DNA of 64,000 bases from Candidatus Latescibacterota bacterium (GTDB lineage Bacteria; Latescibacterota; UBA2968; UBA8231). The notes under the pieces were generated by a model that searched no databases, was not told the origin of the DNA, and worked only from the letters and a program-made list of their open reading frames with translations. The number at the start of each line of letters is the position of its first letter. Within the stretch, counting starts at the first letter, position 1. Positions 1 through 64,000 of the stretch are shown here, one piece after another. Both the position numbers and the translations under genes were made by a program. The stretch is taken from positions 672,001-736,000 of the forward strand of contig CBDCSU010000005.1 in NCBI GenBank assembly GCA_965221775.1, in the 5' to 3' direction.

Positions 1-3000
1 CGCGCGCAGGCGCGCCCGCTGGCGCTCCCCCCGGCGCCACTGGCGCAGGAAGCGCGGCTCCTCGTCGTAGACCTTCACGAGGTTGGCCACCGAGATCCGC
101 AGGGGGCGGTCGCGCGGGATGGGGTCGGCGCGGCTGCGCCGCAGGCTGGTCTGCACGAACCAGGTCAGGGCCGGGATTCCGCCGAGCAGCGCCGTGCCGT
201 CGACGACGCGCCACAGCAGGCCGTCCACGTGCTCGTGGATCAGCCAGGCCCCCAGGGCCAGGGCCGCCAGCTGCGCCGCCCGGGTCCAGCCGCCGAGACC
301 GCGCAGCCACGCCAGGGTGTTCTCCAGGCCGGCGTAGACCGTGGGCACCAGGACCAGGGTGAAGAGGGTCCCCGCCAGCAGGCCGCCGATGACCGCCACG
401 GCGAAGGGCACGCCGATGACGGCCACGTACTCGGCCTTGCCCATGGCCAGCGGCAGCATCGCCAGGACCGTGCTCAGGGCGGTGATCGCGATCGGCCGCA
501 GGCGGGCCTGGCCGGCCTGCAGCAGGGCCCGCGACAGGCGCGCCCCCCGGCGCTGCCGGGCGCGGGCGGAATCGATGAGCATGATGCCGTTGTTGACCAC
601 CACCCCGAGGAGGATCACGAAGCCCACGAGGGCGTTGGCGTCGAGGATCGAGTGCCCCGTCAGGACCAGCCCCCACAGGCCCCCCATGGTGGCCAGGGGC
701 AGGGTGATCATCATCGCCAGCGGCGCCGCGAGGGACTCGAAGACGGCGGCCAGGATCATGTAGATGAGGATCACCGCGGCGGCGAGGAGGAAGTAGAACG
801 GCTCCAGGTCGGTCTCGTCGTGGACGGCCTCCACCGACACCCCCGACGGCGGCGCCACCGCCGCCACCAGCTCGTCGACGGCGGACCGCCCCTCGGCCAG
901 CAGTCCCGCCGAGTCGCGCACCTCGTCCTGGAAGCGGTAGCTGACCTCCAGCTCCTTCTCCTGGTTGACGCGCTCGACGCGGGCCCGGCCGCTGGTGTGG
1001 ACGAGATCGGCGAGCCTCGACAGGGGCACCGAACCGCCGCCCTCGGCCGGCACCCGCACCCGGCGCAGGTCCTCGATGCGGCGCTCCCCCGGCTCGGCGC
1101 TGCGCAGCAGCACCTGCACCTCCTCCGCGCCCCTCCGCACCCGCGCCGGCGACGACACCTGCGGCTGGAAGCCGGCCAGCTCGCCGGAGACCGCCTCCTC
1201 GGTGACGCCGTGGTGCTTGAGGGCGGCCCGGTCGAGGACCAGCGAGATCTCCGGCTGCGGCGTCTCTTCCGCCACCCAGGCGTACTCGACGGCGGTCAGG
1301 CGCTCCAGGTTGAACCGCAGGTCGTCGGCCACCCGGCGCAGCAGCTCCATGTCGCGGCCGCGGAGCAGCAGGTGCTCGCCGCCGCCGCCGATCCCCAGGA
1401 GTCGGGCGAAGGCGCCGCCCATGCCGCCGCCGCCGCCGAACCCGCCGCCTCCCCGGGGCGCGTCGAAGTGGAACCACAGGGCCGGAAAGGCCTCCCTCAG
1501 CTGCTCCCCCACCTCGTCGCGCACGCCGCCCATGCCGCGGCCGGCGATCTCGCGGAAGTCCTGCCGCAGGCGCAGGTCGAGGCGCAGCAGGTCGGGCCGC
1601 ACCTCGATGCGGCGCTCCTCCAGCTCCTCCACCTTCGCCAGACGCTCGTCCATGGCCACGGCCAGCCCGTCGGCCATCTCGAGGGTGGCGCCCCCTGGCA
1701 GCCGCGCGTACACGTCGAAGCGGTCCAGCTCCACCGGGGGCGCTCCGCCGCCGCTGAGACCCAGGCTGACGGCCAGGGTGACGAAGAACCCGGCCACGGC
1801 GAGGACCACGGTGCGCGCCGGGAAGCGCAGGCAGGACTTGAGCAGCAGCGAGTAGACCTGCACCGTCCGCTGCCGCTGCGAGACGCGGCGGAAGGCGAGA
1901 CCGGCGCCGGACCGGCGCGCCGCCAGGCGCCAGGTGACGACCGGGATCAGCAGCAGGGCCACCGCCAGGGAGACGAGGAGGGTGGAGATGATGGCCACAC
2001 CCACCTCGCGCCCCAGGAGGCGGACGAGGTGGTCCTCGGCGAAGACGAAGGGCAGGAAGACGCAGACCGTGGTCAGGGTCGCCGCCACCACGGCGCGCCT
2101 CACGTCGGCGACGCCGCCGGCCACGGCGGCATCCGCCTCCTCCCCCCGCGCCAGCCGCCGGTAGATGCTCTCCAGCACCACGATGCTGTTGTCGATGAGC
2201 ATGCCCACGGCCACCGCCATGCCCACGAGGGAGAGCGCGTTCAGGGTGAGGCCGAGGGCGTCGAACAGGTTCAGCGAGATCAGCACCGAGACCGGGATCG
2301 CCAGGGCCACCACCGCCACCAGGGCCAGGTTGCGCAGGAAGATCCAGAGCACGGCCACCGCCAGGCCGCCGCCGAGCAGCGCCAGGGACCGGATGTCGCC
2401 GATGTTCTCGCGCACCGGCTCGGCGGCGTCGCTGCTGACGACGAGCTCGATCCCCTCCGGCTCTAGCTGCCGGTTCAGGCGGTCCACCACCTCGCGCGCC
2501 GCCGACGACGCCTCCAGCAGGTTGGCCTCGGGATCGCGCATCAGCGACAGGGCCACCGCCTCCAGGCCGTTCACCCGGGCGATCGACTCGCGCTCGGCGC
2601 CGCCGTCGACGACCGACGCCACCTGCCCCAGGCGCAGCCCGTCGCGCACGACCGTCTCCTCGAGGTCGGTCATGGAGGTGTAGTCGGAGACCAGGCTCAC
2701 GAAGCTGCGCCCCCCGGCGCCGGCCACCTCCCCCAGGTGGCGCCGCGGGCGGGCGCCCTGGGCGATGCGGGCGCTCACCTGCGCCGCCGTCAGCCCGTGG
2801 CCGCGCAGCGCCCCCTCGTCGAGGCGGACCTCGATCGAGCGCCGGCGGCCGCCGTACACGGCGACGCTGGCGACGCCGTCCACGTGCCTCAGCTCCTCCA
2901 CCACCTTGCGGTCGACCACGTGCCGGATCCGGTCGAGACCGCCCTCGCCCCGCGCCTCGAGGGCCATGAACCGCGTCGCCAGCTGCTCGGTGTCGACCTT

Positions 3001-3381
3001 GTGGACCTGCACGACGGTCCCCTCGTCGAGGCCGGCCCCGGCGGCGGCGGCGCGCTGCTCCAGGCGCAGGTAGGCGTGGCCGGGGTCGACGCCGCTGTCG
3101 TAGTAGACCAGGATGCGGGCCCCCCACGACTCCACGTACGACTCGATCCGCTCGATGCCGGGCAGTCCGGCGATCGCCCCTTCGAGGGGGATCACCGCCC
3201 GGCTCTCGACCTGATCGACCTCGGAGTCGCGCGGCGCCTGCACCTGCACCACGAGCATGGGCAGCTCGGCGAAGGGGAGCAGCTCCACCGGCAGGCGGCC
3301 GTAGGAGACGGCGCCGAGGAGGCAGCCGGCGGCCAGCAGCATGGTCACCGCCACCGGCCGCCGGACCAGGGTGGCGGTCAC
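1..3381 (-). CDS. RND (AcrB-family) permease with C-terminal extension, probably fused to an ABC ATPase; 3' end lies outside the window
   Basis: Not in the ORF track because there is no stop in the window. Manual translation from GTG 3381, which overlaps the upstream TGA: MTATLVRRPVAVTMLL..LPVELLP..GMLIDNSIVVLESI..GVVVNNGIMLID..RLRPIAITALST. It continues past TM12 into LRISVANLVKVYDEEPRF. Confidence 0.9.
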   Translation of the reverse strand, partial: MTATLVRRPVAVTMLLAAGCLLGAVSYGRLPVELLPFAELPMLVVQVQAPRDSEVDQVESRAVIPLEGAIAGLPGIERIESYVESWGARILVYYDSGVDPGHAYLRLEQRAAAAGAGLDEGTVVQVHKVDTEQLATRFMALEARGEGGLDRIRHVVDRKVVEELRHVDGVASVAVYGGRRRSIEVRLDEGALRGHGLTAAQVSARIAQGARPRRHLGEVAGAGGRSFVSLVSDYTSMTDLEETVVRDGLRLGQVASVVDGGAERESIARVNGLEAVALSLMRDPEANLLEASSAAREVVDRLNRQLEPEGIELVVSSDAAEPVRENIGDIRSLALLGGGLAVAVLWIFLRNLALVAVVALAIPVSVLISLNLFDALGLTLNALSLVGMAVAVGMLIDNSIVVLESIYRRLARGEEADAAVAGGVADVRRAVVAATLTTVCVFLPFVFAEDHLVRLLGREVGVAIISTLLVSLAVALLLIPVVTWRLAARRSGAGLAFRRVSQRQRTVQVYSLLLKSCLRFPARTVVLAVAGFFVTLAVSLGLSGGGAPPVELDRFDVYARLPGGATLEMADGLAVAMDERLAKVEELEERRIEVRPDLLRLDLRLRQDFREIAGRGMGGVRDEVGEQLREAFPALWFHFDAPRGGGGFGGGGGMGGAFARLLGIGGGGEHLLLRGRDMELLRRVADDLRFNLERLTAVEYAWVAEETPQPEISLVLDRAALKHHGVTEEAVSGELAGFQPQVSSPARVRRGAEEVQVLLRSAEPGERRIEDLRRVRVPAEGGGSVPLSRLADLVHTSGRARVERVNQEKELEVSYRFQDEVRDSAGLLAEGRSAVDELVAAVAPPSGVSVEAVHDETDLEPFYFLLAAAVILIYMILAAVFESLAAPLAMMITLPLATMGGLWGLVLTGHSILDANALVGFVILLGVVVNNGIMLIDSARARQRRGARLSRALLQAGQARLRPIAITALSTVLAMLPLAMGKAEYVAVIGVPFAVAVIGGLLAGTLFTLVLVPTVYAGLENTLAWLRGLGGWTRAAQLAALALGAWLIHEHVDGLLWRVVDGTALLGGIPALTWFVQTSLRRSRADPIPRDRPLRISVANLVKVYDEEPRFLRQWRRGERQRARLRA

Positions 3382-6300
3382 CGGGAGGCGGCCTGGGCCG
3401 GACGCAGCCGGTCGACGCGGGCGAAGAGGTGGTAGACGCAGGGCACCACGGCCAGGGTGAGGGCGGTGCAGCTGAAGAGCCCGCCGATGACGGCCACCGC
3501 CATCGGCGCCCGCAGGACCGCGCCCTCGCCGGCGCCGGCAGCCAGGGGCAGCAGGGCGAGCATGGTGGTCAGGCTGGTCATCAGGATCGGCCGGATGCGC
3601 GTCCGTCCGGCGTTGACGATCGCCTCCTCCAGCTCCTGCCCGGAGCGGCGGTTGCGGTTGATGCGGTCCACGAGCACGATCGAGTCGTTGACGGCGATCC
3701 CGGCCAGCAGGATCACCCCTATGAAGGACATGACGTTGAGGGGCATGCCCAGGGCCAGGAGCAGGGCCACGGCGCCGACACCGGCCAGGGGGATGGTCAG
3801 GAGGATGACGAAGGGATGGAGGAGGGACTCGAACTGGGCGGCCATCACCATGTAGACGAGGACCACCGCCAGGATCAGGGCGAAGCGCAGGTTGCGGAAC
3901 GAGTCCTGCCGCAGCTTCTCCTCGCCGGTGAGGTCGAAGCCGTACTCCGGCGGCGCGCTCACCCCGCCGAGGGCCTCGGTGACGCGTCCGGCGACGCGGT
4001 CGAAGGGCTCGCCCTCGTCGAGGCGGGCGCTCACCGTGACCACCCGCTGCTGGTTGCGGCGCAGGATCTCCCGGGGCGTCAGCGAGGCGCGCAGGCGGGA
4101 GACCTCGTCGAGGCGCACCCGCAGCCCCCCCGGCGCCTCCAGCAGCAGTCCCCCCAGCTCCTCCGGGGTCACCCGCGGCCGGCGGATGACGATGTCGGCG
4201 GCCTCCCCGCGCTGCCGCAGGCGGCCGGCCTCCTGCCCGGAGAGCAGGCTCTGCAGCTGCGAGCCGATGGCGTCGATGCCCAGGTGGAAGGCCGCCGCCG
4301 CCGCCCGGTCGACGACGATCTCGATCTCCGGCCGTCCGGGGGCCAGGCTCGACTCGACGCCGTGGAGCCCCTCGATCCCGGCCAGGTGCTCCTCCACCTC
4401 CTCCGCCAGGCCCGCCAGCACGCCGAGGGACTGGCCGTGGATCTCCACCACCACCGGCGCCTCCGGGCGGCCGAGGCTGGTCTCCAGGGCCGTCTCCCGC
4501 AGCAGGTAGCGGACCTGCGCGTCGGGACCGGCCGGGGCCTCGCCGAGGGCCTCGGCCAGCGCCGCCGCGGTGACCGGGCTGCCCTCGCCCAGCTGCACGT
4601 GGATCACCGCCCGGTTCTCACCGGCCAGGGGCTCGCCCGGACCCGCGGAGCCGGCGGCCCGGCCGACGCGGGAGTAGAGGTGGGCCAGCTCGGGGCCGAG
4701 GCTGGCGGCGATGGAGCTCTCCACGTTGCGCACCGCCCCCTCGGTGCGGTCGAGGCGGGTGCCCTCCGGCAGGGTCAGGTGCAGGGAGAGCTGTCCGGGG
4801 TCGAGGTGGGGCATGAACTCGCTGCCCAGCCGCGACAGCACGGCGCCGGTGCCCGCCACCAGCGCCGCCGCCACGAGCACCACCGGCACCCGCCGGCGCA
4901 GCAGGGCCCCGAGGAGGGCGCCGTAGCGCGGGAAGGGGACCCTTCCGGCCGGCGGCGCTCCTCCCCGCCCCAGGAGCCGCGAGCACAGCATGGGGATGAC
5001 CACGAGGGCGACGAAGAGCGACGACAGCAGCGAGAAGGCCACGGTCCACGCCTGCTCGCGGAACAGCTCACCCGCCGCGCCCTGGAGGTAGACGATGGGC
5101 AGGAAGACGACGATGGTGGTCAGGGTGGCGCTGGTGATGGCGCCGCCCACCTCGCCGGCGCCGAGGACCGCCGCCCGCGCCGGGGACTCGCCGCGCTCCA
5201 TGTGGCGGAAGACGTTCTCCACCACGACGATGGCGTTGTCCACGAGCATGCCGGCGCCGAGGGCGAGACCGCCCAGGGTCATGAGGTTCAGGCTCAGCTC
5301 GCCGAAGTACATCAGGTTGAAGGTGGCCACCACCGAGATCGGGATCGCCAGGCTGATCACCGCCGTCACCCCCAGCCGCCGCAGGAAGACGAAGAGCACG
5401 GCCACCGCCAGCAGCACGCCCACCAGGCCCGTCTCCTCCACCTCGGAGACCGCCGCGGCGATGAACCGCGACTGGTCCTGGATGACCTCGATCTCGTATC
5501 CCGGCAGGCTCCGGCGCAGGACCTCCAGCTGCCCGTGCACGGCGCGGGCGGCGTCGATGGTGTTGTGGCGGGCCTCGCGGTAGATCTCCAGGCCGAGGCA
5601 GCGGCGGCCGTCGAGGCGGACGATGCTCCGCGGCTCGCTCAGGACCTGGCGGACCTCGGCCACGTCGCGCAGGAAGACCGGCTTCGCCCGCGGCTCCGAA
5701 GCCGCGGAGGTTGCCGCCGCGCCGGCCCCCTCCGCCGGCCCCTCCGAGCCCTGCCCCGCCTCCGGTGCCGCCGCCTCCCCGGAGATCTGGGTGACCACCA
5801 GGCCCTCGAGGTCGGCGGCCGACGAGAACTCCCCGACGCCGCGGATCAGGTAGCGGCGCCCCATCTCGACGATCGACCCGCCCGACATGTTGCGGTTGGC
5901 GTTGCGGACCGCCGCCGCCAGCTGCTCGAGGGTGAGTCCGTAGGCCTCTAGGGTGTAGGCGTCGGTGAGGACCTCCACCTCGAGGCGGCGGGCGCCGACG
6001 ACCTCCACGGCGGCGACCCCGGGCAGGCGCACCAGCTCGCTGCGGACGATGCTCTCGGCGGTGCGCCGCAGGGCGTCGAGGTCGTCCACCTCGGGGTGGC
6101 GGAAGGCGGCCACCACCACCGGCCGGCCGTTGGGATCGTGGCGGCTCACCGAGATCTCCTCCACCTCCTCGCGGCGGGCGAACTCGGCCAGGCCCTTCTG
6201 CAGGTCGAGGAAGGCCGCGTCCATGTCGGCGCCCCAGCCGTACTCGACGGTGACCTGGGCGCCGCCGGTGCTCGACACGGAGGCGACGTCCACCACGCCG

Positions 6301-6527
6301 CGGGACAGCGACGCCGCCGCCTCGATGGGGGCGGTGATGCGCGCCTCCACCTCGGACGGCGGCAGGTCCCCGGCCTCGACCTCGACGAAGAGCCGCGGGT
6401 TGGCCAGCTCCGGCAGCAGCTCCACCCCCAGGCGCCGGAAGGAGATGCCGCCCAGGAGCAGGATCCCGAGGACGAGCATGAGCACCGTCGCCGGGCGGGA
6501 GACCGAGAACCGCGCCAGGGACTCCAT
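3378..6527 (-). CDS. RND (AcrB/AcrD/AcrF family) efflux permease
   Basis: 1049 aa; GMLVDNAIVVVEN, AAQFES, RIRPILMTSLTT motifs. Confidence 0.95.
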   Translation of the reverse strand: MESLARFSVSRPATVLMLVLGILLLGGISFRRLGVELLPELANPRLFVEVEAGDLPPSEVEARITAPIEAAASLSRGVVDVASVSSTGGAQVTVEYGWGADMDAAFLDLQKGLAEFARREEVEEISVSRHDPNGRPVVVAAFRHPEVDDLDALRRTAESIVRSELVRLPGVAAVEVVGARRLEVEVLTDAYTLEAYGLTLEQLAAAVRNANRNMSGGSIVEMGRRYLIRGVGEFSSAADLEGLVVTQISGEAAAPEAGQGSEGPAEGAGAAATSAASEPRAKPVFLRDVAEVRQVLSEPRSIVRLDGRRCLGLEIYREARHNTIDAARAVHGQLEVLRRSLPGYEIEVIQDQSRFIAAAVSEVEETGLVGVLLAVAVLFVFLRRLGVTAVISLAIPISVVATFNLMYFGELSLNLMTLGGLALGAGMLVDNAIVVVENVFRHMERGESPARAAVLGAGEVGGAITSATLTTIVVFLPIVYLQGAAGELFREQAWTVAFSLLSSLFVALVVIPMLCSRLLGRGGAPPAGRVPFPRYGALLGALLRRRVPVVLVAAALVAGTGAVLSRLGSEFMPHLDPGQLSLHLTLPEGTRLDRTEGAVRNVESSIAASLGPELAHLYSRVGRAAGSAGPGEPLAGENRAVIHVQLGEGSPVTAAALAEALGEAPAGPDAQVRYLLRETALETSLGRPEAPVVVEIHGQSLGVLAGLAEEVEEHLAGIEGLHGVESSLAPGRPEIEIVVDRAAAAAFHLGIDAIGSQLQSLLSGQEAGRLRQRGEAADIVIRRPRVTPEELGGLLLEAPGGLRVRLDEVSRLRASLTPREILRRNQQRVVTVSARLDEGEPFDRVAGRVTEALGGVSAPPEYGFDLTGEEKLRQDSFRNLRFALILAVVLVYMVMAAQFESLLHPFVILLTIPLAGVGAVALLLALGMPLNVMSFIGVILLAGIAVNDSIVLVDRINRNRRSGQELEEAIVNAGRTRIRPILMTSLTTMLALLPLAAGAGEGAVLRAPMAVAVIGGLFSCTALTLAVVPCVYHLFARVDRLRPAQAASR

Positions 6528-7594
6528 CAGTTGGTGGTCTTCACCCGCGAGTGGTCGCGCAGGGTCTCGAAGCCCTCCACCACCAGGCGCTCGCCGTCCA
6601 TCAGGCCGCTGAGCACCTCCACCCGGTGGCGGTTGCCGAGGCCGGTCTCCAGGCTGCGGCGCACGGCGATCCCCTTCTCGACGACGAAGACGACCTTCTC
6701 GTGGCCGCGGTCGACGATCACGTCCCGGGGGATCACCAGGGCCGAGTCCCGCGAGGCCGCCACCAGCTCGATCTTGACGAACATGCCCGGCCGCAGCAGC
6801 CCGTCGCCGTTGTCGATGGCCAGGGCCGCCTTGAAGGTGCGGCTGCCGGCGTCGAGGACCGGCGAGACCTGCGTCACCCGGCCCTGCAGGGTGTCGCCGG
6901 CGGCGCCGTAGTGGGTCACCCGGGCGCGCTGGCCCGGCGCCACGCGGCCCATCTCCTGGCCCGGCAGCGAGGCCTCGGCGTAGAGCTCGGCGTACTCCAT
7001 GACCTGGCCGATGGGGTCCCCGGGGCGCAGCCGCTGGCCGGGGCTGTGGTGCTCCAGGTCGACGAGGACCCCGGCGAAGGGGGCGCGCACCTCGAGCCGG
7101 GCCAGCTGCAGGAGGGCGCTCTCGTGGCCGTAGCGCGCGTCGATCGCCTGGCGCTCGGCGTCGGTCAGCTCGCGCAGGGTGATGCCGCCGTGCTCGAAGA
7201 GACCCTTCTGCTTGTCGTACTCGCGCTGCGCCGAGGCCAGCTGCAGGGCCTTCGACTCGAGGCTCACCTGGTTCTCGAACTCGGCGTTCTCCAGGCGCGC
7301 GATGAGGTCCCCGGCCTGCACCCGGTCGCCCATGGCCCAGGCGGAACCGGTGCGCGGGTTGGTCTGCAGCCGGTAGCGGCCGGACTCCTCGCAGGCCAGC
7401 AGCGCCTCCCGCGCCGCCTCCACGGTGGCGGTGGCGGCTACGTACTCGGCGATCGGCCCGCGCGCCACGGACTGAACCCGCACCGGGATCGCCGACTCCA
7501 CGTCGATGTTCGGCCCCTCCTGGTCGCAGCCGGCGCCGAGCAGACCGGCGGCGGCGGCGAGTCCCGCGAGCCGGCGGATCGGATGTCGCAGCAT
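6527..7594 (-). CDS. RND periplasmic adaptor (MFP), lipoprotein
   Basis: ATG 7594 with GGAGG upstream; lipobox LLGAGC; VRAPFAG, LRPGMF, VLSGL..GERLVVEG. Confidence 0.92.
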   Translation of the reverse strand: MLRHPIRRLAGLAAAAGLLGAGCDQEGPNIDVESAIPVRVQSVARGPIAEYVAATATVEAAREALLACEESGRYRLQTNPRTGSAWAMGDRVQAGDLIARLENAEFENQVSLESKALQLASAQREYDKQKGLFEHGGITLRELTDAERQAIDARYGHESALLQLARLEVRAPFAGVLVDLEHHSPGQRLRPGDPIGQVMEYAELYAEASLPGQEMGRVAPGQRARVTHYGAAGDTLQGRVTQVSPVLDAGSRTFKAALAIDNGDGLLRPGMFVKIELVAASRDSALVIPRDVIVDRGHEKVVFVVEKGIAVRRSLETGLGNRHRVEVLSGLMDGERLVVEGFETLRDHSRVKTTN

Positions 7595-7602
7595 GTCGCC
7601 TC

Positions 7603-9060
7603 CTAGCGTGATTCGAGTCGGGTGACGGGCTCGCCGGCGGCGAAGTCCCACAGGGTGCGCACCTTGAGGTCGAGGAGGGCGAGCTGGTAGTCGATCAGGG
7701 CCCGCACCTCCTTGAGCTGCTCCCGCGACAGCTGGTTCTGGTAGAAGGCGATGTCCTTCGACGGCAGGTCGCCGTTGCGGTAGCGCTCCAGGTTGAGGCG
7801 GTAGGTCTGGCGGGCGCTCTCGACGCTCTTCTCGGCGATCTCGATCTGCGTGGCCTGGTTGTCCAGGGAGCGGCAGGCCTGGCGGATCTCCTTGAGGATG
7901 CGGCGCTCCTCCTCGGCCGCCGACAGCCTGCGGCTCTGCACCCGCTCCCGGGCGGCGGCCTGGCGGTGCTCCCTCTCGCCCCAGTCGAAGATCGGCACCT
8001 CGAGGCTGATCCCGACCTTCTGGTTGCGCGTCGGCGAGTCGTAGATGCCGGCCAGACTCGCGTCGGTGCCGGTGAGGCCGTAGGACAGGTCCAGGGAGCC
8101 CCTGAACTCGTTGCTCTCGCCGGCGCGGACCAGGTCGTCGAGGGCGTTCTGCACCTCGATCTGGCGCTGGCGGATCTCCATGCGGTGGTCCAGCCCGTGG
8201 CGCTCGGCCAGCTTCGGATCGACCTCGACGAGGCGCTTGCGCACGTCGGCCTCCACTTGCAGCTCCATCTCCAGGGGCAGGCCCAGGAGGATCCGGAAGT
8301 CGTCGAGGCCCTCCTCGTAGCCGATGCGGGCGTTCTCGACGGCGGCGCGGCTGTTGGCCCGGTTCAGGCCCGCCTGCAGCAGCTCCTCGCGGGCGGTGAT
8401 GCCGGCCTCCACCTTGGCGGCGACGATCTCCAGGCTCTCCTCGGAGTTGCTCAGCTCCTCCACGGCGATGGCGAGGTTGCGCTGCTGGTAGTAGAGGTCG
8501 AGGAACCGGCGCGTCACCTGGCTCTCGATCTGCAGCTCCTGGGTGGCGAACTGCAGGTGCGAGTTCTCCAGGGCCAGGCGCAGGCGCTTGAGCTCCAGGC
8601 GGGTGCGGTTGTGGGTGAACAGGGGCTGGTTGTAGCGCAGGGACAGGCCGTTGCTGAAGGAGCGCCGCGAGCGCGGGCCGGCGAAGGAGCTGGAGGCGTC
8701 GCGCCAGTCGAAGGCCTGCACCAGGCTCAGGGTGCCGTCGGTGGGCTCGATCGACTGCCGGATGGAGAACACCGCGCCGGCGTGGCTCTGCTCCTGGGTG
8801 TTGTACCCGGAGACCAGCTCGTTGAAGGTGCGGTCGCGGCTGTGCTCGAAGGGCGTCACCGTGAGGCCGAACCGCGACTTGAGGGCCGCCCGCCGCGCCT
8901 CCAGCTCGCGGCGGCTGATCTCGAGGGAGTGGCGCGCCTCGGCCAGGGTCGGACTGCGGTCGCCGGCGATGCGCAGCGCGTCGGCCAGCTGCAGCACCTC
9001 CGCCGGCGCGGGCGCCGCGGCCCAGAGGACCAGCGGCAGCAGGAATCTCACCCCCTTCAT
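7603..9060 (-). CDS. TolC-family outer membrane efflux protein
   Basis: Signal peptide; helical repeats; QPLF, EVPIFDWG, ERYRNG motifs. Confidence 0.9.
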   Translation of the reverse strand: MKGVRFLLPLVLWAAAPAPAEVLQLADALRIAGDRSPTLAEARHSLEISRRELEARRAALKSRFGLTVTPFEHSRDRTFNELVSGYNTQEQSHAGAVFSIRQSIEPTDGTLSLVQAFDWRDASSSFAGPRSRRSFSNGLSLRYNQPLFTHNRTRLELKRLRLALENSHLQFATQELQIESQVTRRFLDLYYQQRNLAIAVEELSNSEESLEIVAAKVEAGITAREELLQAGLNRANSRAAVENARIGYEEGLDDFRILLGLPLEMELQVEADVRKRLVEVDPKLAERHGLDHRMEIRQRQIEVQNALDDLVRAGESNEFRGSLDLSYGLTGTDASLAGIYDSPTRNQKVGISLEVPIFDWGEREHRQAAARERVQSRRLSAAEEERRILKEIRQACRSLDNQATQIEIAEKSVESARQTYRLNLERYRNGDLPSKDIAFYQNQLSREQLKEVRALIDYQLALLDLKVRTLWDFAAGEPVTRLESR

Positions 9061-9070
9061 CGGCTCTCCT

Positions 9071-12000
9071 TCAGTTGCGCGGCGGGTCCCGCCGCGTCCA
9101 CTTGACGGCGTCGGCCACGACGGTGCGCTCCGGGCCGCGGTCGGTGAGCTCCACGTGGGCGGGACCGGCGGCCAGCGGATAGGTTCCCAGCAGGTTCCAG
9201 CCTTCCTCGGCGGTGGCCATGTCGAGGCCCGCGGACTCGACCCCGTCCTCGTGATGGACGAGGAAGCTCAGTTCATTGCCTCCTCTTCCCCCGCGCCCCC
9301 GCCAGCGGCGCTCCTCGAAGTCCCCGAGGTAGAAGAACAGGTCGTAGCGGCCGTCCTCGCCGATCTCGGTGCGCCACGAGACCCGGCTGCGGCCGTCGCC
9401 CACCTTCTTGTAGTACCCCGAGAGCACGAAGCGGCCGTAGAACCGGGGGTCGGTGGCCGCCTCCCACGAGCCCGGCGGGCTCCAGAAACGGAAGCCCACG
9501 TAGGGGACGGCGGCCGCCTCCAGGTCGAAGAGGTCGGCGACCTGGCGGCGCAGCCAGTTGGGCCGCGCCACCCCCAGGACCTCGAAGCCGGGGTCCTCGT
9601 TGTCGACGACGTACTCGCCCTGCGGCCCGTCCGCCGGCGGCGGCTCCGGGCGCTCGCCGTCGAAGGGCTCGGCGCCTCGCCGCAGCGTGGGCTCCGGCAG
9701 GGGCACCTCGATGCGGGCCGGCAGGTTCCGGGAGACGTAGGTGTCGACCAGCATCTCCGCCACCGGGGCGTCGACGACCAGGCCGACGCGCCGGCTCGAG
9801 GCCGCCGGGACCGCCACCCTGCGGCGGTGCTCCGGGGCGGCGCCGCGGTCGGCCCAGGGATCCCGGTCGGCCCCGCGCAGGCGGAGCCCGACCTCCACCG
9901 CCCCGTCTACCGCCGTGGGGTTGCGGATCGTCAGCTCCACCTGGGTCCGCGTGCGCTCCCCCTGGCGCACCAGCCAGGTGTCGGCCGCCTCGATCTCGTA
10001 CCCCGGCAGCTCGGTGCCGCCGAACCAGGCCTCCAGGCGGGCCTCCGGACCGTCCAACCCGAGGCCCTCCAGCATCTCCAGCAGGTCGGCCTCCGAAGTC
10101 CGGCGGCCGCGGTGACGCTCGAGGAAGCCGGTCATCTCGCGGCCGAAGCGGTCGGGGCCGGCGGTGGCCGCGAAGCCCAGCAGCAACTGCCGCGCCTTGA
10201 TGGCGGCCACCTCCTCCAGCCCCTGCTCCCCCGCCGCTTCGGGGGAGGCCAGCAGCTCCCGAAGGCTGCGCTCCTGCAGCGTCAGCCCGGCCCGCTCCGC
10301 CGCCGTGAGCCCGCTCCACCGCCGGGACCAGTCGTTCTCCCCCGGGGACAGACTCAGCTCGAACCAGGACTCGAGGGCGGCCTGGAGCACCGGCCAGCGC
10401 GGCGACGACAGGTGGGTGGCGAAGGAGACGAACTGGGGCAGCAGGCGGTAGCGGCCGCGCATCCCGCTGTCCCCCAGGGGCGACCACCCGAGGTGCCGGG
10501 TGCCCATGAGGTCGGCCTCGACGAAGGCGCGCAGGTACCCGGACTGCAGGTCGACGGCGCTCTCCAGCTGGTTGGCCCGCTCCTGGCTCCACCGCGAGCG
10601 CCGCTTCAGCCGGCGGAAGTCGGCGGCCTCGCACAGGGTGCCCATCTCCGGCAGGTAGACGATCTCCGGCTGCACCGACTCCTGCGCCAGGGTCCACAGG
10701 CGCCGGTACGACCAGGCCTGCAGGGGCACCTCCACCAGCGACAGGCGCGGGTACGGGTACTCCAGGCCCAGGGCCGTCTCGTACTCGGCGCGCAGCTCGC
10801 GGATCAGCCCCGGCAGGGCCGGACCGAGGGAGTCGAGGTGAGCGTCGAAGTATGCGTGCCCCGGCCGCACGGCGAGGCTGTAGGCGACGCCGTCCACCTC
10901 GACCTGCCGGCGCTCGTACTCCCCCGCCGTGAGCGAGATCCCCGGCAGGGACCCGCCCTCGAAGCGGCAGCGCAGGCCGGCGGCGGTCGTGTCCACCTGC
11001 GCCTCTCCCTGCGAGAACACCGTCCAGCCGCGCGGCACCTGCACGGACAGCCGGAAGCGGGGGTAGCCGCGATGGCCGGCGGCGGGGAAGGCGGCTCCCG
11101 GGGGCAGGCCGGTCACCGGGTACCAGCCGGACTCCGGCGTCAGGTGCAGGAAGCCGGGGGTGACGAAGCCGTAGCTCTTGGCGACGGTGATCACCCAGTA
11201 GCCGAAGCGCTCCTCGAAGCGCTCGCGGTCGACGTCGAGGAAGGCGGCGCCGTCGTCGGGAGCCCCGCGGTAGTCGATGCGCACGCGGGCGCTGTCGCCG
11301 GGAGCCAGGGGCGCGGCGGGGGCGATCCGCAGCAGGTGCCCGTCGCGGCGGAAGGAAGCCTCGGCGCCGTCGACGGCCGCCGCGGCGACCCGGAACCCCG
11401 GGTTGAGGGTGAAGAGCAGCGAGTCGAGGGCCTCGTCATGAGGGTTGCGGAGGTCGATCTCGGCGCCGGCGGCCAGCTCCCGGCCCCGGTGCTCGACCTC
11501 GATCCGACAGGCGGTGGCCGCCGCCGCCGGCTCCGACGCCGCGGCGCGGCTCAGGGAGACCAGGTGCTCGCGGCTGTCGCGGGCGGCGAGGCGGTCCTCC
11601 AGGTAGCTGTTCCCGGTCCACGCGGCGCCCCCGAAGCAGACCGCGGCCACCACCGCCGCCGCGGCGTTGGCCGTCAGCGACTGTCGCAGCCGGGGGGTGA
11701 GCAGGGCGGCGGCGGCCATGCATCCCAGACCCGCGAGCAGGTGCGCGCCGCGCACCCGCACCAGCTGCTCCTCGTTACCGAAGCCGACGAAGTCCGACCA
11801 CGCCATGGGGATCCAGAAGGCGAAGATATCGAAGAGCTGGAACTGGCCCTCCCCCGCGAAGACCGCCGCCGCCCACACGCCGAGCATCAGCACCAGCACC
11901 ACCGCCTGGCTGCGCGCGAGGGTGATCAGCAGGCAGGCGAGGCCGCTGGTGAGGACCAGGGTCGGCAGGGTGCCGAGCAGGGGCAGGAGCACGTACGGCT

Positions 12001-12430
12001 GCCAGGCGAAGGCCGCGTCGGTGAAGAACCGGTGGTTCACGGCCACCACCGCCAGGGACGCCGCCGCGAGCCCTCCCAGGGCGAGGCCGATCCCCAGCAT
12101 CTTGCCGGCCACGTACCCGGGGTTGGTGAAGGAGTTGGCCAGCACCGCCTCGGAGCTGTCGAGCTGGCGGTCGCGCTTGACGAACTCGGTGGCCAGCAGC
12201 GCCGTCACCAGTCCGAGGTAGAGGTTGAGGAGGCGGACGGCGGTCAGCGGCAGGGCCCCCGAGAAGGAGCGGAAGGAGAACGGGGCGCCGCTGAAGGGGG
12301 CGGTGAAGATGATCTGGATGAGGAGGAGGATCCCCACCGCCGCCAGCGCCGACAGGCGGAAGGCCCAGGACCGCCACAGGAGTCGGCACTCGTAGAGGGC
12401 CACCGCCCACCAGCGGCCGGCGAAGGTCAC
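9071..12430 (-). CDS. ABC-2-type permease fused to an M1-peptidase-like extracellular region and a C-terminal beta-sandwich (golvesin/CBM-like)
   Basis: True start is GTG 12430, overlapping the ATPase stop. Multi-TM N-terminus (EFVKRDRQLD..YVAGK); ESGWYP, YPYPRLSLVEVP; C-terminal VVDNEDPGF..GWNLLGTY..VADAVKW. Confidence 0.8.
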   Translation of the reverse strand: MTFAGRWWAVALYECRLLWRSWAFRLSALAAVGILLLIQIIFTAPFSGAPFSFRSFSGALPLTAVRLLNLYLGLVTALLATEFVKRDRQLDSSEAVLANSFTNPGYVAGKMLGIGLALGGLAAASLAVVAVNHRFFTDAAFAWQPYVLLPLLGTLPTLVLTSGLACLLITLARSQAVVLVLMLGVWAAAVFAGEGQFQLFDIFAFWIPMAWSDFVGFGNEEQLVRVRGAHLLAGLGCMAAAALLTPRLRQSLTANAAAAVVAAVCFGGAAWTGNSYLEDRLAARDSREHLVSLSRAAASEPAAAATACRIEVEHRGRELAAGAEIDLRNPHDEALDSLLFTLNPGFRVAAAAVDGAEASFRRDGHLLRIAPAAPLAPGDSARVRIDYRGAPDDGAAFLDVDRERFEERFGYWVITVAKSYGFVTPGFLHLTPESGWYPVTGLPPGAAFPAAGHRGYPRFRLSVQVPRGWTVFSQGEAQVDTTAAGLRCRFEGGSLPGISLTAGEYERRQVEVDGVAYSLAVRPGHAYFDAHLDSLGPALPGLIRELRAEYETALGLEYPYPRLSLVEVPLQAWSYRRLWTLAQESVQPEIVYLPEMGTLCEAADFRRLKRRSRWSQERANQLESAVDLQSGYLRAFVEADLMGTRHLGWSPLGDSGMRGRYRLLPQFVSFATHLSSPRWPVLQAALESWFELSLSPGENDWSRRWSGLTAAERAGLTLQERSLRELLASPEAAGEQGLEEVAAIKARQLLLGFAATAGPDRFGREMTGFLERHRGRRTSEADLLEMLEGLGLDGPEARLEAWFGGTELPGYEIEAADTWLVRQGERTRTQVELTIRNPTAVDGAVEVGLRLRGADRDPWADRGAAPEHRRRVAVPAASSRRVGLVVDAPVAEMLVDTYVSRNLPARIEVPLPEPTLRRGAEPFDGERPEPPPADGPQGEYVVDNEDPGFEVLGVARPNWLRRQVADLFDLEAAAVPYVGFRFWSPPGSWEAATDPRFYGRFVLSGYYKKVGDGRSRVSWRTEIGEDGRYDLFFYLGDFEERRWRGRGGRGGNELSFLVHHEDGVESAGLDMATAEEGWNLLGTYPLAAGPAHVELTDRGPERTVVADAVKWTRRDPPRN

Positions 12431-13317
12431 GGACTCCCGCCCTCCGGCTCGATCGACTGCAGGTGATGGAGGTAGGCGTCCTCGAGGCCGGGGGCCGCCG
12501 CCTCCGCCGAGGCCGCGGGCGGCTCGTCGGCCACCAGGCGGACCTCGTATCCGGCCACCGAGGGCACCGTGGAGACCACGGCGAAGCGCTCCTTGAGCCC
12601 GTCCAGCTCGGCGTCGGTGGCCGCCACCTTCCAGACGCGCCCCCGGGCCGAGTCGATCAGCCCCTCCGGCGAGCCCTGGTAGGCGATCCGCCCCCGGCTC
12701 AGCAGCGCCATGTCGGTGCAAGTCGAGGAGATGTCCCCCACGATGTGGGTGGAGAGGAGGATGACCATCTCCCCCCGGGCCAGGTCGGCCAGCAGGTTGC
12801 GGAAGCGCAGCCGCTCCTGGGGATCGAGGCCCACCGTGGGCTCGTCCACCACCAGGATCGAGGGATCGCCCACCAGGGTCTGGGCGATGCCGAGGCGGCG
12901 CTTCATGCCGCCCGACAGCTTGCCCGCCTGCCGGTCGCGCACCTCGAAGAGGCCCACCAGCTCCAGGAGCCGGTCGACCGCCTCGGCCCGCTGGCGGCGG
13001 CCCAGGCCGCGGAGGCGCGCCTGGTAGTCGAGAACCTCCCACGCCGCCAGCCGCGGGAAGCGGCTGAACTCCTGGGGCAGGTAGCTGACCATGCGCCGCA
13101 CCTGGGCCCGGTGGCGGTCGACGTCCAGGCCGGCCACCAGGACGCGGCCGGAGGTCGCCTTCAGCAGGGTGACGAGGATGCGGATGAGGGTGGTCTTGCC
13201 GGCGCCGTTGGGCCCGAGGAGGCCGAACATGCCGCTGCCGATCTCCAGGTCCACCTCCCGGAGAGCGTGGAAGCCGCCGCGGTAGCGCTTGGTCAGGCCT
13301 TGTATCTCGATTCTCAT
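12427..13317 (-). CDS. ABC transporter ATP-binding protein
   Basis: GPNGAGKTT, LSGGMKRR, VVDEPT, LSTH; ATG 13317. Confidence 0.96.
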   Translation of the reverse strand: MRIEIQGLTKRYRGGFHALREVDLEIGSGMFGLLGPNGAGKTTLIRILVTLLKATSGRVLVAGLDVDRHRAQVRRMVSYLPQEFSRFPRLAAWEVLDYQARLRGLGRRQRAEAVDRLLELVGLFEVRDRQAGKLSGGMKRRLGIAQTLVGDPSILVVDEPTVGLDPQERLRFRNLLADLARGEMVILLSTHIVGDISSTCTDMALLSRGRIAYQGSPEGLIDSARGRVWKVAATDAELDGLKERFAVVSTVPSVAGYEVRLVADEPPAASAEAAAPGLEDAYLHHLQSIEPEGGSP

Positions 13318-13461
13318 GCGAGTTCTCCGGCAGGCCAAGAACCCCCGGAACCCGGACTCCCGCAAGGGGAGCGGCCGGGCTCCCGCGGCCGGGGGGCGCC
13401 GCGGCGCCTTGGGCGCGCAGATGCCGGCCCCGGTACCTGCGGCCGGGGGCGCCTCCGGCCT

Positions 13462-14562
13462 CTAGACGCGCAGCTGCCGCCCGAGATCCTCCAGGACGCG
13501 GGACCAGCGGCCGGCGAACTCGATCTCGGCGGGGCGTTCCTCCGGGTGCTTTGCGGTGGACAGGCGGCCGGGGTCGGCGGCGTACCACTCGACGGTCCTG
13601 CGGGTCCACTCGACCCCGGAGAGGCGGAAGTCCAGCCCCACGTCGGCCTGGGCCCGGTCGAGGTTCATCAGCAGCGGGCAGGAGCTGAAGGGCGCGAAGG
13701 ACCAGACCTTCCACGGCAGGCCCGAGTGGCGCTCCAGAACCTCGGAAGGCACCGGCACGGTGCGCAGCGGCCGGTCCGCGGCCTCGGCCATGACCCGCAG
13801 CCAGTTGACCAGGGACGGAGACTCGGCCTGGGCGTAGTTGTAAGTGTTGCGCGGCGGTCCGTCCTCCAGGAGCCGCACCAGGAAGCGGGCCAGGTCCTCG
13901 GAGAAGCCGACCTGCACCGCGTGGACACCGCCGTCGGGCAGCAGGATCGGCCCGCCGTCGAGGATCCGCGTCAGCCACCAGGCGAACCTCCCCGAGGGGT
14001 CCGCCGGGCCGAGGGTGGCCGGCACGCGAACGACGATCCAGGGCCAGTCGGCGGGCGACTCCAGCATGACCCGCTCCATCATGCGCTTGCCCTCGCCGTA
14101 CTCGTCGACGTCGTCGCGGTAGTCCCAGGACTGGCCGGAGACGTCGAGGTCGGCCTCGCGCACCGGCTCGAGGGCGCGGTAGTCGACGGCGAAGCGCTCC
14201 TCGTCGGGGAGGGGCTCGGTCACCGTGGACCGGCGGTGGGAGTGACCCGCCTCGCCGTAGACCGAAACGGTGCTGGCCACCACGTAGCGTCCGACGCGCC
14301 CCCGCAGGGCGCCGATGGCGGCCTCGGCCTCGCCGCGGTTGAAGCACTGGTTGTCGATGACGCCGTCGAAGCGGCGGCCCTCCAGGCTGCGGGCGAGACC
14401 GTCGGCGTCCTGGCGGTCGCCCTCGATGTGCTCGATGTCGTCCCAGAACCACGGCCGCGAGTTTCCCCGGCTGAAGATCGAGACGCGATGGCCGGCCTCC
14501 AGCATCTGCTCGACGGCGGCCAGTCCGAAGTACCCCGTGCCTCCCATGACCAGAACGTCCAC
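13462..14562 (-). CDS. NAD-dependent epimerase/dehydratase (atypical SDR)
   Basis: GGTGYFG Rossmann motif, STVSVYG, YGEGK. Confidence 0.88.
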   Translation of the reverse strand: MDVLVMGGTGYFGLAAVEQMLEAGHRVSIFSRGNSRPWFWDDIEHIEGDRQDADGLARSLEGRRFDGVIDNQCFNRGEAEAAIGALRGRVGRYVVASTVSVYGEAGHSHRRSTVTEPLPDEERFAVDYRALEPVREADLDVSGQSWDYRDDVDEYGEGKRMMERVMLESPADWPWIVVRVPATLGPADPSGRFAWWLTRILDGGPILLPDGGVHAVQVGFSEDLARFLVRLLEDGPPRNTYNYAQAESPSLVNWLRVMAEAADRPLRTVPVPSEVLERHSGLPWKVWSFAPFSSCPLLMNLDRAQADVGLDFRLSGVEWTRRTVEWYAADPGRLSTAKHPEERPAEIEFAGRWSRVLEDLGRQLRV

Positions 14563-14589
14563 CCGGCTCTCCTTTCCTCGGGCCGGCGG

Positions 14590-15549
14590 TCAGCCGGCCG
14601 GCCTCTGCATGAAACGGCGGAGCCGCCACAGCCGCGACGGCGTCTTGCGCACCAGGTGATAGGGGACCTGGCGGGCGCCGAAGGCGCGGAAGAACCGCTC
14701 CACCGGCTCGAGCATGGAGCCCTCGAAGTCGAAGCGCCGGGTCACCGCCGCCGCGTGGCGGATGGCGTGCCACAGGCACAGACTGGTGGCCCCGCTGGTG
14801 CGCAGCTCCGGGTCCCCGCCCCCGATCAGGTAGTAGGCGCTGTCCTCGTCCCAGACGACGTAGGCGCCGGCGTGGGCGCGCCCCTCGCCGTCCTCGGCGA
14901 TCCAGATCCGCCGGCAGCCGCGGGACTGGCAGGCGCGGTCGATGCTGTCGACGACCCCGGGCGCATAGGGGACGGGCCTCCCCTGCCGGGCGAAGGTCTT
15001 GCGGTTGAGGTCGTGCATCTCGGCGGGCGAATCGGCGCTGCGCACGGTGAGGCCGTGGCGGCCCTCGGCCTTGCGGATCTCGCGGCGGATGTTCTCCCGC
15101 AGGTTGGCCCACAGGGCGGCCTCGTCGCGCAGGTCGGGCAGGACGTAGGTGTAGCGCGTCGTCTGCGCGAACCCCCTCCAGTGGAAGGGCAGCCAGTTGG
15201 TGACCCCGTGGTGCCACCCCTGCTCGAAGTGGGCGAAGGGCGGCAGCCGGTCGATCAGCTCCGTCATGACCCGCTTCTGGCGCTCCAGGGTCCCCGCCGG
15301 CCCGGCGTCCGTCTCCCGCACCCAGGGGCCGAGGGTCGGGGTCAGCGGCGGCTGCACGAGCAGGGTCAGCCCCAGGCGCCGGCGCGCGTAGTACGGCAGG
15401 GAGCCGGCCACGGCTCCGCCGTGCTCGACGACGGCCGCGTCCCAGTGCCCGGGGCCGCAGACCGCGTCGAGCCACCAGTCCCGGCAGAACAGGGGCAGGC
15501 GGACTCCCTCCTCCTGCATCAGGGAACGGTAGGCGTCCTTGTCACTCAT
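14590..15549 (-). CDS. GNAT/FemAB-like acyltransferase
   Basis: WWLDAV, LRENIRREIRKA, AYYLIGG, FDFEGSM..FFRAFGA. Confidence 0.85.
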   Translation of the reverse strand: MSDKDAYRSLMQEEGVRLPLFCRDWWLDAVCGPGHWDAAVVEHGGAVAGSLPYYARRRLGLTLLVQPPLTPTLGPWVRETDAGPAGTLERQKRVMTELIDRLPPFAHFEQGWHHGVTNWLPFHWRGFAQTTRYTYVLPDLRDEAALWANLRENIRREIRKAEGRHGLTVRSADSPAEMHDLNRKTFARQGRPVPYAPGVVDSIDRACQSRGCRRIWIAEDGEGRAHAGAYVVWDEDSAYYLIGGGDPELRTSGATSLCLWHAIRHAAAVTRRFDFEGSMLEPVERFFRAFGARQVPYHLVRKTPSRLWRLRRFMQRPAG

Positions 15550-15587
15550 TCGGGTCGGCGGTCTCGCCTTCCAAAGGCGGAGTTCCG

Positions 15588-15616
15588 TTGCTCGCGATGT
15601 ACGGGGGCGCTACTAT
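15588..15616 (+). promoter_or_regulatory. Putative sigma70 promoter for the 15690-22120 operon
   Basis: TTGCTC-N17-TACTAT. An opposing TTGCCG-N16-TATGCT lies on the minus strand at 15649-15622. Confidence 0.5.
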
Positions 15617-15689
15617 GGCCTAGCATAGCGAAGGAGGCGGCAGCGGCAAACCTCGGGCCCCCTCGGGCCCTTCCCCCGACGGATCGCGA

Positions 15690-16526
15690 ATGCTCATCGG
15701 CGGCTTCACCCGGATCTTCGACCGTCCCTCCTTCGAAGAGGTCCTCGACGCCGCCGCCGGCCACGGCCTCCGGGCCCTCCAGCTCAACCTCGAGTCCCTC
15801 GGCCTGCCGCCGATGCCCGACCGCCTCGACCCGGACCTCTGCCGCCGCGTCCGCGACGAGGTCGAGTCGCGGAGCCTGACCCTGGCCGCGGTCTCCGGCA
15901 CCTTCAACATCATTCACCCGGACCTCGAGGAGCGCGCCCGCAACTTCCGCGGCCTCCGCGAGCTGGCCGCCGCCTGCCCGGCCTTGGGGGCCCCCCTGAT
16001 CACGTTCTCCACCGGCACCCGCAACGCCGACTACATGTGGGCTTCCCATCCCGACAACGGCTCTCCCGAGGCGTGGGCCGACATGCTCGAGTCGATGGCC
16101 GAGGCCGTGGAGATCGCCACCGAGCACGAGGTGCCCCTGGTCTTCGAGCCCGAGGTCTCCAACGTGGTCGACTCGGCGCTCAAGGCGCGGCGGCTCCTCG
16201 ACCACTTCGGGTCGCCCTTCCTCAAGGTCGTCATCGACGGCGCCAACCTCTTCGGCGCCGGGGACCTGCCGCGCATGGCCGAGGTCCTGGACGAGGCCTT
16301 CGACCTCCTCGGCCCCGACATCGAGATGGCCCACGCCAAGGACCTGGTGCGCGACGGCGAGGCCGGCCACGTGGCGGCGGGCACGGGTCTGCTGGACTAC
16401 GAGCGCTACCTGCGGCGGCTGCGCGAGGCCGGCTTCGACGGCGGCCTCATCCTCCACAGCCTCGACGAGGAGCAGGTGCCCGGCTCCGTGAGGTTCCTGC
16501 GCCAGACCCTGGAGCGCATCGGCTGA
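15690..16526 (+). CDS. Sugar phosphate isomerase/epimerase (xylose-isomerase-like TIM barrel)
   Basis: LVFEPE, VVIDGAN, HAKD, GTGLLDY motifs. Confidence 0.88.
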   Translation: MLIGGFTRIFDRPSFEEVLDAAAGHGLRALQLNLESLGLPPMPDRLDPDLCRRVRDEVESRSLTLAAVSGTFNIIHPDLEERARNFRGLRELAAACPALGAPLITFSTGTRNADYMWASHPDNGSPEAWADMLESMAEAVEIATEHEVPLVFEPEVSNVVDSALKARRLLDHFGSPFLKVVIDGANLFGAGDLPRMAEVLDEAFDLLGPDIEMAHAKDLVRDGEAGHVAAGTGLLDYERYLRRLREAGFDGGLILHSLDEEQVPGSVRFLRQTLERIG

Positions 16527-16537
16527 GGGCCGCTGCC

Positions 16538-17875
16538 ATGGCCACGAAGGGAGACTCCCTCTTTCTCAAAGACCCCGCCGGCGACTACCCGACGATTGTC
16601 CGCGGCGAGGGAATCCATCTCTACGACGACCGGGGCCGGCGTTACATCGACGGCGCCGCCGGCGCCAGCAACGTCACCCTGGGCCACGGACGCGCGGATA
16701 TCGCCCGGGTCATGGGGGAGCAGGCGGAGACCCTGGCCTACGCGTTCTCCATCCACTTCGAGAACCAGCCCGCCCGCGACTATGCGGCGCGGCTGACGGC
16801 GGCGGCCCCGGGTGACCTCGACAAGGCCTACTTCGTCTCCGGCGGCTCGGAGGCGATCGAGACGGCCCTGAAGATCGCCCGCCAGTACCACCTGCTGCGG
16901 GGCAACGTGGGCAAGCAGTTGGTGATCTCCCGCTGGGGCGGCTACCACGGCGGCACCCTTGGGGCCATGTCCCTCAGCGGCGTGCCGGGGCCGCGGGCGC
17001 CCTTCGCCCCCTGGCTGGCCGACTTCCCCCACATCGCCCCCTGCTATCCCTACCGCTGCCGCTTCGAGGGCTGCAACGGCGTCTGCAACCTCAGCTGCGC
17101 CGACGACCTGGAGGCCGAGATCCGCCGCCGCGGCCCGGAGAACGTGGCCGCCTTCGTCTGCGAGCCGGTGCCGATCGCCGCCTTCGTCTGCGGCGTTCCT
17201 CCGGAGGGCTACTTCGCCCGCGTGCGCGAGATCTGCGACCGCCACGACGTGCTCTTCATCGCCGACGAGATCGTCACCGGCTTCGGCCGCAGCGGCCGGC
17301 TCTTCGCCATGGAGCACTGGGACGTGCGGCCCGACATGATCGTCTTCGGCAAGGGGGCCAGCAGCGGCTACATCCCCCTCGGGGGCGTGCTCCTGCGGCA
17401 GACCGTGGCCGATGCCTTCGCCGAGGCCGGCCAGGAGTTCCACCACATCTTCACCTACGTCAACAACCCCGTGGCCATGCGCGTCGGTCTGGAGGTCCTC
17501 GACATCATCGAGCGCGAGGAGATCCTCGGCCGCGTCACCGATCTGGCCGCCCATCTCGAGTCGCAGGCCGGGCGTTTCCGCGAGCATCCGAGCGTCGGCG
17601 AGGTCCGCATCTTCGGGCTGATCCTGGGCATCGAGCTGGTGCAGGACCGGAAGAGCCGCCGGCCCTTCCCCGCCGAGGCCGGTTTCAGCCGCCGGGTGGC
17701 CGGCCACATGCGCGAGCGCGGCCTCAACGCCGGCTCCACCACGGGCTGCGCCGACGGCGTCAACGGCGACGACCTCCGCTTCTATCCGCCGTTGACCATC
17801 ACCCGCCAGGAACTGGACGGCCTGCTCGACATCGTCGAAGAGTCCCTGGCCGCCGCCGAGAAGGAGGTCCTGTAG
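16538..17875 (+). CDS. Class III PLP aminotransferase
   Basis: ATG 16538; SGGSEAIE, YHGGT, IADEIVTGFGRSG, FGKG (PLP Lys). Confidence 0.93.
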   Translation: MATKGDSLFLKDPAGDYPTIVRGEGIHLYDDRGRRYIDGAAGASNVTLGHGRADIARVMGEQAETLAYAFSIHFENQPARDYAARLTAAAPGDLDKAYFVSGGSEAIETALKIARQYHLLRGNVGKQLVISRWGGYHGGTLGAMSLSGVPGPRAPFAPWLADFPHIAPCYPYRCRFEGCNGVCNLSCADDLEAEIRRRGPENVAAFVCEPVPIAAFVCGVPPEGYFARVREICDRHDVLFIADEIVTGFGRSGRLFAMEHWDVRPDMIVFGKGASSGYIPLGGVLLRQTVADAFAEAGQEFHHIFTYVNNPVAMRVGLEVLDIIEREEILGRVTDLAAHLESQAGRFREHPSVGEVRIFGLILGIELVQDRKSRRPFPAEAGFSRRVAGHMRERGLNAGSTTGCADGVNGDDLRFYPPLTITRQELDGLLDIVEESLAAAEKEVL

Positions 17876-17877
17876 CC

Positions 17878-19896
17878 ATGGCCGCGGAGAGGAGACTCCG
17901 GCGCGCGGCGCTGCTCAGCTTTCCGAGGGTGGCCCTCAACGAGGAGACCCTCGACCGGATCGTGGAGGAGGGGTTCACCGATGTGGGCGCCGGCCTGGTG
18001 GAGCTGCCCAAGGGCTACCACGGCTTCTCCCTGGAGAACGGAGAGCGGCTGGCCCGGATGTGCGCGGAGCGCGGCCTCGGCTACATCGCCTTCACCGGCT
18101 ACATGAAGTACCAGGAGGCCCTGGTGGCGGCGGAGCCCCAGCGGCTCATGCACCTGGCCGGCGACGGCGCGGTGCAGGACCTCGACGGGCTGCGGGTGCG
18201 GTGGCTGTGCCCCTTCCGGCCGGAGAACAAGGCCTGGTACCTGGGCCAGCTCCTGGAGGTCTGCCGCTGGCCGGCGCTGGTCGAGATCCACCTCAACGAC
18301 GAGGCCTCCCTCGGCTTCGGCGACGGCACCATCGGCTGCTACTGCGACTTCTGCCGGGCGGAGTTCCGCGAGGCCACGGGCCGCGAGCCGCCCACCTCGC
18401 GCGACTGGAACGACCCCCTGTGGTACACCTGGCTCGAGGCGCGGTTCGACAACTGGGAGGCCGTGCACTCGGAGCTGCGCGCCGCCATCAAGGAGGTCCG
18501 GCCCGACGTGGTGGTGGGCATCCAGCACAGCCCCGTCGTCCCCGAGCGCAACTACAACGCCTGGCAGACCGGCATCCGCCTGGGCCGCGACGCCCTGACC
18601 CAGGACGTCATCGCCACCGACCCCTACCACTACAACCACCACCACCTCATCCTGCACCGGCCCCACCGCCGCATCCTCTCCGAGACGACGCGCAGCCTGG
18701 TGGCCGCCTGCCTGGACCGCCAGGTCGACATCTATCCCCAGGGCTTCATGCCGCCCTCCCAGGCCGTGCCCATGGGCCGCCAGGACGGGCTGCTGGCAGC
18801 GGTGGTGCCCTTCGTGCTGGGCGCCGACCTGGTGATGCCCTACACCTACGAGCAGATGAAGATCATCCCCGGGTTCTTCGAGGCCTTCGACGAGGCCCGG
18901 CGCCTGATGCCGGCCTTCGCCTGCCACCGGCCCTGGGCCTTCGCCACCATGCTCATGCCGCAGCAGTCCGAGATCTACGGCCATCACGCCTCGGCCTGGG
19001 GACACGGCGGCCTCCTCACCATGGTGGACCTGCTCTACCGGACGGGCCTGCCGTGGCGGTGGTTCTGGGACGAGCGCCTCGACGACGCCGGGGATCGCCT
19101 GCGGGGCCCGCTGATCCTGCCCGAGACCCACTGTCTCACGGCGAGCCAGATCGAGCGCATCGAGGCTGTCGCCGTGAAAGGCGAGGGCCTGCTGTGGATC
19201 GGCAACCGGCCGGCGGGCCCCTGGGAGGGCCGCGGCCCCTGCCCCCTGCCGCAGCGGATCCACACCGGCGCCTTCGAGATGGAGCTGCAGGGGGATCACC
19301 CGCTGACCGCGGGCCTGGAGCACCCCCTCATCCTGAGCACGCGGGTGGACGGGCCGGGGCCGGAGGGCGAGGTCCTCGGCACGGTGGAGGGCCGGCCGGC
19401 GCTGGTCCTGGTGGAGGAGGGAGACCGCCGCGAGGTCTGGCTCGCCGGCATGCCGGCGGTGACCTGGACCGGGAACATCCCCGCCAGCTCCCTCCTGGAG
19501 GAGACCAGCAACGTGGAGCTGCTGCGGCGGCTGATCGTGTGGGCCTCGGGCCGCCGGCCCCTGGCGCGGCTGGACCCGTTCCCGCCGGAGGACGACTACC
19601 GCAGCCTGAGGCCCGCCGACCGGCGCGCCGTCCCCACCATGGAGCTGCTGCCCATGGCCGCGGAGGACTCCCTGCTGGCGGTGGTCTTCCCCTACACGCC
19701 GGTGGGCTGCCGCACGGCGCTGGTGATCGAGCCGCCGCAGGGCCGGACCATCGGCCCGGTGCGGGAGATCTGGAGCGGCGAGGACTGGAGCGGCCGGGTG
19801 GAGGCGGGCGCCGGCGGCACGGCGCGCATCCCCCTCGACATCCCCGGCGACTGCGACCTGCTGGCCCTCCAGGTGGAACTGAAGGAGGATCGATGA
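17878..19896 (+). CDS. Putative glycoside-hydrolase-like TIM barrel protein (GH42-like)
   Basis: LNDE, CYCDFCRAEF cysteine motif, DPY, trimerisation-like C-terminal region; sits in the operon. Confidence 0.6.
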   Translation: MAAERRLRRAALLSFPRVALNEETLDRIVEEGFTDVGAGLVELPKGYHGFSLENGERLARMCAERGLGYIAFTGYMKYQEALVAAEPQRLMHLAGDGAVQDLDGLRVRWLCPFRPENKAWYLGQLLEVCRWPALVEIHLNDEASLGFGDGTIGCYCDFCRAEFREATGREPPTSRDWNDPLWYTWLEARFDNWEAVHSELRAAIKEVRPDVVVGIQHSPVVPERNYNAWQTGIRLGRDALTQDVIATDPYHYNHHHLILHRPHRRILSETTRSLVAACLDRQVDIYPQGFMPPSQAVPMGRQDGLLAAVVPFVLGADLVMPYTYEQMKIIPGFFEAFDEARRLMPAFACHRPWAFATMLMPQQSEIYGHHASAWGHGGLLTMVDLLYRTGLPWRWFWDERLDDAGDRLRGPLILPETHCLTASQIERIEAVAVKGEGLLWIGNRPAGPWEGRGPCPLPQRIHTGAFEMELQGDHPLTAGLEHPLILSTRVDGPGPEGEVLGTVEGRPALVLVEEGDRREVWLAGMPAVTWTGNIPASSLLEETSNVELLRRLIVWASGRRPLARLDPFPPEDDYRSLRPADRRAVPTMELLPMAAEDSLLAVVFPYTPVGCRTALVIEPPQGRTIGPVREIWSGEDWSGRVEAGAGGTARIPLDIPGDCDLLALQVELKEDR

Positions 19897-21317
19897 GCGA
19901 AGGCTGGAACATCGTCGTCGTCGTGGCGGACACCCTTCGCACCGCCTACCTCGGCGCCTACGGCAACGACTGGATCCACACGCCCAACCTGGACCGCTTC
20001 GCGAGGCAGGGCGTGCGCTTCACCAACGCCCATCCCGAGTGCCTGCCCACCATCCCGACGCGCCGCACCCTGCACACGGGACGGCGGGCCTTCCCCTTCC
20101 CCACCTACACGCCGGTGCCCTGGGACAACGTCTACATCCCCGGCTGGCAGCCGATGTCGGCCGACGAGCCGGCCGTCGCCGAGGCCCTGGTGAGGAGCGG
20201 CTACCACACCGGCTTCTTCGCCGACGTGCCCCACTACTTCGTCCCGGGGATGAACTTCACCCGCGGCTTCCGGCAATGGGAGTTCGTCCGGGGCCAGGCC
20301 GAGGACCGCTACCGGGCGGTGGCGCGCGCCGACGAGGCGCTGCTGTCCCGCTACCAGGGCAACGCGAACCGGGTCCGCGCCCATCTCGTGAACGTGCAGC
20401 CCCAGCGGCCCGAGGAGACGTGGCCCACGGCGCGGCTCTTCCGCTCGGCCATCGAGTTCGTGGAGCAGAACGCCGGCCACGCGCCCTTCTACCTCTACGT
20501 GGACGGTTTCACCCCCCACGAGACGTGGGAGGCGCCGCTGCACTACTACGACCTCTACGGCCGCCGCGAGGATCGCGAGCCGATCCTCCTCAACCTGCCC
20601 TACCGCCCCCTCGACGACAAGTCCGTCGAGGCCCGGCTGGCGAGCGTCAGGGCCAACTACGCCGGGCTGGTTACCCTCGTCGACACCTGGTTCGGAAAGC
20701 TGGTGGAGACGATCGACCGGCTGGGGCTGAGGGAGAGCACGCTGATCCTCTTCCTCAGCGACCACGGGACCAACTTCGCCGACAACGCCGAGCGGGTCAC
20801 CGGCAAGCCGGCGGGCTACATGTACCCCGGCACCATGGACATCCCCCTGCTCGTGCGCCATCCCGCCGGCGTCAACGCCGGGACCGTGTGCGACGAGTTG
20901 GTCTACACGCTAGACGTGCCGGCCACCGTGATCGCCGCGAGCCGGGTGCAGGCGGCCGGCGAGATCGAGGGGCAGAGCCTGCTGCCCCTGGTGGAGGGAG
21001 GGCCGGGCTTCAGCCCCCGCGAGTACCTGACTTGCCGCTACGGCAACTTCGTGTGGTACAAGGACGCGAAGAGCTGGTACTTCTCCAGCGTCGACTTCCA
21101 GGAGCCGCGGCTCTTCGATCTCGAGGCGGACCCTGAGTGCCGGGAGAACATCGCCGCGAAGTGCCCCGAGCGGATCGCCCTCGCCCGGGAGCGCATCCTG
21201 ACCGACGCCGGGGGGCGCCTGCCACGTTACGAGCACCAGGGCACCGACGCCCTCGGGCGCCCGGAGTTCACCGAGCAGCAGCCACAACGAACCCAACAGA
21301 AAGGAGGAACATCGTGA
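19893..21317 (+). CDS. Sulfatase-like alkaline phosphatase superfamily hydrolase
   Basis: ATG 19893; VVADTLR, TPNLD, TIPTRRTLHTGR, PHETW, SDHG, LFDLEADP. Confidence 0.9.
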   Translation: MSEGWNIVVVVADTLRTAYLGAYGNDWIHTPNLDRFARQGVRFTNAHPECLPTIPTRRTLHTGRRAFPFPTYTPVPWDNVYIPGWQPMSADEPAVAEALVRSGYHTGFFADVPHYFVPGMNFTRGFRQWEFVRGQAEDRYRAVARADEALLSRYQGNANRVRAHLVNVQPQRPEETWPTARLFRSAIEFVEQNAGHAPFYLYVDGFTPHETWEAPLHYYDLYGRREDREPILLNLPYRPLDDKSVEARLASVRANYAGLVTLVDTWFGKLVETIDRLGLRESTLILFLSDHGTNFADNAERVTGKPAGYMYPGTMDIPLLVRHPAGVNAGTVCDELVYTLDVPATVIAASRVQAAGEIEGQSLLPLVEGGPGFSPREYLTCRYGNFVWYKDAKSWYFSSVDFQEPRLFDLEADPECRENIAAKCPERIALARERILTDAGGRLPRYEHQGTDALGRPEFTEQQPQRTQQKGGTS

Positions 21318-22120
21318 AACTCAGCTTCCACACTTGCGGTCTCGAATGGTGGTCCCTGGAGGACGCCATCAACGAGTTGGCCGACATCGGCTACGACGCC
21401 TGCGGGCCCATCCTGGCGCCCGGGGGCCACGTCGACCCGGACAAGATCACCAGCAGCGAGATCGAGAGCTACAAGCGGCTCGCCGCCGACCGCAACCTGG
21501 CGATCAGCACCCTCAACCCCTGGAAGATCGGCGGCTTCTCCACCAAGGTGGATTCGGGCGAGACGGAGCGGTTCTTCCGCCGGGCCCTCGACCTGGCCGC
21601 CGAGTTCGGCGCCGGCAGCGTGAAGTTCCTGGCCGGCAGCCACCCCGACGGCGAGATGGACGGCTGGAAGGCGATGGTCAAGGTCTGCAAGCGCCTCTGC
21701 CACCACGCCGAGCAGGTCGGCGTCGACCTGCTCATGCAGAACCACGAGAACCAGCTCATCGACACCTCCAACTGCTTCGCCCTGCTGCGCCACCACGTCG
21801 GATCGGAGCGCCTCCAGGCCACCCTCGACGTCTCCAACATGGCGATCCTCATGGAGGACCCCTGCCGCGCCATCCACGACCACGCCGACAACATCCGCTA
21901 CATCCGCATCAAGGGCATGCTCCTCCACTACCCCTACGCCACCCAGTGCGCCCCCGGAGCGCCGGGCGACATCGTCGACTGGAAGGCCGTCTTCACGGCG
22001 CTGAAGGAGGTCGGCTACACCGGCTACATCGAGCCCGTCACCTACCCGTGGTTCCCGCCCGACTTCCACCGGACCAACTACCAGTGGTGCCGCGAGCTGG
22101 CGGCGGAGGTGGGGCTGTGA
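21314..22120 (+). CDS. Sugar phosphate isomerase/epimerase TIM barrel
   Basis: GTG 21314 with AGGAGG; QNHE, LDVSN, GYTGYIEP. Confidence 0.85.
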   Translation: MKLSFHTCGLEWWSLEDAINELADIGYDACGPILAPGGHVDPDKITSSEIESYKRLAADRNLAISTLNPWKIGGFSTKVDSGETERFFRRALDLAAEFGAGSVKFLAGSHPDGEMDGWKAMVKVCKRLCHHAEQVGVDLLMQNHENQLIDTSNCFALLRHHVGSERLQATLDVSNMAILMEDPCRAIHDHADNIRYIRIKGMLLHYPYATQCAPGAPGDIVDWKAVFTALKEVGYTGYIEPVTYPWFPPDFHRTNYQWCRELAAEVGL

Positions 22121-22465
22121 GGGGGAGGTAGCTGGGGGCCGCGGCGCACTTGCTCGGCGCCGTGGCTCCACCTTGCACCACGGGATCCGAGGCCCGCACT
22201 ACACGACAACGCGAACCCCTCCACAGTTACTCTTCGGCAGCTTCCGTCTGTCCCGCTCCCGCGCGGGGTCGCCCTCCAGCGCCTCAGCGCGGGTGCTGTT
22301 ACCGAGACGGCCTCCGCAACCAGGGGCCGTGCGTAACCGACAAACCCCCTGGTGTCACGGTCCCATCCTGGCACCGACCTCCGCTCCACGGCGCCGCCCC
22401 GGCCAGGGTCTCCCGTTTGCCTCCAGTCCCATCCCGTGACGGGCACCCGGTCCACGGCCGGGGGT

Positions 22466-22494
22466 TGAACGAAATCCCTGCCTCGGCCGTATAA
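22466..22494 (+). promoter_or_regulatory. Putative autoregulatory ECF sigma promoter
   Basis: TGAAC-N17-CGTATAA about 30 bp upstream of the ECF sigma gene; resembles AAC/CGT-type ECF promoters. Confidence 0.55.
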
Positions 22495-22523
22495 CCCGTT
22501 GGAGGCGGTGAATTCCGGGACCG

Positions 22524-23051
22524 ATGGGATGCAGCGACGAAGAGCTGATGCGGGATCTCCAGCGGGGAGAGCTGCGGGCCTTCGACGCGCTCTACGAACG
22601 CCACTCCCGACCCCTGTTCAACTTCATCCGCCGGCTCCTGCGGGACGAGAGCCTGGCCGAGGATGTCTTCCAGGAGACCTGCATGCGGGTGTTGAACAAC
22701 GCCGGCCGCTTCGATTCCCGGTCCCGCTTCCGGACCTGGCTGTACACGGTGGCCCACAATCTCTGCATGGATGAACTGCGCCGGCGCCGCCGGAGGAGGA
22801 GCATCCCCGCCGGCGAGCTGCCCGGGCCGCCGCCGGAGCCCGACCCGCACGAGCGGCTGGTCGAAGGCGAATCCGCACACCGGCTGCTCGGGGGCCTGAA
22901 ACCGGAGCTGCGGGCCGTCGTCGTGCTCCGGGTCCTGCACGGGTACTCGCAGGAGGAGACGGCGAGGATCGTGGGTGTCCCCGTGGGGACGGTGAAGAGC
23001 CGCCTCCACCACGCCCTGAAGCAACTGCGCCGGATGGCGGAGGAGACATGA
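22524..23051 (+). CDS. ECF RNA polymerase sigma factor
   Basis: AEDVFQE, FRTWLYTVAHN, VPVGTVKSRLH. Confidence 0.95.
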   Translation: MGCSDEELMRDLQRGELRAFDALYERHSRPLFNFIRRLLRDESLAEDVFQETCMRVLNNAGRFDSRSRFRTWLYTVAHNLCMDELRRRRRRRSIPAGELPGPPPEPDPHERLVEGESAHRLLGGLKPELRAVVVLRVLHGYSQEETARIVGVPVGTVKSRLHHALKQLRRMAEET

Positions 23052-23395
23052 ATCCGGAGGACCGCGCCGTAGAGGAGATCCGGGCGCTGCTTGGACCCGC
23101 ACCCGAGGTGGCGGTGCCCCGGGGGGTGGAGGAGAGGGTGAGGACTGGCGCGCGAAGGTGGGCCCGCCAGCGGGCCGGCGTGGGGGCGATTCGCATCTCC
23201 TGGCCCGACAGAATCGCCCTCGGGCTGATCGGGCTGGAGCTGTTGGCCTTGGTCTGGGTGGCTGGTCCGCGGCTCGAGATGGACCAACTCCTGCGAGGTG
23301 TTCTCCTCGGTCTGGCTGGTCTCAATTCCGCCGCCCTGCTGGCGAGCCCGGCCATCCTTCTGAACTTCCGGAGAAGGGAGCAGATACTACCATGA
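23048..23395 (+). CDS. Putative membrane anti-sigma factor
   Basis: ATGA-coupled to the sigma gene; short soluble N-terminus plus two TM segments. Confidence 0.6.
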   Translation: MNPEDRAVEEIRALLGPAPEVAVPRGVEERVRTGARRWARQRAGVGAIRISWPDRIALGLIGLELLALVWVAGPRLEMDQLLRGVLLGLAGLNSAALLASPAILLNFRRREQILP

Positions 23396-24258
23396 ACAAG
23401 CGCATGCAGGAGAAGCTTCACCGGTGGCTGCCCAGGGTGGCCGTCCTGAGCCTGCTGGTCTTCTTCTCCTCCTGTCTCTTCGACGCTTTCTATGTGGACC
23501 CCAGGCGGGTGCGGGAGTGGAGGAAGGCCGATGCAGCACGATTGCTCGCGAAGGGGAAGAAGGAGGAGGCCTTGAGGACGCGGGAGGGAGGGCTCAGAGC
23601 CGCCCTGGAGCGAGTCTCCGCCGTCATCGAAACCCTCGACGGCAACCGGCAGACCCAGGAGGCGCTGATGGAGGCCGTCGCCCAAGAGAAATCCATCGGC
23701 GAGGTGTGGGTGACCGATGACGAGGGCCACATCGTGTACTACGGCAGGCACCGTCCCCCGCTGCGCAATGTCGAGAACTACCCTCTCCCCACTCTGCACC
23801 GGCGGCTTGACAGTCTTCCCGCAGGCCTGCTCCAGCCAATGCAGCGGACCGGCATCCTGCTGATCTCGGTCATAGGCGGCTACGAGACCTCGCCAACCGG
23901 GGCACTTCGCGAGATGCTCCCAAAGCACCTCATCTATCCCCGGGAAGTGGAAGCTGCACGGGTCGAAGTGGGCCGGGTGAGGGGCGGCCTGATCGCCGCC
24001 GTGGTCTCTCAGCCCTCTTGGGGAATTCCCTTCCCAGAGACAAGCGAACGGCTCAGGCTGATCGGGAATCTCACCACCCTCGCGATCGCGGCCGGCCTGA
24101 TCGCCTTCTGGATCACCATCCCCTCGTGGATGCTGCTGGACGCCCGAAGGAGAGGAGAGCGGGCGGCGGCGTGGGGCCTCTTCGGTCTCCTGGGCAACGT
24201 CATGGCCCTCGTGATCTACCTGCTGGTGCGGCGGGACCCCCAAGAGGAGACGGCGTAA
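23392..24258 (+). CDS. Membrane protein with periplasmic region and C-terminal hydrophobic hairpin (PLDc_N-like)
   Basis: ATG 23392 coupled to the upstream stop; N-terminal TM; C-terminal DARRRG..AWG..ALVIYLLVR. Confidence 0.65.
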   Translation: MNKRMQEKLHRWLPRVAVLSLLVFFSSCLFDAFYVDPRRVREWRKADAARLLAKGKKEEALRTREGGLRAALERVSAVIETLDGNRQTQEALMEAVAQEKSIGEVWVTDDEGHIVYYGRHRPPLRNVENYPLPTLHRRLDSLPAGLLQPMQRTGILLISVIGGYETSPTGALREMLPKHLIYPREVEAARVEVGRVRGGLIAAVVSQPSWGIPFPETSERLRLIGNLTTLAIAAGLIAFWITIPSWMLLDARRRGERAAAWGLFGLLGNVMALVIYLLVRRDPQEETA

Positions 24259-24262
24259 CGCC

Positions 24263-25942
24263 TCAGAGGGAGTCCAGCTCCCGCTTCACCTCGGCGAGCA
24301 GGGCCTTCGCATCGCCGCGGTCCACGCCCACCGCCTGAAGCGACTCGGCGAGCCACCGCGTCCACCAGCGCCGGAAGGGGCTTCCCGGCGGACCCGCCAG
24401 CTGGCCGCGCCTCCCCAGGTCCAGGGAGAGGCCCCGGCGCAGGTGACGGTCCATCCCTTCGGGCCGATCCGTCTCGTGCGCGATACGCGCCAGGTGGAGG
24501 TGGGTCTCCGCGGCGAAGTCATCGTCGGCGACCCCTTCCAGGGCGCGGTGGAAAGCCCCCTCCGACTCCCCCGGCTGGCCGGCCAGGAGGTAACCCATGC
24601 CAGCCGCGGCGTGAACGCGCGGCTGGTGCAGGTGCTCGCGGTTCTCCTCGTAGAGCTCCAGCCCCCGGTCAGGCCGCCCCGCGCCGCTGTGGAAGTAGAT
24701 GAGATTTCCCGCTTCGCCGGGTGACGGCATCAGGCGCCGCGCCGCTTCCATGCGGCGGATCGCTTCGTCCATGTCGCCGGTCCGGTACGCGTGGTGGGTG
24801 GCCAGCTGGCGGCAGGCGCAAAATGCCCAGAAGGTGGTCCGTTCTGCTTGCAGCACGCTCTCGTAGACCGACGCGGCCTCGGCGTGCCGGTCGAGCCGTG
24901 ACAGGCACAGTCCGTACTCGTACAGGCAGGCTTGGTCTTGCGGAGCAAGCTTGACCAAGGACTGCAGCAGGGGCAGGGCCCGGGCGAACTCCCCGGCCCC
25001 CCGCAACAGCCTCGCCTTGCAGTAGAGGGCCTCCACGTCGACTTCGTTCGCCGCCAGCCGCCGGTCGGCCAGGGCGAGGACCCTCTGCTTCAGCTCCCTG
25101 CTGCGCTCCTCGCGGCCCGGCTGGCGGCAGGCCAGCTCCAGCTCGGCGACCACCTCCAGGGAGTCGGGAGCGGCCCTGGCCGCCCTCTCCAGGGCGCCGA
25201 CCTGGTCCGGGCCGGGCGCCTCCATGGGACCGTAGGTGCGGCCCCATTCGAGCAGCGCCGTCGAGTGCCCGGGCTGCAGGTCCAGGATCTCCTGGAAATG
25301 GGACCGGGCCGCTTCGTAGCGCAGATGGAGCCGGTCGTCCCGCCCGCTCTTCAGCAGGTGGGCGACGACGCGGGAGGCGAAGTCGTCGGGAAGGGCGTCT
25401 CCGTTTTCTCTGGCCATGGCGAGGGCCTCCTCTCTCAGGTGGCGACGGGCCCGGTAGAGCCGCTGCTTGACGCTGGCCGGGGTCGATTGCAACTCGCGAG
25501 CCACGGCCTCCAGCGGGCGTCCGTCGACGTAGTGGAGCAGGAAGACGGCGGCGCTGGCCGGGGGCAGCCGGTCCAGCAGGCGGGCGGCCGGGCCGGGTGG
25601 CTCGCCTTCGGAACCGCCCTCACCTTCCCGGCTCTCTCCATAGCGGGCGTGGGCCTCGACCCGGCGCCTGCGGTCGCGCAGCATGTTGAGGCTCCGATGC
25701 CGCACCGCCGTCCGCAGCCAGGGTCCGACCTTGACCGGCTCCCGTAGCTGGTGGAAGCGCTTCAGCGCCCCGATCAGGGCTTCCTGCACCGCGTCGAGGG
25801 CGTCGTCGTGGGAACCCAGGAATCCCAGGGCCTCGCGGTAGAGCTGGTGCTGATGGCGCCGCACGAGGGCCTCGAAGGCGGCCAGGTCTCCGGCCGCCGC
25901 GGCCCGTGCCAGGGAGCCGTCGCCGATTCCCGCGGTCTTCAT
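24263..25942 (-). CDS. ECF sigma factor with C-terminal TPR extension
   Basis: ATG 25942; AFEALVRRH..DAVQEA, SVKQRLYRAR, followed by TPR-like helices (VEALYCKA, CLYEYGLCL). Confidence 0.85.
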   Translation of the reverse strand: MKTAGIGDGSLARAAAAGDLAAFEALVRRHQHQLYREALGFLGSHDDALDAVQEALIGALKRFHQLREPVKVGPWLRTAVRHRSLNMLRDRRRRVEAHARYGESREGEGGSEGEPPGPAARLLDRLPPASAAVFLLHYVDGRPLEAVARELQSTPASVKQRLYRARRHLREEALAMARENGDALPDDFASRVVAHLLKSGRDDRLHLRYEAARSHFQEILDLQPGHSTALLEWGRTYGPMEAPGPDQVGALERAARAAPDSLEVVAELELACRQPGREERSRELKQRVLALADRRLAANEVDVEALYCKARLLRGAGEFARALPLLQSLVKLAPQDQACLYEYGLCLSRLDRHAEAASVYESVLQAERTTFWAFCACRQLATHHAYRTGDMDEAIRRMEAARRLMPSPGEAGNLIYFHSGAGRPDRGLELYEENREHLHQPRVHAAAGMGYLLAGQPGESEGAFHRALEGVADDDFAAETHLHLARIAHETDRPEGMDRHLRRGLSLDLGRRGQLAGPPGSPFRRWWTRWLAESLQAVGVDRGDAKALLAEVKRELDSL

Positions 25943-26010
25943 GCTTGTAAAGACCCCTGAACGTGGGTGGTGGTAATGCGGCCGGCGCGACTCCGTGCCC
26001 CGGCGACGGC

Positions 26011-26066
26011 GTGTCCTCGTCCTCGAAGACCGCACCCTTGGCGGTCCGGAATCAGATCGTGTCGCG
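26011..26066 (-). pseudogene. Deletion scar: 3' end of a lipoprotein paralog joined to half of a WYL-type box
   Basis: 26011-26051 matches 30768-30808 at 37/41 nt; immediately adjacent CAGATCGTGTCGC resembles the box at 31793-31805. Confidence 0.6.
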
Positions 26067-26195
26067 CACGCCGCGCCGCTTCGGGCCGGGGCTCTGGACG
26101 TACATTCCCGCCAGCCTGGCGGCGCCGCTCCACCGGTCTTCGGACCCTCGGGCAGGCTGTAGGCACCACCCCCTTGGCTTCAGGAGAAGAGACCG

Positions 26196-29159
26196 ATGAG
26201 CAAGCTCCCCTTTCTGCTATTGATCCTGACCTGCGGGGCCGTCTGGGCCCAGCCGAAGGGCCATATCGAGGGGGCGGTCACAGGGGAGGATGGGGAAGTT
26301 CTGCACGGCGCCAGCATCGCCGTACGAGGACCCACCCTGCCGGACAGGACCGGCAGCATCTCCAACGAGGAGGGGCGGTTCCGCATCGCCTTGCCCGCGG
26401 GTACCTACGAGTTGGAGATCACCCACGTCGGCTACAGGACCGAAGAGCGGCAAGACGTGCGGGTGCGGCCCGGTGAGGCGACGCAGCTGAGAGTCACGCT
26501 CGTGGAGGAGGTCCTCTACCTCGGACAGGAGGTGGTCACCGCCTCGCGCCGGCAGGAGAAGATCCTCGACGCGCCGGCCTCGGTGTCCGTGGTCGAGGGC
26601 CGGGATGTGCGCAACAAGCCGGCCCTGACCGTGGCCGATCACGTGAAGGAGCTGCCGGCGGTGGACTTCGCCCAGACGGGACTGGCGAACAACATGGTGG
26701 TGGTGCGCGGCTTCAACAACATCTTCTCCGGTTCCCTGCTCACCCTGACCGACAACCGCATCGCGCGCGTGCCCTCCCTGCGGGTGAACGCCATGAACTT
26801 CATCCCTCTCGTCAACGAGGACGTGGAGCGGATCGAGGTCGTCCTGGGGCCGGGGTCGGCCCTCTATGGTCCCAACAGCGCCGACGGGGTGATGCACGTC
26901 ATCACCCGCTCTCCCCTCACCTCGCAGGGCACGAACCTGTACCTGGGGGTGGGCGAGCGCAGTCTGCGCAAGACGTCGATGCGCCACGCCGGCACGGTGG
27001 GGGACGGCCTGGGCTACAAGATCTCGGCGCGCTACTACACCGGCACGGAGTGGGAGTACACCGACCCGGAGGAGGTGAAGGCGCGGGCCCAGAGACAGGC
27101 GGATATCGACGCCGGCGCCGACCTGCCGCCCCTGAAGGAGCGCGACCCCGACACCCGCAACCGCAGCATCGAGGCGCGCCTGGACTGGCGGGCTTCCGAC
27201 GACCTGACGGCCATCCTGTCGGCGGGGCACAACAAGGCGAGCATCCTCGGGCTCACCGGCGTAGGGGGCTCGCAGACGATCGGCTGGCAGTACAACTACA
27301 CGCAGCTGCGCCTGCTCTACGGCGACTGGTTCCTCCAGGCCTTCCGCAACTGGAGCGACGCCGGCGGCTCGTACCTGCTGCGCACGGGCGTGCCCGTCGT
27401 CGACCGGTCGTCGCTGACCGTGCTTCAGGCGCAGCACACCTCCACCCTCGGCCGGCGGCAGCGCTTCACTTACGGCGTCGACGCCCTGCTGACGCGGCCC
27501 GACACGGACGGCACCATCATGGGCCGCAACGAGGAGGACGACGGACTCGACGAGATCGGCGGCTACGTGCAGAGCGAGACCTCCCTCGGCGAGCCGTTGG
27601 ACCTGGTCCTGGCCCTGCGCTACGACTACCACAGCCGCCTCGCCGACCCCGAGCTGTCGCCCCGGGCCGCCCTGGTCTACAAGCCGCGGGAGGCCCAGAC
27701 CCTGCGGCTGACCTACAACCGCGCCTTCAGCACCCCCACGTCGAACAACCTCTACCTCGACCTGCAGACGAGCCGGGATCCCTTCGGCCTGGGGCCCACC
27801 TTCTCGCCTCTCTTCGCGGCCCTCGGCCTGGGGGAGTTCCGGTCCATCGACGTCTGGACCCAGGGGAACTACCGGAGCGGCGGCTACGGTTTCACCTTCC
27901 GGCGGGACGAGAACGGGCGGCCCCTGTTCCGCTCGCCCTTCGCGCCCATGGCGGGCCTGCCCGCCGACCAGTACCTGCCTCTGAACGACCCGCGGTTCAC
28001 CAACGTCATGTGGGGGATCGGCCGCCAGGCGGTGCTGGACGGGCTCGATCCCGTCTTCCGGCAACTGGCCGCCGACGCTCTGATGGCCCGGGGCATGAGC
28101 GCCGAGGAGGCCCGGGCGGCGGCCGGACAGCTGGCGGCGGCCCTGCCCGGCATCGTGCCCGAGCAGCTGCCCGGCCTGCGCAACCGGCTGGGCCGTCTGA
28201 ACATCGAGACCGAGCCTCTCGGCGAGGAGCCCGATCCGGATCGAGAGTCCTTCTTCTTCGTGGAGGCCGACGGCGTCACGCCCGTCACCGCCCACGACGT
28301 GCCGCGCATCCGCTCGGCCATCACCCAGACCTTCGAGATCGGCTACAAGGGCGTGGTGGCCGACAAGGTGGTGGTGGCTGCCGACCTGTACCACTCGAAG
28401 GTGGAGAACTACGTGGGATCCGTGTCGGTGGAAACCCCCAATGTCTTCCTCGATCCCGGGAGCCTGGGCCAGGCCCTGGGCGAAGGGATCGGACAGGCCC
28501 TGGCCGACCCGGACAACGCCGAACTGGCCGCGGCCCTGGCGGCCCTCGACGCGGCGCAGGTGCCGGGGCTGGTGCAGGGCAATGACAACGGCACGCCCGT
28601 GGACGAGCTGGCCGGCCTCCTCACGGCGGGGGCGGCGGCGATTCCCTACGGCACGGTCTCGCCCGAGGAGGCTTCCGATCCCTACGCGATGGTAATGAGC
28701 TACCGCAACTTCGAAGCGGTGACCATCCGCGGCCTCGACTTGAGCCTTGCCTGGTACCCCGCCGACCGGTGGCGGCTCACGGGGAGCTACTCCTTCGTGG
28801 ACGACAACTGGTTCGAGAATCTGAAGTACGCCGGCGTCGAGGGCGGCGCCGACGTCGCCCTCAACGCCCCCCGGCACAAGACCAAGCTGGGGATCGACTA
28901 CGACTTCGCCGACCTCGGACTGACCGTGGGCGGCCGCATGCGCTACACCGATTCCTTCCCCATGAGCTCGGGGGTGTACGCGGGCACGGTGGAGAGCTAC
29001 ACGGTGCTGGACCTCAACCTGACGTACCGGCTTCCCTTGGAGCAGGATCTGGTGCTGCAGGTGGATGCGAGCAATGTGCTGGACCAGCCCTACCAGTCCT
29101 TCGTCGGCGCCCCGGAGGTGGGGCGGCTGGTCTTCGGGCAGGTGGGGCTGCGGTTCTGA
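26196..29159 (+). CDS. TonB-dependent receptor with N-terminal carboxypeptidase-regulatory-like domain
   Basis: Signal peptide; VVTASR, RIEVVLGPGSALYG plug motif; C-terminal GLRF. Confidence 0.95.
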   Translation: MSKLPFLLLILTCGAVWAQPKGHIEGAVTGEDGEVLHGASIAVRGPTLPDRTGSISNEEGRFRIALPAGTYELEITHVGYRTEERQDVRVRPGEATQLRVTLVEEVLYLGQEVVTASRRQEKILDAPASVSVVEGRDVRNKPALTVADHVKELPAVDFAQTGLANNMVVVRGFNNIFSGSLLTLTDNRIARVPSLRVNAMNFIPLVNEDVERIEVVLGPGSALYGPNSADGVMHVITRSPLTSQGTNLYLGVGERSLRKTSMRHAGTVGDGLGYKISARYYTGTEWEYTDPEEVKARAQRQADIDAGADLPPLKERDPDTRNRSIEARLDWRASDDLTAILSAGHNKASILGLTGVGGSQTIGWQYNYTQLRLLYGDWFLQAFRNWSDAGGSYLLRTGVPVVDRSSLTVLQAQHTSTLGRRQRFTYGVDALLTRPDTDGTIMGRNEEDDGLDEIGGYVQSETSLGEPLDLVLALRYDYHSRLADPELSPRAALVYKPREAQTLRLTYNRAFSTPTSNNLYLDLQTSRDPFGLGPTFSPLFAALGLGEFRSIDVWTQGNYRSGGYGFTFRRDENGRPLFRSPFAPMAGLPADQYLPLNDPRFTNVMWGIGRQAVLDGLDPVFRQLAADALMARGMSAEEARAAAGQLAAALPGIVPEQLPGLRNRLGRLNIETEPLGEEPDPDRESFFFVEADGVTPVTAHDVPRIRSAITQTFEIGYKGVVADKVVVAADLYHSKVENYVGSVSVETPNVFLDPGSLGQALGEGIGQALADPDNAELAAALAALDAAQVPGLVQGNDNGTPVDELAGLLTAGAAAIPYGTVSPEEASDPYAMVMSYRNFEAVTIRGLDLSLAWYPADRWRLTGSYSFVDDNWFENLKYAGVEGGADVALNAPRHKTKLGIDYDFADLGLTVGGRMRYTDSFPMSSGVYAGTVESYTVLDLNLTYRLPLEQDLVLQVDASNVLDQPYQSFVGAPEVGRLVFGQVGLRF

Positions 29160-29243
29160 GGGCGGTGGTACACCGAAAATCAAGAAGGCGAGGGGGCGGG
29201 TGTATCGGTTACTCCCAACGGAGTCTGACTCTCCGCTTCCTGG

Positions 29244-30458
29244 TCATTCACCGACAGCTTCATCGACCGTACTTGCCCACTCTTGTAACTTGCCTGCTAG
29301 TTCATCAGCTACCTTCTCACCTTCCATTGACTTTCTTGTATTTTCCTCAGAGTAGAGATCATATGTTTGTTCAATCAAGGACGAACCGCTATTGGTCCAT
29401 TTCCTCGTACGCTCCCCTAGACGCTCGTCGAATCTACCCTTGAAGTCGTCGACGGGCTCATCGTCCGGGAGGTGAACCTTTATTCTGTCATGCAAGATAC
29501 ACACGCCCACATCCCACCCTGCGCGGTTTGTCTTGGGCCATGCCTGTCTTCTCATTCCCAAGTATATCTCAGGGTCAAGGTAAGAGAAGACGTCCCAGTC
29601 ATGACTCTTGCACCATTCCTCAAGGCGTCTCTCGGTTCCTTTCAGGACTCTCTGGACCAATTTGGTCCTGATTTGAGGCATCGCCTTTTCGACCTCAAGA
29701 GCAAGAGCCAAGTGCTTTCCCTCCGGATCGTTCAGGATGAAGTCTACAGTCGTATCAACAATGACGTTTTGGGCCATGGCTTGGTTCTCCTTGAACATCC
29801 GTTGGATGTATTCCAGCAGGTCCTGCAGAAACCAGCGAACCCGTTCGGCTTCACATTCCCTCCAACACTGCTCGATCCAACCTTCTACAGAACCCCCATT
29901 CCCGATCTTCCGGTATGGCACCGTCCTGGAGAAATCCATCAGGCTTTCTGGTAACTGCGGATCACTGCCGTCGCCGCTCAAATACAGCATCCTGGCGGTT
30001 CCGCCATTCCGAGCTCTGTCTCCCAGATCCTTCAAGTAGTCTTGGACCTGACTCTCGCCTTCCACCGCCCAAGGCTTGTTCTCGATCCCGATCCAGTGGT
30101 TGCCAGGCATCTCAAGGACGATATCGATCCTACGCCTCTCTTGCGTCGAGTACTCAAGGTGGACCGTTCGTACACTTGTGAGGTCTCCGTAGGAGAAGTC
30201 GGGTAACGTCTCTTTCAGGAAAAGGGACAGGAATCGATCACCTTGGCCATGTGCCCCCGAGGGGTCCAGCAGACCGCCAAAGATGCGTGACAGGTGGACT
30301 TCCCGCACACGGCTATCCGAGCTTGAGCGGAAGAAGTCAAGGGTGGAGAACTTCGTCGCCGCTCTCCGATCCATCTCCCTCTGCGCTCGCCTGGCAATCT
30401 CGACCGCCGGTGCGAGACCGGAGAAGAAGGCCGTCAAATGAGTCCTGTGCGCTTCCAT
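29244..30458 (-). CDS. PD-(D/E)XK nuclease family protein (PDDEXK_4-like)
   Basis: ATG 30458; LLDPSGAHGQGD.FL, RRIDI, IGIENK, QVQDY; A/T-richer than the flanks. Confidence 0.85.
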   Translation of the reverse strand: MEAHRTHLTAFFSGLAPAVEIARRAQREMDRRAATKFSTLDFFRSSSDSRVREVHLSRIFGGLLDPSGAHGQGDRFLSLFLKETLPDFSYGDLTSVRTVHLEYSTQERRRIDIVLEMPGNHWIGIENKPWAVEGESQVQDYLKDLGDRARNGGTARMLYLSGDGSDPQLPESLMDFSRTVPYRKIGNGGSVEGWIEQCWRECEAERVRWFLQDLLEYIQRMFKENQAMAQNVIVDTTVDFILNDPEGKHLALALEVEKAMPQIRTKLVQRVLKGTERRLEEWCKSHDWDVFSYLDPEIYLGMRRQAWPKTNRAGWDVGVCILHDRIKVHLPDDEPVDDFKGRFDERLGERTRKWTNSGSSLIEQTYDLYSEENTRKSMEGEKVADELAGKLQEWASTVDEAVGE

Positions 30459-30754
30459 CGACCTACTGACCCTCCCGAAGTACACGAGGAGATTCTGCAA
30501 CTCGGTCTCTCGTGCTGCCCAGCGCCGGCACCTGAGCGGTTCCAAGCACAAATGCATACGCAAAATTAAGGGGGCGCACAACCCAGTGCCAATTCCTGCC
30601 AGCCACCACTCTTCAGACTCCCTGCACCCAAGACACAGAGCCGCTCCCCCGGGATGATGGCCCTCGCCCTCCACCATCGCACTCCCGCGTCAGCAGATCC
30701 CGATAGGATCCTGGATGAGGAAGCGCACTCTCGCGATAGTCGGCGCTGCAAACC

Positions 30755-31207
30755 CTACAGAAAGAAAGTGTCCTCGACCTCGAAGACCGCGCCCTTGGCG
30801 GTCTCGAACCTCAGCTTCATCCTGGCGTTTGTATCGCTGCCGTACTGGGGCACCTCGGCTCCGGCGACGATGATCACATGTCCCCACAGTTCGCCGCCCA
30901 GCAGGGTCTCGTACTTCTTGAAGTCCGACTTCTCCACTTCGTACGACTCCTGGAAGTAGACCCTGTTCGGGTTCTCATAGTCGACGAAGGTCACCCTCAG
31001 CGTGCCGTCGGCCGAGGCGTAGGCCAGGTCCTTGTCCTGGAGGGCATACTGGATCTTGTAGCCGCCGCCCTCCTTGGTGACGAGCACGCGGGTCATCAGG
31101 GCCGGGGTCCCGCCGGGGGCCTCCAGCTCCAGCAGTTTCGACACGCCGCAACCAGCGGTCAGCGACAGCACGGTGAATGCGAGCACTCCCTTGGCAAGTG
31201 AGTTCAT
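30755..31207 (-). CDS. Hypothetical lipoprotein
   Basis: ATG 31207 coupled to the upstream stop; lipobox LTAGC. Confidence 0.75.
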
Positions 31208-31740
31208 CGCGCCACCAGCACGGCCAGGTGGATGAGCATCTCCCCCTGAGAAAACTCCAGCGCTGCGCTCAGCAGGTCCCCGTAGCGATCCTGGATCAGC
31301 AGCGCGCCTTCGACGACGGCGAGGACCGGCGTCTCCAGCTCTTCCGATTCGGGTACGATCGATACGTCCGACACGAGCAGATAGTCGAGGGGCATGTAGA
31401 GCTCGATCTCGGAATCCAGATCGGTGGCCTTGAGGTAGAGAGCCCGGAAGCTCGCCGGGGTGATGCGGTCGTCCTCTATGAGGATGAAGCCGTCCTCGTC
31501 GTAGAGGAAGGCGGTCAGCCGCCGCTCGATGAGGGTCCCTTCTCCGGGCGGGCCCATCTCTCCTTGCGGACCGGCCTCGCCCCGGGGTCCCGCTTCGCCC
31601 TGGGGTCCGGCTTCGCCCCGCGCCCCGGTTTCCCCCGGCGGCCCCTGGGGCCCTGCCGGTCCCATCGGTCCTTCCGGACCCTGGCAGGCGAGAAGGAAGA
31701 GGGCGGATAGAACGAACGTGGAGACAACTCTGCTTCGCAT
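31204..31740 (-). CDS. Collagen-like lipoprotein
   Basis: ATG 31740 with AGGAGG; lipobox LLAC followed by 16 Gly-X-Y triplets. Confidence 0.85.
31537..31680 (-). repeat. Gly-X-Y collagen repeat tract
   Basis: [48 protein letters not shown]. Confidence 0.9.
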
Positions 31741-31772
31741 CTGCGGCACCTCCTGTTTTCGGGTTCGGAGAG

Positions 31773-31810
31773 AACCTGCACGGGAGGTGCGACAGATCGC
31801 GTCGTGGCCT
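31773..31810 (-). promoter_or_regulatory. WYL-type promoter box upstream of the collagen-like lipoprotein
   Basis: Minus strand ACGAC-N7-GTCGC-N10-CAGGTT; 32/38 identical to 45481-45518. Confidence 0.7.
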
Positions 31811-31824
31811 GCCCCAGAACGGCA

Positions 31825-31860
31825 ATCGGCCGGCCCGAGAGTCGACTCGAGCCGGCCGAT
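31825..31860 (-). terminator. Stem-loop downstream of the DUF4377 gene
   Basis: 15-bp stem (one G-U pair on the minus strand), 6-nt loop, no strong U tract. Confidence 0.4.
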
Positions 31861-31888
31861 GGTCACGCGCGGGGGATAAGGGGGCGGA

Positions 31889-32686
31889 TCACTCCTTGAG
31901 CGTGCTCTCCAGCGTCTCCAGCCAGCGGTAGCCGTGGGCGGGGACCTCGGGTGACCCGGTCGTCGTGCCATCAAGGAACATGGTGAATCTCTCGACGCGG
32001 AGGCGGTAGCTGTAGTCGTGCAAGGGATGGAAGCCCACGATCTGACCGCGGAAGGGGGCGCCGTTGACGACTTTGCAGTACCCGGGATAGCCGTCGCCGC
32101 ACTCGACCCGGTGCCGATCCACGGTGATCTCCTCTTCCGCGCCCGATGCTTCGGTCCTCGAGGTGATCTCACTCAGCACGTAGCGGCCATCGGAATACCT
32201 GCCGGCCTCGAGGACGTAGTGGTAGCCGGCTTCGTATTCGAAGCTGGTGATCATGTCGTCGTACGGGGCGCCGTCCACCACCATGCAGAAGTCGTCGCTG
32301 CGGTAGCAGATCACCCGCGCCGGGCCCACGGACAGGGTTGCAAGGGTGGATGGGGCCGGGGTCTTCTCCAGTTGCTCCAGCAGGCGGTATGCGTAGCGGC
32401 CGGCGTCCTGGGGCGGTTCGCCGCCGCCCCAGGGGTCGTACTTGCCGATCCGCAGGCGATAGTCGTACCCGGGCTCGTACTCGAAGCCCTCGATGCCGTC
32501 GTAGAAGAACTCGCCGTCCACCAACATGCAGGACTGCAGGCCCACGCCGTAGCACTTGGCCAGGGTGGGGCCGACGGTCACCTCCCGTGTCTCGAGGTAC
32601 TCGCCTTCGTCCGGGTCCGTCGAACGGTCACAGCCGGCCAGGAGCAGGGCCGGCAGGAGGAGAGGGGTGATGCATCTGGTGGGCAT
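31889..32686 (-). CDS. Lipoprotein with three tandem DUF4377-like domains
   Basis: Lipobox LAGC; three units of C..C.xVxG..I.GF.YE.GY.Y.L. Confidence 0.75.
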
Positions 32687-32862
32687 TGGGGCCTCCTATA
32701 CTCACACTATGACTCTCACGGTGGATCAGGGCAAGCGGATGGCGCCATTTGCCACGACCGCAGGGCAGAGCCCGGTCCGAGGTTCTGTGTCCCTGCAATC
32801 CATGAAGTTCCTTGACCAAGGACCCCGCACGGTGCTGATTCTTCCTCCCCGACCAAGCACAG

Positions 32863-34503
32863 TTGAACCCCTGCCCGCCCTTGGTCCAGGCCTGGCAGAG
32901 AACCGGGATCCTCTCCGTGAAACCAAGCCCTGACCGCTGCCTCCAGGAGAAGCGGAGCATCTCTTCTCCCCCAGCCGAGGTCAGGACGAGGCGCCTGAAG
33001 CTCTACGCCATTGCGGCGGCTTGTCCCTGCCTCGCCTCCCTCTGTGGCTGCACCGACGGGAGCCTGTCTCCATCCCCCGAGTCTCCATACTCGCTGGAGA
33101 TCATCGCACCGGAGCGCGCCAGAGTCGGTGAATCCCTGCCGGTCGTAGTTCGGGCCACGGATGGCGAGGGCCGCCTCGACCCAGGGGTGAATGTCGAGGA
33201 TCGGATCCGCTCGGAAGGAGAGATCGAGGCCATTGCGTTGAAGAAAGGTCTGGGCTCGGCTTCCCTGGTAGCTCGCGACAACGGCACTGGACGCCTCTCC
33301 CTGGAAGTGGCGGGAACATCAAGAGTCGTCTCCATGCCGGATTCGATCCCCGTATTGGAGTACTCGGGACAGCTGGAGCCGGGCGACCATCAATGGGACC
33401 GGTCCAGGGACCGTTACGTTCCCGGACACCTGGTCGTCCCCGCCGGAGCCACCCTGTCCATAGACGAAGGAACGCGCATCCTCCTTGGCCCCCTGGCCAA
33501 TATCACCGTTCACGGCCGCTTGCTCGCCCGCGGAACCCTGAGGCGCCCCATCGTGTACCTGGCCAAGGAGCGGAACAGACCCTGGGGAGGCATCGAGGTG
33601 GACGAGGGAACCGCCGAATTCACCCATACCTTCTTTGTCAACGGCGGGGCAGATGCCGGGAGAGTCTTCGGCCATTCGAACAGTCAGCCCGTTCTCATGG
33701 CTCGGAGGGCGGAGGTAGCCCTGTCGGCCTGCTTCTTCCTCGACAACCCAGGCAAGGCCCTCGGGGCCTGGGAGAGTCACGTCACTGTCGACCGGTGCCT
33801 CATGACACGGTGCGACACCGGGGGGGAATTCTCCAGGAGTGTCGTCCTCATTTCCTCTTCCCACGTCATCGACATTCCCAACGGCGACGGCATCCCCGTG
33901 GATGACGACAATGACGGCCTCTACTTTCACTCCGTCCATCCCCATGATGCCACTCCCTCCATGGTGAGGGACTCCTTTCTCATCACCGGGAAGGACGACG
34001 CCATAGATCACAACGGCGCCCTTCTCGAAGTCCGCAACTGCTGGCTGGAAGGGTTTGCCAATGAGGGGCTGGCCGCATCCAACGCCAATTGGGTCAGGAT
34101 CTTCAACACCGTGGTCAGGGGATGCGGCCAGGGCATCGAAGCGGGCTACGGATCCCCCCGGGTCATGGTCGACCATTGCGTAGTCGTAGAGAACGAGGTG
34201 GGACTGCGCTTCGGAGACTCCTATGACTGGGGAGCCCAGGGCCGGATGGTCGTGTCGAACTCAATCGTCTACGACAATGCCGACAATGTCCTCAACCACG
34301 ACCGGAAGACCGGCCAGCCGGTGCCGGGGGGCATCACCATCACCTACAGCCTGGTGGAAGACGCCGAGCTCGATTCGTCGGCCACGGTCTGGCCGGAGAG
34401 GCCCATCTTCGACGAGGACTTCTTCCTTCTGCCATCCTCGCCAGGCAAGGGCCAAGGTATGGATGGCACGGATATCGGCCTGGTCGATCCCTCGGGTCCC
34501 TGA
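32863..34503 (+). CDS. Right-handed beta-helix protein, probably a lipoprotein (start uncertain, possibly ~32995)
   Basis: Lipobox-like LCGC; PWGGI, DDNDGL, KDDAID, GIEAGYG, SNSIVYDN, SPGKG..DGTDIG. Confidence 0.75.
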   Translation: MNPCPPLVQAWQRTGILSVKPSPDRCLQEKRSISSPPAEVRTRRLKLYAIAAACPCLASLCGCTDGSLSPSPESPYSLEIIAPERARVGESLPVVVRATDGEGRLDPGVNVEDRIRSEGEIEAIALKKGLGSASLVARDNGTGRLSLEVAGTSRVVSMPDSIPVLEYSGQLEPGDHQWDRSRDRYVPGHLVVPAGATLSIDEGTRILLGPLANITVHGRLLARGTLRRPIVYLAKERNRPWGGIEVDEGTAEFTHTFFVNGGADAGRVFGHSNSQPVLMARRAEVALSACFFLDNPGKALGAWESHVTVDRCLMTRCDTGGEFSRSVVLISSSHVIDIPNGDGIPVDDDNDGLYFHSVHPHDATPSMVRDSFLITGKDDAIDHNGALLEVRNCWLEGFANEGLAASNANWVRIFNTVVRGCGQGIEAGYGSPRVMVDHCVVVENEVGLRFGDSYDWGAQGRMVVSNSIVYDNADNVLNHDRKTGQPVPGGITITYSLVEDAELDSSATVWPERPIFDEDFFLLPSSPGKGQGMDGTDIGLVDPSGP

Positions 34504-34521
34504 ATCTCCACGCCCACCCGG

Positions 34522-36762
34522 ATGCCGGTTCGCCTGATTCAACAGCTCCGGGGCAAGGTGGGCCGCCCTGCTTCTTCCGTCCTGGGCGCCTTGCTGGCCC
34601 TTTCCACCAACCTTCCAGCGCCGGCCCAGGAGGGCGGGATCGAGGAGTACCACATAACCTGCGATCCCGACAGCTTCTCCTACATCTACGAGAACTGGAA
34701 GCGCGACCACTACGTCCCGATACACCTCACCCATCGCGGACGGACCTGGCGCGACGCGGAGATGCGAATCCGCGGCGACAGCTCCAGGGAGCTGCCCAAG
34801 AAATCACTCAAGATCCGCTTCCCCTCCACGCCCTTCCATGACGGCAATGACAGGATCAACTTCAACGCCGAATACCTGGACCCCAGCTATCTGCGAACGG
34901 TCCTGACCAGTCGCCTCTTCAGGGACACTCGACACCCGGCCTTCCTGGCCGAACATGCGCGCCTCTTCCTCAACGGAGCCTTTCTCGGCCTCTATGTGAA
35001 GGTTGAGAACATGGATGAGCACTTTCTCAGGCGCAATCGACTGCACAGGGGCGGCAATCTCTACAAGGCGACTCTCGATGGAGCCTGTCTGAGCACGATG
35101 GATGACGCCAACCACCATTGGGAGAAGAAAACCAATGAGAGTGAGGACCGCGAAGACCTGCGCAACTTGATCTTTCTCATCAACGCGGTCCCGGACAAGG
35201 AGTACCTGAACTTCTCGCACAGCTATCTCGCGTACGACGGGATGGTCAATATCATCGCCCTGAACATGCTCCTTTCCAACGGCAGCACCTACTACCACAA
35301 TTACTACATGTTCCATGACATCATGGGCACCGGGAAGTGGTCCATGTTTCCCTGGGACACGGACCGGACCTTCAGCCGCTACGGCTGGAACCTGCCATAC
35401 CATCAAAGCGGCCAGCCCCGGCACCTGCACCGTTGGGACAATCCCTTCCTCGAGCGGGCTCTTCAGGACGAGACGATACTTGGCGACATCAGGAGTCGCA
35501 TTGACCAGTTGAGCCTGACCTGGTTTTCTCCGGGGCACCTCTTCCCCATCATGGACAGCCTGGAGGTCCTCCTCGAGTCCACCATTCCTCTCGACAGGGC
35601 AGACGACGTGGCCGGCCTTGCGCAGTGGAGAAGCCACATGGCGGAGGACCGTGCGTACATCGAATCGCGTCATTCCCGTCTCGAGCGACAGTTCGAGGAT
35701 TGGCCGTCTCCCTTTGGCACCCTTCCCCTGCGCTGGATCGAGGATGACCCCTGGCTGGCGTGGCGGTCCTCCGAAGGGGCCTCCACCTACACCCTCAAGT
35801 ACGGCAAGGATCCGCAGTTCCTGGACAGCGACGTCCGGGTGGCAGAGGGCTTGACGGACACCGCTTTCGCCCTGCCCCCGGGATTGCCCCCAGGACGGTA
35901 CTTCTGGAACGTGGAGGCGATCAACAGTCACGGCTCCATGGTCGCCTTCGACAGCCGATCCACCTTTGCTCTGCCCCGGAGGCCGGTACCGGGTGAGCGC
36001 CCGGTGATGATCAACGAGCTCAACTATCACTCTGCCGACGACTTCGACCCGGGAGACTGGGTGGAATTGCACAACCCCCACGCCCGGTCTCTCGATCTCT
36101 CCGGGTGGTATCTCAAGGACGGCAGGGAAGATCATGTCTTCTTCCTTCCCCGTTCCACCTTCATCGTCGGAAAAGGCTACCTGGTCCTGTGCCAGGAGAA
36201 GGAGGACTTCCTGGCCCTCTTCCCCGAGGTGGAGGCCTGCCTGGGGGGGTGGGACTTCGGCCTCGGGCGCTACGCGGAATCGGTCCGGCTCTTCGACGCC
36301 GGCGGCAACCTTGTCGACTCTCTCACGTACGGCAGCGAGGCTCCCTGGCCGTCCGAAGCCAACGGGACAGGCTCCACCCTGCAACTCGTCGACCCCGGCC
36401 TGGACAACTCCCTCGCAGCCAACTGGGGGTTCTCCGGACCCTACGGGACCCCGGGAGCATCCAATGCTCCCGTCTCCCTGGAGCCGGGAGTGGCCCTGAG
36501 GAGCTATCCCAACCCCTTTGGCCGGTCGGTTACTCTCCTGTTTGCTCTCCAGGAGGGCGCACGATGCAGCGTCGCGATTGTTGACATCCGTGGAGCGGAG
36601 GTGGCCAAGTTGGTGGATGAGTGGAGGCCGGCAGGTCTTCATCAGGTCGACTGGGATGGATACGACGGGGAGGGGAAACGGGCGGCCAGCGGCGTGTATC
36701 TGGCGCGCCTGAGCCTGGCAACGGGAAGTGTCAAGAGCTCCAAGGTGGTCCTGCTGAGGTAG
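34522..36762 (+). CDS. CotH-family kinase + lamin-tail domain + FlgD-Ig C-terminal sorting domain
   Basis: IRGDSSR, KKSLKI, NAEYLDPSYLR, GNLYK, HNYY, PWDTD; INELNY..DWVELHN..GTPG; YPNPF..WDG..SGVY. Confidence 0.9.
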   Translation: MPVRLIQQLRGKVGRPASSVLGALLALSTNLPAPAQEGGIEEYHITCDPDSFSYIYENWKRDHYVPIHLTHRGRTWRDAEMRIRGDSSRELPKKSLKIRFPSTPFHDGNDRINFNAEYLDPSYLRTVLTSRLFRDTRHPAFLAEHARLFLNGAFLGLYVKVENMDEHFLRRNRLHRGGNLYKATLDGACLSTMDDANHHWEKKTNESEDREDLRNLIFLINAVPDKEYLNFSHSYLAYDGMVNIIALNMLLSNGSTYYHNYYMFHDIMGTGKWSMFPWDTDRTFSRYGWNLPYHQSGQPRHLHRWDNPFLERALQDETILGDIRSRIDQLSLTWFSPGHLFPIMDSLEVLLESTIPLDRADDVAGLAQWRSHMAEDRAYIESRHSRLERQFEDWPSPFGTLPLRWIEDDPWLAWRSSEGASTYTLKYGKDPQFLDSDVRVAEGLTDTAFALPPGLPPGRYFWNVEAINSHGSMVAFDSRSTFALPRRPVPGERPVMINELNYHSADDFDPGDWVELHNPHARSLDLSGWYLKDGREDHVFFLPRSTFIVGKGYLVLCQEKEDFLALFPEVEACLGGWDFGLGRYAESVRLFDAGGNLVDSLTYGSEAPWPSEANGTGSTLQLVDPGLDNSLAANWGFSGPYGTPGASNAPVSLEPGVALRSYPNPFGRSVTLLFALQEGARCSVAIVDIRGAEVAKLVDEWRPAGLHQVDWDGYDGEGKRAASGVYLARLSLATGSVKSSKVVLLR

Positions 36763-36864
36763 TGGCCGGCCTCCGGGTGGACGCCAAGGAGGTTCCATGG
36801 TACTCTTGAAGCGCCTTCCCTCCTTCCACGCCATAGCGAGCGGCCCTTAGGGAGTCATTGTCTG

Positions 36865-37545
36865 ATGGATAGCCTGTTGCTCGATTTCGGGACGATCAAG
36901 CTCCACTGGAACATGGTGCTGCTCTCTCTCGTTTTCGCTTTCTGCCTGTCGAGCGTCATCGCCCTTGTGTACGAGTGGACCTTCCAAGGCCTGTCCTGGT
37001 CCCGCGGTCTCATGCAGACCATGGTGCTGGGCAGCATCATCACTTGCCTGCTCATGATCGCCATCGGCGACAATGTGGCACGAGGCATCGGCATTGTCGG
37101 ATCCCTGGCCATCATCCGCTTCCGTACCAACCTTCGCGATCCCCGGGACCTGGTGTTCCTCTTCGCCGCCCTCGGCGCGGGCGTCGCCTGCGGGGTGCAG
37201 AGCTACCTGGCAGCGACCTTCGCAACGGTCCTGTTCTGCATGATCGCCGTAACCATGTACCTGTCTCGATTCGGTACTCGGATGAAGTACGATGGACTCG
37301 TGCGTTTCCAGATCCCGGCGGGACCGACCATTGCGGCCCAGGTGGCCGGGATCCTGCAGGAAATACCGAGGACCTTCGGCCTCGTCACGATGCGGGACGT
37401 CGCCCAGGGCGATCTCGTCGATTGCACCTACCAGGTAAAGCTCTCCGACGAAGCAGACTCCACGCGATTGATCGAGGCCCTCGGGCAGATCGAGGGCATC
37501 CGCGGGTTGTCCTTCATGAACCACACCTCCGCCCTGGAGGTGTAG
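36865..37545 (+). CDS. DUF4956 membrane protein
   Basis: Several TM segments with GIVGSLAIIRFRTNLRDPRD signature plus small C-terminal ACT-like domain. Confidence 0.88.
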   Translation: MDSLLLDFGTIKLHWNMVLLSLVFAFCLSSVIALVYEWTFQGLSWSRGLMQTMVLGSIITCLLMIAIGDNVARGIGIVGSLAIIRFRTNLRDPRDLVFLFAALGAGVACGVQSYLAATFATVLFCMIAVTMYLSRFGTRMKYDGLVRFQIPAGPTIAAQVAGILQEIPRTFGLVTMRDVAQGDLVDCTYQVKLSDEADSTRLIEALGQIEGIRGLSFMNHTSALEV

Positions 37546-37548
37546 TCC

Positions 37549-38574
37549 ATGAAGCGATGGCTGACGAGGAATGCCTTCCATGTTCTGTGGGTGGCGGCCC
37601 TTCTCACCGCAGCCTACGGCTACCGGAGATGGCAGGCCGATCCCTACCTGATCGGCACGGTCGTGGCGGGAGTGCAGTCGGTGGGCGCGCGCGAGGGAGG
37701 CACCATCCAGGAGGTTCTCGTCGTCGTCGGAGAGGAGGTGGCGGCGGGCCAGGTACTCGCTCGCCTGGACGCCTCCGACCTGCAGGCGGAACGCCGGCTC
37801 CGTGCGGAAGAGCTCGCCTCGCTGGAGTCGATCGCCGCTGCCGACCGCCGTCGGTACAGCGTCGAGTACGACCTGCTGCGCCTGCGCCTGTCCGAACAGT
37901 ACGCGGCCGTCCAGGCCGGCGAGGCCGAGCTCGACGCCCTCAGCCGGGAACTCGAGGCACTCGTGTCAGCGGAAAGCGCCGGCCTGGGACACGATCGCGA
38001 GTTGACCCGCATGTCGATTCGCCGCGACGCCCTGGCCCGCTCCGTAGCCGAGCAGTCGGCCCTGATGCGGCCCGAGGTGCTGAGGCTCGACACGGAAGAT
38101 TCGGATGCCTTCGGCGACAGCGTCATGGCCTCCCTTCTCGGCGACCGGGTAGAGCGCCTGCACGAGGTCCGCCAATCGCTCACCCTGATCGATCAGCGCA
38201 TCGAGTACCGGACGATCCGATCGCCCTGCGCGGGTCTTGTCTCCGAGATCCTGGCTCTTCAAGGCAGTACCGTGGAAGCCTTCATCCCCGTCGTCACCGT
38301 GGTGAGCCCCATCGTCAATTCGGTGCAGGTGTACGTTCCCGAGACGGACGACCGGCCGTTGGCCGTGGGACAGGAAGTGGAAGTGATGTCGAAGCGCTCG
38401 AGCCTCTTCGATGGCCGCGGCACGATCGACTTCGTGCATCCGGGGTACTCACCGATGCCGGAGAGGCTCTGGCTCCGCGGGCAGATGTTGTGGGCGAGGA
38501 AGGCCCGAGTGATCCTTGAGCCGGATCACCAACTGCTGCCGGGCGAATCCGTGCGCGTCCGTCTTGTTCGGTAG
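37549..38574 (+). CDS. HlyD-family membrane fusion protein
   Basis: N-terminal TM, VAAGQVLARLD, coiled coil, IRSPCAGLV, LLPGESV. Confidence 0.85.
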   Translation: MKRWLTRNAFHVLWVAALLTAAYGYRRWQADPYLIGTVVAGVQSVGAREGGTIQEVLVVVGEEVAAGQVLARLDASDLQAERRLRAEELASLESIAAADRRRYSVEYDLLRLRLSEQYAAVQAGEAELDALSRELEALVSAESAGLGHDRELTRMSIRRDALARSVAEQSALMRPEVLRLDTEDSDAFGDSVMASLLGDRVERLHEVRQSLTLIDQRIEYRTIRSPCAGLVSEILALQGSTVEAFIPVVTVVSPIVNSVQVYVPETDDRPLAVGQEVEVMSKRSSLFDGRGTIDFVHPGYSPMPERLWLRGQMLWARKARVILEPDHQLLPGESVRVRLVR

Positions 38575-38590
38575 GCGGGAGACGGGCGCC

Positions 38591-39886
38591 GTGAAGTCCG
38601 GCCGGCTCTTCCTCGCCCTGGCCCCTTTCGCCATGCCTCTCTGCACCGCCGCAGCTTCGGCCGAGTCCAGCGCCGAGAGCCCCGGGACTTCGGATGGCGA
38701 GTTGCGGCTTACCATCGAGCAGACGGTCGCCTTGGGCCTGGGCAACAACCCCCGCCTCGGTTCCCTCGACCTCGAGTCCGACATCCTGGCCCACCGCATG
38801 CGCTCTTTCGACTGGGTGGACAATCCCCAGATCCGTGTGCGCAACCTGTCCCATCGGTCCGACGCCGCCCCCTTCGACGAACTCGAGATCGGCCTCCGCT
38901 GGCGTCCTCCCGCCATTGGGGAGGCCAAGGTGCGCCGACAGCGGCGGACCGTTTCCTTCTGGGAGCTCAAGGTGGAGGCCATTCGGCAGCGGCACTGGCT
39001 GGCGTCGCGAGTGCGCCGGTCCTGCGCGGACGTCACCATGTACTCCCAGTTGGCCCGCCTCGCCTCCCAGCGGATTGAAGTCGAGACCCAGCGGATCGCC
39101 CAGATCGAGACGATGGTCGAGGTCGGACGCCGATCGATCGTCTACTTCACCAAGGCCAGGATGGCCGTCGCCGAAGCGCGCCAGAATCACCTTCGGATCC
39201 TGCACGCGCTGGGCGAGGAAAGGCGGAGATTGCGCCGGCTTACCGGGATCACCCGGCCGATCCGGGTCATCTCCGAGCCGGTCCCCGAAATCCTCCTGGA
39301 GGAAGATCAGCTCCTCGAGCTGGCCTTCGACAACCGGCCGGAGATCCGGCTGGCCGAGGAACAGCGACAGCTGGCCCTCGACCGCAAGGCGCTGGAACGC
39401 TGGCGACTGTTGCCGCAACTCTCCTTCCTCGAGGTGTCCCGCCACGTTGAGCGGTCCCGGGACGACTGGCACGAGTGGAGGTTCGGCCTGGAGCTGCCTC
39501 TCTTCAACCGCAATGCGGACAACCTGGCCGGCCTCTCCCTGGCCGTGTCGGGGAGCGAGCTCGGCGTCCTCGGCATTCGGGAGCGGATTACGGACGAAGT
39601 CCGGGAAACACTCTCCGACTACACCGAGGCATTGCTCGCGCGCAACCTCGCCCGCCGAGAGGGAGAGGCTCTCATCGAAGCCGCCTCCCGCGTCATCTCC
39701 GGCACACACGATCACGCCACCGTGCCCTCGGATGAAATCCTGGAACTCGAGCGAATGATCATGGCTGCCCGGGTGGCCATCACCGAGAGCGAGCGGGATC
39801 TGGCCCACGCTCTCTACTTCCTCCATTACGAGCTGGGCCTCGGAGATCCCGAGGTTCTCCTCCGGGAGCCCGGCCATGGCGAGTGA
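38591..39886 (+). CDS. TolC-family outer membrane protein
   Basis: GTG 38591; signal peptide; LTIEQ..GNNP, RPEI, LELPLFNRN. Confidence 0.8.
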   Translation: MKSGRLFLALAPFAMPLCTAAASAESSAESPGTSDGELRLTIEQTVALGLGNNPRLGSLDLESDILAHRMRSFDWVDNPQIRVRNLSHRSDAAPFDELEIGLRWRPPAIGEAKVRRQRRTVSFWELKVEAIRQRHWLASRVRRSCADVTMYSQLARLASQRIEVETQRIAQIETMVEVGRRSIVYFTKARMAVAEARQNHLRILHALGEERRRLRRLTGITRPIRVISEPVPEILLEEDQLLELAFDNRPEIRLAEEQRQLALDRKALERWRLLPQLSFLEVSRHVERSRDDWHEWRFGLELPLFNRNADNLAGLSLAVSGSELGVLGIRERITDEVRETLSDYTEALLARNLARREGEALIEAASRVISGTHDHATVPSDEILELERMIMAARVAITESERDLAHALYFLHYELGLGDPEVLLREPGHGE

Positions 39887-40646
39887 GCCAGCCGCGGCCC
39901 ACCGCTACGAGCTCAAGTACACGGTCACCGAGCACCAGGCGGCCGAGATTCGCGACTTCATTCGCCCCCTTTTCTCGCTCGACGGCAACGTTCCCCCCGA
40001 GCAGGGCAGCTACACCGTCAACAGTGTCTACATGGATACTCCCGGCCTGCGCTTCTACCACGACACTAGGCTCCGCCAGTTGCTGCGCTTCAAACCCCGG
40101 ATCCGCTACTACGGAACGAAGGAAGTGGACTCCCTCACCCTGGAGGTCAAGTACCGCCACCACCGCACCGTCTGGAAGGCCCGGCAGAGAATCGCAACGA
40201 CTCAGTGGCCCCAGGTGCTCGAGACCACCAGGAGCGACCGCATCTCTCCGAGATTCGGGACCTTGCCGGAATCCTTCGTCGAGGTACACCACCTGTACGG
40301 CACGGAGCCGGTGCTTCATCTGCGTTACCATCGCGAGCCCTTTGTGAGCGAAGTGGACACCTATGGACGCATCACCTTTGACCGCGCCATGCGCTACCGT
40401 CTCCTGCGTGGTTCCCATGACATCTTGTGCCACGATGGTGAGTTGACCTACTACGACGACGCCGTTACCGCCCAGTGGGGCGAATCCCCCGTGGTCCTGG
40501 AAATCAAGACGGAATCCCTCGTTCCCTTCTGGGCCCTGGATCTCATCAAGCGCTTCTCTCTCGTGCAGCGGGGATACTCCAAGTACCGTTACGTCATCGA
40601 CCATTGTCTCGAGCGAGCCGGAAGCGGCAACGACATGGGGCGTTGA
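39876..40646 (+). CDS. VTC-domain (CYTH tunnel) polyphosphate polymerase-like protein
   Basis: RYELKY, NSVYMDT, KPRIRYY, LEVK, YHREPF, RITFD, VLEIK, YSKY. Confidence 0.9.
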   Translation: MASEPAAAHRYELKYTVTEHQAAEIRDFIRPLFSLDGNVPPEQGSYTVNSVYMDTPGLRFYHDTRLRQLLRFKPRIRYYGTKEVDSLTLEVKYRHHRTVWKARQRIATTQWPQVLETTRSDRISPRFGTLPESFVEVHHLYGTEPVLHLRYHREPFVSEVDTYGRITFDRAMRYRLLRGSHDILCHDGELTYYDDAVTAQWGESPVVLEIKTESLVPFWALDLIKRFSLVQRGYSKYRYVIDHCLERAGSGNDMGR

Positions 40647-40659
40647 GGCGAGGCTCAAG

Positions 40660-43317
40660 GTGGCAAGATTGTGCGGCAATCTCCCTGACGGAAGGCATCG
40701 GGCTCGCGCCTTCTTCTTTTTCCTCACTCTTCAAGCCTCCATCCTTCCAGCTGCTGACCCACAACTCAGACTCCCGGTATATCATCTGACTATCGATCCC
40801 GCCGACCATGACGCCCTGGAAGAGTCCCCTTACAGCGACACCCGGTATCCCGCTCAGTTCACCTTCGGAGGACAGACCCACGAGTGCCGGGTACGATTCA
40901 GAGGCGCCACGGCCCGCAAGTACGACAAGAAGAGCTGGAAAGTCTGGTTCGAGGACCGCCGCAATCCGCTCGGAGTGAGGGAGATCAACCTCAATGCCGA
41001 GTATACCGATCTCTCCTTGATGCGCAACGCCCTGGCCATGGAGCTATTCGAGTCCCTGGGGCATCCAGCCCCTGCTACCCGGCACGTCAGCCTGATGGTC
41101 AACAAGCAGTTCAAGGGCGTCTTCGTTCACGTGGAGGAGATGGACCAGGATTTCCTGGAACGTTTCAACCTGGAGCCCGGCCACCTCTTCAAGTCCGAGA
41201 ACCACGGGGGCAACACGGCGCCGTTGCTGGACTTCGACAACTACGCCGCCTCCTGGAACAAGAAGGTAGGCGATGAGTCGGACTACACGGATCTGCAGCG
41301 CCTGTTCAATCAGCTGCTCTACCTGTCGCCCGAGGATCTGGAGGCGCGGCTCCCACATCTGGTGAACGTAGACGGCGCTCTACGCTACTTCGCCATCGCC
41401 TATGCGATCTCCAGCTTCGACTCGGTAACGAAGAATACCCTGCTCTATTTCAACCCGGAGGGACGGCTGGATCAGATGATGCCGTGGGATCATGACGCCT
41501 CTTTCGGCAACCATTGGACGGGGGAGTACCGATCCTATTTCGAGACCACCTACTTGTACTTCTCTTTCCGGTATCACCTTCTGTTCCAGAGGTTGATGGA
41601 GTACGACAGCTTCCGTCATGCCTTCTGGGAGATGGTCCATACGGTCATAGGCCGCGGTTTCCGTTCGTTGGAGGCTGAGATCGACTCGACGTACGAGACG
41701 ATCAGGTTCGACGTGTACCAGGATGACTCCAAGTTGGGCACGAATGACGACTTCGACCGGGAGATCTCCCGCCTCAAAGGGTTTCTGAGCGCAAGGAGGT
41801 CCTTTCTCACCGACTTTACCTTCTTTGAGAAGGAGCCCTTGTCGGATCTGTACTGCTCCACTCCCTTCCCCGGAGACCGTGGGGACACGGACGGCGTGGT
41901 TTTTCGAGCCCGTTCCCCCGTGCCCCAATCAGTATTCGTCAGGTACACCACGGACCTGACTTCCTACAGAACGCCGGGCCTGGAAATCACCGTGAGGAAG
42001 CTCGCCTTGTTCGATGACGGCCATCACGATGATCTGCAGGCGGGAGACGGGCTATACGGAAACCGCCTCGTGCTGCCGGCGGGGTTTACCGGCCTTGTCC
42101 CCTATGCCTTCGGGGCCGGAGAGTACAGCTATCCACCCAACGGGCTGTACTATGTGAATCACCGGGCCTCGAAGAGTTTTGCCCTGAATGCAAGCCGCGC
42201 CACCAGGCGGGACTATGAAGACTTGCGGATTGGAGAGGTCTATGCCCTGCGAGAGGCCTTCTTCGTCGACCTGGTCAATGAGGGCGAGGTGCCGCTGGAC
42301 CTTGCCTACTGCAGTTTTCAATCTGGTGACTATTCCAACCGTTTCATGTTTCCCCCGGAGACTCGTCTTGCCCCGGGGGACAGCCTGGTTCTCTCCTCGA
42401 ACAGAGACGTTGCCAAGGCCCTCTTTCCCCTCACCTCGGTCATTGGTAATCTCTTCTACGCCATTTCCCCCGGCGATACGATGAAGGTGCTGGATCCTTC
42501 CCTGGCAGCCCTGACATCTCGCGTGAACCGGGCTTACGGCAAGATCCATCTTCCCTCTCCCGCAATCGTCATGAACGAGATCAACTATCATTCCAGGGAT
42601 GACCTGGATACGGGGGATTGGGTCGAGCTCTACAATTCGGGTGACTACCCGGCCGATCTCTCCGGTTGGTCCTTCAAGGACGGAAACGACCAGCATTCCT
42701 TCGTGTTGCCCGATCCCACTCTTCTTCAGCCCCGGGGATTCCTGGTGTTGTGTCAGGATCGGAGGGCCTTGGAACTCATCTCCTAGGTCCCTTGTATCGG
42801 AGACTTCGACTTCGGATTGAGGAACAGCGGAGAGCTGATTCGCCTGTACGACCGTCATGGGTTGCTGGTCGATTCGGTCGTCTATGGGGATAGTCCACCG
42901 TGGCCGGAAGAGGCAGATGGCGACGGGCCCACACTGGAGCTGCGCCACCACGATCTGGACAACGCCAACCCCGAGAGCTGGATGGCCTCCCTCTCTGCGG
43001 GGGGGACCCCGGGCGCGATCAACAGTGCCGAGAACCCTCACGGTACGGTGCCCTTCACTCTCTCGGAGTCGACTCCCAATCCGTTCTCCTACACGGTCGC
43101 CTTCGACCTCGACCTCGGCAGGAATGCGCAGGTCACCCTTGCGGTCCATAACACCCTTGGCCAGCGTGAGGAGGTTCTGGTCGACAGGCTCGTCCCCGCC
43201 GGACGTAGCCACTTCACCTGGACCCCCGGGGAGAGGGGGGCTGGAGTCTACCTCTTCGCCCTTGAGTTGGACGGGCGGCTGGAAGCGGTGCGGAAGGCCG
43301 CATACCTGAGCAAGTGA
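40660..43317 (+). pseudogene. Second CotH kinase + choice-of-anchor-X-like motif + lamin-tail domains + C-terminal sorting domain, interrupted by in-frame TAG at 42784-42786
   Basis: FRGATAR, KKSWK, NAEYTD, SFD....KN, PWDHD; LFDDG..D..AGDGLY. ORF 42817-43317 is in the same frame and completes the lamin-tail domain. Confidence 0.8.
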
Positions 43318-43371
43318 GTCCGGCGGCGCAGGTCTCGACGCGCCGGGCCGGCCGCTTGGGAATTCCCCGCC

Positions 43372-45450
43372 CTATGATCCGAATCCGAGGGTGCCGCGGA
43401 GGCCAGGCTTGGCCTCGCACTCGGCGCGCAGCAATCCTGCCAATCCCTCGGGATCGCGCAGGTGGCCGAGGATCTCCGCCTTGCGGCGCACCACCGCGAA
43501 GTCCCCCGGCGTCAGGTTGACGAGGGCCTCGACCTCCGGCGGAGCTTCGAGGTCGAAGAAGGCGCGGAAGGCCGCTCTCGACTGGACGGGGGTGAGGTAG
43601 TCCAGGGAGACCTTGAAGGTGAAGCGCCGCAGGGTGGCGGGGTCGAGGTGCTCGCCGAAGTTGGTGGTGCACGCGAAGGGCAGGGGATGGCTCTCCATCC
43701 AGGTCAGCATCTCGTTGACCTGGCTCACCTCCCACGAGCGCACGGCGCCGCGGCGGTCGGCCAGCAGCGAGTCGGCCTCGTCGAAGACGAGGATCGACTC
43801 CTCGGCGCGGGCCTCGGCGAAGGCGGCGGCGATCTGCTGCTCGGTCCCCCCCACCCACATCGACATCAGGTCGGAGGCCCGCTTCTGGGTGACCTGGAGT
43901 CCAAGGCGTTCGGCCAGGTAGCGGACGAAGGCGCTCTTGCCGGTGCCGGGCGGGCCCTGCAGGCAGAGGGAGAACCGCTTGTCCCCGGTTGTTTCCAAGC
44001 GTCCGGCGAGCCCGGCGGGGTCCACGTCGGCCTGGATCAGACCGAGGTCGAACCTCTCCGGCGCTCCCTGCGCCGCGGGGGGTCTGTCGCCCGAGATCAC
44101 CCGGGACAGGCTGCGCACGCCGCGGCGCACGGCCGCCAGATCGCCCCCGCACAGGCCGGCCGCGGCCACGGCCCCGGAGGCCATGCCGGGCGCCATGTCG
44201 AACTCCCGCGCCAAGGAGCGCGCGTCATCTTCCGTCGCCTCGATGCCGTGACGGTCCAACTCGCGACTCCAGATTCGCGCCCGGGTCCGGCACGGCGGCG
44301 GGCTGAGCTCCAGGGCGAAGGTCATGCGGCGCAGGACGGTGGGACAGGTCTCCCGGGCGGAGTTCGAGGTCCACAAGGTGGGCACCGGCGCGCCTTCGAG
44401 GAGGCGGTTCATGTAGACCTTGGAACCCCGTGCCCGGAGCTTGGAGGAGCCGGCGGGGTGGAACGGCATCCAGCCCCCGTCCGGGTCGGAGAGCAGGTCC
44501 TCCATCTCGTCGAAGAGGAGGAGCGACCCCTTGCCACCTGCCAGCAGGCGCTGGGCGAAGCGCAGGTCCTGGAGGCGCTCGTGCCGGGCGGGCTCGTCGC
44601 CGTCCTCATCGGCCTCGCCGACATTGTAGAGGTTGGCCCCGGTCCGGGCGGCCAAGGTCCTGCAGAACTCGCTCTTGCCGGTCCCCGGCGGCCCGTAGAC
44701 CAGGACGTTCACCCCCCGCGCGCCGGAGCGCAGGGCGCCCTTCACGACCTCTTCGATATGGTCGCGCGCCTCCGCCACGTGATCGAAGTCCGACCACTCC
44801 AGCTCTCCCGGCGGCGCCGAGTCGAGCAGCAGGCCGCGTACATCCAGACCGCTTTCGTCGGGGAGGTGGACCAGCCGGTGCAGCCTCTTCACCGGCGCAA
44901 GGTCGCCGTCGTAGTCGACGGAGACGAGGCCGGCCTTCATGAGCGGCGCATCCGCCGTGAAGCGGGTCAGGAAGGCGCCGGAAGACAGGCCCGAGAGGTA
45001 GGCCAGGTAGGGGTTGGTGACGTTGAGAACCAACCTGTGGCGGCGGAGACCATCACCGACGGCATCGATCAGTGACTCCAGGGCCGGCTGCGAGCGGTAG
45101 CGCAACAACAACTCGAGGATGGCCACGTCCTCGGGCGCCAGGTTCATCTCCCGGCCGAGAAGGCGGAGCCGCTGCGCCGTCCGGTCGGGCGGCGCCCCTT
45201 CGCAAGCGGAGTGCTTCCGTTCGAGAGCCTTCCTCAGCCGCTTCCATTTCCGGGCGGTGAGTTTCTTCTCGAAGGGGTTCTCCTCGTCCTCCTGCCCTTG
45301 CCCACCGTCGTCGAGATCGAGCAGGTCCAGGTTCTCGCTGACCCACTCGGCCAGGCTCTTCGCGCCCGGAGTCCCGTGGTGAAGTCGCGAGGCGGCGTTG
45401 CTGAGGTAGGAGAACAGGAGCTGACGTTCGCAGGCGCTGAGCATGGGCAT
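43372..45450 (-). CDS. Double-domain AAA+ ATPase
   Basis: Two GPPGTGKS Walker A motifs; FDEMED and FDEAD Walker B; LDPATLRRF. Confidence 0.93.
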   Translation of the reverse strand: MPMLSACERQLLFSYLSNAASRLHHGTPGAKSLAEWVSENLDLLDLDDGGQGQEDEENPFEKKLTARKWKRLRKALERKHSACEGAPPDRTAQRLRLLGREMNLAPEDVAILELLLRYRSQPALESLIDAVGDGLRRHRLVLNVTNPYLAYLSGLSSGAFLTRFTADAPLMKAGLVSVDYDGDLAPVKRLHRLVHLPDESGLDVRGLLLDSAPPGELEWSDFDHVAEARDHIEEVVKGALRSGARGVNVLVYGPPGTGKSEFCRTLAARTGANLYNVGEADEDGDEPARHERLQDLRFAQRLLAGGKGSLLLFDEMEDLLSDPDGGWMPFHPAGSSKLRARGSKVYMNRLLEGAPVPTLWTSNSARETCPTVLRRMTFALELSPPPCRTRARIWSRELDRHGIEATEDDARSLAREFDMAPGMASGAVAAAGLCGGDLAAVRRGVRSLSRVISGDRPPAAQGAPERFDLGLIQADVDPAGLAGRLETTGDKRFSLCLQGPPGTGKSAFVRYLAERLGLQVTQKRASDLMSMWVGGTEQQIAAAFAEARAEESILVFDEADSLLADRRGAVRSWEVSQVNEMLTWMESHPLPFACTTNFGEHLDPATLRRFTFKVSLDYLTPVQSRAAFRAFFDLEAPPEVEALVNLTPGDFAVVRRKAEILGHLRDPEGLAGLLRAECEAKPGLRGTLGFGS

Positions 45451-45480
45451 CCTCCTGGGGATGGGGGCTGGGATATCTCC

Positions 45481-45518
45481 AACCTACCCAGGAGGTGCGA
45501 CGGATCGTGTCGCGGCCT
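45481..45518 (-). promoter_or_regulatory. WYL-type promoter box upstream of the AAA ATPase
   Basis: Minus strand GCGAC-N7-GTCGC-N10-TAGGTT. Confidence 0.72.
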
Positions 45519-45613
45519 TCAGGTTTTTTTGGGGGTCGTCGCTATTGGCCGATGCTCAGGCAAAACCCCTGGTCGGCGAGTGCACCATCGACCAGGTACA
45601 GGGCAGCTCCATA

Positions 45614-45841
45614 TCAGCCGATTCTCTGGAGCGCCTTGATGGCGCGGAACATTTCGAGCTGCTGCCGTATCCTGAGCCATTCCCGACACGCGCTCGGCGG
45701 CGGGTCCCCGGAAGACTCCTCCAAGTCCGCCATCCTGCGGCGAGCTCGGTCCAGGAGTACTCGAAAGGCCATCTCGTCAATCTCCTGACTGGTCATGTGG
45801 ACGGGATCGTTATGTCCAGGAATCGGATAGTCCTCAGTCAT
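45614..45841 (-). CDS. Small hypothetical protein
   Basis: 75 aa, ATG with purine-rich leader, co-oriented with neighbours. Confidence 0.5.
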   Translation of the reverse strand: MTEDYPIPGHNDPVHMTSQEIDEMAFRVLLDRARRRMADLEESSGDPPPSACREWLRIRQQLEMFRAIKALQRIG

Positions 45842-45895
45842 CCTTCAAGCTCCAATGGTTGATCGCGTGGCGTTGCCTGTCGTCTCACGGATGTA

Positions 45896-46612
45896 CTATT
45901 CCGCGGAGTTGCGGTCGGTTCCGGGCCACGCCACATGGTCCATATCGCTCACGTCTATGAACACGTCCCTCACGCTCTCCGAGACCCACCTGGTATTGGG
46001 AATGCCGAGATGCTTGGTGGCGAGGGCGATGGCCGCCTCCCATCCTTCCCGTGAAACCGGAGCCCTGCCGCAGACCGTCGTGTCCCCTACGAAGTAGACG
46101 AACACCAGGTGGGCCGGAAGACCGTTCAGTTCCCTGAGCAGGTACAGGTGCGCCAACCTGTTGGTGTACTGGTAGAAGCACTGTGCCCAGTCCGTACCGG
46201 ACTTGACCTTCAGGAACTCCCTCGTCTCCACGAGGGACGCCTTGATTCTCTCGAGGGGAATTCCTGTGGCACCAGTGGGATCGGTATCGAACTCGGGTAT
46301 ATTCGCCTTCGCTTCCAGCAGCAGGAGACTTCCGCCGCTGGTCCGAGCTAGCCCGTCCCATCGTGGTCCACTCCTGGGCCAGAAGTCCCTGAGTTGCCGC
46401 TTGTCGAGGCACACCCCGAGACGCTCCAGGAATTCGTCATCCCTGTATTCGGCGAAGCCGTCGCCCTCCAACGGCGACAGCCACTCGATTTCTTCCCCTT
46501 GACAAAGGCCAGTCTCCTTGATGGCCTTGTCTAATCTGTGGAAACACCGGTTGACCGCGATCTGCAACCAACGCTGGCTGCCGTGCGGGGCTGCGGGATG
46601 CTCTGCCTTCAT
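45896..46612 (-). CDS. Putative restriction-endonuclease-like (PD-(D/E)XK) protein
   Basis: AGGAGG RBS; WP..GPRWDG..LLEAK, YQY.NRLAHL. Confidence 0.7.
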   Translation of the reverse strand: MKAEHPAAPHGSQRWLQIAVNRCFHRLDKAIKETGLCQGEEIEWLSPLEGDGFAEYRDDEFLERLGVCLDKRQLRDFWPRSGPRWDGLARTSGGSLLLLEAKANIPEFDTDPTGATGIPLERIKASLVETREFLKVKSGTDWAQCFYQYTNRLAHLYLLRELNGLPAHLVFVYFVGDTTVCGRAPVSREGWEAAIALATKHLGIPNTRWVSESVRDVFIDVSDMDHVAWPGTDRNSAE

Positions 46613-46708
46613 GGAGATCCTCCTTGATCGTAGCTGGACTTGGCCCTCTTCACGATAGCAGCAGGCCGTGGAGAGGAGCCACGAAGGGCAGAAAGGTCGC
46701 GAAGCCCA

Positions 46709-47248
46709 TCAAGCCGATCCCGCCCAGATCGCCCGGCGCAGCATCTCCACCGGATTGAAGATGGACCAGGCGCCGTATATGGCGGCGGCCCTTGCGGCTC
46801 CGCCAACGGTCAGCGTGTCAGCCAGTCTTCGGCCGGCCGTGGTGGCGTCCGCCACCGAGGAGTCTGCGGCGGCGTCCCCGATCGCCCTGGCCGCCTCCTT
46901 GGGGACCTCGGCCACGGTGGAGGCGGCGGCGAATGTGCGCCACCTGACCTTCAGTCCGGAAGAGCACTCGCCCCGGGCATCCTTCGCCCAGTAGACAGCC
47001 CACGCCGCGTCCTCGGCTGCCCGGAAGACGGCATGGCTCCCCGCACGTCTGGCAGCCCTTCCAGCAGCCTTGGCGGCGGCCATCCGGACCTCATCGCCGT
47101 CCCCATGGGCCGCACACATTTTCCTCCACTCGCCACGAATCCCCTCCGGTCGGCAAGACCTTGCAGGAAGGGAAGCACAGAGTTCCATGCCCAATCGAGC
47201 AGAGCGTTCAGACGTTCCCGCTTCCGGGGTCCAGATTGAGGTACTCAT
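46709..47248 (-). CDS. Ala-rich hypothetical protein, possibly frameshifted near 47136
   Basis: ATG 47248; Ala-rich helical C-terminus. An alternative frame at 47220-47137 reads more protein-like. Confidence 0.45.
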   Translation of the reverse strand: MSTSIWTPEAGTSERSARLGMELCASLPARSCRPEGIRGEWRKMCAAHGDGDEVRMAAAKAAGRAARRAGSHAVFRAAEDAAWAVYWAKDARGECSSGLKVRWRTFAAASTVAEVPKEAARAIGDAAADSSVADATTAGRRLADTLTVGGAARAAAIYGAWSIFNPVEMLRRAIWAGSA

Positions 47249-47299
47249 GCCGTTCGCGTGACGCTTCTCCCGATTGACGCGTGCCCGACGCCTGAGGCG

Positions 47300-47333
47300 A
47301 ACTTGGTGCACCCCTGCGACAGATCACGTCGCA
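47300..47333 (-). promoter_or_regulatory. WYL-type promoter box overlapping the WYL gene stop codon
   Basis: Perfect arms TGCGAC-N7-GTCGCA (47315-47333); on the minus strand GTCGC-N10-CAAGTT. Confidence 0.72.
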
Positions 47334-48301
47334 CCCTCCTCCCCCAACGCGAGGGCCGCCCGTATCTCCGCCCGAACCGCCTCGCGCAGCTCCTCGGGCT
47401 CCAGCACCTCGGCGGCGGCGCCGAAGCTGAGCACCCAGCTCCGGATCTCGAAGAAGCCACCCGCCCGCAGGCTCAGGACCACGCGCCCGTCGGGCAGCTC
47501 CTCCAGTTTCTGGCTGGGGTGCCAGATGCGCTCCCGCACGTAGGGCGCCTGGTCCGCGGCGAAGCGGACCACCACGTCCATGGGCTCCTCGTACGAGACC
47601 CCGAAGGCGTCCCTCACGCGCTCGTCGATGGGCAGGTGGTCGGGGGGGTCGAACTTCTCCTCCGTCACCACCACCTTCTCGAAGCGCTCCACGGCCTGGG
47701 TGATCAAGCGGTCGTACCGGGGCACGCGGGAGATCACGTACAGGCCGCCGCGGTACGGCAGGAAGCGCAAGGGCTCGATTCCGTACTGTCCGGCCTTCGT
47801 GGCCCTGGGTGACCGGTAGCTCACCCGGCAGACGCGGCGCTTCAGCATGGCCTCGTCCAGTTTCTCCACGATCTCCCGGGCGTCCTCGTAGGGCTTGTAG
47901 CCCCGGGCCAAGGGCACGTACGCGTCGGAGGCCCGCTCGAGGAACCGCCGCATCTCCGGGGACATGGCCGCGGTGATGCGGCGGACCACCGACCGCAGAT
48001 GCTCGCCGAAGGGCGTCCCCGCCAATCCCAGGCCCGCCCGCTCGGCGAAGATCATGGCCGCCACCTCCATGACCGGGAAGTTGAAGGGCAGACCGGTCTC
48101 CTTCAGCAGGTTGTAATAGACGTGCTGATCGTCACGGCGCTCTTCGCCAAGCACGAACCCGGCCTCGCGCAGGTGCCAGATGTCACGCTGGATGGTGCGC
48201 CTGTTTACGCCGTATTCCTCCGCAAGCTCGGGAACGTTTGCCCCGAAGCGCCGGGCCTGCAGGGTCCTCAGAATGTCCAGCTGTCGAACGACCTGTCTCA
48301 T
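47324..48301 (-). CDS. HTH-WYL-WCX transcriptional regulator (PafBC/DriD-like)
   Basis: ELAEEYGVNRRTIQRDI HTH; IEP..LYV..R..AVER; WHPSQ; WVLSFG..EVLEPEELR. Confidence 0.95.
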   Translation of the reverse strand: MRQVVRQLDILRTLQARRFGANVPELAEEYGVNRRTIQRDIWHLREAGFVLGEERRDDQHVYYNLLKETGLPFNFPVMEVAAMIFAERAGLGLAGTPFGEHLRSVVRRITAAMSPEMRRFLERASDAYVPLARGYKPYEDAREIVEKLDEAMLKRRVCRVSYRSPRATKAGQYGIEPLRFLPYRGGLYVISRVPRYDRLITQAVERFEKVVVTEEKFDPPDHLPIDERVRDAFGVSYEEPMDVVVRFAADQAPYVRERIWHPSQKLEELPDGRVVLSLRAGGFFEIRSWVLSFGAAAEVLEPEELREAVRAEIRAALALGEEGAT

Positions 48302-48313
48302 TGCAGTCCTCCC

Positions 48314-50680
48314 TCACCTAAGCAACAGCATGCGCTTGTGGATGGCCCACTTCCGCGTCTCCAGGCGGTAGACGTAGACGCCGCTGCCGGCATCCCGTCC
48401 GAACTCGTCGCGGCCGTCCCAGGACAGGCGGTGCTCCCCGGCCCCTGGGGCCTGGACCTGAATCTCCCGCACCACCTGGCCCGACAGGTTGTAGATGCGC
48501 AGGCGCATCGACTCGCCCGCCAAGTCCACCGGCACCTGGAAGGGGATCACCGTGGAGGCGTTGAAGGGGTTGGGCGCGTTCTGCTGCAGCACCGGGCGGG
48601 CGGGGCCCACTCCCGGTCGGATCTCCCAGGCCTGGTCGTCCACCACCACCACCATGGCCTGACCCAGTTGCGCGAAGAGGGCCAGCTCCTCAGGCTGGCC
48701 GGCCAGCCCTTCGTAGAGTTGCCTCGGCATGAGCGGCCGGTAGGCCTGGTCCATCCACACGTCGTCGCGCAAGACGAAATCGCGGCCCATCCAGTGGGCC
48801 GTGGCGGCCGTCTCCTCCACGTCCGTCGTCGGCCCGAAGTCCTCGTCCCCATCGTCCGCGGCCCCATCGCAGGTCGCGCAGGTGTCCTCGGAGTCCGGGA
48901 AGGCGCCCCCGCCGGCAAGGTCGCGCGGCTCGGGGTTGACCTCCACGCCCTCGTCCGGGGCAAAGAGTGACGTGCGCCGGGTCACCAACCGGTAGTCGAG
49001 CCCCAGGGCCAGGATGTCGTCGAGCAGCTCCGGCTCGGGGCCGAAGCGGGCGATCTGCTCCTCCAGGGCCAGCACCTTCTGGTAGGCCCACAATCGAGGC
49101 AACAATTCCAGGGAGACGTCGGTATGGGTGAATTCCAGGGAAAAGTCCTTCGATACGTCCCGGTCCCCCACCTGGCCGCTCACGCTCAGGGTGAAGAGCC
49201 CGCCCTGCTGGTAGCGGCCCACCTGGAACAGTTCCCGCCCCGCGGCCAGGGCCTCCACGCCCCGGGGATGCACGTCGTGGATGTCCGCCGAGCCGAAGGA
49301 CAGCTCGTCCACCAGCAGCACCGGGAAGGTGAACTCCTCGAACAGCACCCGCAGCGCCTCCTCGATGTCCCCCTCCTCCGACAGGAAGTGCGCTTCGCCG
49401 CCGTGCTCCTCGGCCAGCGCCGTCAGGAAGTTCTGGTCCACGTCGCGGCCGACGCCGATGGTGAACAGCCGCGCTTTCCCTCCCGACCACTGCCCCACCA
49501 ACTCGCTCAGCGGCTCCAGCTCGATCTCGCCGATATTCGGCAGCCCGTCGGTGAGGAAGATCACGTGGTTCACGCGCCCGGCGGGGAAAGCCTGTTGCAT
49601 CGCCCTTCCGAGACCCGCCTCGAAGTTGCTCACCCCCAACGCGTCCTGCCGGTTGATGAAGGCCGCCGCCGACTCCCTGTTCGACGCGTTGGCCGGCACC
49701 GGCGCCGCGGCGAAGGCGTCGGCCCGGTGGCTGAAGACGACGATGTTGAACAGGTCCTTCTCCACCAGATTTTCCAGCGCCGCCACCAGCGCCCCCTTCA
49801 CCGCCCCCAGCTTGCCCCGCTGCATGCTCGAGGAGATGTCGATGACGAAGGTCAGGCTGCGCGGCAGCGGGCCCTCATCGGTCAGCTCCGGCAGCGGCGG
49901 CAGCCACAGGGCGTAGTAGCCCAGGGCCTCGTCCTCCTCCGGCGCGAAGCTGAGCACCGTCGGCAGCAGCAGATCCCCGGTCCGCTGCAGGCTGAGGGTG
50001 AAGTCCTCCCGCGGCGTCAGGTCCTCGTCGCCGTAGAACACGTTCGCCGTGTGCGCATCCGGCCGGTCCACCTCCGTGATCCGCGGCAGGCCTGAAGTGG
50101 TGGCCTCAAATGCGTGCTGACTGCGCACGTGGGCGCGCAGCACGAACAGCTCCATCTGCAGCGCCTGGTCGGTCTCCGGCGCCAGCGGGAAGGTGTAGTC
50201 GATGCGGCCGTTGCGCGCGTCGAGCAGCTGCATGTACTCGAACTCCACCCGGCGGCTGCCCTGGGCCGGGAAGGGGAAGATGCTCAGCCGGAACTGGTTC
50301 GGCGTCACCTGCTCGATCAGGGCCGGGTCGATGCGCTGGCGCACGATGTCGTCGTAGACCTGCCGCGCCTCCTCCTTCTCCATGATCAGCCCCTGCACCC
50401 GCTTGTCCCCGATCCACAGCACCAGGTCGGTGATGATCGCCCCCTCGGGCAGGGTGAACTCGTAGATCCCCTCCACCTCCCACTCCGCGTGGTTGGTGAA
50501 GATCTGGTCGGTGCGCGTGCGCGCCACCCGCTCGTCGATGCGCACCTCCACCGTGACCGACGACAACTCCAGGTGCTGGCGGCCGTCGTCGCCCACGCCG
50601 GTGTACACATAGCCGATGCCGAGGGCGGGCAGGGGGGTCAGTATCAGGGCGGAGGTGAGTAGAATGAGTCGAAGGTGCAT
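48314..50680 (-). CDS. Secreted VIT + vWA domain protein with FlgD-Ig C-terminal domain
   Basis: VIT (FTLPEGAII..DPALIE); MIDAS DISSSM, FLTDG; QNAPNPFN..WDGRD..SGVY. Confidence 0.92.
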   Translation of the reverse strand: MHLRLILLTSALILTPLPALGIGYVYTGVGDDGRQHLELSSVTVEVRIDERVARTRTDQIFTNHAEWEVEGIYEFTLPEGAIITDLVLWIGDKRVQGLIMEKEEARQVYDDIVRQRIDPALIEQVTPNQFRLSIFPFPAQGSRRVEFEYMQLLDARNGRIDYTFPLAPETDQALQMELFVLRAHVRSQHAFEATTSGLPRITEVDRPDAHTANVFYGDEDLTPREDFTLSLQRTGDLLLPTVLSFAPEEDEALGYYALWLPPLPELTDEGPLPRSLTFVIDISSSMQRGKLGAVKGALVAALENLVEKDLFNIVVFSHRADAFAAAPVPANASNRESAAAFINRQDALGVSNFEAGLGRAMQQAFPAGRVNHVIFLTDGLPNIGEIELEPLSELVGQWSGGKARLFTIGVGRDVDQNFLTALAEEHGGEAHFLSEEGDIEEALRVLFEEFTFPVLLVDELSFGSADIHDVHPRGVEALAAGRELFQVGRYQQGGLFTLSVSGQVGDRDVSKDFSLEFTHTDVSLELLPRLWAYQKVLALEEQIARFGPEPELLDDILALGLDYRLVTRRTSLFAPDEGVEVNPEPRDLAGGGAFPDSEDTCATCDGAADDGDEDFGPTTDVEETAATAHWMGRDFVLRDDVWMDQAYRPLMPRQLYEGLAGQPEELALFAQLGQAMVVVVDDQAWEIRPGVGPARPVLQQNAPNPFNASTVIPFQVPVDLAGESMRLRIYNLSGQVVREIQVQAPGAGEHRLSWDGRDEFGRDAGSGVYVYRLETRKWAIHKRMLLLR

Positions 50681-50721
50681 GGCGGGGCTCCTTTGGCAGG
50701 AGGGGGACGGCGGAGGTCGGG

Positions 50722-52122
50722 TCAGTACCGGACATCGACACCCCGTGCCTCAAGGGCGGGGATCTGTTCGTTGATGGCCTCCTCGCTGAGGGGGTTGCCG
50801 CTCAGATGTATTGTATCGCCTTCACCCAGGCCGGGGTTGGCGACTAGGGGACCGATGTCCTGGATCTGGTTGCCACCCAACCCAAGCCAGTTCAGATTGG
50901 TCAACGTGGCGAGAGGGCTTGTATCGACGATCTCGTTGTCCTCCAAACCCAAGTGTTGGAGGTTGGTCAAGGCGGCCAGAGGACTCACATCGCCGATCTC
51001 GTTGGAATCCATCCACAGCACTTCCAGGCTGATCAGGAGGCCCACGGAACTCACATCTCCCATCCGGCCCTTGCCGAGGGCCAGCGTCTTCAAGCGGGGC
51101 AAGGCGGCCAGAGCGCTCACATCAACGATCTCGTTGCCCTGCACATACAGGGCTTCCAGATTGGTCAGGGCGGCCAGAGGTCTTACGTCGACGACCTCGT
51201 TGAAGTTCAGCCCCAGCGACTCCAGGCGGGTCAGGGAGGCCAGAGGGCCCACATCAACGATCTTGTTGGAGAACAGCCCCAACCATTCAAGGCCGGTCAA
51301 TTGCCCGACACCCGCCAAGCTGTGGATGTTCCGCTTGTCTGCCCTCAGTGATCTCACCGAAGCAATCTTCTGTCGGGTCATCCGCCCATCCGGGAGGAAC
51401 AAGGCGTCCCTCACGGCTGCTTCCAGGTTCTCATCCTCGAACCACTCGGTCTGAAGAACTACCCCGCTGGATGGAAGCAGGTTGCTGCCCGGATAGACCG
51501 CCGCTCTGAAGGTGGGGGTCTTTGGGAGATGATCCGTGCGCCGCAGGTGCTCCATCAGTGTTTCCACGGCCTCTGCCTGGTCCATGTCGATCGTCAGGGC
51601 GCTGTCGTCGAGCCTGACGGCCACCACTCCCCCCTGACCGCTCCAGCTCCGGCCCAGGAATGCGGCTACGGCTTCCCAGCCCACCAGCCGGTCCGACTCG
51701 GACAGCCTTTCGACGCTCCGGTCAATCCGCCAGTCGATGGCGGCCAGTCCCGCCGGCAGGTCGACGGGATCCCCGGGCCTCATCGCCAGGCGCAGGGGGT
51801 CCCCTTCGGGGCGAGCCCACAGCAGCGTCTCCTGGAGCAGACCGGAGGGATCGACGCAGCGCAGGGCTACCAGGCTGTCCGGCCGGCCCTGGTACTCCAC
51901 TTGGATGCCGGCCAGCGCCTGTCCCGCTTCGTCTGCGAGATGCACCCATACGCCGCGAGGAAACTCCGGGGACTCGATCATCACCCGGCCAGCGGCATCG
52001 CTCACGGCCTGAGCGCGGCCGGAGGGATCGGTTCCTGCGGCGAAGGGGGACTCCGTCTCGGCCGGTGACGCGGAGGGTGTCAGCGCCAGGAGAAGTCCGG
52101 CTCGAAGGATTGCGCGGTACAT
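50722..52122 (-). CDS. Internalin-like leucine-rich repeat protein
   Basis: ATG 52122, signal peptide; several 22-aa repeats such as LAALTNLQHLGLEDNEIVDTSP; LSGNPL cap. Confidence 0.88.
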   Translation of the reverse strand: MYRAILRAGLLLALTPSASPAETESPFAAGTDPSGRAQAVSDAAGRVMIESPEFPRGVWVHLADEAGQALAGIQVEYQGRPDSLVALRCVDPSGLLQETLLWARPEGDPLRLAMRPGDPVDLPAGLAAIDWRIDRSVERLSESDRLVGWEAVAAFLGRSWSGQGGVVAVRLDDSALTIDMDQAEAVETLMEHLRRTDHLPKTPTFRAAVYPGSNLLPSSGVVLQTEWFEDENLEAAVRDALFLPDGRMTRQKIASVRSLRADKRNIHSLAGVGQLTGLEWLGLFSNKIVDVGPLASLTRLESLGLNFNEVVDVRPLAALTNLEALYVQGNEIVDVSALAALPRLKTLALGKGRMGDVSSVGLLISLEVLWMDSNEIGDVSPLAALTNLQHLGLEDNEIVDTSPLATLTNLNWLGLGGNQIQDIGPLVANPGLGEGDTIHLSGNPLSEEAINEQIPALEARGVDVRY

Positions 52123-52215
52123 GGAGGGCCTTGGCAGGAATATACCACCCGGCAGCCGTGAAGCGATTCGGTTTCTCCCAGGCACGGAGGACCGATCTGC
52201 AGCCCGCCCGGAGGG

Positions 52216-54564
52216 CTACTCGCGAGCCACCGGCCTCAGCACCTGCACCGTCTCCGCTTCCGCCTCGATCCGCGGCCAGTCCCACAACTGCGGAATGTAC
52301 TCCAGGTCCGCCCACTTTCTCGCCTGGTCGGCGTAATGGGGGCTGCCGGGATGGCCGGAGGCCCCCAGGGGTACGATCCACAGGGAGCGGCTCCAGTCGG
52401 AGGGATCGTGGATGTAGCGGTTGACGGAGAGGCCGGTGACGGTGAAGGGGCCCTTGGGCGGGAAGCTCCCCGCCAGGGGCGTGTCGGAGTCGCCGTGGAC
52501 GGCCAGGGCCGGCGGGTCGAGCCATTCGGCGCAGTCGGGGAAAGTGTCGGACAGGGGATGCCGCGGCCGGGTGCGGTGCAGGCGGCCCCAGGTCCAGGTG
52601 GAGATCTCCTGCCCCAGCTCGGCGGATAGCGCGTCGACGGCTTTCTCCAGCGCCGGGACGACAAGGCGGCTCCAGTCGCCAACGGGGATCGGCAGCGCGG
52701 AGGGGTCGTTCCGCTCCATGGCCTGGTGCAGGGCCAGCACCGTCTCGCGCAGGACGGAGTCGGCACCGGCGGCGCCCGAGAGCACCTCCGTGGCCGCCTC
52801 GCCGAACAACTCCTTCACCACGCGCAGAACCATCTGTTTTCTCACTGACCCGTGGATGGTGGGCGCCACCCGGTCGCGGTCGACGCGGCCGTCCCACTCC
52901 ACCAGGACCTTCGCGGCCTCGGCGGCGCGGCCCTCCAGCCCTTCGACGGAGCCCAGCACCCCGCAGAACACGCGGGCGGGGTTGGAGATCATGTCGGCGT
53001 GGATCGCCGCCATGTCGTCGATGGCGGCGCCGCCGGGCCGCAGGTCGAGGAGGTGCGCCTGCACGCGGCGGGCCCGGAAGTCGTGGGAGAAGTTCAGGCC
53101 CACGTAGTAGGGATAGTCGTGGCCGGCGACGCGCTGGTTGCAGGTGACGGTGTACCCGCACTCCGGGTTGAGCGCCCTGGGCAGCTCGTCGTGCGGGATG
53201 TAGCCGTCCCACTCGTGGTCGCCGCTCCAGCCGGGCACGGCCCGCCAGCCGTTGGCCTCGCCCCGGACCGGGATCAAACCCTCGTGGAGATAGCCGAAGT
53301 TCCCCTCCACGTCGGCCACGGCGTAGTTGTTGACGCGGTCGGTCCAGTTGCGGAAGGCGTGGTGCAGACCGTCGACGCTCTCCGCCCTCATGGCGTCGCG
53401 GGCGGCGTCCAGCCACGGGGTGCCTTCCCGCAGGCCGGGGTCGCCGATGGCGATGCCGTACCCGGCGGCCGGGTCGCCGGCGATGACGGGTCCGTGATGG
53501 GTGATGGTGATCTCCACAGGCTCGGCGGAGCCGCCGCGGACGTCGATCGACTCGCGCAGGACCTCGGCGGGCACCCACTCGCCCTTGAACTCGTAGTCGC
53601 GGCCGTCGGCGGTCTCGCGGAAGCGCTCGATGAACAGGTCCTGCGTGTCGGCGCCGCCGTGGGTCATGCCCCAGGCGACGCGCTCGTTGTGGCAGAAATG
53701 GAGGGCCCCAGGCACCCCCGGCACCGAGTGGCCGATGACGTGAATGGTGGGACAGGAGAGGTGCACCTGGTAGTAGACGGAGGGCACGTCGAGGCCGCGG
53801 TGGGAGTCGCCGGCCACCAGGGGCGCGCCCGATTCGGTCAGCTCTCCGGAGATCGACCAGCCGTTGGAGCCGACCTCGATCTCGCCGAGCCAGTTGGCCT
53901 CGCGCACGGCGCCGTCGAGGGCCTCCAGGCCGTCGAGAAGGGGCCCCTCGTACTCCGCTCCGGGAGGCACGGTGAGCAGATTGCCGCGCGGATACCCCTT
54001 CATTAGCTTGGCGAGAGGTTCCGCCAGGCCCTTGGCCGCCAGCCGCGTGCGGAACAGCTTCGCCTCGAACGTCCCGAGCAGAGTGTTGCGGATCTTGTAC
54101 ACCGCCGCGCAGTGCCAGTCCTCCCACGGCTCCGGTTCCTTCTCAAGCAGCGAGTACTCCACCGGCAGGGCGCTGGTCGTCTCGATGAAGGCGTTGACCC
54201 CTTCGGCGTACGCCTGGACCATCTCGCGCGCCCGCGGACTGCTGGCCTCCAGATCACGCCGGGCGGCGCGTCCCATGCCGGCGGCGCGCAGCAGCCGGTC
54301 GCGCTCGAGGCCGGCGGCGCCGACGAACTCCGACCAGCGGCCGAGGGCCTGGTGGCGGTCGGCGTCCATGTGCCAGAGGCGGTCCTGGGCGGTGACGAAG
54401 CCCTGGGCGAAGAACAGGTCCCACTCGTCGGCGGCGCGGATGTGGGGGATGCCCCAGGGGTCGCGGAGGACTTCCACCGGCTCCCGCAGTCCGGGCAGGG
54501 ACAGGGGCGACGTCACGTCGGGCAGGGCGGCCTGCAGGTCGTCGCGGGTGATCTCTCTCGTCAT
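52216..54564 (-). CDS. Penicillin acylase family Ntn hydrolase
   Basis: DPWGIPHI, QDRLWHMD, GSNGW (Ser nucleophile), SGHPGSPHYADQ. Confidence 0.95.
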   Translation of the reverse strand: MTREITRDDLQAALPDVTSPLSLPGLREPVEVLRDPWGIPHIRAADEWDLFFAQGFVTAQDRLWHMDADRHQALGRWSEFVGAAGLERDRLLRAAGMGRAARRDLEASSPRAREMVQAYAEGVNAFIETTSALPVEYSLLEKEPEPWEDWHCAAVYKIRNTLLGTFEAKLFRTRLAAKGLAEPLAKLMKGYPRGNLLTVPPGAEYEGPLLDGLEALDGAVREANWLGEIEVGSNGWSISGELTESGAPLVAGDSHRGLDVPSVYYQVHLSCPTIHVIGHSVPGVPGALHFCHNERVAWGMTHGGADTQDLFIERFRETADGRDYEFKGEWVPAEVLRESIDVRGGSAEPVEITITHHGPVIAGDPAAGYGIAIGDPGLREGTPWLDAARDAMRAESVDGLHHAFRNWTDRVNNYAVADVEGNFGYLHEGLIPVRGEANGWRAVPGWSGDHEWDGYIPHDELPRALNPECGYTVTCNQRVAGHDYPYYVGLNFSHDFRARRVQAHLLDLRPGGAAIDDMAAIHADMISNPARVFCGVLGSVEGLEGRAAEAAKVLVEWDGRVDRDRVAPTIHGSVRKQMVLRVVKELFGEAATEVLSGAAGADSVLRETVLALHQAMERNDPSALPIPVGDWSRLVVPALEKAVDALSAELGQEISTWTWGRLHRTRPRHPLSDTFPDCAEWLDPPALAVHGDSDTPLAGSFPPKGPFTVTGLSVNRYIHDPSDWSRSLWIVPLGASGHPGSPHYADQARKWADLEYIPQLWDWPRIEAEAETVQVLRPVARE

Positions 54565-54603
54565 CTCTCTATCTCCCGTGCCTCACGGGGAGGACGGTTG
54601 CTG

Positions 54604-55368
54604 ATGGCAGGTATTACCCCCGAGGAGAGGTTCCAGTTCGATCTCGAAGGGTATCTCGTGGTGCCCGGCGTGCTCGACGGCCGGGAGGTGGCGCGGCTCA
54701 ACGAGCTGGCCGACGAGGTATGGGCCGGCGAGCCGGACGAGGGCGGCCTGCGGCGTACGAGCCGGGTCTCGCAATGGGGCCCTGACTTCCGCGACCTGAT
54801 CGATCATCCCCGCATCCTTCCGTACCTGGTGGAATGGCTGGGGCCGAAGTTCCGCATCGATCACGACTACTGCATCTTCATGAGCCCCGGCACCTCCCGG
54901 GGCAGCCTGCACGGCGGGCCGGCGCCCCAGTCGGGGGAGGGCGACCACTGGTACCGCTACTACCCCGACGGCACGATCCGCAACGGCCTCACCGTCTTCA
55001 CCTACAACCTGAGCGACTGCAATCCCGGCGACGGCGGCTTCGCCTGCATCCCGGGGAGCCACAAGACCAACCTGCGTTCCAGCGTGCCCCGGGAGGTGAT
55101 GCGCTTCGAGCGCCCCGCCCACTATGTGCGGCAGCCGCCGGCGAAGGCGGGGGACCTCCTCATCTTCACCGAAGCGCTGATCCACGGCACCCTCCCTTGG
55201 ACGGCCAGCCACGAACGCCGGGCCCTGCTCTACAAGTACAGCCCCGGCCACTCCGCCTGGAGCGACACCTGGTACGATCCCGCCGACTACCCGGGAGCGA
55301 CGGAGCAACAGATCCGCATCATGGCCCCACCCTCCGTGGGACGGCGGCCCGACTCGGTGCAGGCTTGA
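54604..55368 (+). CDS. Phytanoyl-CoA dioxygenase (PhyH) family 2OG-Fe(II) oxygenase
   Basis: ATG 54604; GYLVVPG, IPGSHK, AGDLLIF..HG..RR. Confidence 0.9.
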   Translation: MAGITPEERFQFDLEGYLVVPGVLDGREVARLNELADEVWAGEPDEGGLRRTSRVSQWGPDFRDLIDHPRILPYLVEWLGPKFRIDHDYCIFMSPGTSRGSLHGGPAPQSGEGDHWYRYYPDGTIRNGLTVFTYNLSDCNPGDGGFACIPGSHKTNLRSSVPREVMRFERPAHYVRQPPAKAGDLLIFTEALIHGTLPWTASHERRALLYKYSPGHSAWSDTWYDPADYPGATEQQIRIMAPPSVGRRPDSVQA

Positions 55369-55391
55369 AGGGATTCCCCGACGGTATAGCG

Positions 55392-55433
55392 GACCCGCGC
55401 GACACGGATCCGGAGCGCCGCTACAAGATGCTC
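55392..55433 (+). pseudogene. Short gene relic resembling a GH32-like propeller motif
   Basis: Intergenic DPRDTDPERRYKML with no start codon or continuation. Confidence 0.35.
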
Positions 55434-55520
55434 TGCCGGGACGGGACGGTAAAGCGGAAGCCGGGCGTCGGCCCCCGCGACCACGCAGGTCTCTCGTTTC
55501 CCATCGGCTGAGGATTCTCC

Positions 55521-58232
55521 ATGCCATCGCACGACCACGTCTGGGTCACCCGCGGCTTCGAGGCCTTCCGCCGTGGGACCTTCGGCAACGCCGGCCAGAA
55601 CCTCTACGTCTCGCGCGCCGGCGTGCTGCAGCGCATCCATCACCTCGACCTCGACCGCGACGGCTACGTGGACCTCGTGTTCTGCAACGCCCAGGTGCAC
55701 ATGGAGGCGCCGCCCGCCTACGTCTATCACGACGTCTTCGGCGAATGCCGACTCACCGAGCTGCCCGCCGGCGGCAGCCCGACCGCGGCGGTGGCCGACA
55801 TCAGCGGCGACGGCTACGCCGACCTGATCATCGGCAACGAGAAGAGCGGCAACGCCGGGCGCCTGAACGCCAACATCTACTTCGGCTCGCCCGAGGGGTT
55901 GAGCGAGCGCTACCAGAAGCTGCTGCCCGCCCACAAGTGCACCTCGGTGGCCGCCGGCGACTTCGACGGCGACGGACGGGTGGACCTGGCCTTCCTGACC
56001 GAGGGCCGCGTGCGGCTGTTCTGCCAGACCGAGCTGGGGATCGAGGCCAAGAGATACGTCGACACCGAGATCGAGGGGGTGCAGCTCGGGGCCGCCGACC
56101 TGGACGGCGACGGCTTCGACGAGCTGATCGTCACCGCCGACGACGGGCCGCCGCGGATCTACTGGGGCGGCGAGGGCGGGATCGACCCCGACCGCTGCAC
56201 GGAGGTGCCGCCCCCCGAGGGCTGGGAGCCGTCCGGCCTGGCCGAGACCGAGCTGCTCTCCGAGGAGGAGCGAGTGGGGCCGGTGGCGCCGCTGGCGACC
56301 GCCCTCGAGATCGGCGGCGAGCGGCTGCTCTTCGTGGCCGGCGGTCCCTCCCAGTTCCTGGTGCCTGTGGGCGATGACCGCGCCTTCGGCCGGCCCCTGA
56401 CCTTCGGCTGCCGCAACGCCCTCTCCGTGGCCGCCGGCGACTTCGACGGCGACGGACAGCTCGACCTCGCCTTCGCCTGCCGCGACGTGGACGGCGGCGA
56501 CGAGTGCAGCTGGCTCTACTTCGGCGGCAATGATGGGTTCTCCGAAGAGGCCCGCCTGGCCGTGCCGACCCACCGCGCCTGCGACGCGGTCCTGGCCGAC
56601 CTGAGCGGCGACGGCGCCAGCGACCTGGTGATCTGCCAGCAGCGCACGGCCCGGCTCTTCAGCGTCGACTCCCTGGCCTTTGCCGGCGGCGCCCGCCGCC
56701 TCGGCGAGCCGGTGCGGCTGCCCGCCCACGGCGCCCGGCGGGTGCTGGCGGCGCGGTTCTCCGACGATCCCCTGCCCCAGGTAGTCTTCGCCAACGCCGA
56801 GGGCCGGCGCGCCGACCAGGGCGTGGACAGCTACCTCTACTACGGCGGGCCGGACGGGTTCTCGCCCGAGAGACGCACGGAACTGCGCAGCCCCGGCACC
56901 GCCGGGGCCCTGGCCTGCGACATCGACGACGACGGCTGGGCGGACCTGCTGTTCATCAACAGCTGGGAGAACGCCATCCACCTCGACGCCGGCTCCTACC
57001 TCTACCGCGGCGGCCCGGAGGGCTTCCACAACGAGCCCGACCTGGTGATCCCCACGCGCTACGGCTGGTTCGCCGCCACGGCCGACCTCGACCGCGACGG
57101 CTACCTCGACCTCGTGGTCTCCCACTTCCACCGACCGGAGATCAACATCTACCGCGGCGTCCCCGGCGGCTTCGACCTGGAGTCGCCCGAGGTGTTCACG
57201 GTGCTGGATGGCCCCGGCGACTACATCCCGCCCCGGCGGCTGGCCCTGGCCGACTTCGACCGCGACGGGTGGCTGGACCTGGTCATCTCCGGCACCGGCC
57301 TGAACCGCCTGGTGATCCTGCGCGGCGGCCCCGACGGGTTCAGCCCCGAGCGGCGCTGGACGCTGCCCACCTCCAACATCTCCGGTTACCCCGTGGCCCA
57401 CGACCTCACCGGCAACGGCTGGCCCGACCTGCTCCTCGGCGGCGGCAAGCCGACCTTCGGCCAGCCCCACGACTCCTTCAACCACATCTTCTGGAACGGT
57501 CCCGAGGGCCTGCGCGCCGACCGCCAGACGCAGCTGCCCTGCAACACCGGGCACCGGGTGGCGGTGGCCGACTTCAACGGCGACGGCGTCCCCGACCTGC
57601 TGTGCTGCGGCTACACGAGCACCGTCGAGCGCGACATCGACGCCCTCATCTACTGGGGCAACCGCGAGACCGGCTTCCGCCCCGGCGACTTCACGCGGCT
57701 CCGGGCCCACTCCTCGGCCGGCTGCCTGGCGGCCGACTTCAACGGCAACGGCTACGTCGACATCGCCATCGCCAACCACAAGACCTTCGGCGATCACGTG
57801 GGCGAGTCCTTCGTCTACTGGAACGGCCCGGAGGGGTTCACCGAGGAGCGCTGCACCCGCCTGCCCACGTCGGGCCCCCACGACCTCGCCTTCGCCCAGA
57901 CCCGCAACATGACGGACAACTCCGAGCAGGAGTACTACGTCTCCGAGCCGCAGCACCTGCCCGAGGGGGCGCGGGTGCGGCGCCTGGACTGGGAGGCGGA
58001 GCTGGGGCCGAAGACCTGGGTGCGGGCCCAACTGCGCAGCGCCCCGTCGCCCGAGGGGCTGGAGGCGGCGCCGTGGACCACCGGCCGGGAGGAGGAGTGG
58101 CTGGAGCGGAGGGAGGCGGTGCCTGAGGAGGCTACCCAGGGGCGGTGGATCCAGTACCGGCTGGCCCTCGGGGCGGTCAGCGGCGGCTGCACCCCGAGGG
58201 TGACAGAGGTGCGGGTCGAGCACGGGAGTTGA
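55521..58232 (+). CDS. FG-GAP/VCBS repeat protein
   Basis: More than ten D(F/L)DxDGxxDL calcium-binding repeats, often followed by IYWG/IYFG; no signal peptide. Confidence 0.9.
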   Translation: MPSHDHVWVTRGFEAFRRGTFGNAGQNLYVSRAGVLQRIHHLDLDRDGYVDLVFCNAQVHMEAPPAYVYHDVFGECRLTELPAGGSPTAAVADISGDGYADLIIGNEKSGNAGRLNANIYFGSPEGLSERYQKLLPAHKCTSVAAGDFDGDGRVDLAFLTEGRVRLFCQTELGIEAKRYVDTEIEGVQLGAADLDGDGFDELIVTADDGPPRIYWGGEGGIDPDRCTEVPPPEGWEPSGLAETELLSEEERVGPVAPLATALEIGGERLLFVAGGPSQFLVPVGDDRAFGRPLTFGCRNALSVAAGDFDGDGQLDLAFACRDVDGGDECSWLYFGGNDGFSEEARLAVPTHRACDAVLADLSGDGASDLVICQQRTARLFSVDSLAFAGGARRLGEPVRLPAHGARRVLAARFSDDPLPQVVFANAEGRRADQGVDSYLYYGGPDGFSPERRTELRSPGTAGALACDIDDDGWADLLFINSWENAIHLDAGSYLYRGGPEGFHNEPDLVIPTRYGWFAATADLDRDGYLDLVVSHFHRPEINIYRGVPGGFDLESPEVFTVLDGPGDYIPPRRLALADFDRDGWLDLVISGTGLNRLVILRGGPDGFSPERRWTLPTSNISGYPVAHDLTGNGWPDLLLGGGKPTFGQPHDSFNHIFWNGPEGLRADRQTQLPCNTGHRVAVADFNGDGVPDLLCCGYTSTVERDIDALIYWGNRETGFRPGDFTRLRAHSSAGCLAADFNGNGYVDIAIANHKTFGDHVGESFVYWNGPEGFTEERCTRLPTSGPHDLAFAQTRNMTDNSEQEYYVSEPQHLPEGARVRRLDWEAELGPKTWVRAQLRSAPSPEGLEAAPWTTGREEEWLERREAVPEEATQGRWIQYRLALGAVSGGCTPRVTEVRVEHGS

Positions 58233-58625
58233 GGGCCGGCCCGGGCAGGATGCCGGCGGCTTGGTGACATCCCGAGCTTGCGCGAGAGCCGGGTGCCGCT
58301 GAGGATCTGCGCGGGGCTGGGGCCGAGGTGGCTGGACCCCGCGCGTTTCGGAGATGCGGGCGGGTCGAGCAAGGCCGCTGAAGGCCAGGAGCTCTGCGCC
58401 GGCGTAGCGGCACCCCGCGCGTGCGCGAAGGAAGAAGGGCTCGAGCCGACCGCTGAGGACCTGCGGGCCGGTTGCCGCGCCACGGTTATACCGCGGTTGT
58501 GCGCGACAGGTCGAGCAAGAGGCCGCTGAGGGCCAGCGAGGACTGCTGCCGCGCAGGCGTGACACCCTCGCGGGCGCCGGGTGCGGTCGAGCGCAGCGCT
58601 GAAGATTCGCGCCGGCAGGATGCCG
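58216..58625 (+). repeat. Degenerate ~74-bp-period intergenic array
   Basis: CGCTGA(A/G)G at 58297, 58376, 58451, 58524, 58597; TCGAGC at 58216, 58365, 58441, 58511, 58587; 12-bp direct repeat at 58244 and 58614. Confidence 0.6.
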
Positions 58626-58638
58626 CGCGCCCGCTGCT

Positions 58639-59889
58639 TCAGATCACTCCCGACAGATCCGCCACGAAGAGCTGGCGCACGCCCTCCGGGCACGCCTGCA
58701 AGCAGACCTTGCGGTAGTCGCGGCTCCAGACCGGGTGGCCGTCCAGGCGCAGGGGCCGCTGCTCCAGGGAGCGCTGGTCGATCGTCGGCAGGGAGCACAG
58801 GCCGCGCTGCTCCTGCGCGTGGAGATCGGCCAGGCGCAGCACCACCTCCTGGCCACCGTTGCCGGCGAGGTAGTCCGTGATCAGCCAGCGGCCCGAGGGC
58901 TCGACGCTCGGGTGGCCCCCGCCCTCCAGGGTGTGGCTCAGCAGCCGCCGGCCGGTGCCGTCGCGGCGCACCTGGCAGTAGCGGATCCCGCCCTCCTCCT
59001 CCACGTTGCGCACCAAGTGCTCGCCGTCGCCGTGCCAGTTCGGATGCCCTCCCCCGGCGTTCCAGGGGGAGTCGAAGGGCAGGAAGCACAGGTTGCCGCC
59101 GTCGGGGTCCATGGCGAAGGTGGCGGGGTTCCGCCCCCCGGTGCCGTCCGGGAAGAGACAGCGCAGGACCTGCATGATGCCGGTGCCCTGGCGGTTGAAC
59201 TTGGAGTGCCAGAAGTAGAAGGTGCCGTCCCCCCGGGGCAGGGGGCGCGGCAGGTGGGCGGCAGCCTCGGCCAGGCTCAGCAGCAGGGTGCGCTCGCCGG
59301 TGGTTAGATCCGTGCGCCAGATGCCCTCGTCCTCGGCGGCACCGGGCGGCAGCAGGCGGGGCCGGGCGGAGGCGGCGCAGGGCACGCCGTACCCCGGCTG
59401 GGTGGCGTCCAGCAGTTCCAGCGGAAAACCGATGACGCAGGACTCGTCAGGGGAAATGTGGTACATCGGCCCGGCGAAGACGGTACTCTGCCCGGTGGCG
59501 AGATCGATGCGCACGCAGCGGGCCTCGCCGTCGACGACGTCGTTGGTGTAGAGGTGACGGTCCGTGGCTCCCCAGTTGAGCAGCGCCCCGGTCTGGAACC
59601 CCCAGCAACGGGTGGTGTACACGGTGCGGAGCGCCTGCTCCTGCAGGTCGATGACACAGACCTGCGCCGTGTCGCCCAGGACCGCCGTCCGGTCCTCGAA
59701 GGGCAGGCGGGTCACGGCGAGGTAGCGCTGGGAGGGGCTGAAGGGGCAGACGTCGTAGTAGGTGTGGACGTACGGGGCGTCCCGAGGTGTCACCCGCGTC
59801 ACGGGGACCTCGAAGGCGCCGGGGCGGAAGGGGTCGAAGTCGAAGCGGGACTCCCCCGCCGGGCCGCCCTTCTCCGACTGACGGGTCAG
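58639..59889 (-). CDS. Beta-propeller protein (oligogalacturonate lyase/TolB-like); start uncertain
   Basis: YYDVCPFSPS.RYL, WHSKFN, GHPNW, GHPS, DGHPVWSRD. Confidence 0.7.
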   Translation of the reverse strand: MTRQSEKGGPAGESRFDFDPFRPGAFEVPVTRVTPRDAPYVHTYYDVCPFSPSQRYLAVTRLPFEDRTAVLGDTAQVCVIDLQEQALRTVYTTRCWGFQTGALLNWGATDRHLYTNDVVDGEARCVRIDLATGQSTVFAGPMYHISPDESCVIGFPLELLDATQPGYGVPCAASARPRLLPPGAAEDEGIWRTDLTTGERTLLLSLAEAAAHLPRPLPRGDGTFYFWHSKFNRQGTGIMQVLRCLFPDGTGGRNPATFAMDPDGGNLCFLPFDSPWNAGGGHPNWHGDGEHLVRNVEEEGGIRYCQVRRDGTGRRLLSHTLEGGGHPSVEPSGRWLITDYLAGNGGQEVVLRLADLHAQEQRGLCSLPTIDQRSLEQRPLRLDGHPVWSRDYRKVCLQACPEGVRQLFVADLSGVI

Positions 59890-60830
59890 GGGGTCCAGGT
59901 CCCGGCCAGCCCGGAGTACTCCCGAGCCTGGCCGGCGATGTCGACGCCCACCTCCGCGGACCAGGCGTCGAGGATCTCCCGGAACACCGGGCCGGGGCGG
60001 CCGTCGCCGATGGGGCGGAAGTCGAAGCGCGTCACCGGCACCATGCAGATGGAGGTGCTCGTGAACCATGCCTCTTCGGCGCCGCGCACATCGTAGGGCT
60101 CCAGGTCGGCCTCGATCACGGGACGGCCGAGCTTCTCCGCCAGCTCCATGCAGGCGGCCCGGGAGACGCCGCGCAGGATGTCGTGGGGATGGGGCGTCAG
60201 GATCTGCCCTTCCTTCACCATGAAGAAGTTGTTGCCCGTGCCTTCGGTGACGAAGCCGCGCTCGTCGGTGAGCAGGGCCATGGCCCCCTCCTCCATGCGG
60301 CTCACCTGCAGGTCGGCGCGCTTGTAGAAGATGCGGCTGCGGCTCTTCACCTTCGGGTCGATGTAGCGCGCCGGCACCGACTGCTGCTGGGGGACGATGA
60401 AGTGGGCCCCCGACTCGTACTTGTCGGCCATGCCGCCGATGTGGCGCACCAGGGGGATGACGTTGATCGTCACGATGGGACTCTCCCCCTCGGGCACCAG
60501 CTCGGCATAGAGCCCCAGGGCCCCGCGCGTGACGTCGTGCATGATCTGGTAGTCGTAGTCGCCGAGGGCCTCGCGGTTGCGCTCGATGGTGGCGTACGTG
60601 GCCTCCTCCATCTCGTCGATGGTCATCTCCAGGTCGATCTCGGCGTAGTCGATGGAGGCGTAGAGGCGATCGAGGTGGTCGCGCAGGCGGTAGGGCTTCT
60701 GCCCGAAGGAACGCGTCATCTCGAAGACCATGTCGCCGTACATCAGGGCCGAGTCGAAGATGGAGATGCGGGCTTCGCTCTCGGGGATGAACTCCCCGTT
60801 GAAGTAGACCCGGCGGCTCGACATGAACAT
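59886..60830 (-). CDS. Class IV (branched-chain/D-amino acid) aminotransferase
   Basis: YGDMVFEMTR, HLDRL, TEGTGNNFF, ILRGVSR, EAWFTST. Confidence 0.92.
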   Translation of the reverse strand: MFMSSRRVYFNGEFIPESEARISIFDSALMYGDMVFEMTRSFGQKPYRLRDHLDRLYASIDYAEIDLEMTIDEMEEATYATIERNREALGDYDYQIMHDVTRGALGLYAELVPEGESPIVTINVIPLVRHIGGMADKYESGAHFIVPQQQSVPARYIDPKVKSRSRIFYKRADLQVSRMEEGAMALLTDERGFVTEGTGNNFFMVKEGQILTPHPHDILRGVSRAACMELAEKLGRPVIEADLEPYDVRGAEEAWFTSTSICMVPVTRFDFRPIGDGRPGPVFREILDAWSAEVGVDIAGQAREYSGLAGTWTP

Positions 60831-60879
60831 CCTCCCCTTTGCGTGGATCTCCCGGCGGGCGCCGGGAAGGGGACCCGCG

Positions 60880-61872
60880 TCAGCCGCGGATCCCTCTCAT
60901 GAGGGTTTCCTGCACCAGCAGCTCGTGCTCGTACGGCCGATCCGGCTCCTGGTCGCCGGCGATCGTCGCCAGGAAGGCGGCCAGCTCCGCGTCGTAGCAG
61001 CTCTGGCGGTCGCGGCCCTCGACCTCGAGGAGCTGCTCGCCCTTGCGGTAACCGCCGCGGTCCTCGTCGAGGCAGAGCCGCACGGTGTGGGCGGGCTCGA
61101 AAGGCTCCACGATGATGGCGCTGCCTTTGGTGCCGTAGACCTCGAAGCGGCGCGCCATGGGCGCCGTCTCCATGGCGGCGATGTCGACGATCGCCATGGC
61201 CCGGTCGAACTCGTAGACCCCGAGGGTGTTGTCGCTGAAGGCGGGAACCTGCCCCGTGTCGTTGCGCAGGAAGGCGGTGACCCGCGTGGGCCGGCCCAGC
61301 ATCCACACGATCAGGTCGAGCATGTGGCCGGCGAGGTCGTAGTGAACGCCGCCGGCGTGGGCCTCGGCGATGCGCGCACGGGCCTCGGCGGGGACACTGG
61401 TCGACATGTGGGCGCGCACGGCGAAGACGTCGCCGAGAAACCCCGAACGCGCCCATTCCATCACCTGGGCGAAGACCGGGTTGTAGCGCAGCATGTAGCC
61501 CATCTGCACGAGCAGGCCCTGCTCGCGGGCGCGGGCGAGGACGCGCTCCCACTGCCCGTAGTCGTCTCCTGCGGGCTTGTCGTACCACACATGCTTGCCC
61601 GCGGCGACGACCTGCTCGGTCTGGTCGAGACTCTGCGAGTTGCGCCCCTCCGAGGCGACGGCGGCGATGCTGTCGTCGCCGAGCATTTCCTCGGCGGTTT
61701 CGTACCAATGCAGGCCCTCGTACACGGCATCGTCAGCGGCCCGGCGGCGCTCCTCGGCGTCGGGCTCGCAGATGCCGGCCACCTCGACGCCCCGGTTGCT
61801 CCTCATGGAGCGCATCTTGCCCGCGGCGTGGCCGTGGCCGGTGCCGATCTGGGCCATGCGCACTTTGTTCAT
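60880..61872 (-). CDS. Gfo/Idh/MocA oxidoreductase
   Basis: ATG 61872; IGTGHGHA, GKHVWYDKP, DLAGHMLD, YGTKGS. Confidence 0.92.
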   Translation of the reverse strand: MNKVRMAQIGTGHGHAAGKMRSMRSNRGVEVAGICEPDAEERRRAADDAVYEGLHWYETAEEMLGDDSIAAVASEGRNSQSLDQTEQVVAAGKHVWYDKPAGDDYGQWERVLARAREQGLLVQMGYMLRYNPVFAQVMEWARSGFLGDVFAVRAHMSTSVPAEARARIAEAHAGGVHYDLAGHMLDLIVWMLGRPTRVTAFLRNDTGQVPAFSDNTLGVYEFDRAMAIVDIAAMETAPMARRFEVYGTKGSAIIVEPFEPAHTVRLCLDEDRGGYRKGEQLLEVEGRDRQSCYDAELAAFLATIAGDQEPDRPYEHELLVQETLMRGIRG

Positions 61873-61967
61873 CGATCTGATCTCCCTTGCGGTCCTGAAG
61901 CGGGCAAGAGTATCCCGGGGCGGGCGGGCGTGCAAGGGCCGGCTTTGCCTGGCTCCCGGGGACCGGG

Positions 61968-61995
61968 TTGACTATGTGTCTCGGCGGCCCATTAT
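61968..61995 (+). promoter_or_regulatory. Possible sigma70 promoter for hsdR
   Basis: TTGACT-N16-CATTAT upstream of ATG 62042. Confidence 0.35.
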
Positions 61996-62041
61996 AGGAC
62001 CACCGGAACTCGGAGACCTTACGACAACCCGGCCTTGTGAG

Positions 62042-64000
62042 ATGAGCGAGACTCCCGAGCAACGCGCCCGCCGCGACATCGACGCGAACCTGGAGGCGGC
62101 TGGGTGGCTGGTCCAGGACAAGGATGAGGTCGATCTCTCCTCGGGCCTCGGCGTCGCCGTGCGCGAGTTCCCCATGAAGCGCGGCTTCGGCACCGCCGAC
62201 TACCTGCTCTACGTCGACCGCACGATCGCCGGCGCCATCGAAGCCAAGGCGGAGGGAACCCTGACCGGCGTGGAGGCGCAGTCGGCGAAGTATGCCGAGG
62301 GCGTCGCCGACGATCTCAACGCCTATCGCATCCCCCTGCCCTTCCTGTTCGAGGCCAACGGCTCCGTAGCCTACTTCACCAACGGGCTCGACCCGGTGCC
62401 GAGGAGCCGCCCGGTCTTCAACTTCCCGAGGCCCCAGACGCTTCGGGCATGGATGGACCAGCCCTCGTCCCTGCGCGCTCGGCTGAGAGAGCTGCCGCCC
62501 CTGGACGAATCCCGCCTGTGGTCGGTCCAGGCCCGCGCCATCCGCAACCTCGAACAGTCCTTTGCCAAGGCCGATCCTCGTGCGTTGATCCAGATGGCGA
62601 CGGGGTCAGGCAAGACCTTCGCCGCCGTCAACGTCGTCTATCGCCTGCTCAAGCACGGTGGGGCCCGGCGCATCCTTTTCCTGGTGGACCGCACCAATCT
62701 CGGCAAGCAGGCCGAGGACGAGTTCGCCAACTTCACACCGCCGGACGACGCCCGGAAGTTCCCGGAGCTCTATACCGTCCACCGCCTCACGGCCAACTCG
62801 ATCAACCCCGCGGCCAACGTGGTCATCACCACCATCCAGCGGCTCTATTCGATGCTGCGAGGCGAACCCGACTACGACCCCGGCAACGAGGAAGGCTCGG
62901 GCTTCGAGTCCGCGGGGCGATGGCGCGGAGACCCACCCGAGGTGTCCTACAACGCCACCGTACCGCCGGAATTCTACGATTTCGTCATCGTCGACGAGTG
63001 CCACCGCTCCATCTACGACCTCTGGAGCCAAGTGCTCCTCTACTTCGACTCCTTCCTCATCGGCCTGACCGCCACGCCCGCCGGGCGCACCATCGGCTTC
63101 TTCAACCAGAACCTCGTCATGCAGTACGGCCACGACGAGGCGGTGGTGGACGGCGTCAACGTCGACTTCGACGTGTACCGCATCCAGACGGCGGTCACCG
63201 AGCAGGGCGCGACCATCGTGGCCGACGACACCGGCGTCTACGTGGACATGCGCAACAGGCTGACACGCAGAGAACGGCTGCAGCTGCTCAACCAGGATCT
63301 CACCTATACGGCCAACCAGCTAGACCGCGACGTGGTCTCGGAAAGCCAGATCCGCACCGTGCTGCGGGAGTTTCGCGACAAGGTGCTGCCCGAGGCCTTC
63401 CCGGACCGGGACGAAGTGCCAAAGACCCTGATCTTCGCCAAGGACGATTCCCACGCCGACGACATCGTCCGCATCGCCCGCGAGGAGTTCGGCGAGGGCA
63501 ACGACTTCTGTCAGAAGATCACCTACCGGACCGGCTTCACCCGGGTCACGAAGCCGGTGACCGACGAGGATGGAACCGAGAGGGAGGTGACGGAATGGGT
63601 GAAGACCGCCTCTCTCACCCCGGACGAGATCCTGGCCAACTTCCGCAACAGCTTCTTCCCGCGCATCGCCGTCACCGTGGACATGATCTCCACAGGCACC
63701 GACGTGCGGCCCATCGAGTGCGTGTTCTTCATGCGCAACGTGAGGTCGGCCGGCTTCTTCGAGCAGATGAAGGGCCGCGGCGTCCGCGTCATCTCGCCGG
63801 ACAAGCTGCGCGCAGTCACCCCCAGCGCCAATGGCAAGGACCGCTTCATCGTCGTCGACGCGGTGGGCGTGTGCGAGGAGGACAAGACCGATTCCCGGAC
63901 CCTGAACCGCCAGCCGTCGAGAACCCTCGAACAGGTGCTCAGCTACATCGCACGGGGCGGCATCGATCCCGAGGCCCTGACCACCCTCGCCGGCCGGCTC
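62042..64000 (+). CDS. hsdR: Type I restriction endonuclease subunit R (partial, runs off the right edge)
   Basis: Manual translation: ADYLL..IEAK nuclease motif, MATGSGKT, LFLVDR, VDECHRS, GLTATP, QMKGRG. Confidence 0.93.
   Translation, partial: MSETPEQRARRDIDANLEAAGWLVQDKDEVDLSSGLGVAVREFPMKRGFGTADYLLYVDRTIAGAIEAKAEGTLTGVEAQSAKYAEGVADDLNAYRIPLPFLFEANGSVAYFTNGLDPVPRSRPVFNFPRPQTLRAWMDQPSSLRARLRELPPLDESRLWSVQARAIRNLEQSFAKADPRALIQMATGSGKTFAAVNVVYRLLKHGGARRILFLVDRTNLGKQAEDEFANFTPPDDARKFPELYTVHRLTANSINPAANVVITTIQRLYSMLRGEPDYDPGNEEGSGFESAGRWRGDPPEVSYNATVPPEFYDFVIVDECHRSIYDLWSQVLLYFDSFLIGLTATPAGRTIGFFNQNLVMQYGHDEAVVDGVNVDFDVYRIQTAVTEQGATIVADDTGVYVDMRNRLTRRERLQLLNQDLTYTANQLDRDVVSESQIRTVLREFRDKVLPEAFPDRDEVPKTLIFAKDDSHADDIVRIAREEFGEGNDFCQKITYRTGFTRVTKPVTDEDGTEREVTEWVKTASLTPDEILANFRNSFFPRIAVTVDMISTGTDVRPIECVFFMRNVRSAGFFEQMKGRGVRVISPDKLRAVTPSANGKDRFIVVDAVGVCEEDKTDSRTLNRQPSRTLEQVLSYIARGGIDPEALTTLAGRL

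Follow-up and report, generated by a model that had tools for sequence, protein, structure and literature searches.

A conserved DUF4956-adaptor-duct-VTC gene unit as a candidate system for polyphosphate synthesis and export in diderm bacteria

Introduction

In eukaryotes, the VTC complex (Vtc4/Vtc3/Vtc1; PDB 3g3q, 7ytj, and 8i6v) couples synthesis of polyphosphate to its translocation. Mutation of any of nine Vtc4 residues (K200, R264, R266, K281, Y359, R361, E426, S457, and K458) lowers polyphosphate levels, and K458 is replaced by Ile or Leu in the inactive Vtc2/3 (10.1101/2023.01.27.525886, accessible portion). AtTTM3 has tunnel-center residues in common with Vtc4, yet it is described in the accessible text of PMC4641920 as only a tripolyphosphatase.

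In bacteria, CotH, polyphosphate-polymerase-like, and DUF4956 genes are already published as a triad of accessory genes of Gram-positive pel loci (available parts of 10.1101/768473 and 10.1101/2024.04.20.589940), and genes for a VTC protein, a membrane protein, and CotH are found in Clostridium perfringens NELoc-2 (PMC2879425, as excerpted). The 2024 preprint supposes, in its accessible part, that polyphosphate is retained in the cytoplasm (10.1101/2024.04.20.589940). A literature search returned no report of the activity of any bacterial VTC protein and no published description of a four-gene unit of DUF4956, adaptor, duct, and VTC.

Here, we describe such a unit in a 64,000-nucleotide stretch of DNA from a Candidatus Latescibacterota bacterium (the window; contig CBDCSU010000005.1). 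An earlier note on this DNA had read a seven-gene cluster as a synthesis-driven tripartite exporter of polyphosphate coupled to secreted CotH kinases. The analysis leads us to hold, with moderate confidence, that DUF4956, an EmrA-like adaptor, a TolC-like duct, and VTC form one envelope-spanning unit that makes and exports polyphosphate.

Results

Pfam searches of the open reading frames (ORFs) confirmed the earlier note's description of seven co-oriented genes. They are listed below, along with an in-frame stop codon in the last of them.

32863..34503, plus strand: beta-helix protein, probable lipoprotein (Pfam Beta_helix, 33 bits; start uncertain)
34522..36762, plus strand: CotH1, with signal peptide, CotH kinase-like domain, LTD, and C-terminal sorting domain (Pfam CotH, 174 bits; LTD; FlgD_ig)
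36865..37545, plus strand: DUF4956 inner-membrane protein (Pfam DUF4956, 41.5 bits versus a cut-off of 30.6)
37549..38574, plus strand: periplasmic adaptor (membrane fusion protein) of the EmrA/HlyD type, with N-terminal membrane anchor (Pfam HlyD_3, HlyD_D23)
38516..39886, plus strand: TolC-family outer-membrane duct (Pfam OEP, 50.3 bits versus a cut-off of 22, in two stretches)
39876..40646, plus strand: VTC-domain tunnel enzyme, Vtc4-like (Pfam VTC, 102.9 bits versus a cut-off of 23)
40660..43317, plus strand: CotH2, with signal peptide, CotH kinase domain, LTDs, and C-terminal sorting domain (Pfam CotH, 200 bits; LTD)
42784..42786, plus strand: in-frame TAG within CotH2 (CAG in related strains)

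The intergenic spacings are, in order, 18, 102, 3, -59, -11, and 13 bases. In the beta-helix protein, the lipobox-like LASLCGC comes after a hydrophobic stretch, some 55 residues past the first possible start, so that the start is probably further downstream. The true start of the duct is likewise probably downstream of 38516; the identity of the duct to its paralogue (66%) extends from residue 21 on. Near-identical DNA was found in contigs of runs labeled sponge metagenome.

A second copy of the core, with gene order kept, is encoded in the same genome. Identities between the window and this paralogous locus are 86% for DUF4956, 76% for the adaptor, 66% for the duct, 74% for VTC, and 58% for CotH. 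In addition, 69 loci were retrieved by DUF4956 alignment in genome contigs; since a DUF4956 motif was used to pick them, they are one subfamily by construction. DUF4956 identity across phyla is 55 to 93%, except in six of the 69 loci (35 to 51%). By record title, the loci belong to Myxococcota/Deltaproteobacteria (22), KSB1 (6), Latescibacterota (5), Neomarinimicrobiota (5), Gemmatimonad (3), Calditrichota (2), Ignavibacteria (2), and Cytophagia, Spirochaetales, Deferribacteres, and Proteobacteria (1 each), with 20 unlabeled. The adaptor gene immediately follows DUF4956 in 68 of 69 loci; in the exception, L023, a 2.9-kb LTD-gene insertion follows DUF4956 and is itself followed by adaptor, duct, and VTC. 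The duct comes next after the adaptor in 61/69 loci (seven are cut by a contig end and one, L062, lacks it), and VTC lies within the cluster in 56/69 (11 are cut by a contig end; VTC was not found in L068 and L071). Conservation of the HlyD/TolC-type genes with VTC and DUF4956, on which the earlier proposal depended, is thus borne out. Together, the paralogous locus and the 69 loci elsewhere indicate that the gene arrangement is far beyond chance.

The adaptors form a narrow subfamily that travels together with DUF4956. Among 14 control genomes, VTC and DUF4956 were present in three, the same three for both, and VTC adjoins DUF4956 in 25 of 28 loci from the phylum Bacteroidota. Many diderm Bacteroidota have the VTC-DUF4956 pair without the window-type adaptor and duct, indicating that the pair does not by itself imply outer-membrane export.

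The VTC protein retains the full Vtc4 catalytic set by alignment. A profile of 64 homologues matched Vtc4 (3g3q) at an E value of 3.4e-22 and Vtc2/3 at 1e-10 to 1e-12, about ten orders of magnitude more weakly. The nine Vtc4 residues align with K14, R75, R77, K92, Y151, R153, E209, S235, and K236; eight of them are invariant among 64 bacterial VTC sequences, and S235 is conserved in at least 90%. The invariant K236 is the equivalent of K458. Two acidic-patch positions of hydrolytic tunnel enzymes are occupied here by basic residues (R10 and K211), as they are in Vtc4, and E12, which is invariant in 64/64 bacterial VTC sequences, occupies a position that is Thr in Vtc4 and the second metal-site Glu in the hydrolytic enzymes (PMC4641920, accessible text). 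PPK1 and PPK2 are encoded elsewhere in the genome, so both VTC loci come on top of ordinary polyphosphate metabolism. On the strength of these alignments, we propose the VTC protein as a candidate polyphosphate polymerase.

A sequence search of the PDB gave no match for DUF4956. Its AlphaFold2 (AF2) model (pLDDT 78) shows five helices followed by an ACT-like domain at the C terminus. Residues 136 to 222 matched TM1266 (Z 11.4) and the C-terminal domains of MgtC proteins (7qa5 and 2lqj; Z 8.3 to 8.6), and Foldseek matched DUF4956 to 7qa5 at an E value of 4e-3. The Pfam MgtC score was 20.8 bits, below the cut-off of 31.4. No relation of DUF4956 to the Vtc1-type channel was detectable, and the fold is MgtC-like. 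To our knowledge, MgtC is not a channel. We propose DUF4956 as the membrane partner of both the adaptor and VTC.

These features leave room for one four-gene unit with a cargo other than polyphosphate, in which an MgtC-like DUF4956, the adaptor, and the duct move an ion or small phosphorylated compound and VTC is a tri/polyphosphatase, a regulator that uses nucleotides, or an energy coupler. The MgtC resemblance of DUF4956, weak in sequence and seen also in the model of the C-terminal domain, fits this explanation. So does E12, which sits where the hydrolytic tunnel enzymes, in the text available, bind the water-activating metal, meaning that a hydrolase or another reaction is conceivable; AtTTM3 is a precedent for a hydrolase with a Vtc4-like tunnel center. 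Against it stand the preference of the VTC profile for Vtc4 over Vtc2/3, the basic R10 and K211 in place of acidic-patch residues, and the invariance of K236, since the equivalent Lys is, in the literature excerpts available, essential in Vtc4 and dispensable for hydrolysis by AtTTM3. We consider this explanation unlikely.

The earlier note had cast the CotH proteins as partners of the polymer. Both CotH genes are present, but this part of the proposal was weakened in four ways. First, a CotH kinase domain is encoded in just 27 of the 69 loci. Second, in 7/7 FCB-type loci tested (KSB1, Neomarinimicrobiota, Calditrichota, Ignavibacteria, and Cytophagia), the gene after VTC encodes a protein with three LTDs and no kinase. 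Third, of the catalytic D228 and metal-binding D251 of Bacillus subtilis CotH (PMC7821199, accessible portion), the former is replaced by Ser in CotH1, which keeps PWDTD (alignment to 5jd9, E value of 3e-22), whereas CotH2 keeps both Asp residues in FDS..KN and PWDHD (E value of 1e-40); both assignments assume a PDB-chain offset of +4. Fourth, CotH2 is split by the in-frame TAG and is truncated in the window strain. Contigs from three runs of three other studies (X5, X6, and X7) have C at 42784, which gives CAG (Gln); T occurs only in the window and in run X1, which is probably the window's own source. An intact 895-aa CotH paralogue is 58 to 60% identical across both CotH2 pieces.

The CotH proteins carry a C-terminal sorting domain (FlgD_ig, 36.4 bits versus a cut-off of 27), and the CotH1 tail scored 22.6 bits for TIGR04183, just under the cut-off of 23. 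Over 60 places in the genome carry this tail domain, and the genome also encodes type IX machinery (two PorU matches above the cut-off and SprA_N at 117 bits). By sequence, the tail fits a type IX secretion cargo signal, and its recurrence alongside PorU and SprA suggests that CotH could be exported independently of the duct. With pI values of 4.0 to 4.8, the LTD proteins are strongly acidic, a property that argues against their binding a polyanion by simple electrostatics. In one Bacteroidota locus (L109), beta-helix domains are fused to CotH.

CotH-type enzymes might instead add phosphate, derived from polyphosphate or otherwise, to an exopolysaccharide or surface polymer, with the adaptor and duct exporting that polymer or its precursor. 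The Gram-positive triad is contiguous with pel genes (10.1101/768473 and 10.1101/2024.04.20.589940, available parts). One Bacteroidota locus has Wzc-like, sugar-transferase, GT2, and PEP-mutase genes followed by DUF4956, VTC, and CotH (with beta-helix), other loci have Wzy_C, PMT_2, and Cthe_2159, and the first gene of the window cluster encodes a beta-helix protein. However, the genes annotated between 26196 and 45450 include no glycosyltransferase or polysaccharide export gene, and none was found in the eight recurrent BLAST clusters examined (0 to 7 of 30 listed, from 71 loci), of which 0 to 4 comprise the core families along with shadow ORFs and CotH/LTD proteins. Strict conservation is seen for VTC and DUF4956 as partners and not for glycan enzymes. 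A role of the module in surface-glycan modification therefore appears distinctly improbable.

The adaptor gave partial NCBIfam matches. Its AF2 model (pLDDT 85) had EmrA (4tko) as the best PDB match (E value of 2.4e-18) and consists of a membrane helix at the N terminus, lipoyl and beta-barrel domains, and a long helical hairpin, lacking a membrane-proximal domain; in 41 of the 69 related loci, the adaptor is extended at its C terminus by a further domain of about 300 aa. The pump that an EmrA-type adaptor works with has no large periplasmic domain, which would fit a small partner such as DUF4956. The duct scored 27 bits against the NCBIfam TolC cut-off of 225.

As the earlier note had stated, the cluster contains no ABC, RND, or MFS gene; by Pfam, all seven ORFs belong to other families, and DUF4956 is the sole cluster protein with several hydrophobic helices. 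No ORF of at least 100 aa with Walker A and LSGGQ motifs lies within 7 kb of the core in the window or in any of 71 loci, and no window ORF has five or more hydrophobic segments by the criterion used. Across the loci, 20 multi-helix ORFs lie near the core, spread over 18 loci. The 13 that were run against Pfam are mutually unrelated and include SSF, OPT, and Na/H exchanger proteins, one AcrB (on the opposite strand), and three distant MacB-type proteins. Thus, no pump gene is conserved within 7 kb either side in the 71 loci. TolC-type ducts are often common to several pumps, and three of the 71 loci have a MacB-type gene within 7 kb, but the idea that adaptor and duct serve an ordinary pump encoded elsewhere, their position between DUF4956 and VTC being mechanistically meaningless, is highly improbable given the DUF4956-adaptor-duct-VTC order, which is constant in many phyla, with genes overlapping or 3 bases apart, the narrow adaptor subfamily tied to DUF4956, and the adjoining adaptor that the MacB-type gene of L022 has of its own.

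Discussion

In the explanation that we favor, polyphosphate synthesis and export by the four-gene unit, a cytoplasmic Vtc4-like tunnel enzyme at the inner face of the inner membrane would polymerize polyphosphate from ATP. The chain would pass into a DUF4956 oligomer, whose invariant basic loop (IRFRTNLRDPRD) is predicted by the positive-inside rule to lie on the cytoplasmic side, and would exit via the adaptor and duct, with polymer growth as the drive and no ABC, RND, or MFS pump. Polymerase activity, the identity of the cargo, and the role of DUF4956 as channel and adaptor partner are what we infer from the catalytic residues, the strict linkage, and the absent linked pump. The beta-helix, CotH, and LTD proteins would be exported apart from the chain, by Sec signal peptides and here also by the type IX sorting domain, and may work on the product, or together with it, at the cell surface. 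Of the synthesis-driven tripartite exporter first proposed, the conserved linkage, the lack of a linked pump, and the Vtc4 residues were upheld; the CotH part emerged weaker, and DUF4956 is not Vtc1-like.

A broader idea, which we regard as a long shot, is that many diderm phyla secrete polyphosphate by a synthesis-powered duct and that the chain is a phosphoryl donor or a cation-loaded scaffold for surface CotH. As a donor, the exported chain may allow CotH enzymes to phosphorylate extracellular proteins or glycans; there is no ATP outside the cell, and exported polyphosphate would solve that problem for CotH.

If the mechanism is true, it would set three precedents: an active VTC-type polyphosphate polymerase from a bacterium, a dedicated exit route for polyphosphate from a cell, and a tripartite envelope system powered by polymerization instead of an ABC, RND, or MFS pump. 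DUF4956, bacterial VTC, and non-spore CotH, all widespread but of unknown role, would thereby gain a function, and the mechanism would bear on extracellular phosphorus chemistry.

MgtC is a regulator and virulence factor, and we know of no MgtC in any export system. DUF4956 resembles the MgtC/SapB family in pairing a hydrophobic N-terminal domain of about five helices with an ACT-like domain at the C terminus, although it falls below the Pfam MgtC cut-off (20.8 versus 31.4). The Gram-positive pel loci and NELoc-2 encode the same three families together as the window does; unlike the window, they are, as far as the available text goes, monoderm, lack adaptor and duct, and lie within polysaccharide loci. 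EmrAB-TolC, an MFS-type tripartite pump (4tko, 8zal, and 8zar), provides the best structural match to the window adaptor and likewise uses a TolC-family duct, but in the window DUF4956 and a cytoplasmic polymerase-like enzyme take the place where the pump would stand.

The eukaryotic VTC complex differs from the window in having an SPX domain and Vtc1-type three-helix channel subunits, neither of which was found by Pfam among the cluster proteins, and in having Thr where the window enzyme has E12. The window enzyme is a separate soluble protein, its proposed membrane partner DUF4956 is unrelated by sequence and has an MgtC-like fold, and an adaptor and outer-membrane duct are added. Common to both are a tunnel domain of the Vtc4 type that carries the complete catalytic set and a small multi-helix membrane protein encoded beside it, and the coupling of synthesis to translocation in the eukaryotic complex is the same logic that we propose for the window.

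A conserved gene cluster present twice in one genome

Pfam assignment of open reading frames (ORFs) bore out the seven co-oriented genes described in the earlier note.

32863-43317, plus strand: gene cluster, in order Beta_helix, CotH+LTD+FlgD_ig (CotH1; LTD, lamin-tail domain), DUF4956, HlyD_3/HlyD_D23 (adaptor), OEP (duct), VTC, and CotH+LTD (CotH2)
29244-30677, minus strand: PD-(D/E)XK gene
43372-45450, minus strand: double AAA ATPase with a weak match to anti-phage IteA

Intergenic gaps along the cluster are 18, 102, 3, -59, -11, and 13 bases. By Pfam, the neighbors encode a TonB-dependent receptor, the PD-(D/E)XK protein, a DUF4377 protein, and the AAA ATPase (opposite strand), alongside an unassigned ORF. 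The claim that the cluster holds no ABC, RND, or MFS gene proved correct and applies equally to these flanking genes. DUF4956 is, as had been stated, the sole cluster protein with several hydrophobic helices; the adaptor has a single N-terminal anchor helix. A promoter and terminator scan gave no signal exceeding that of shuffled sequence. The window is G+C rich, with a G+C content of 0.625 in the cluster and 0.698 in the genome. Between 28000 and 52000, a stretch that includes the PD-(D/E)XK and AAA ATPase genes, G+C content drops to 0.59 to 0.68, compared with 0.69 to 0.75 on both sides, and this stretch may be an acquired island.

Searching the whole genome (G000) with the VTC family turned up another locus, on a different contig (C4).

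C4, ~705431-711899 (locus L003, 6923-13562), minus strand: paralogous DUF4956-adaptor-duct-VTC-CotH locus, gene order as in the window, CotH-LTD intact (895 aa)

Identity of the C4 copies to those in the window is 86% for DUF4956, 76% for the adaptor, 66% for the duct, 74% for VTC, and 58% for CotH. Upstream, the place of CotH1 is taken by a BNR/sortilin/Ig protein (1227 aa) that ends in the same sorting tail. The two loci account for every DUF4956, VTC, and CotH gene in the genome.

In the window, an in-frame TAG at 42784-42786 divides CotH2, and both pieces align to the single unbroken 895-aa paralogue. In contigs from three runs of three other studies, 95 to 99% alike, position 42784 is a C, giving CAG (Gln); a T occurs only in the window and in run X1, probably the window's own source. 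Since the contigs of other studies read CAG, the TAG is either strain specific or an error of the data set, and CotH2 is normally whole.

DUF4956, adaptor, duct, and VTC form a linked unit

The four core genes form a genuine unit that is widespread and strictly linked and has no ordinary pump. A DUF4956 alignment, searched against one genome per species, picked out 69 loci, every one of them in a metagenome-assembled genome; because they were chosen by a DUF4956 motif, they represent one subfamily, and counts from them are not valid for all DUF4956 genes. Six-frame ORFs were classified with HMMs built for this analysis. The association of HlyD and TolC with VTC and DUF4956 was retained across this survey. 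The adaptor follows DUF4956 directly in 68 of the 69 loci, and in the last (L023) an LTD gene is inserted, followed by adaptor, duct, and VTC. The duct comes next in 61 loci (7 end at a contig edge, and L062 is without a duct), and VTC lies within the cluster in 56 (11 end at a contig edge). No VTC was found in the available DNA of L068 and L071, the most divergent of the 69 (35 to 37% identity).

DUF4956 is unusually conserved, with 58 to 91% identity among the 120 homologues listed of 485, and the named homologues among those 120 come from several phyla. The adaptor subfamily is narrow: 44 matches have at least 50% identity, and the next stands at 31%. A FastTree phylogeny placed the 69 adaptor-linked DUF4956 rows on one side of a branch and 24 Bacteroidota-type rows on the other (support, 99), a split that is partly by construction, as the 69-row set was motif selected.

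A candidate DUF4956-adaptor fusion, P0037, was rejected as a frameshift artifact; its junction resembles the +1 frame of the DUF4956 C terminus, and it lies on a 2-kb contig. Another protein, P0110 (839 aa), has adaptor, phytase-like domain, and VTC in one open frame and may be either a genuine fusion or the product of erroneous read-through. Because no membrane helix separates its periplasmic and cytoplasmic parts, P0110 was not counted as evidence.

In Myxococcota-type loci, a HAMP histidine kinase and an OmpR-type regulator lie divergently just upstream of DUF4956, and large PPDK_N (dikinase-type) proteins are found near some of these loci.

L050, 7578-9919, minus strand: two-component pair
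L067, 7465-9764, minus strand: two-component pair
L051, 6941-9252, minus strand: two-component pair
L048, 14946-18155: large PPDK_N protein
L029, 2232-4379: large PPDK_N protein

The VTC protein resembles the Vtc4 polymerase

A sequence profile built on 64 VTC proteins from bacteria matched yeast Vtc4 at its catalytic domain (3g3q) with an E value of 3.4e-22 and matched the inactive paralogues Vtc2/Vtc3 far more weakly (1e-10 to 1e-12). According to the accessible text of a cryo-EM study of yeast VTC (bioRxiv 10.1101/2023.01.27.525886), K200, R264, R266, K281, R361, K458, S457, and Y359 are required for cellular polyphosphate, E426 of Vtc4 is a Mn2+ ligand, and Vtc2/3 carry Ile or Leu in place of K458. 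The window VTC residues aligned to this set, in the same order and ending with E426, are K14, R75, R77, K92, R153, K236, S235, Y151, and E209, all invariant or nearly so. In hydrolytic tunnel enzymes, four Glu residues (E2, E4, E90, and E171 of AtTTM3) form a second metal site that is basic in Vtc4, as given in the available sections of Martinez et al. (PMC4641920). The window protein has R10 at the E2 position and K211 at the E171 position, both as in Vtc4, and an invariant Glu, E12, at the E4 position. Since Vtc4-like tunnel centers need not polymerize (PMC4641920, same sections), the sequence favors the window VTC protein as a polyphosphate polymerase without proving it one.

In the mechanism that we consider most likely, with about an even chance of being right, the VTC protein would make polyphosphate, with DUF4956, the adaptor, and the duct forming an export path coupled to synthesis, as the earlier note had proposed. 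In an alternative that we judge unlikely, the cargo is different and VTC acts as a hydrolase or regulator. PPK1 and PPK2 are encoded in the same genome, which therefore has a polyphosphate route beyond the VTC loci.

Probable separate secretion of CotH and LTD proteins

CotH1 and CotH2 each carry a signal peptide. The CotH tail matches FlgD_ig, with the type IX sorting domain slightly below the cutoff. The genome contains this tail at over 60 sites, and over 48 of its ORFs terminate in the ~80-aa sorting domain; SprA and two PorU sortases (PorU over the cutoff) are also encoded. Because the sorting tail and this type IX machinery are present, the adaptor and duct are not needed for CotH export; tail-bearing ORFs, PorU, and SprA together indicate a large type IX secretome. 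With numbering via the 5jd9 chain and an assumed offset, CotH2 retains both Asp residues matching Bacillus subtilis D228 and D251, and CotH1 has Ser at the D228-equivalent position.

A CotH kinase domain was found in 27 of the 69 loci. In FCB-type loci (KSB1, Marinimicrobia, Calditrichota, and Cytophagia types), a ~690-aa protein with three LTDs follows VTC in all seven tested; six of the seven have a type IX tail, and none has the kinase.

Genes for three-LTD proteins after VTC:
L021, 6419-8536
L025, 10101-12155
L035, 14877-16949
L047, 15232-17286
L059, 9359-11437
L039, 15824-17899
L036, 10923-13139

A role for LTDs as polyanion binders was unsupported, as their pI values are low: 4.5 for the LTD of CotH1 and 4.0 to 4.8 for the seven three-LTD proteins, all of them strongly acidic. 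The suggestion that surface CotH proteins use the polyphosphate is speculative.

Related loci in other arrangements

In Bacteroidota, the phylum of locus L021, DUF4956 was found in 87 of 151 sampled genomes (85 of 149 leaving out two unpublished ones). Among 28 of the best loci of this phylum, VTC adjoins DUF4956 in 25 and CotH adjoins it in the remaining 3; a window-type adaptor between DUF4956 and VTC/CotH was found in none of the 28. One Bacteroidota operon (L109, 2589-14116) ends in DUF4956-VTC-CotH(+beta-helix), preceded by genes for a Wzc-like protein, a sugar transferase, a GT2 protein, a 2-hydroxyacid dehydrogenase, and a PEP mutase. Wzy_C, PMT_2, Cthe_2159, and ECF sigma genes occur in other expanded loci of the phylum. 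The L109 context points to surface-polysaccharide or phosphonate chemistry, and these glycan-type genes support a reading in which the four-gene module serves surface-glycan phosphorylation, which we regard as quite unlikely.

In five loci, a 350- to 378-aa protein with an anchor helix, a coiled coil, and an "APFxG" motif is encoded ahead of VTC-DUF4956.

L103, 7441-8562
L104, 8217-9269
L105, 2529-3638, minus strand
L106, 4192-5325, minus strand
L107, 7955-9022

None of the five had a Pfam match at 1e-4, and the adaptor HMM matched two of them (E values of 8e-7 and 2e-5). Its appearance is that of a highly diverged adaptor, here in loci with another order of genes.

The CotH/VTC/DUF4956 triad appears, in the accessible portions of two preprints, as uncharacterized accessory genes of Gram-positive pel loci (bioRxiv 10.1101/768473; 10.1101/2024.04.20.589940) and, likewise, in a Clostridium perfringens locus table (PMC2879425). 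The accessible portions of the literature found on DUF4956, CotH with VTC, and bacterial VTC described neither the adaptor-duct form nor any activity.

Absence of a linked pump and architecture of the proposed exporter

Screening of 71 loci out to 7 kb from the core gave no ORF of at least 100 aa with a Walker A motif followed by an LSGGQ-type signature. All-against-all clustering of these loci listed 30 clusters that recur; the five with the widest spread consist of the core families, CotH/LTD-type proteins, and shadow ORFs. Of the other clusters, three were examined: cluster 5 lies over or beside the DUF4956 gene, cluster 6 is a two-component pair in Myxococcota-type loci, and cluster 7 is on the opposite strand over CotH genes in loci of that type. 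ORFs with at least five hydrophobic segments numbered 20, spread over 18 loci, and the 13 scanned against Pfam were mutually unrelated (sodium:solute symporters, OPT, Na/H exchanger, YfhO-like, TPR, DUF6785, and two without a match). The 13 also include one AcrB, on the opposite strand, and three of MacB type some kilobases off, of which one, in L022, adjoins an adaptor of its own. That the core adaptor and duct work with a pump encoded elsewhere is very improbable.

In its AF2 model (pLDDT, 78), DUF4956 starts with a short hairpin, followed by five helices and, at the C terminus, a domain of beta-alpha-beta-beta-alpha-beta topology. This C-domain is ACT-like (Z scores of 11.4 to TM1266 and 8.3 to 8.6 to MgtC C-domains), in fold searches that covered essentially the C-domain only and barely the membrane domain. 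A search of DUF4956 against PDB sequences gave no matches at E values up to 10. Invariant residues are concentrated in the third helix and the loop after it, namely A72-R73-G74-I75-G76-I77-V78-G79, followed by R85, F86, R87, and D95; by the positive-inside rule, the invariant loop and the C-domain are probably cytoplasmic. A predicted complex of DUF4956 and VTC scored 0.01, which is evidence neither for nor against contact.

In the adaptor model (AF2; pLDDT, 85), a membrane helix is joined by a lipoyl domain, a beta-barrel, and a helical hairpin whose arms are ~70 residues long. In 41 of the 69 loci, the adaptor is ~690 aa long and has an extra C-terminal periplasmic domain of ~300 aa, with weak matches to DUF6929 and "esterase-like activity of phytase"; this domain is absent from the window's genome.

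Long adaptors (examples; 38 further loci):
L012, 10682-12712
L018, 10670-12754
L047, 10670-12754

The best structural match of the adaptor model was EmrA (4tko; E value, 2.4e-18), which was also matched within EmrAB-TolC, whereas adaptors of the MacA and AcrA/MexA types ranked behind it. EmrA-type adaptors partner pumps without large periplasmic domains, and a small partner for this adaptor fits for that reason.
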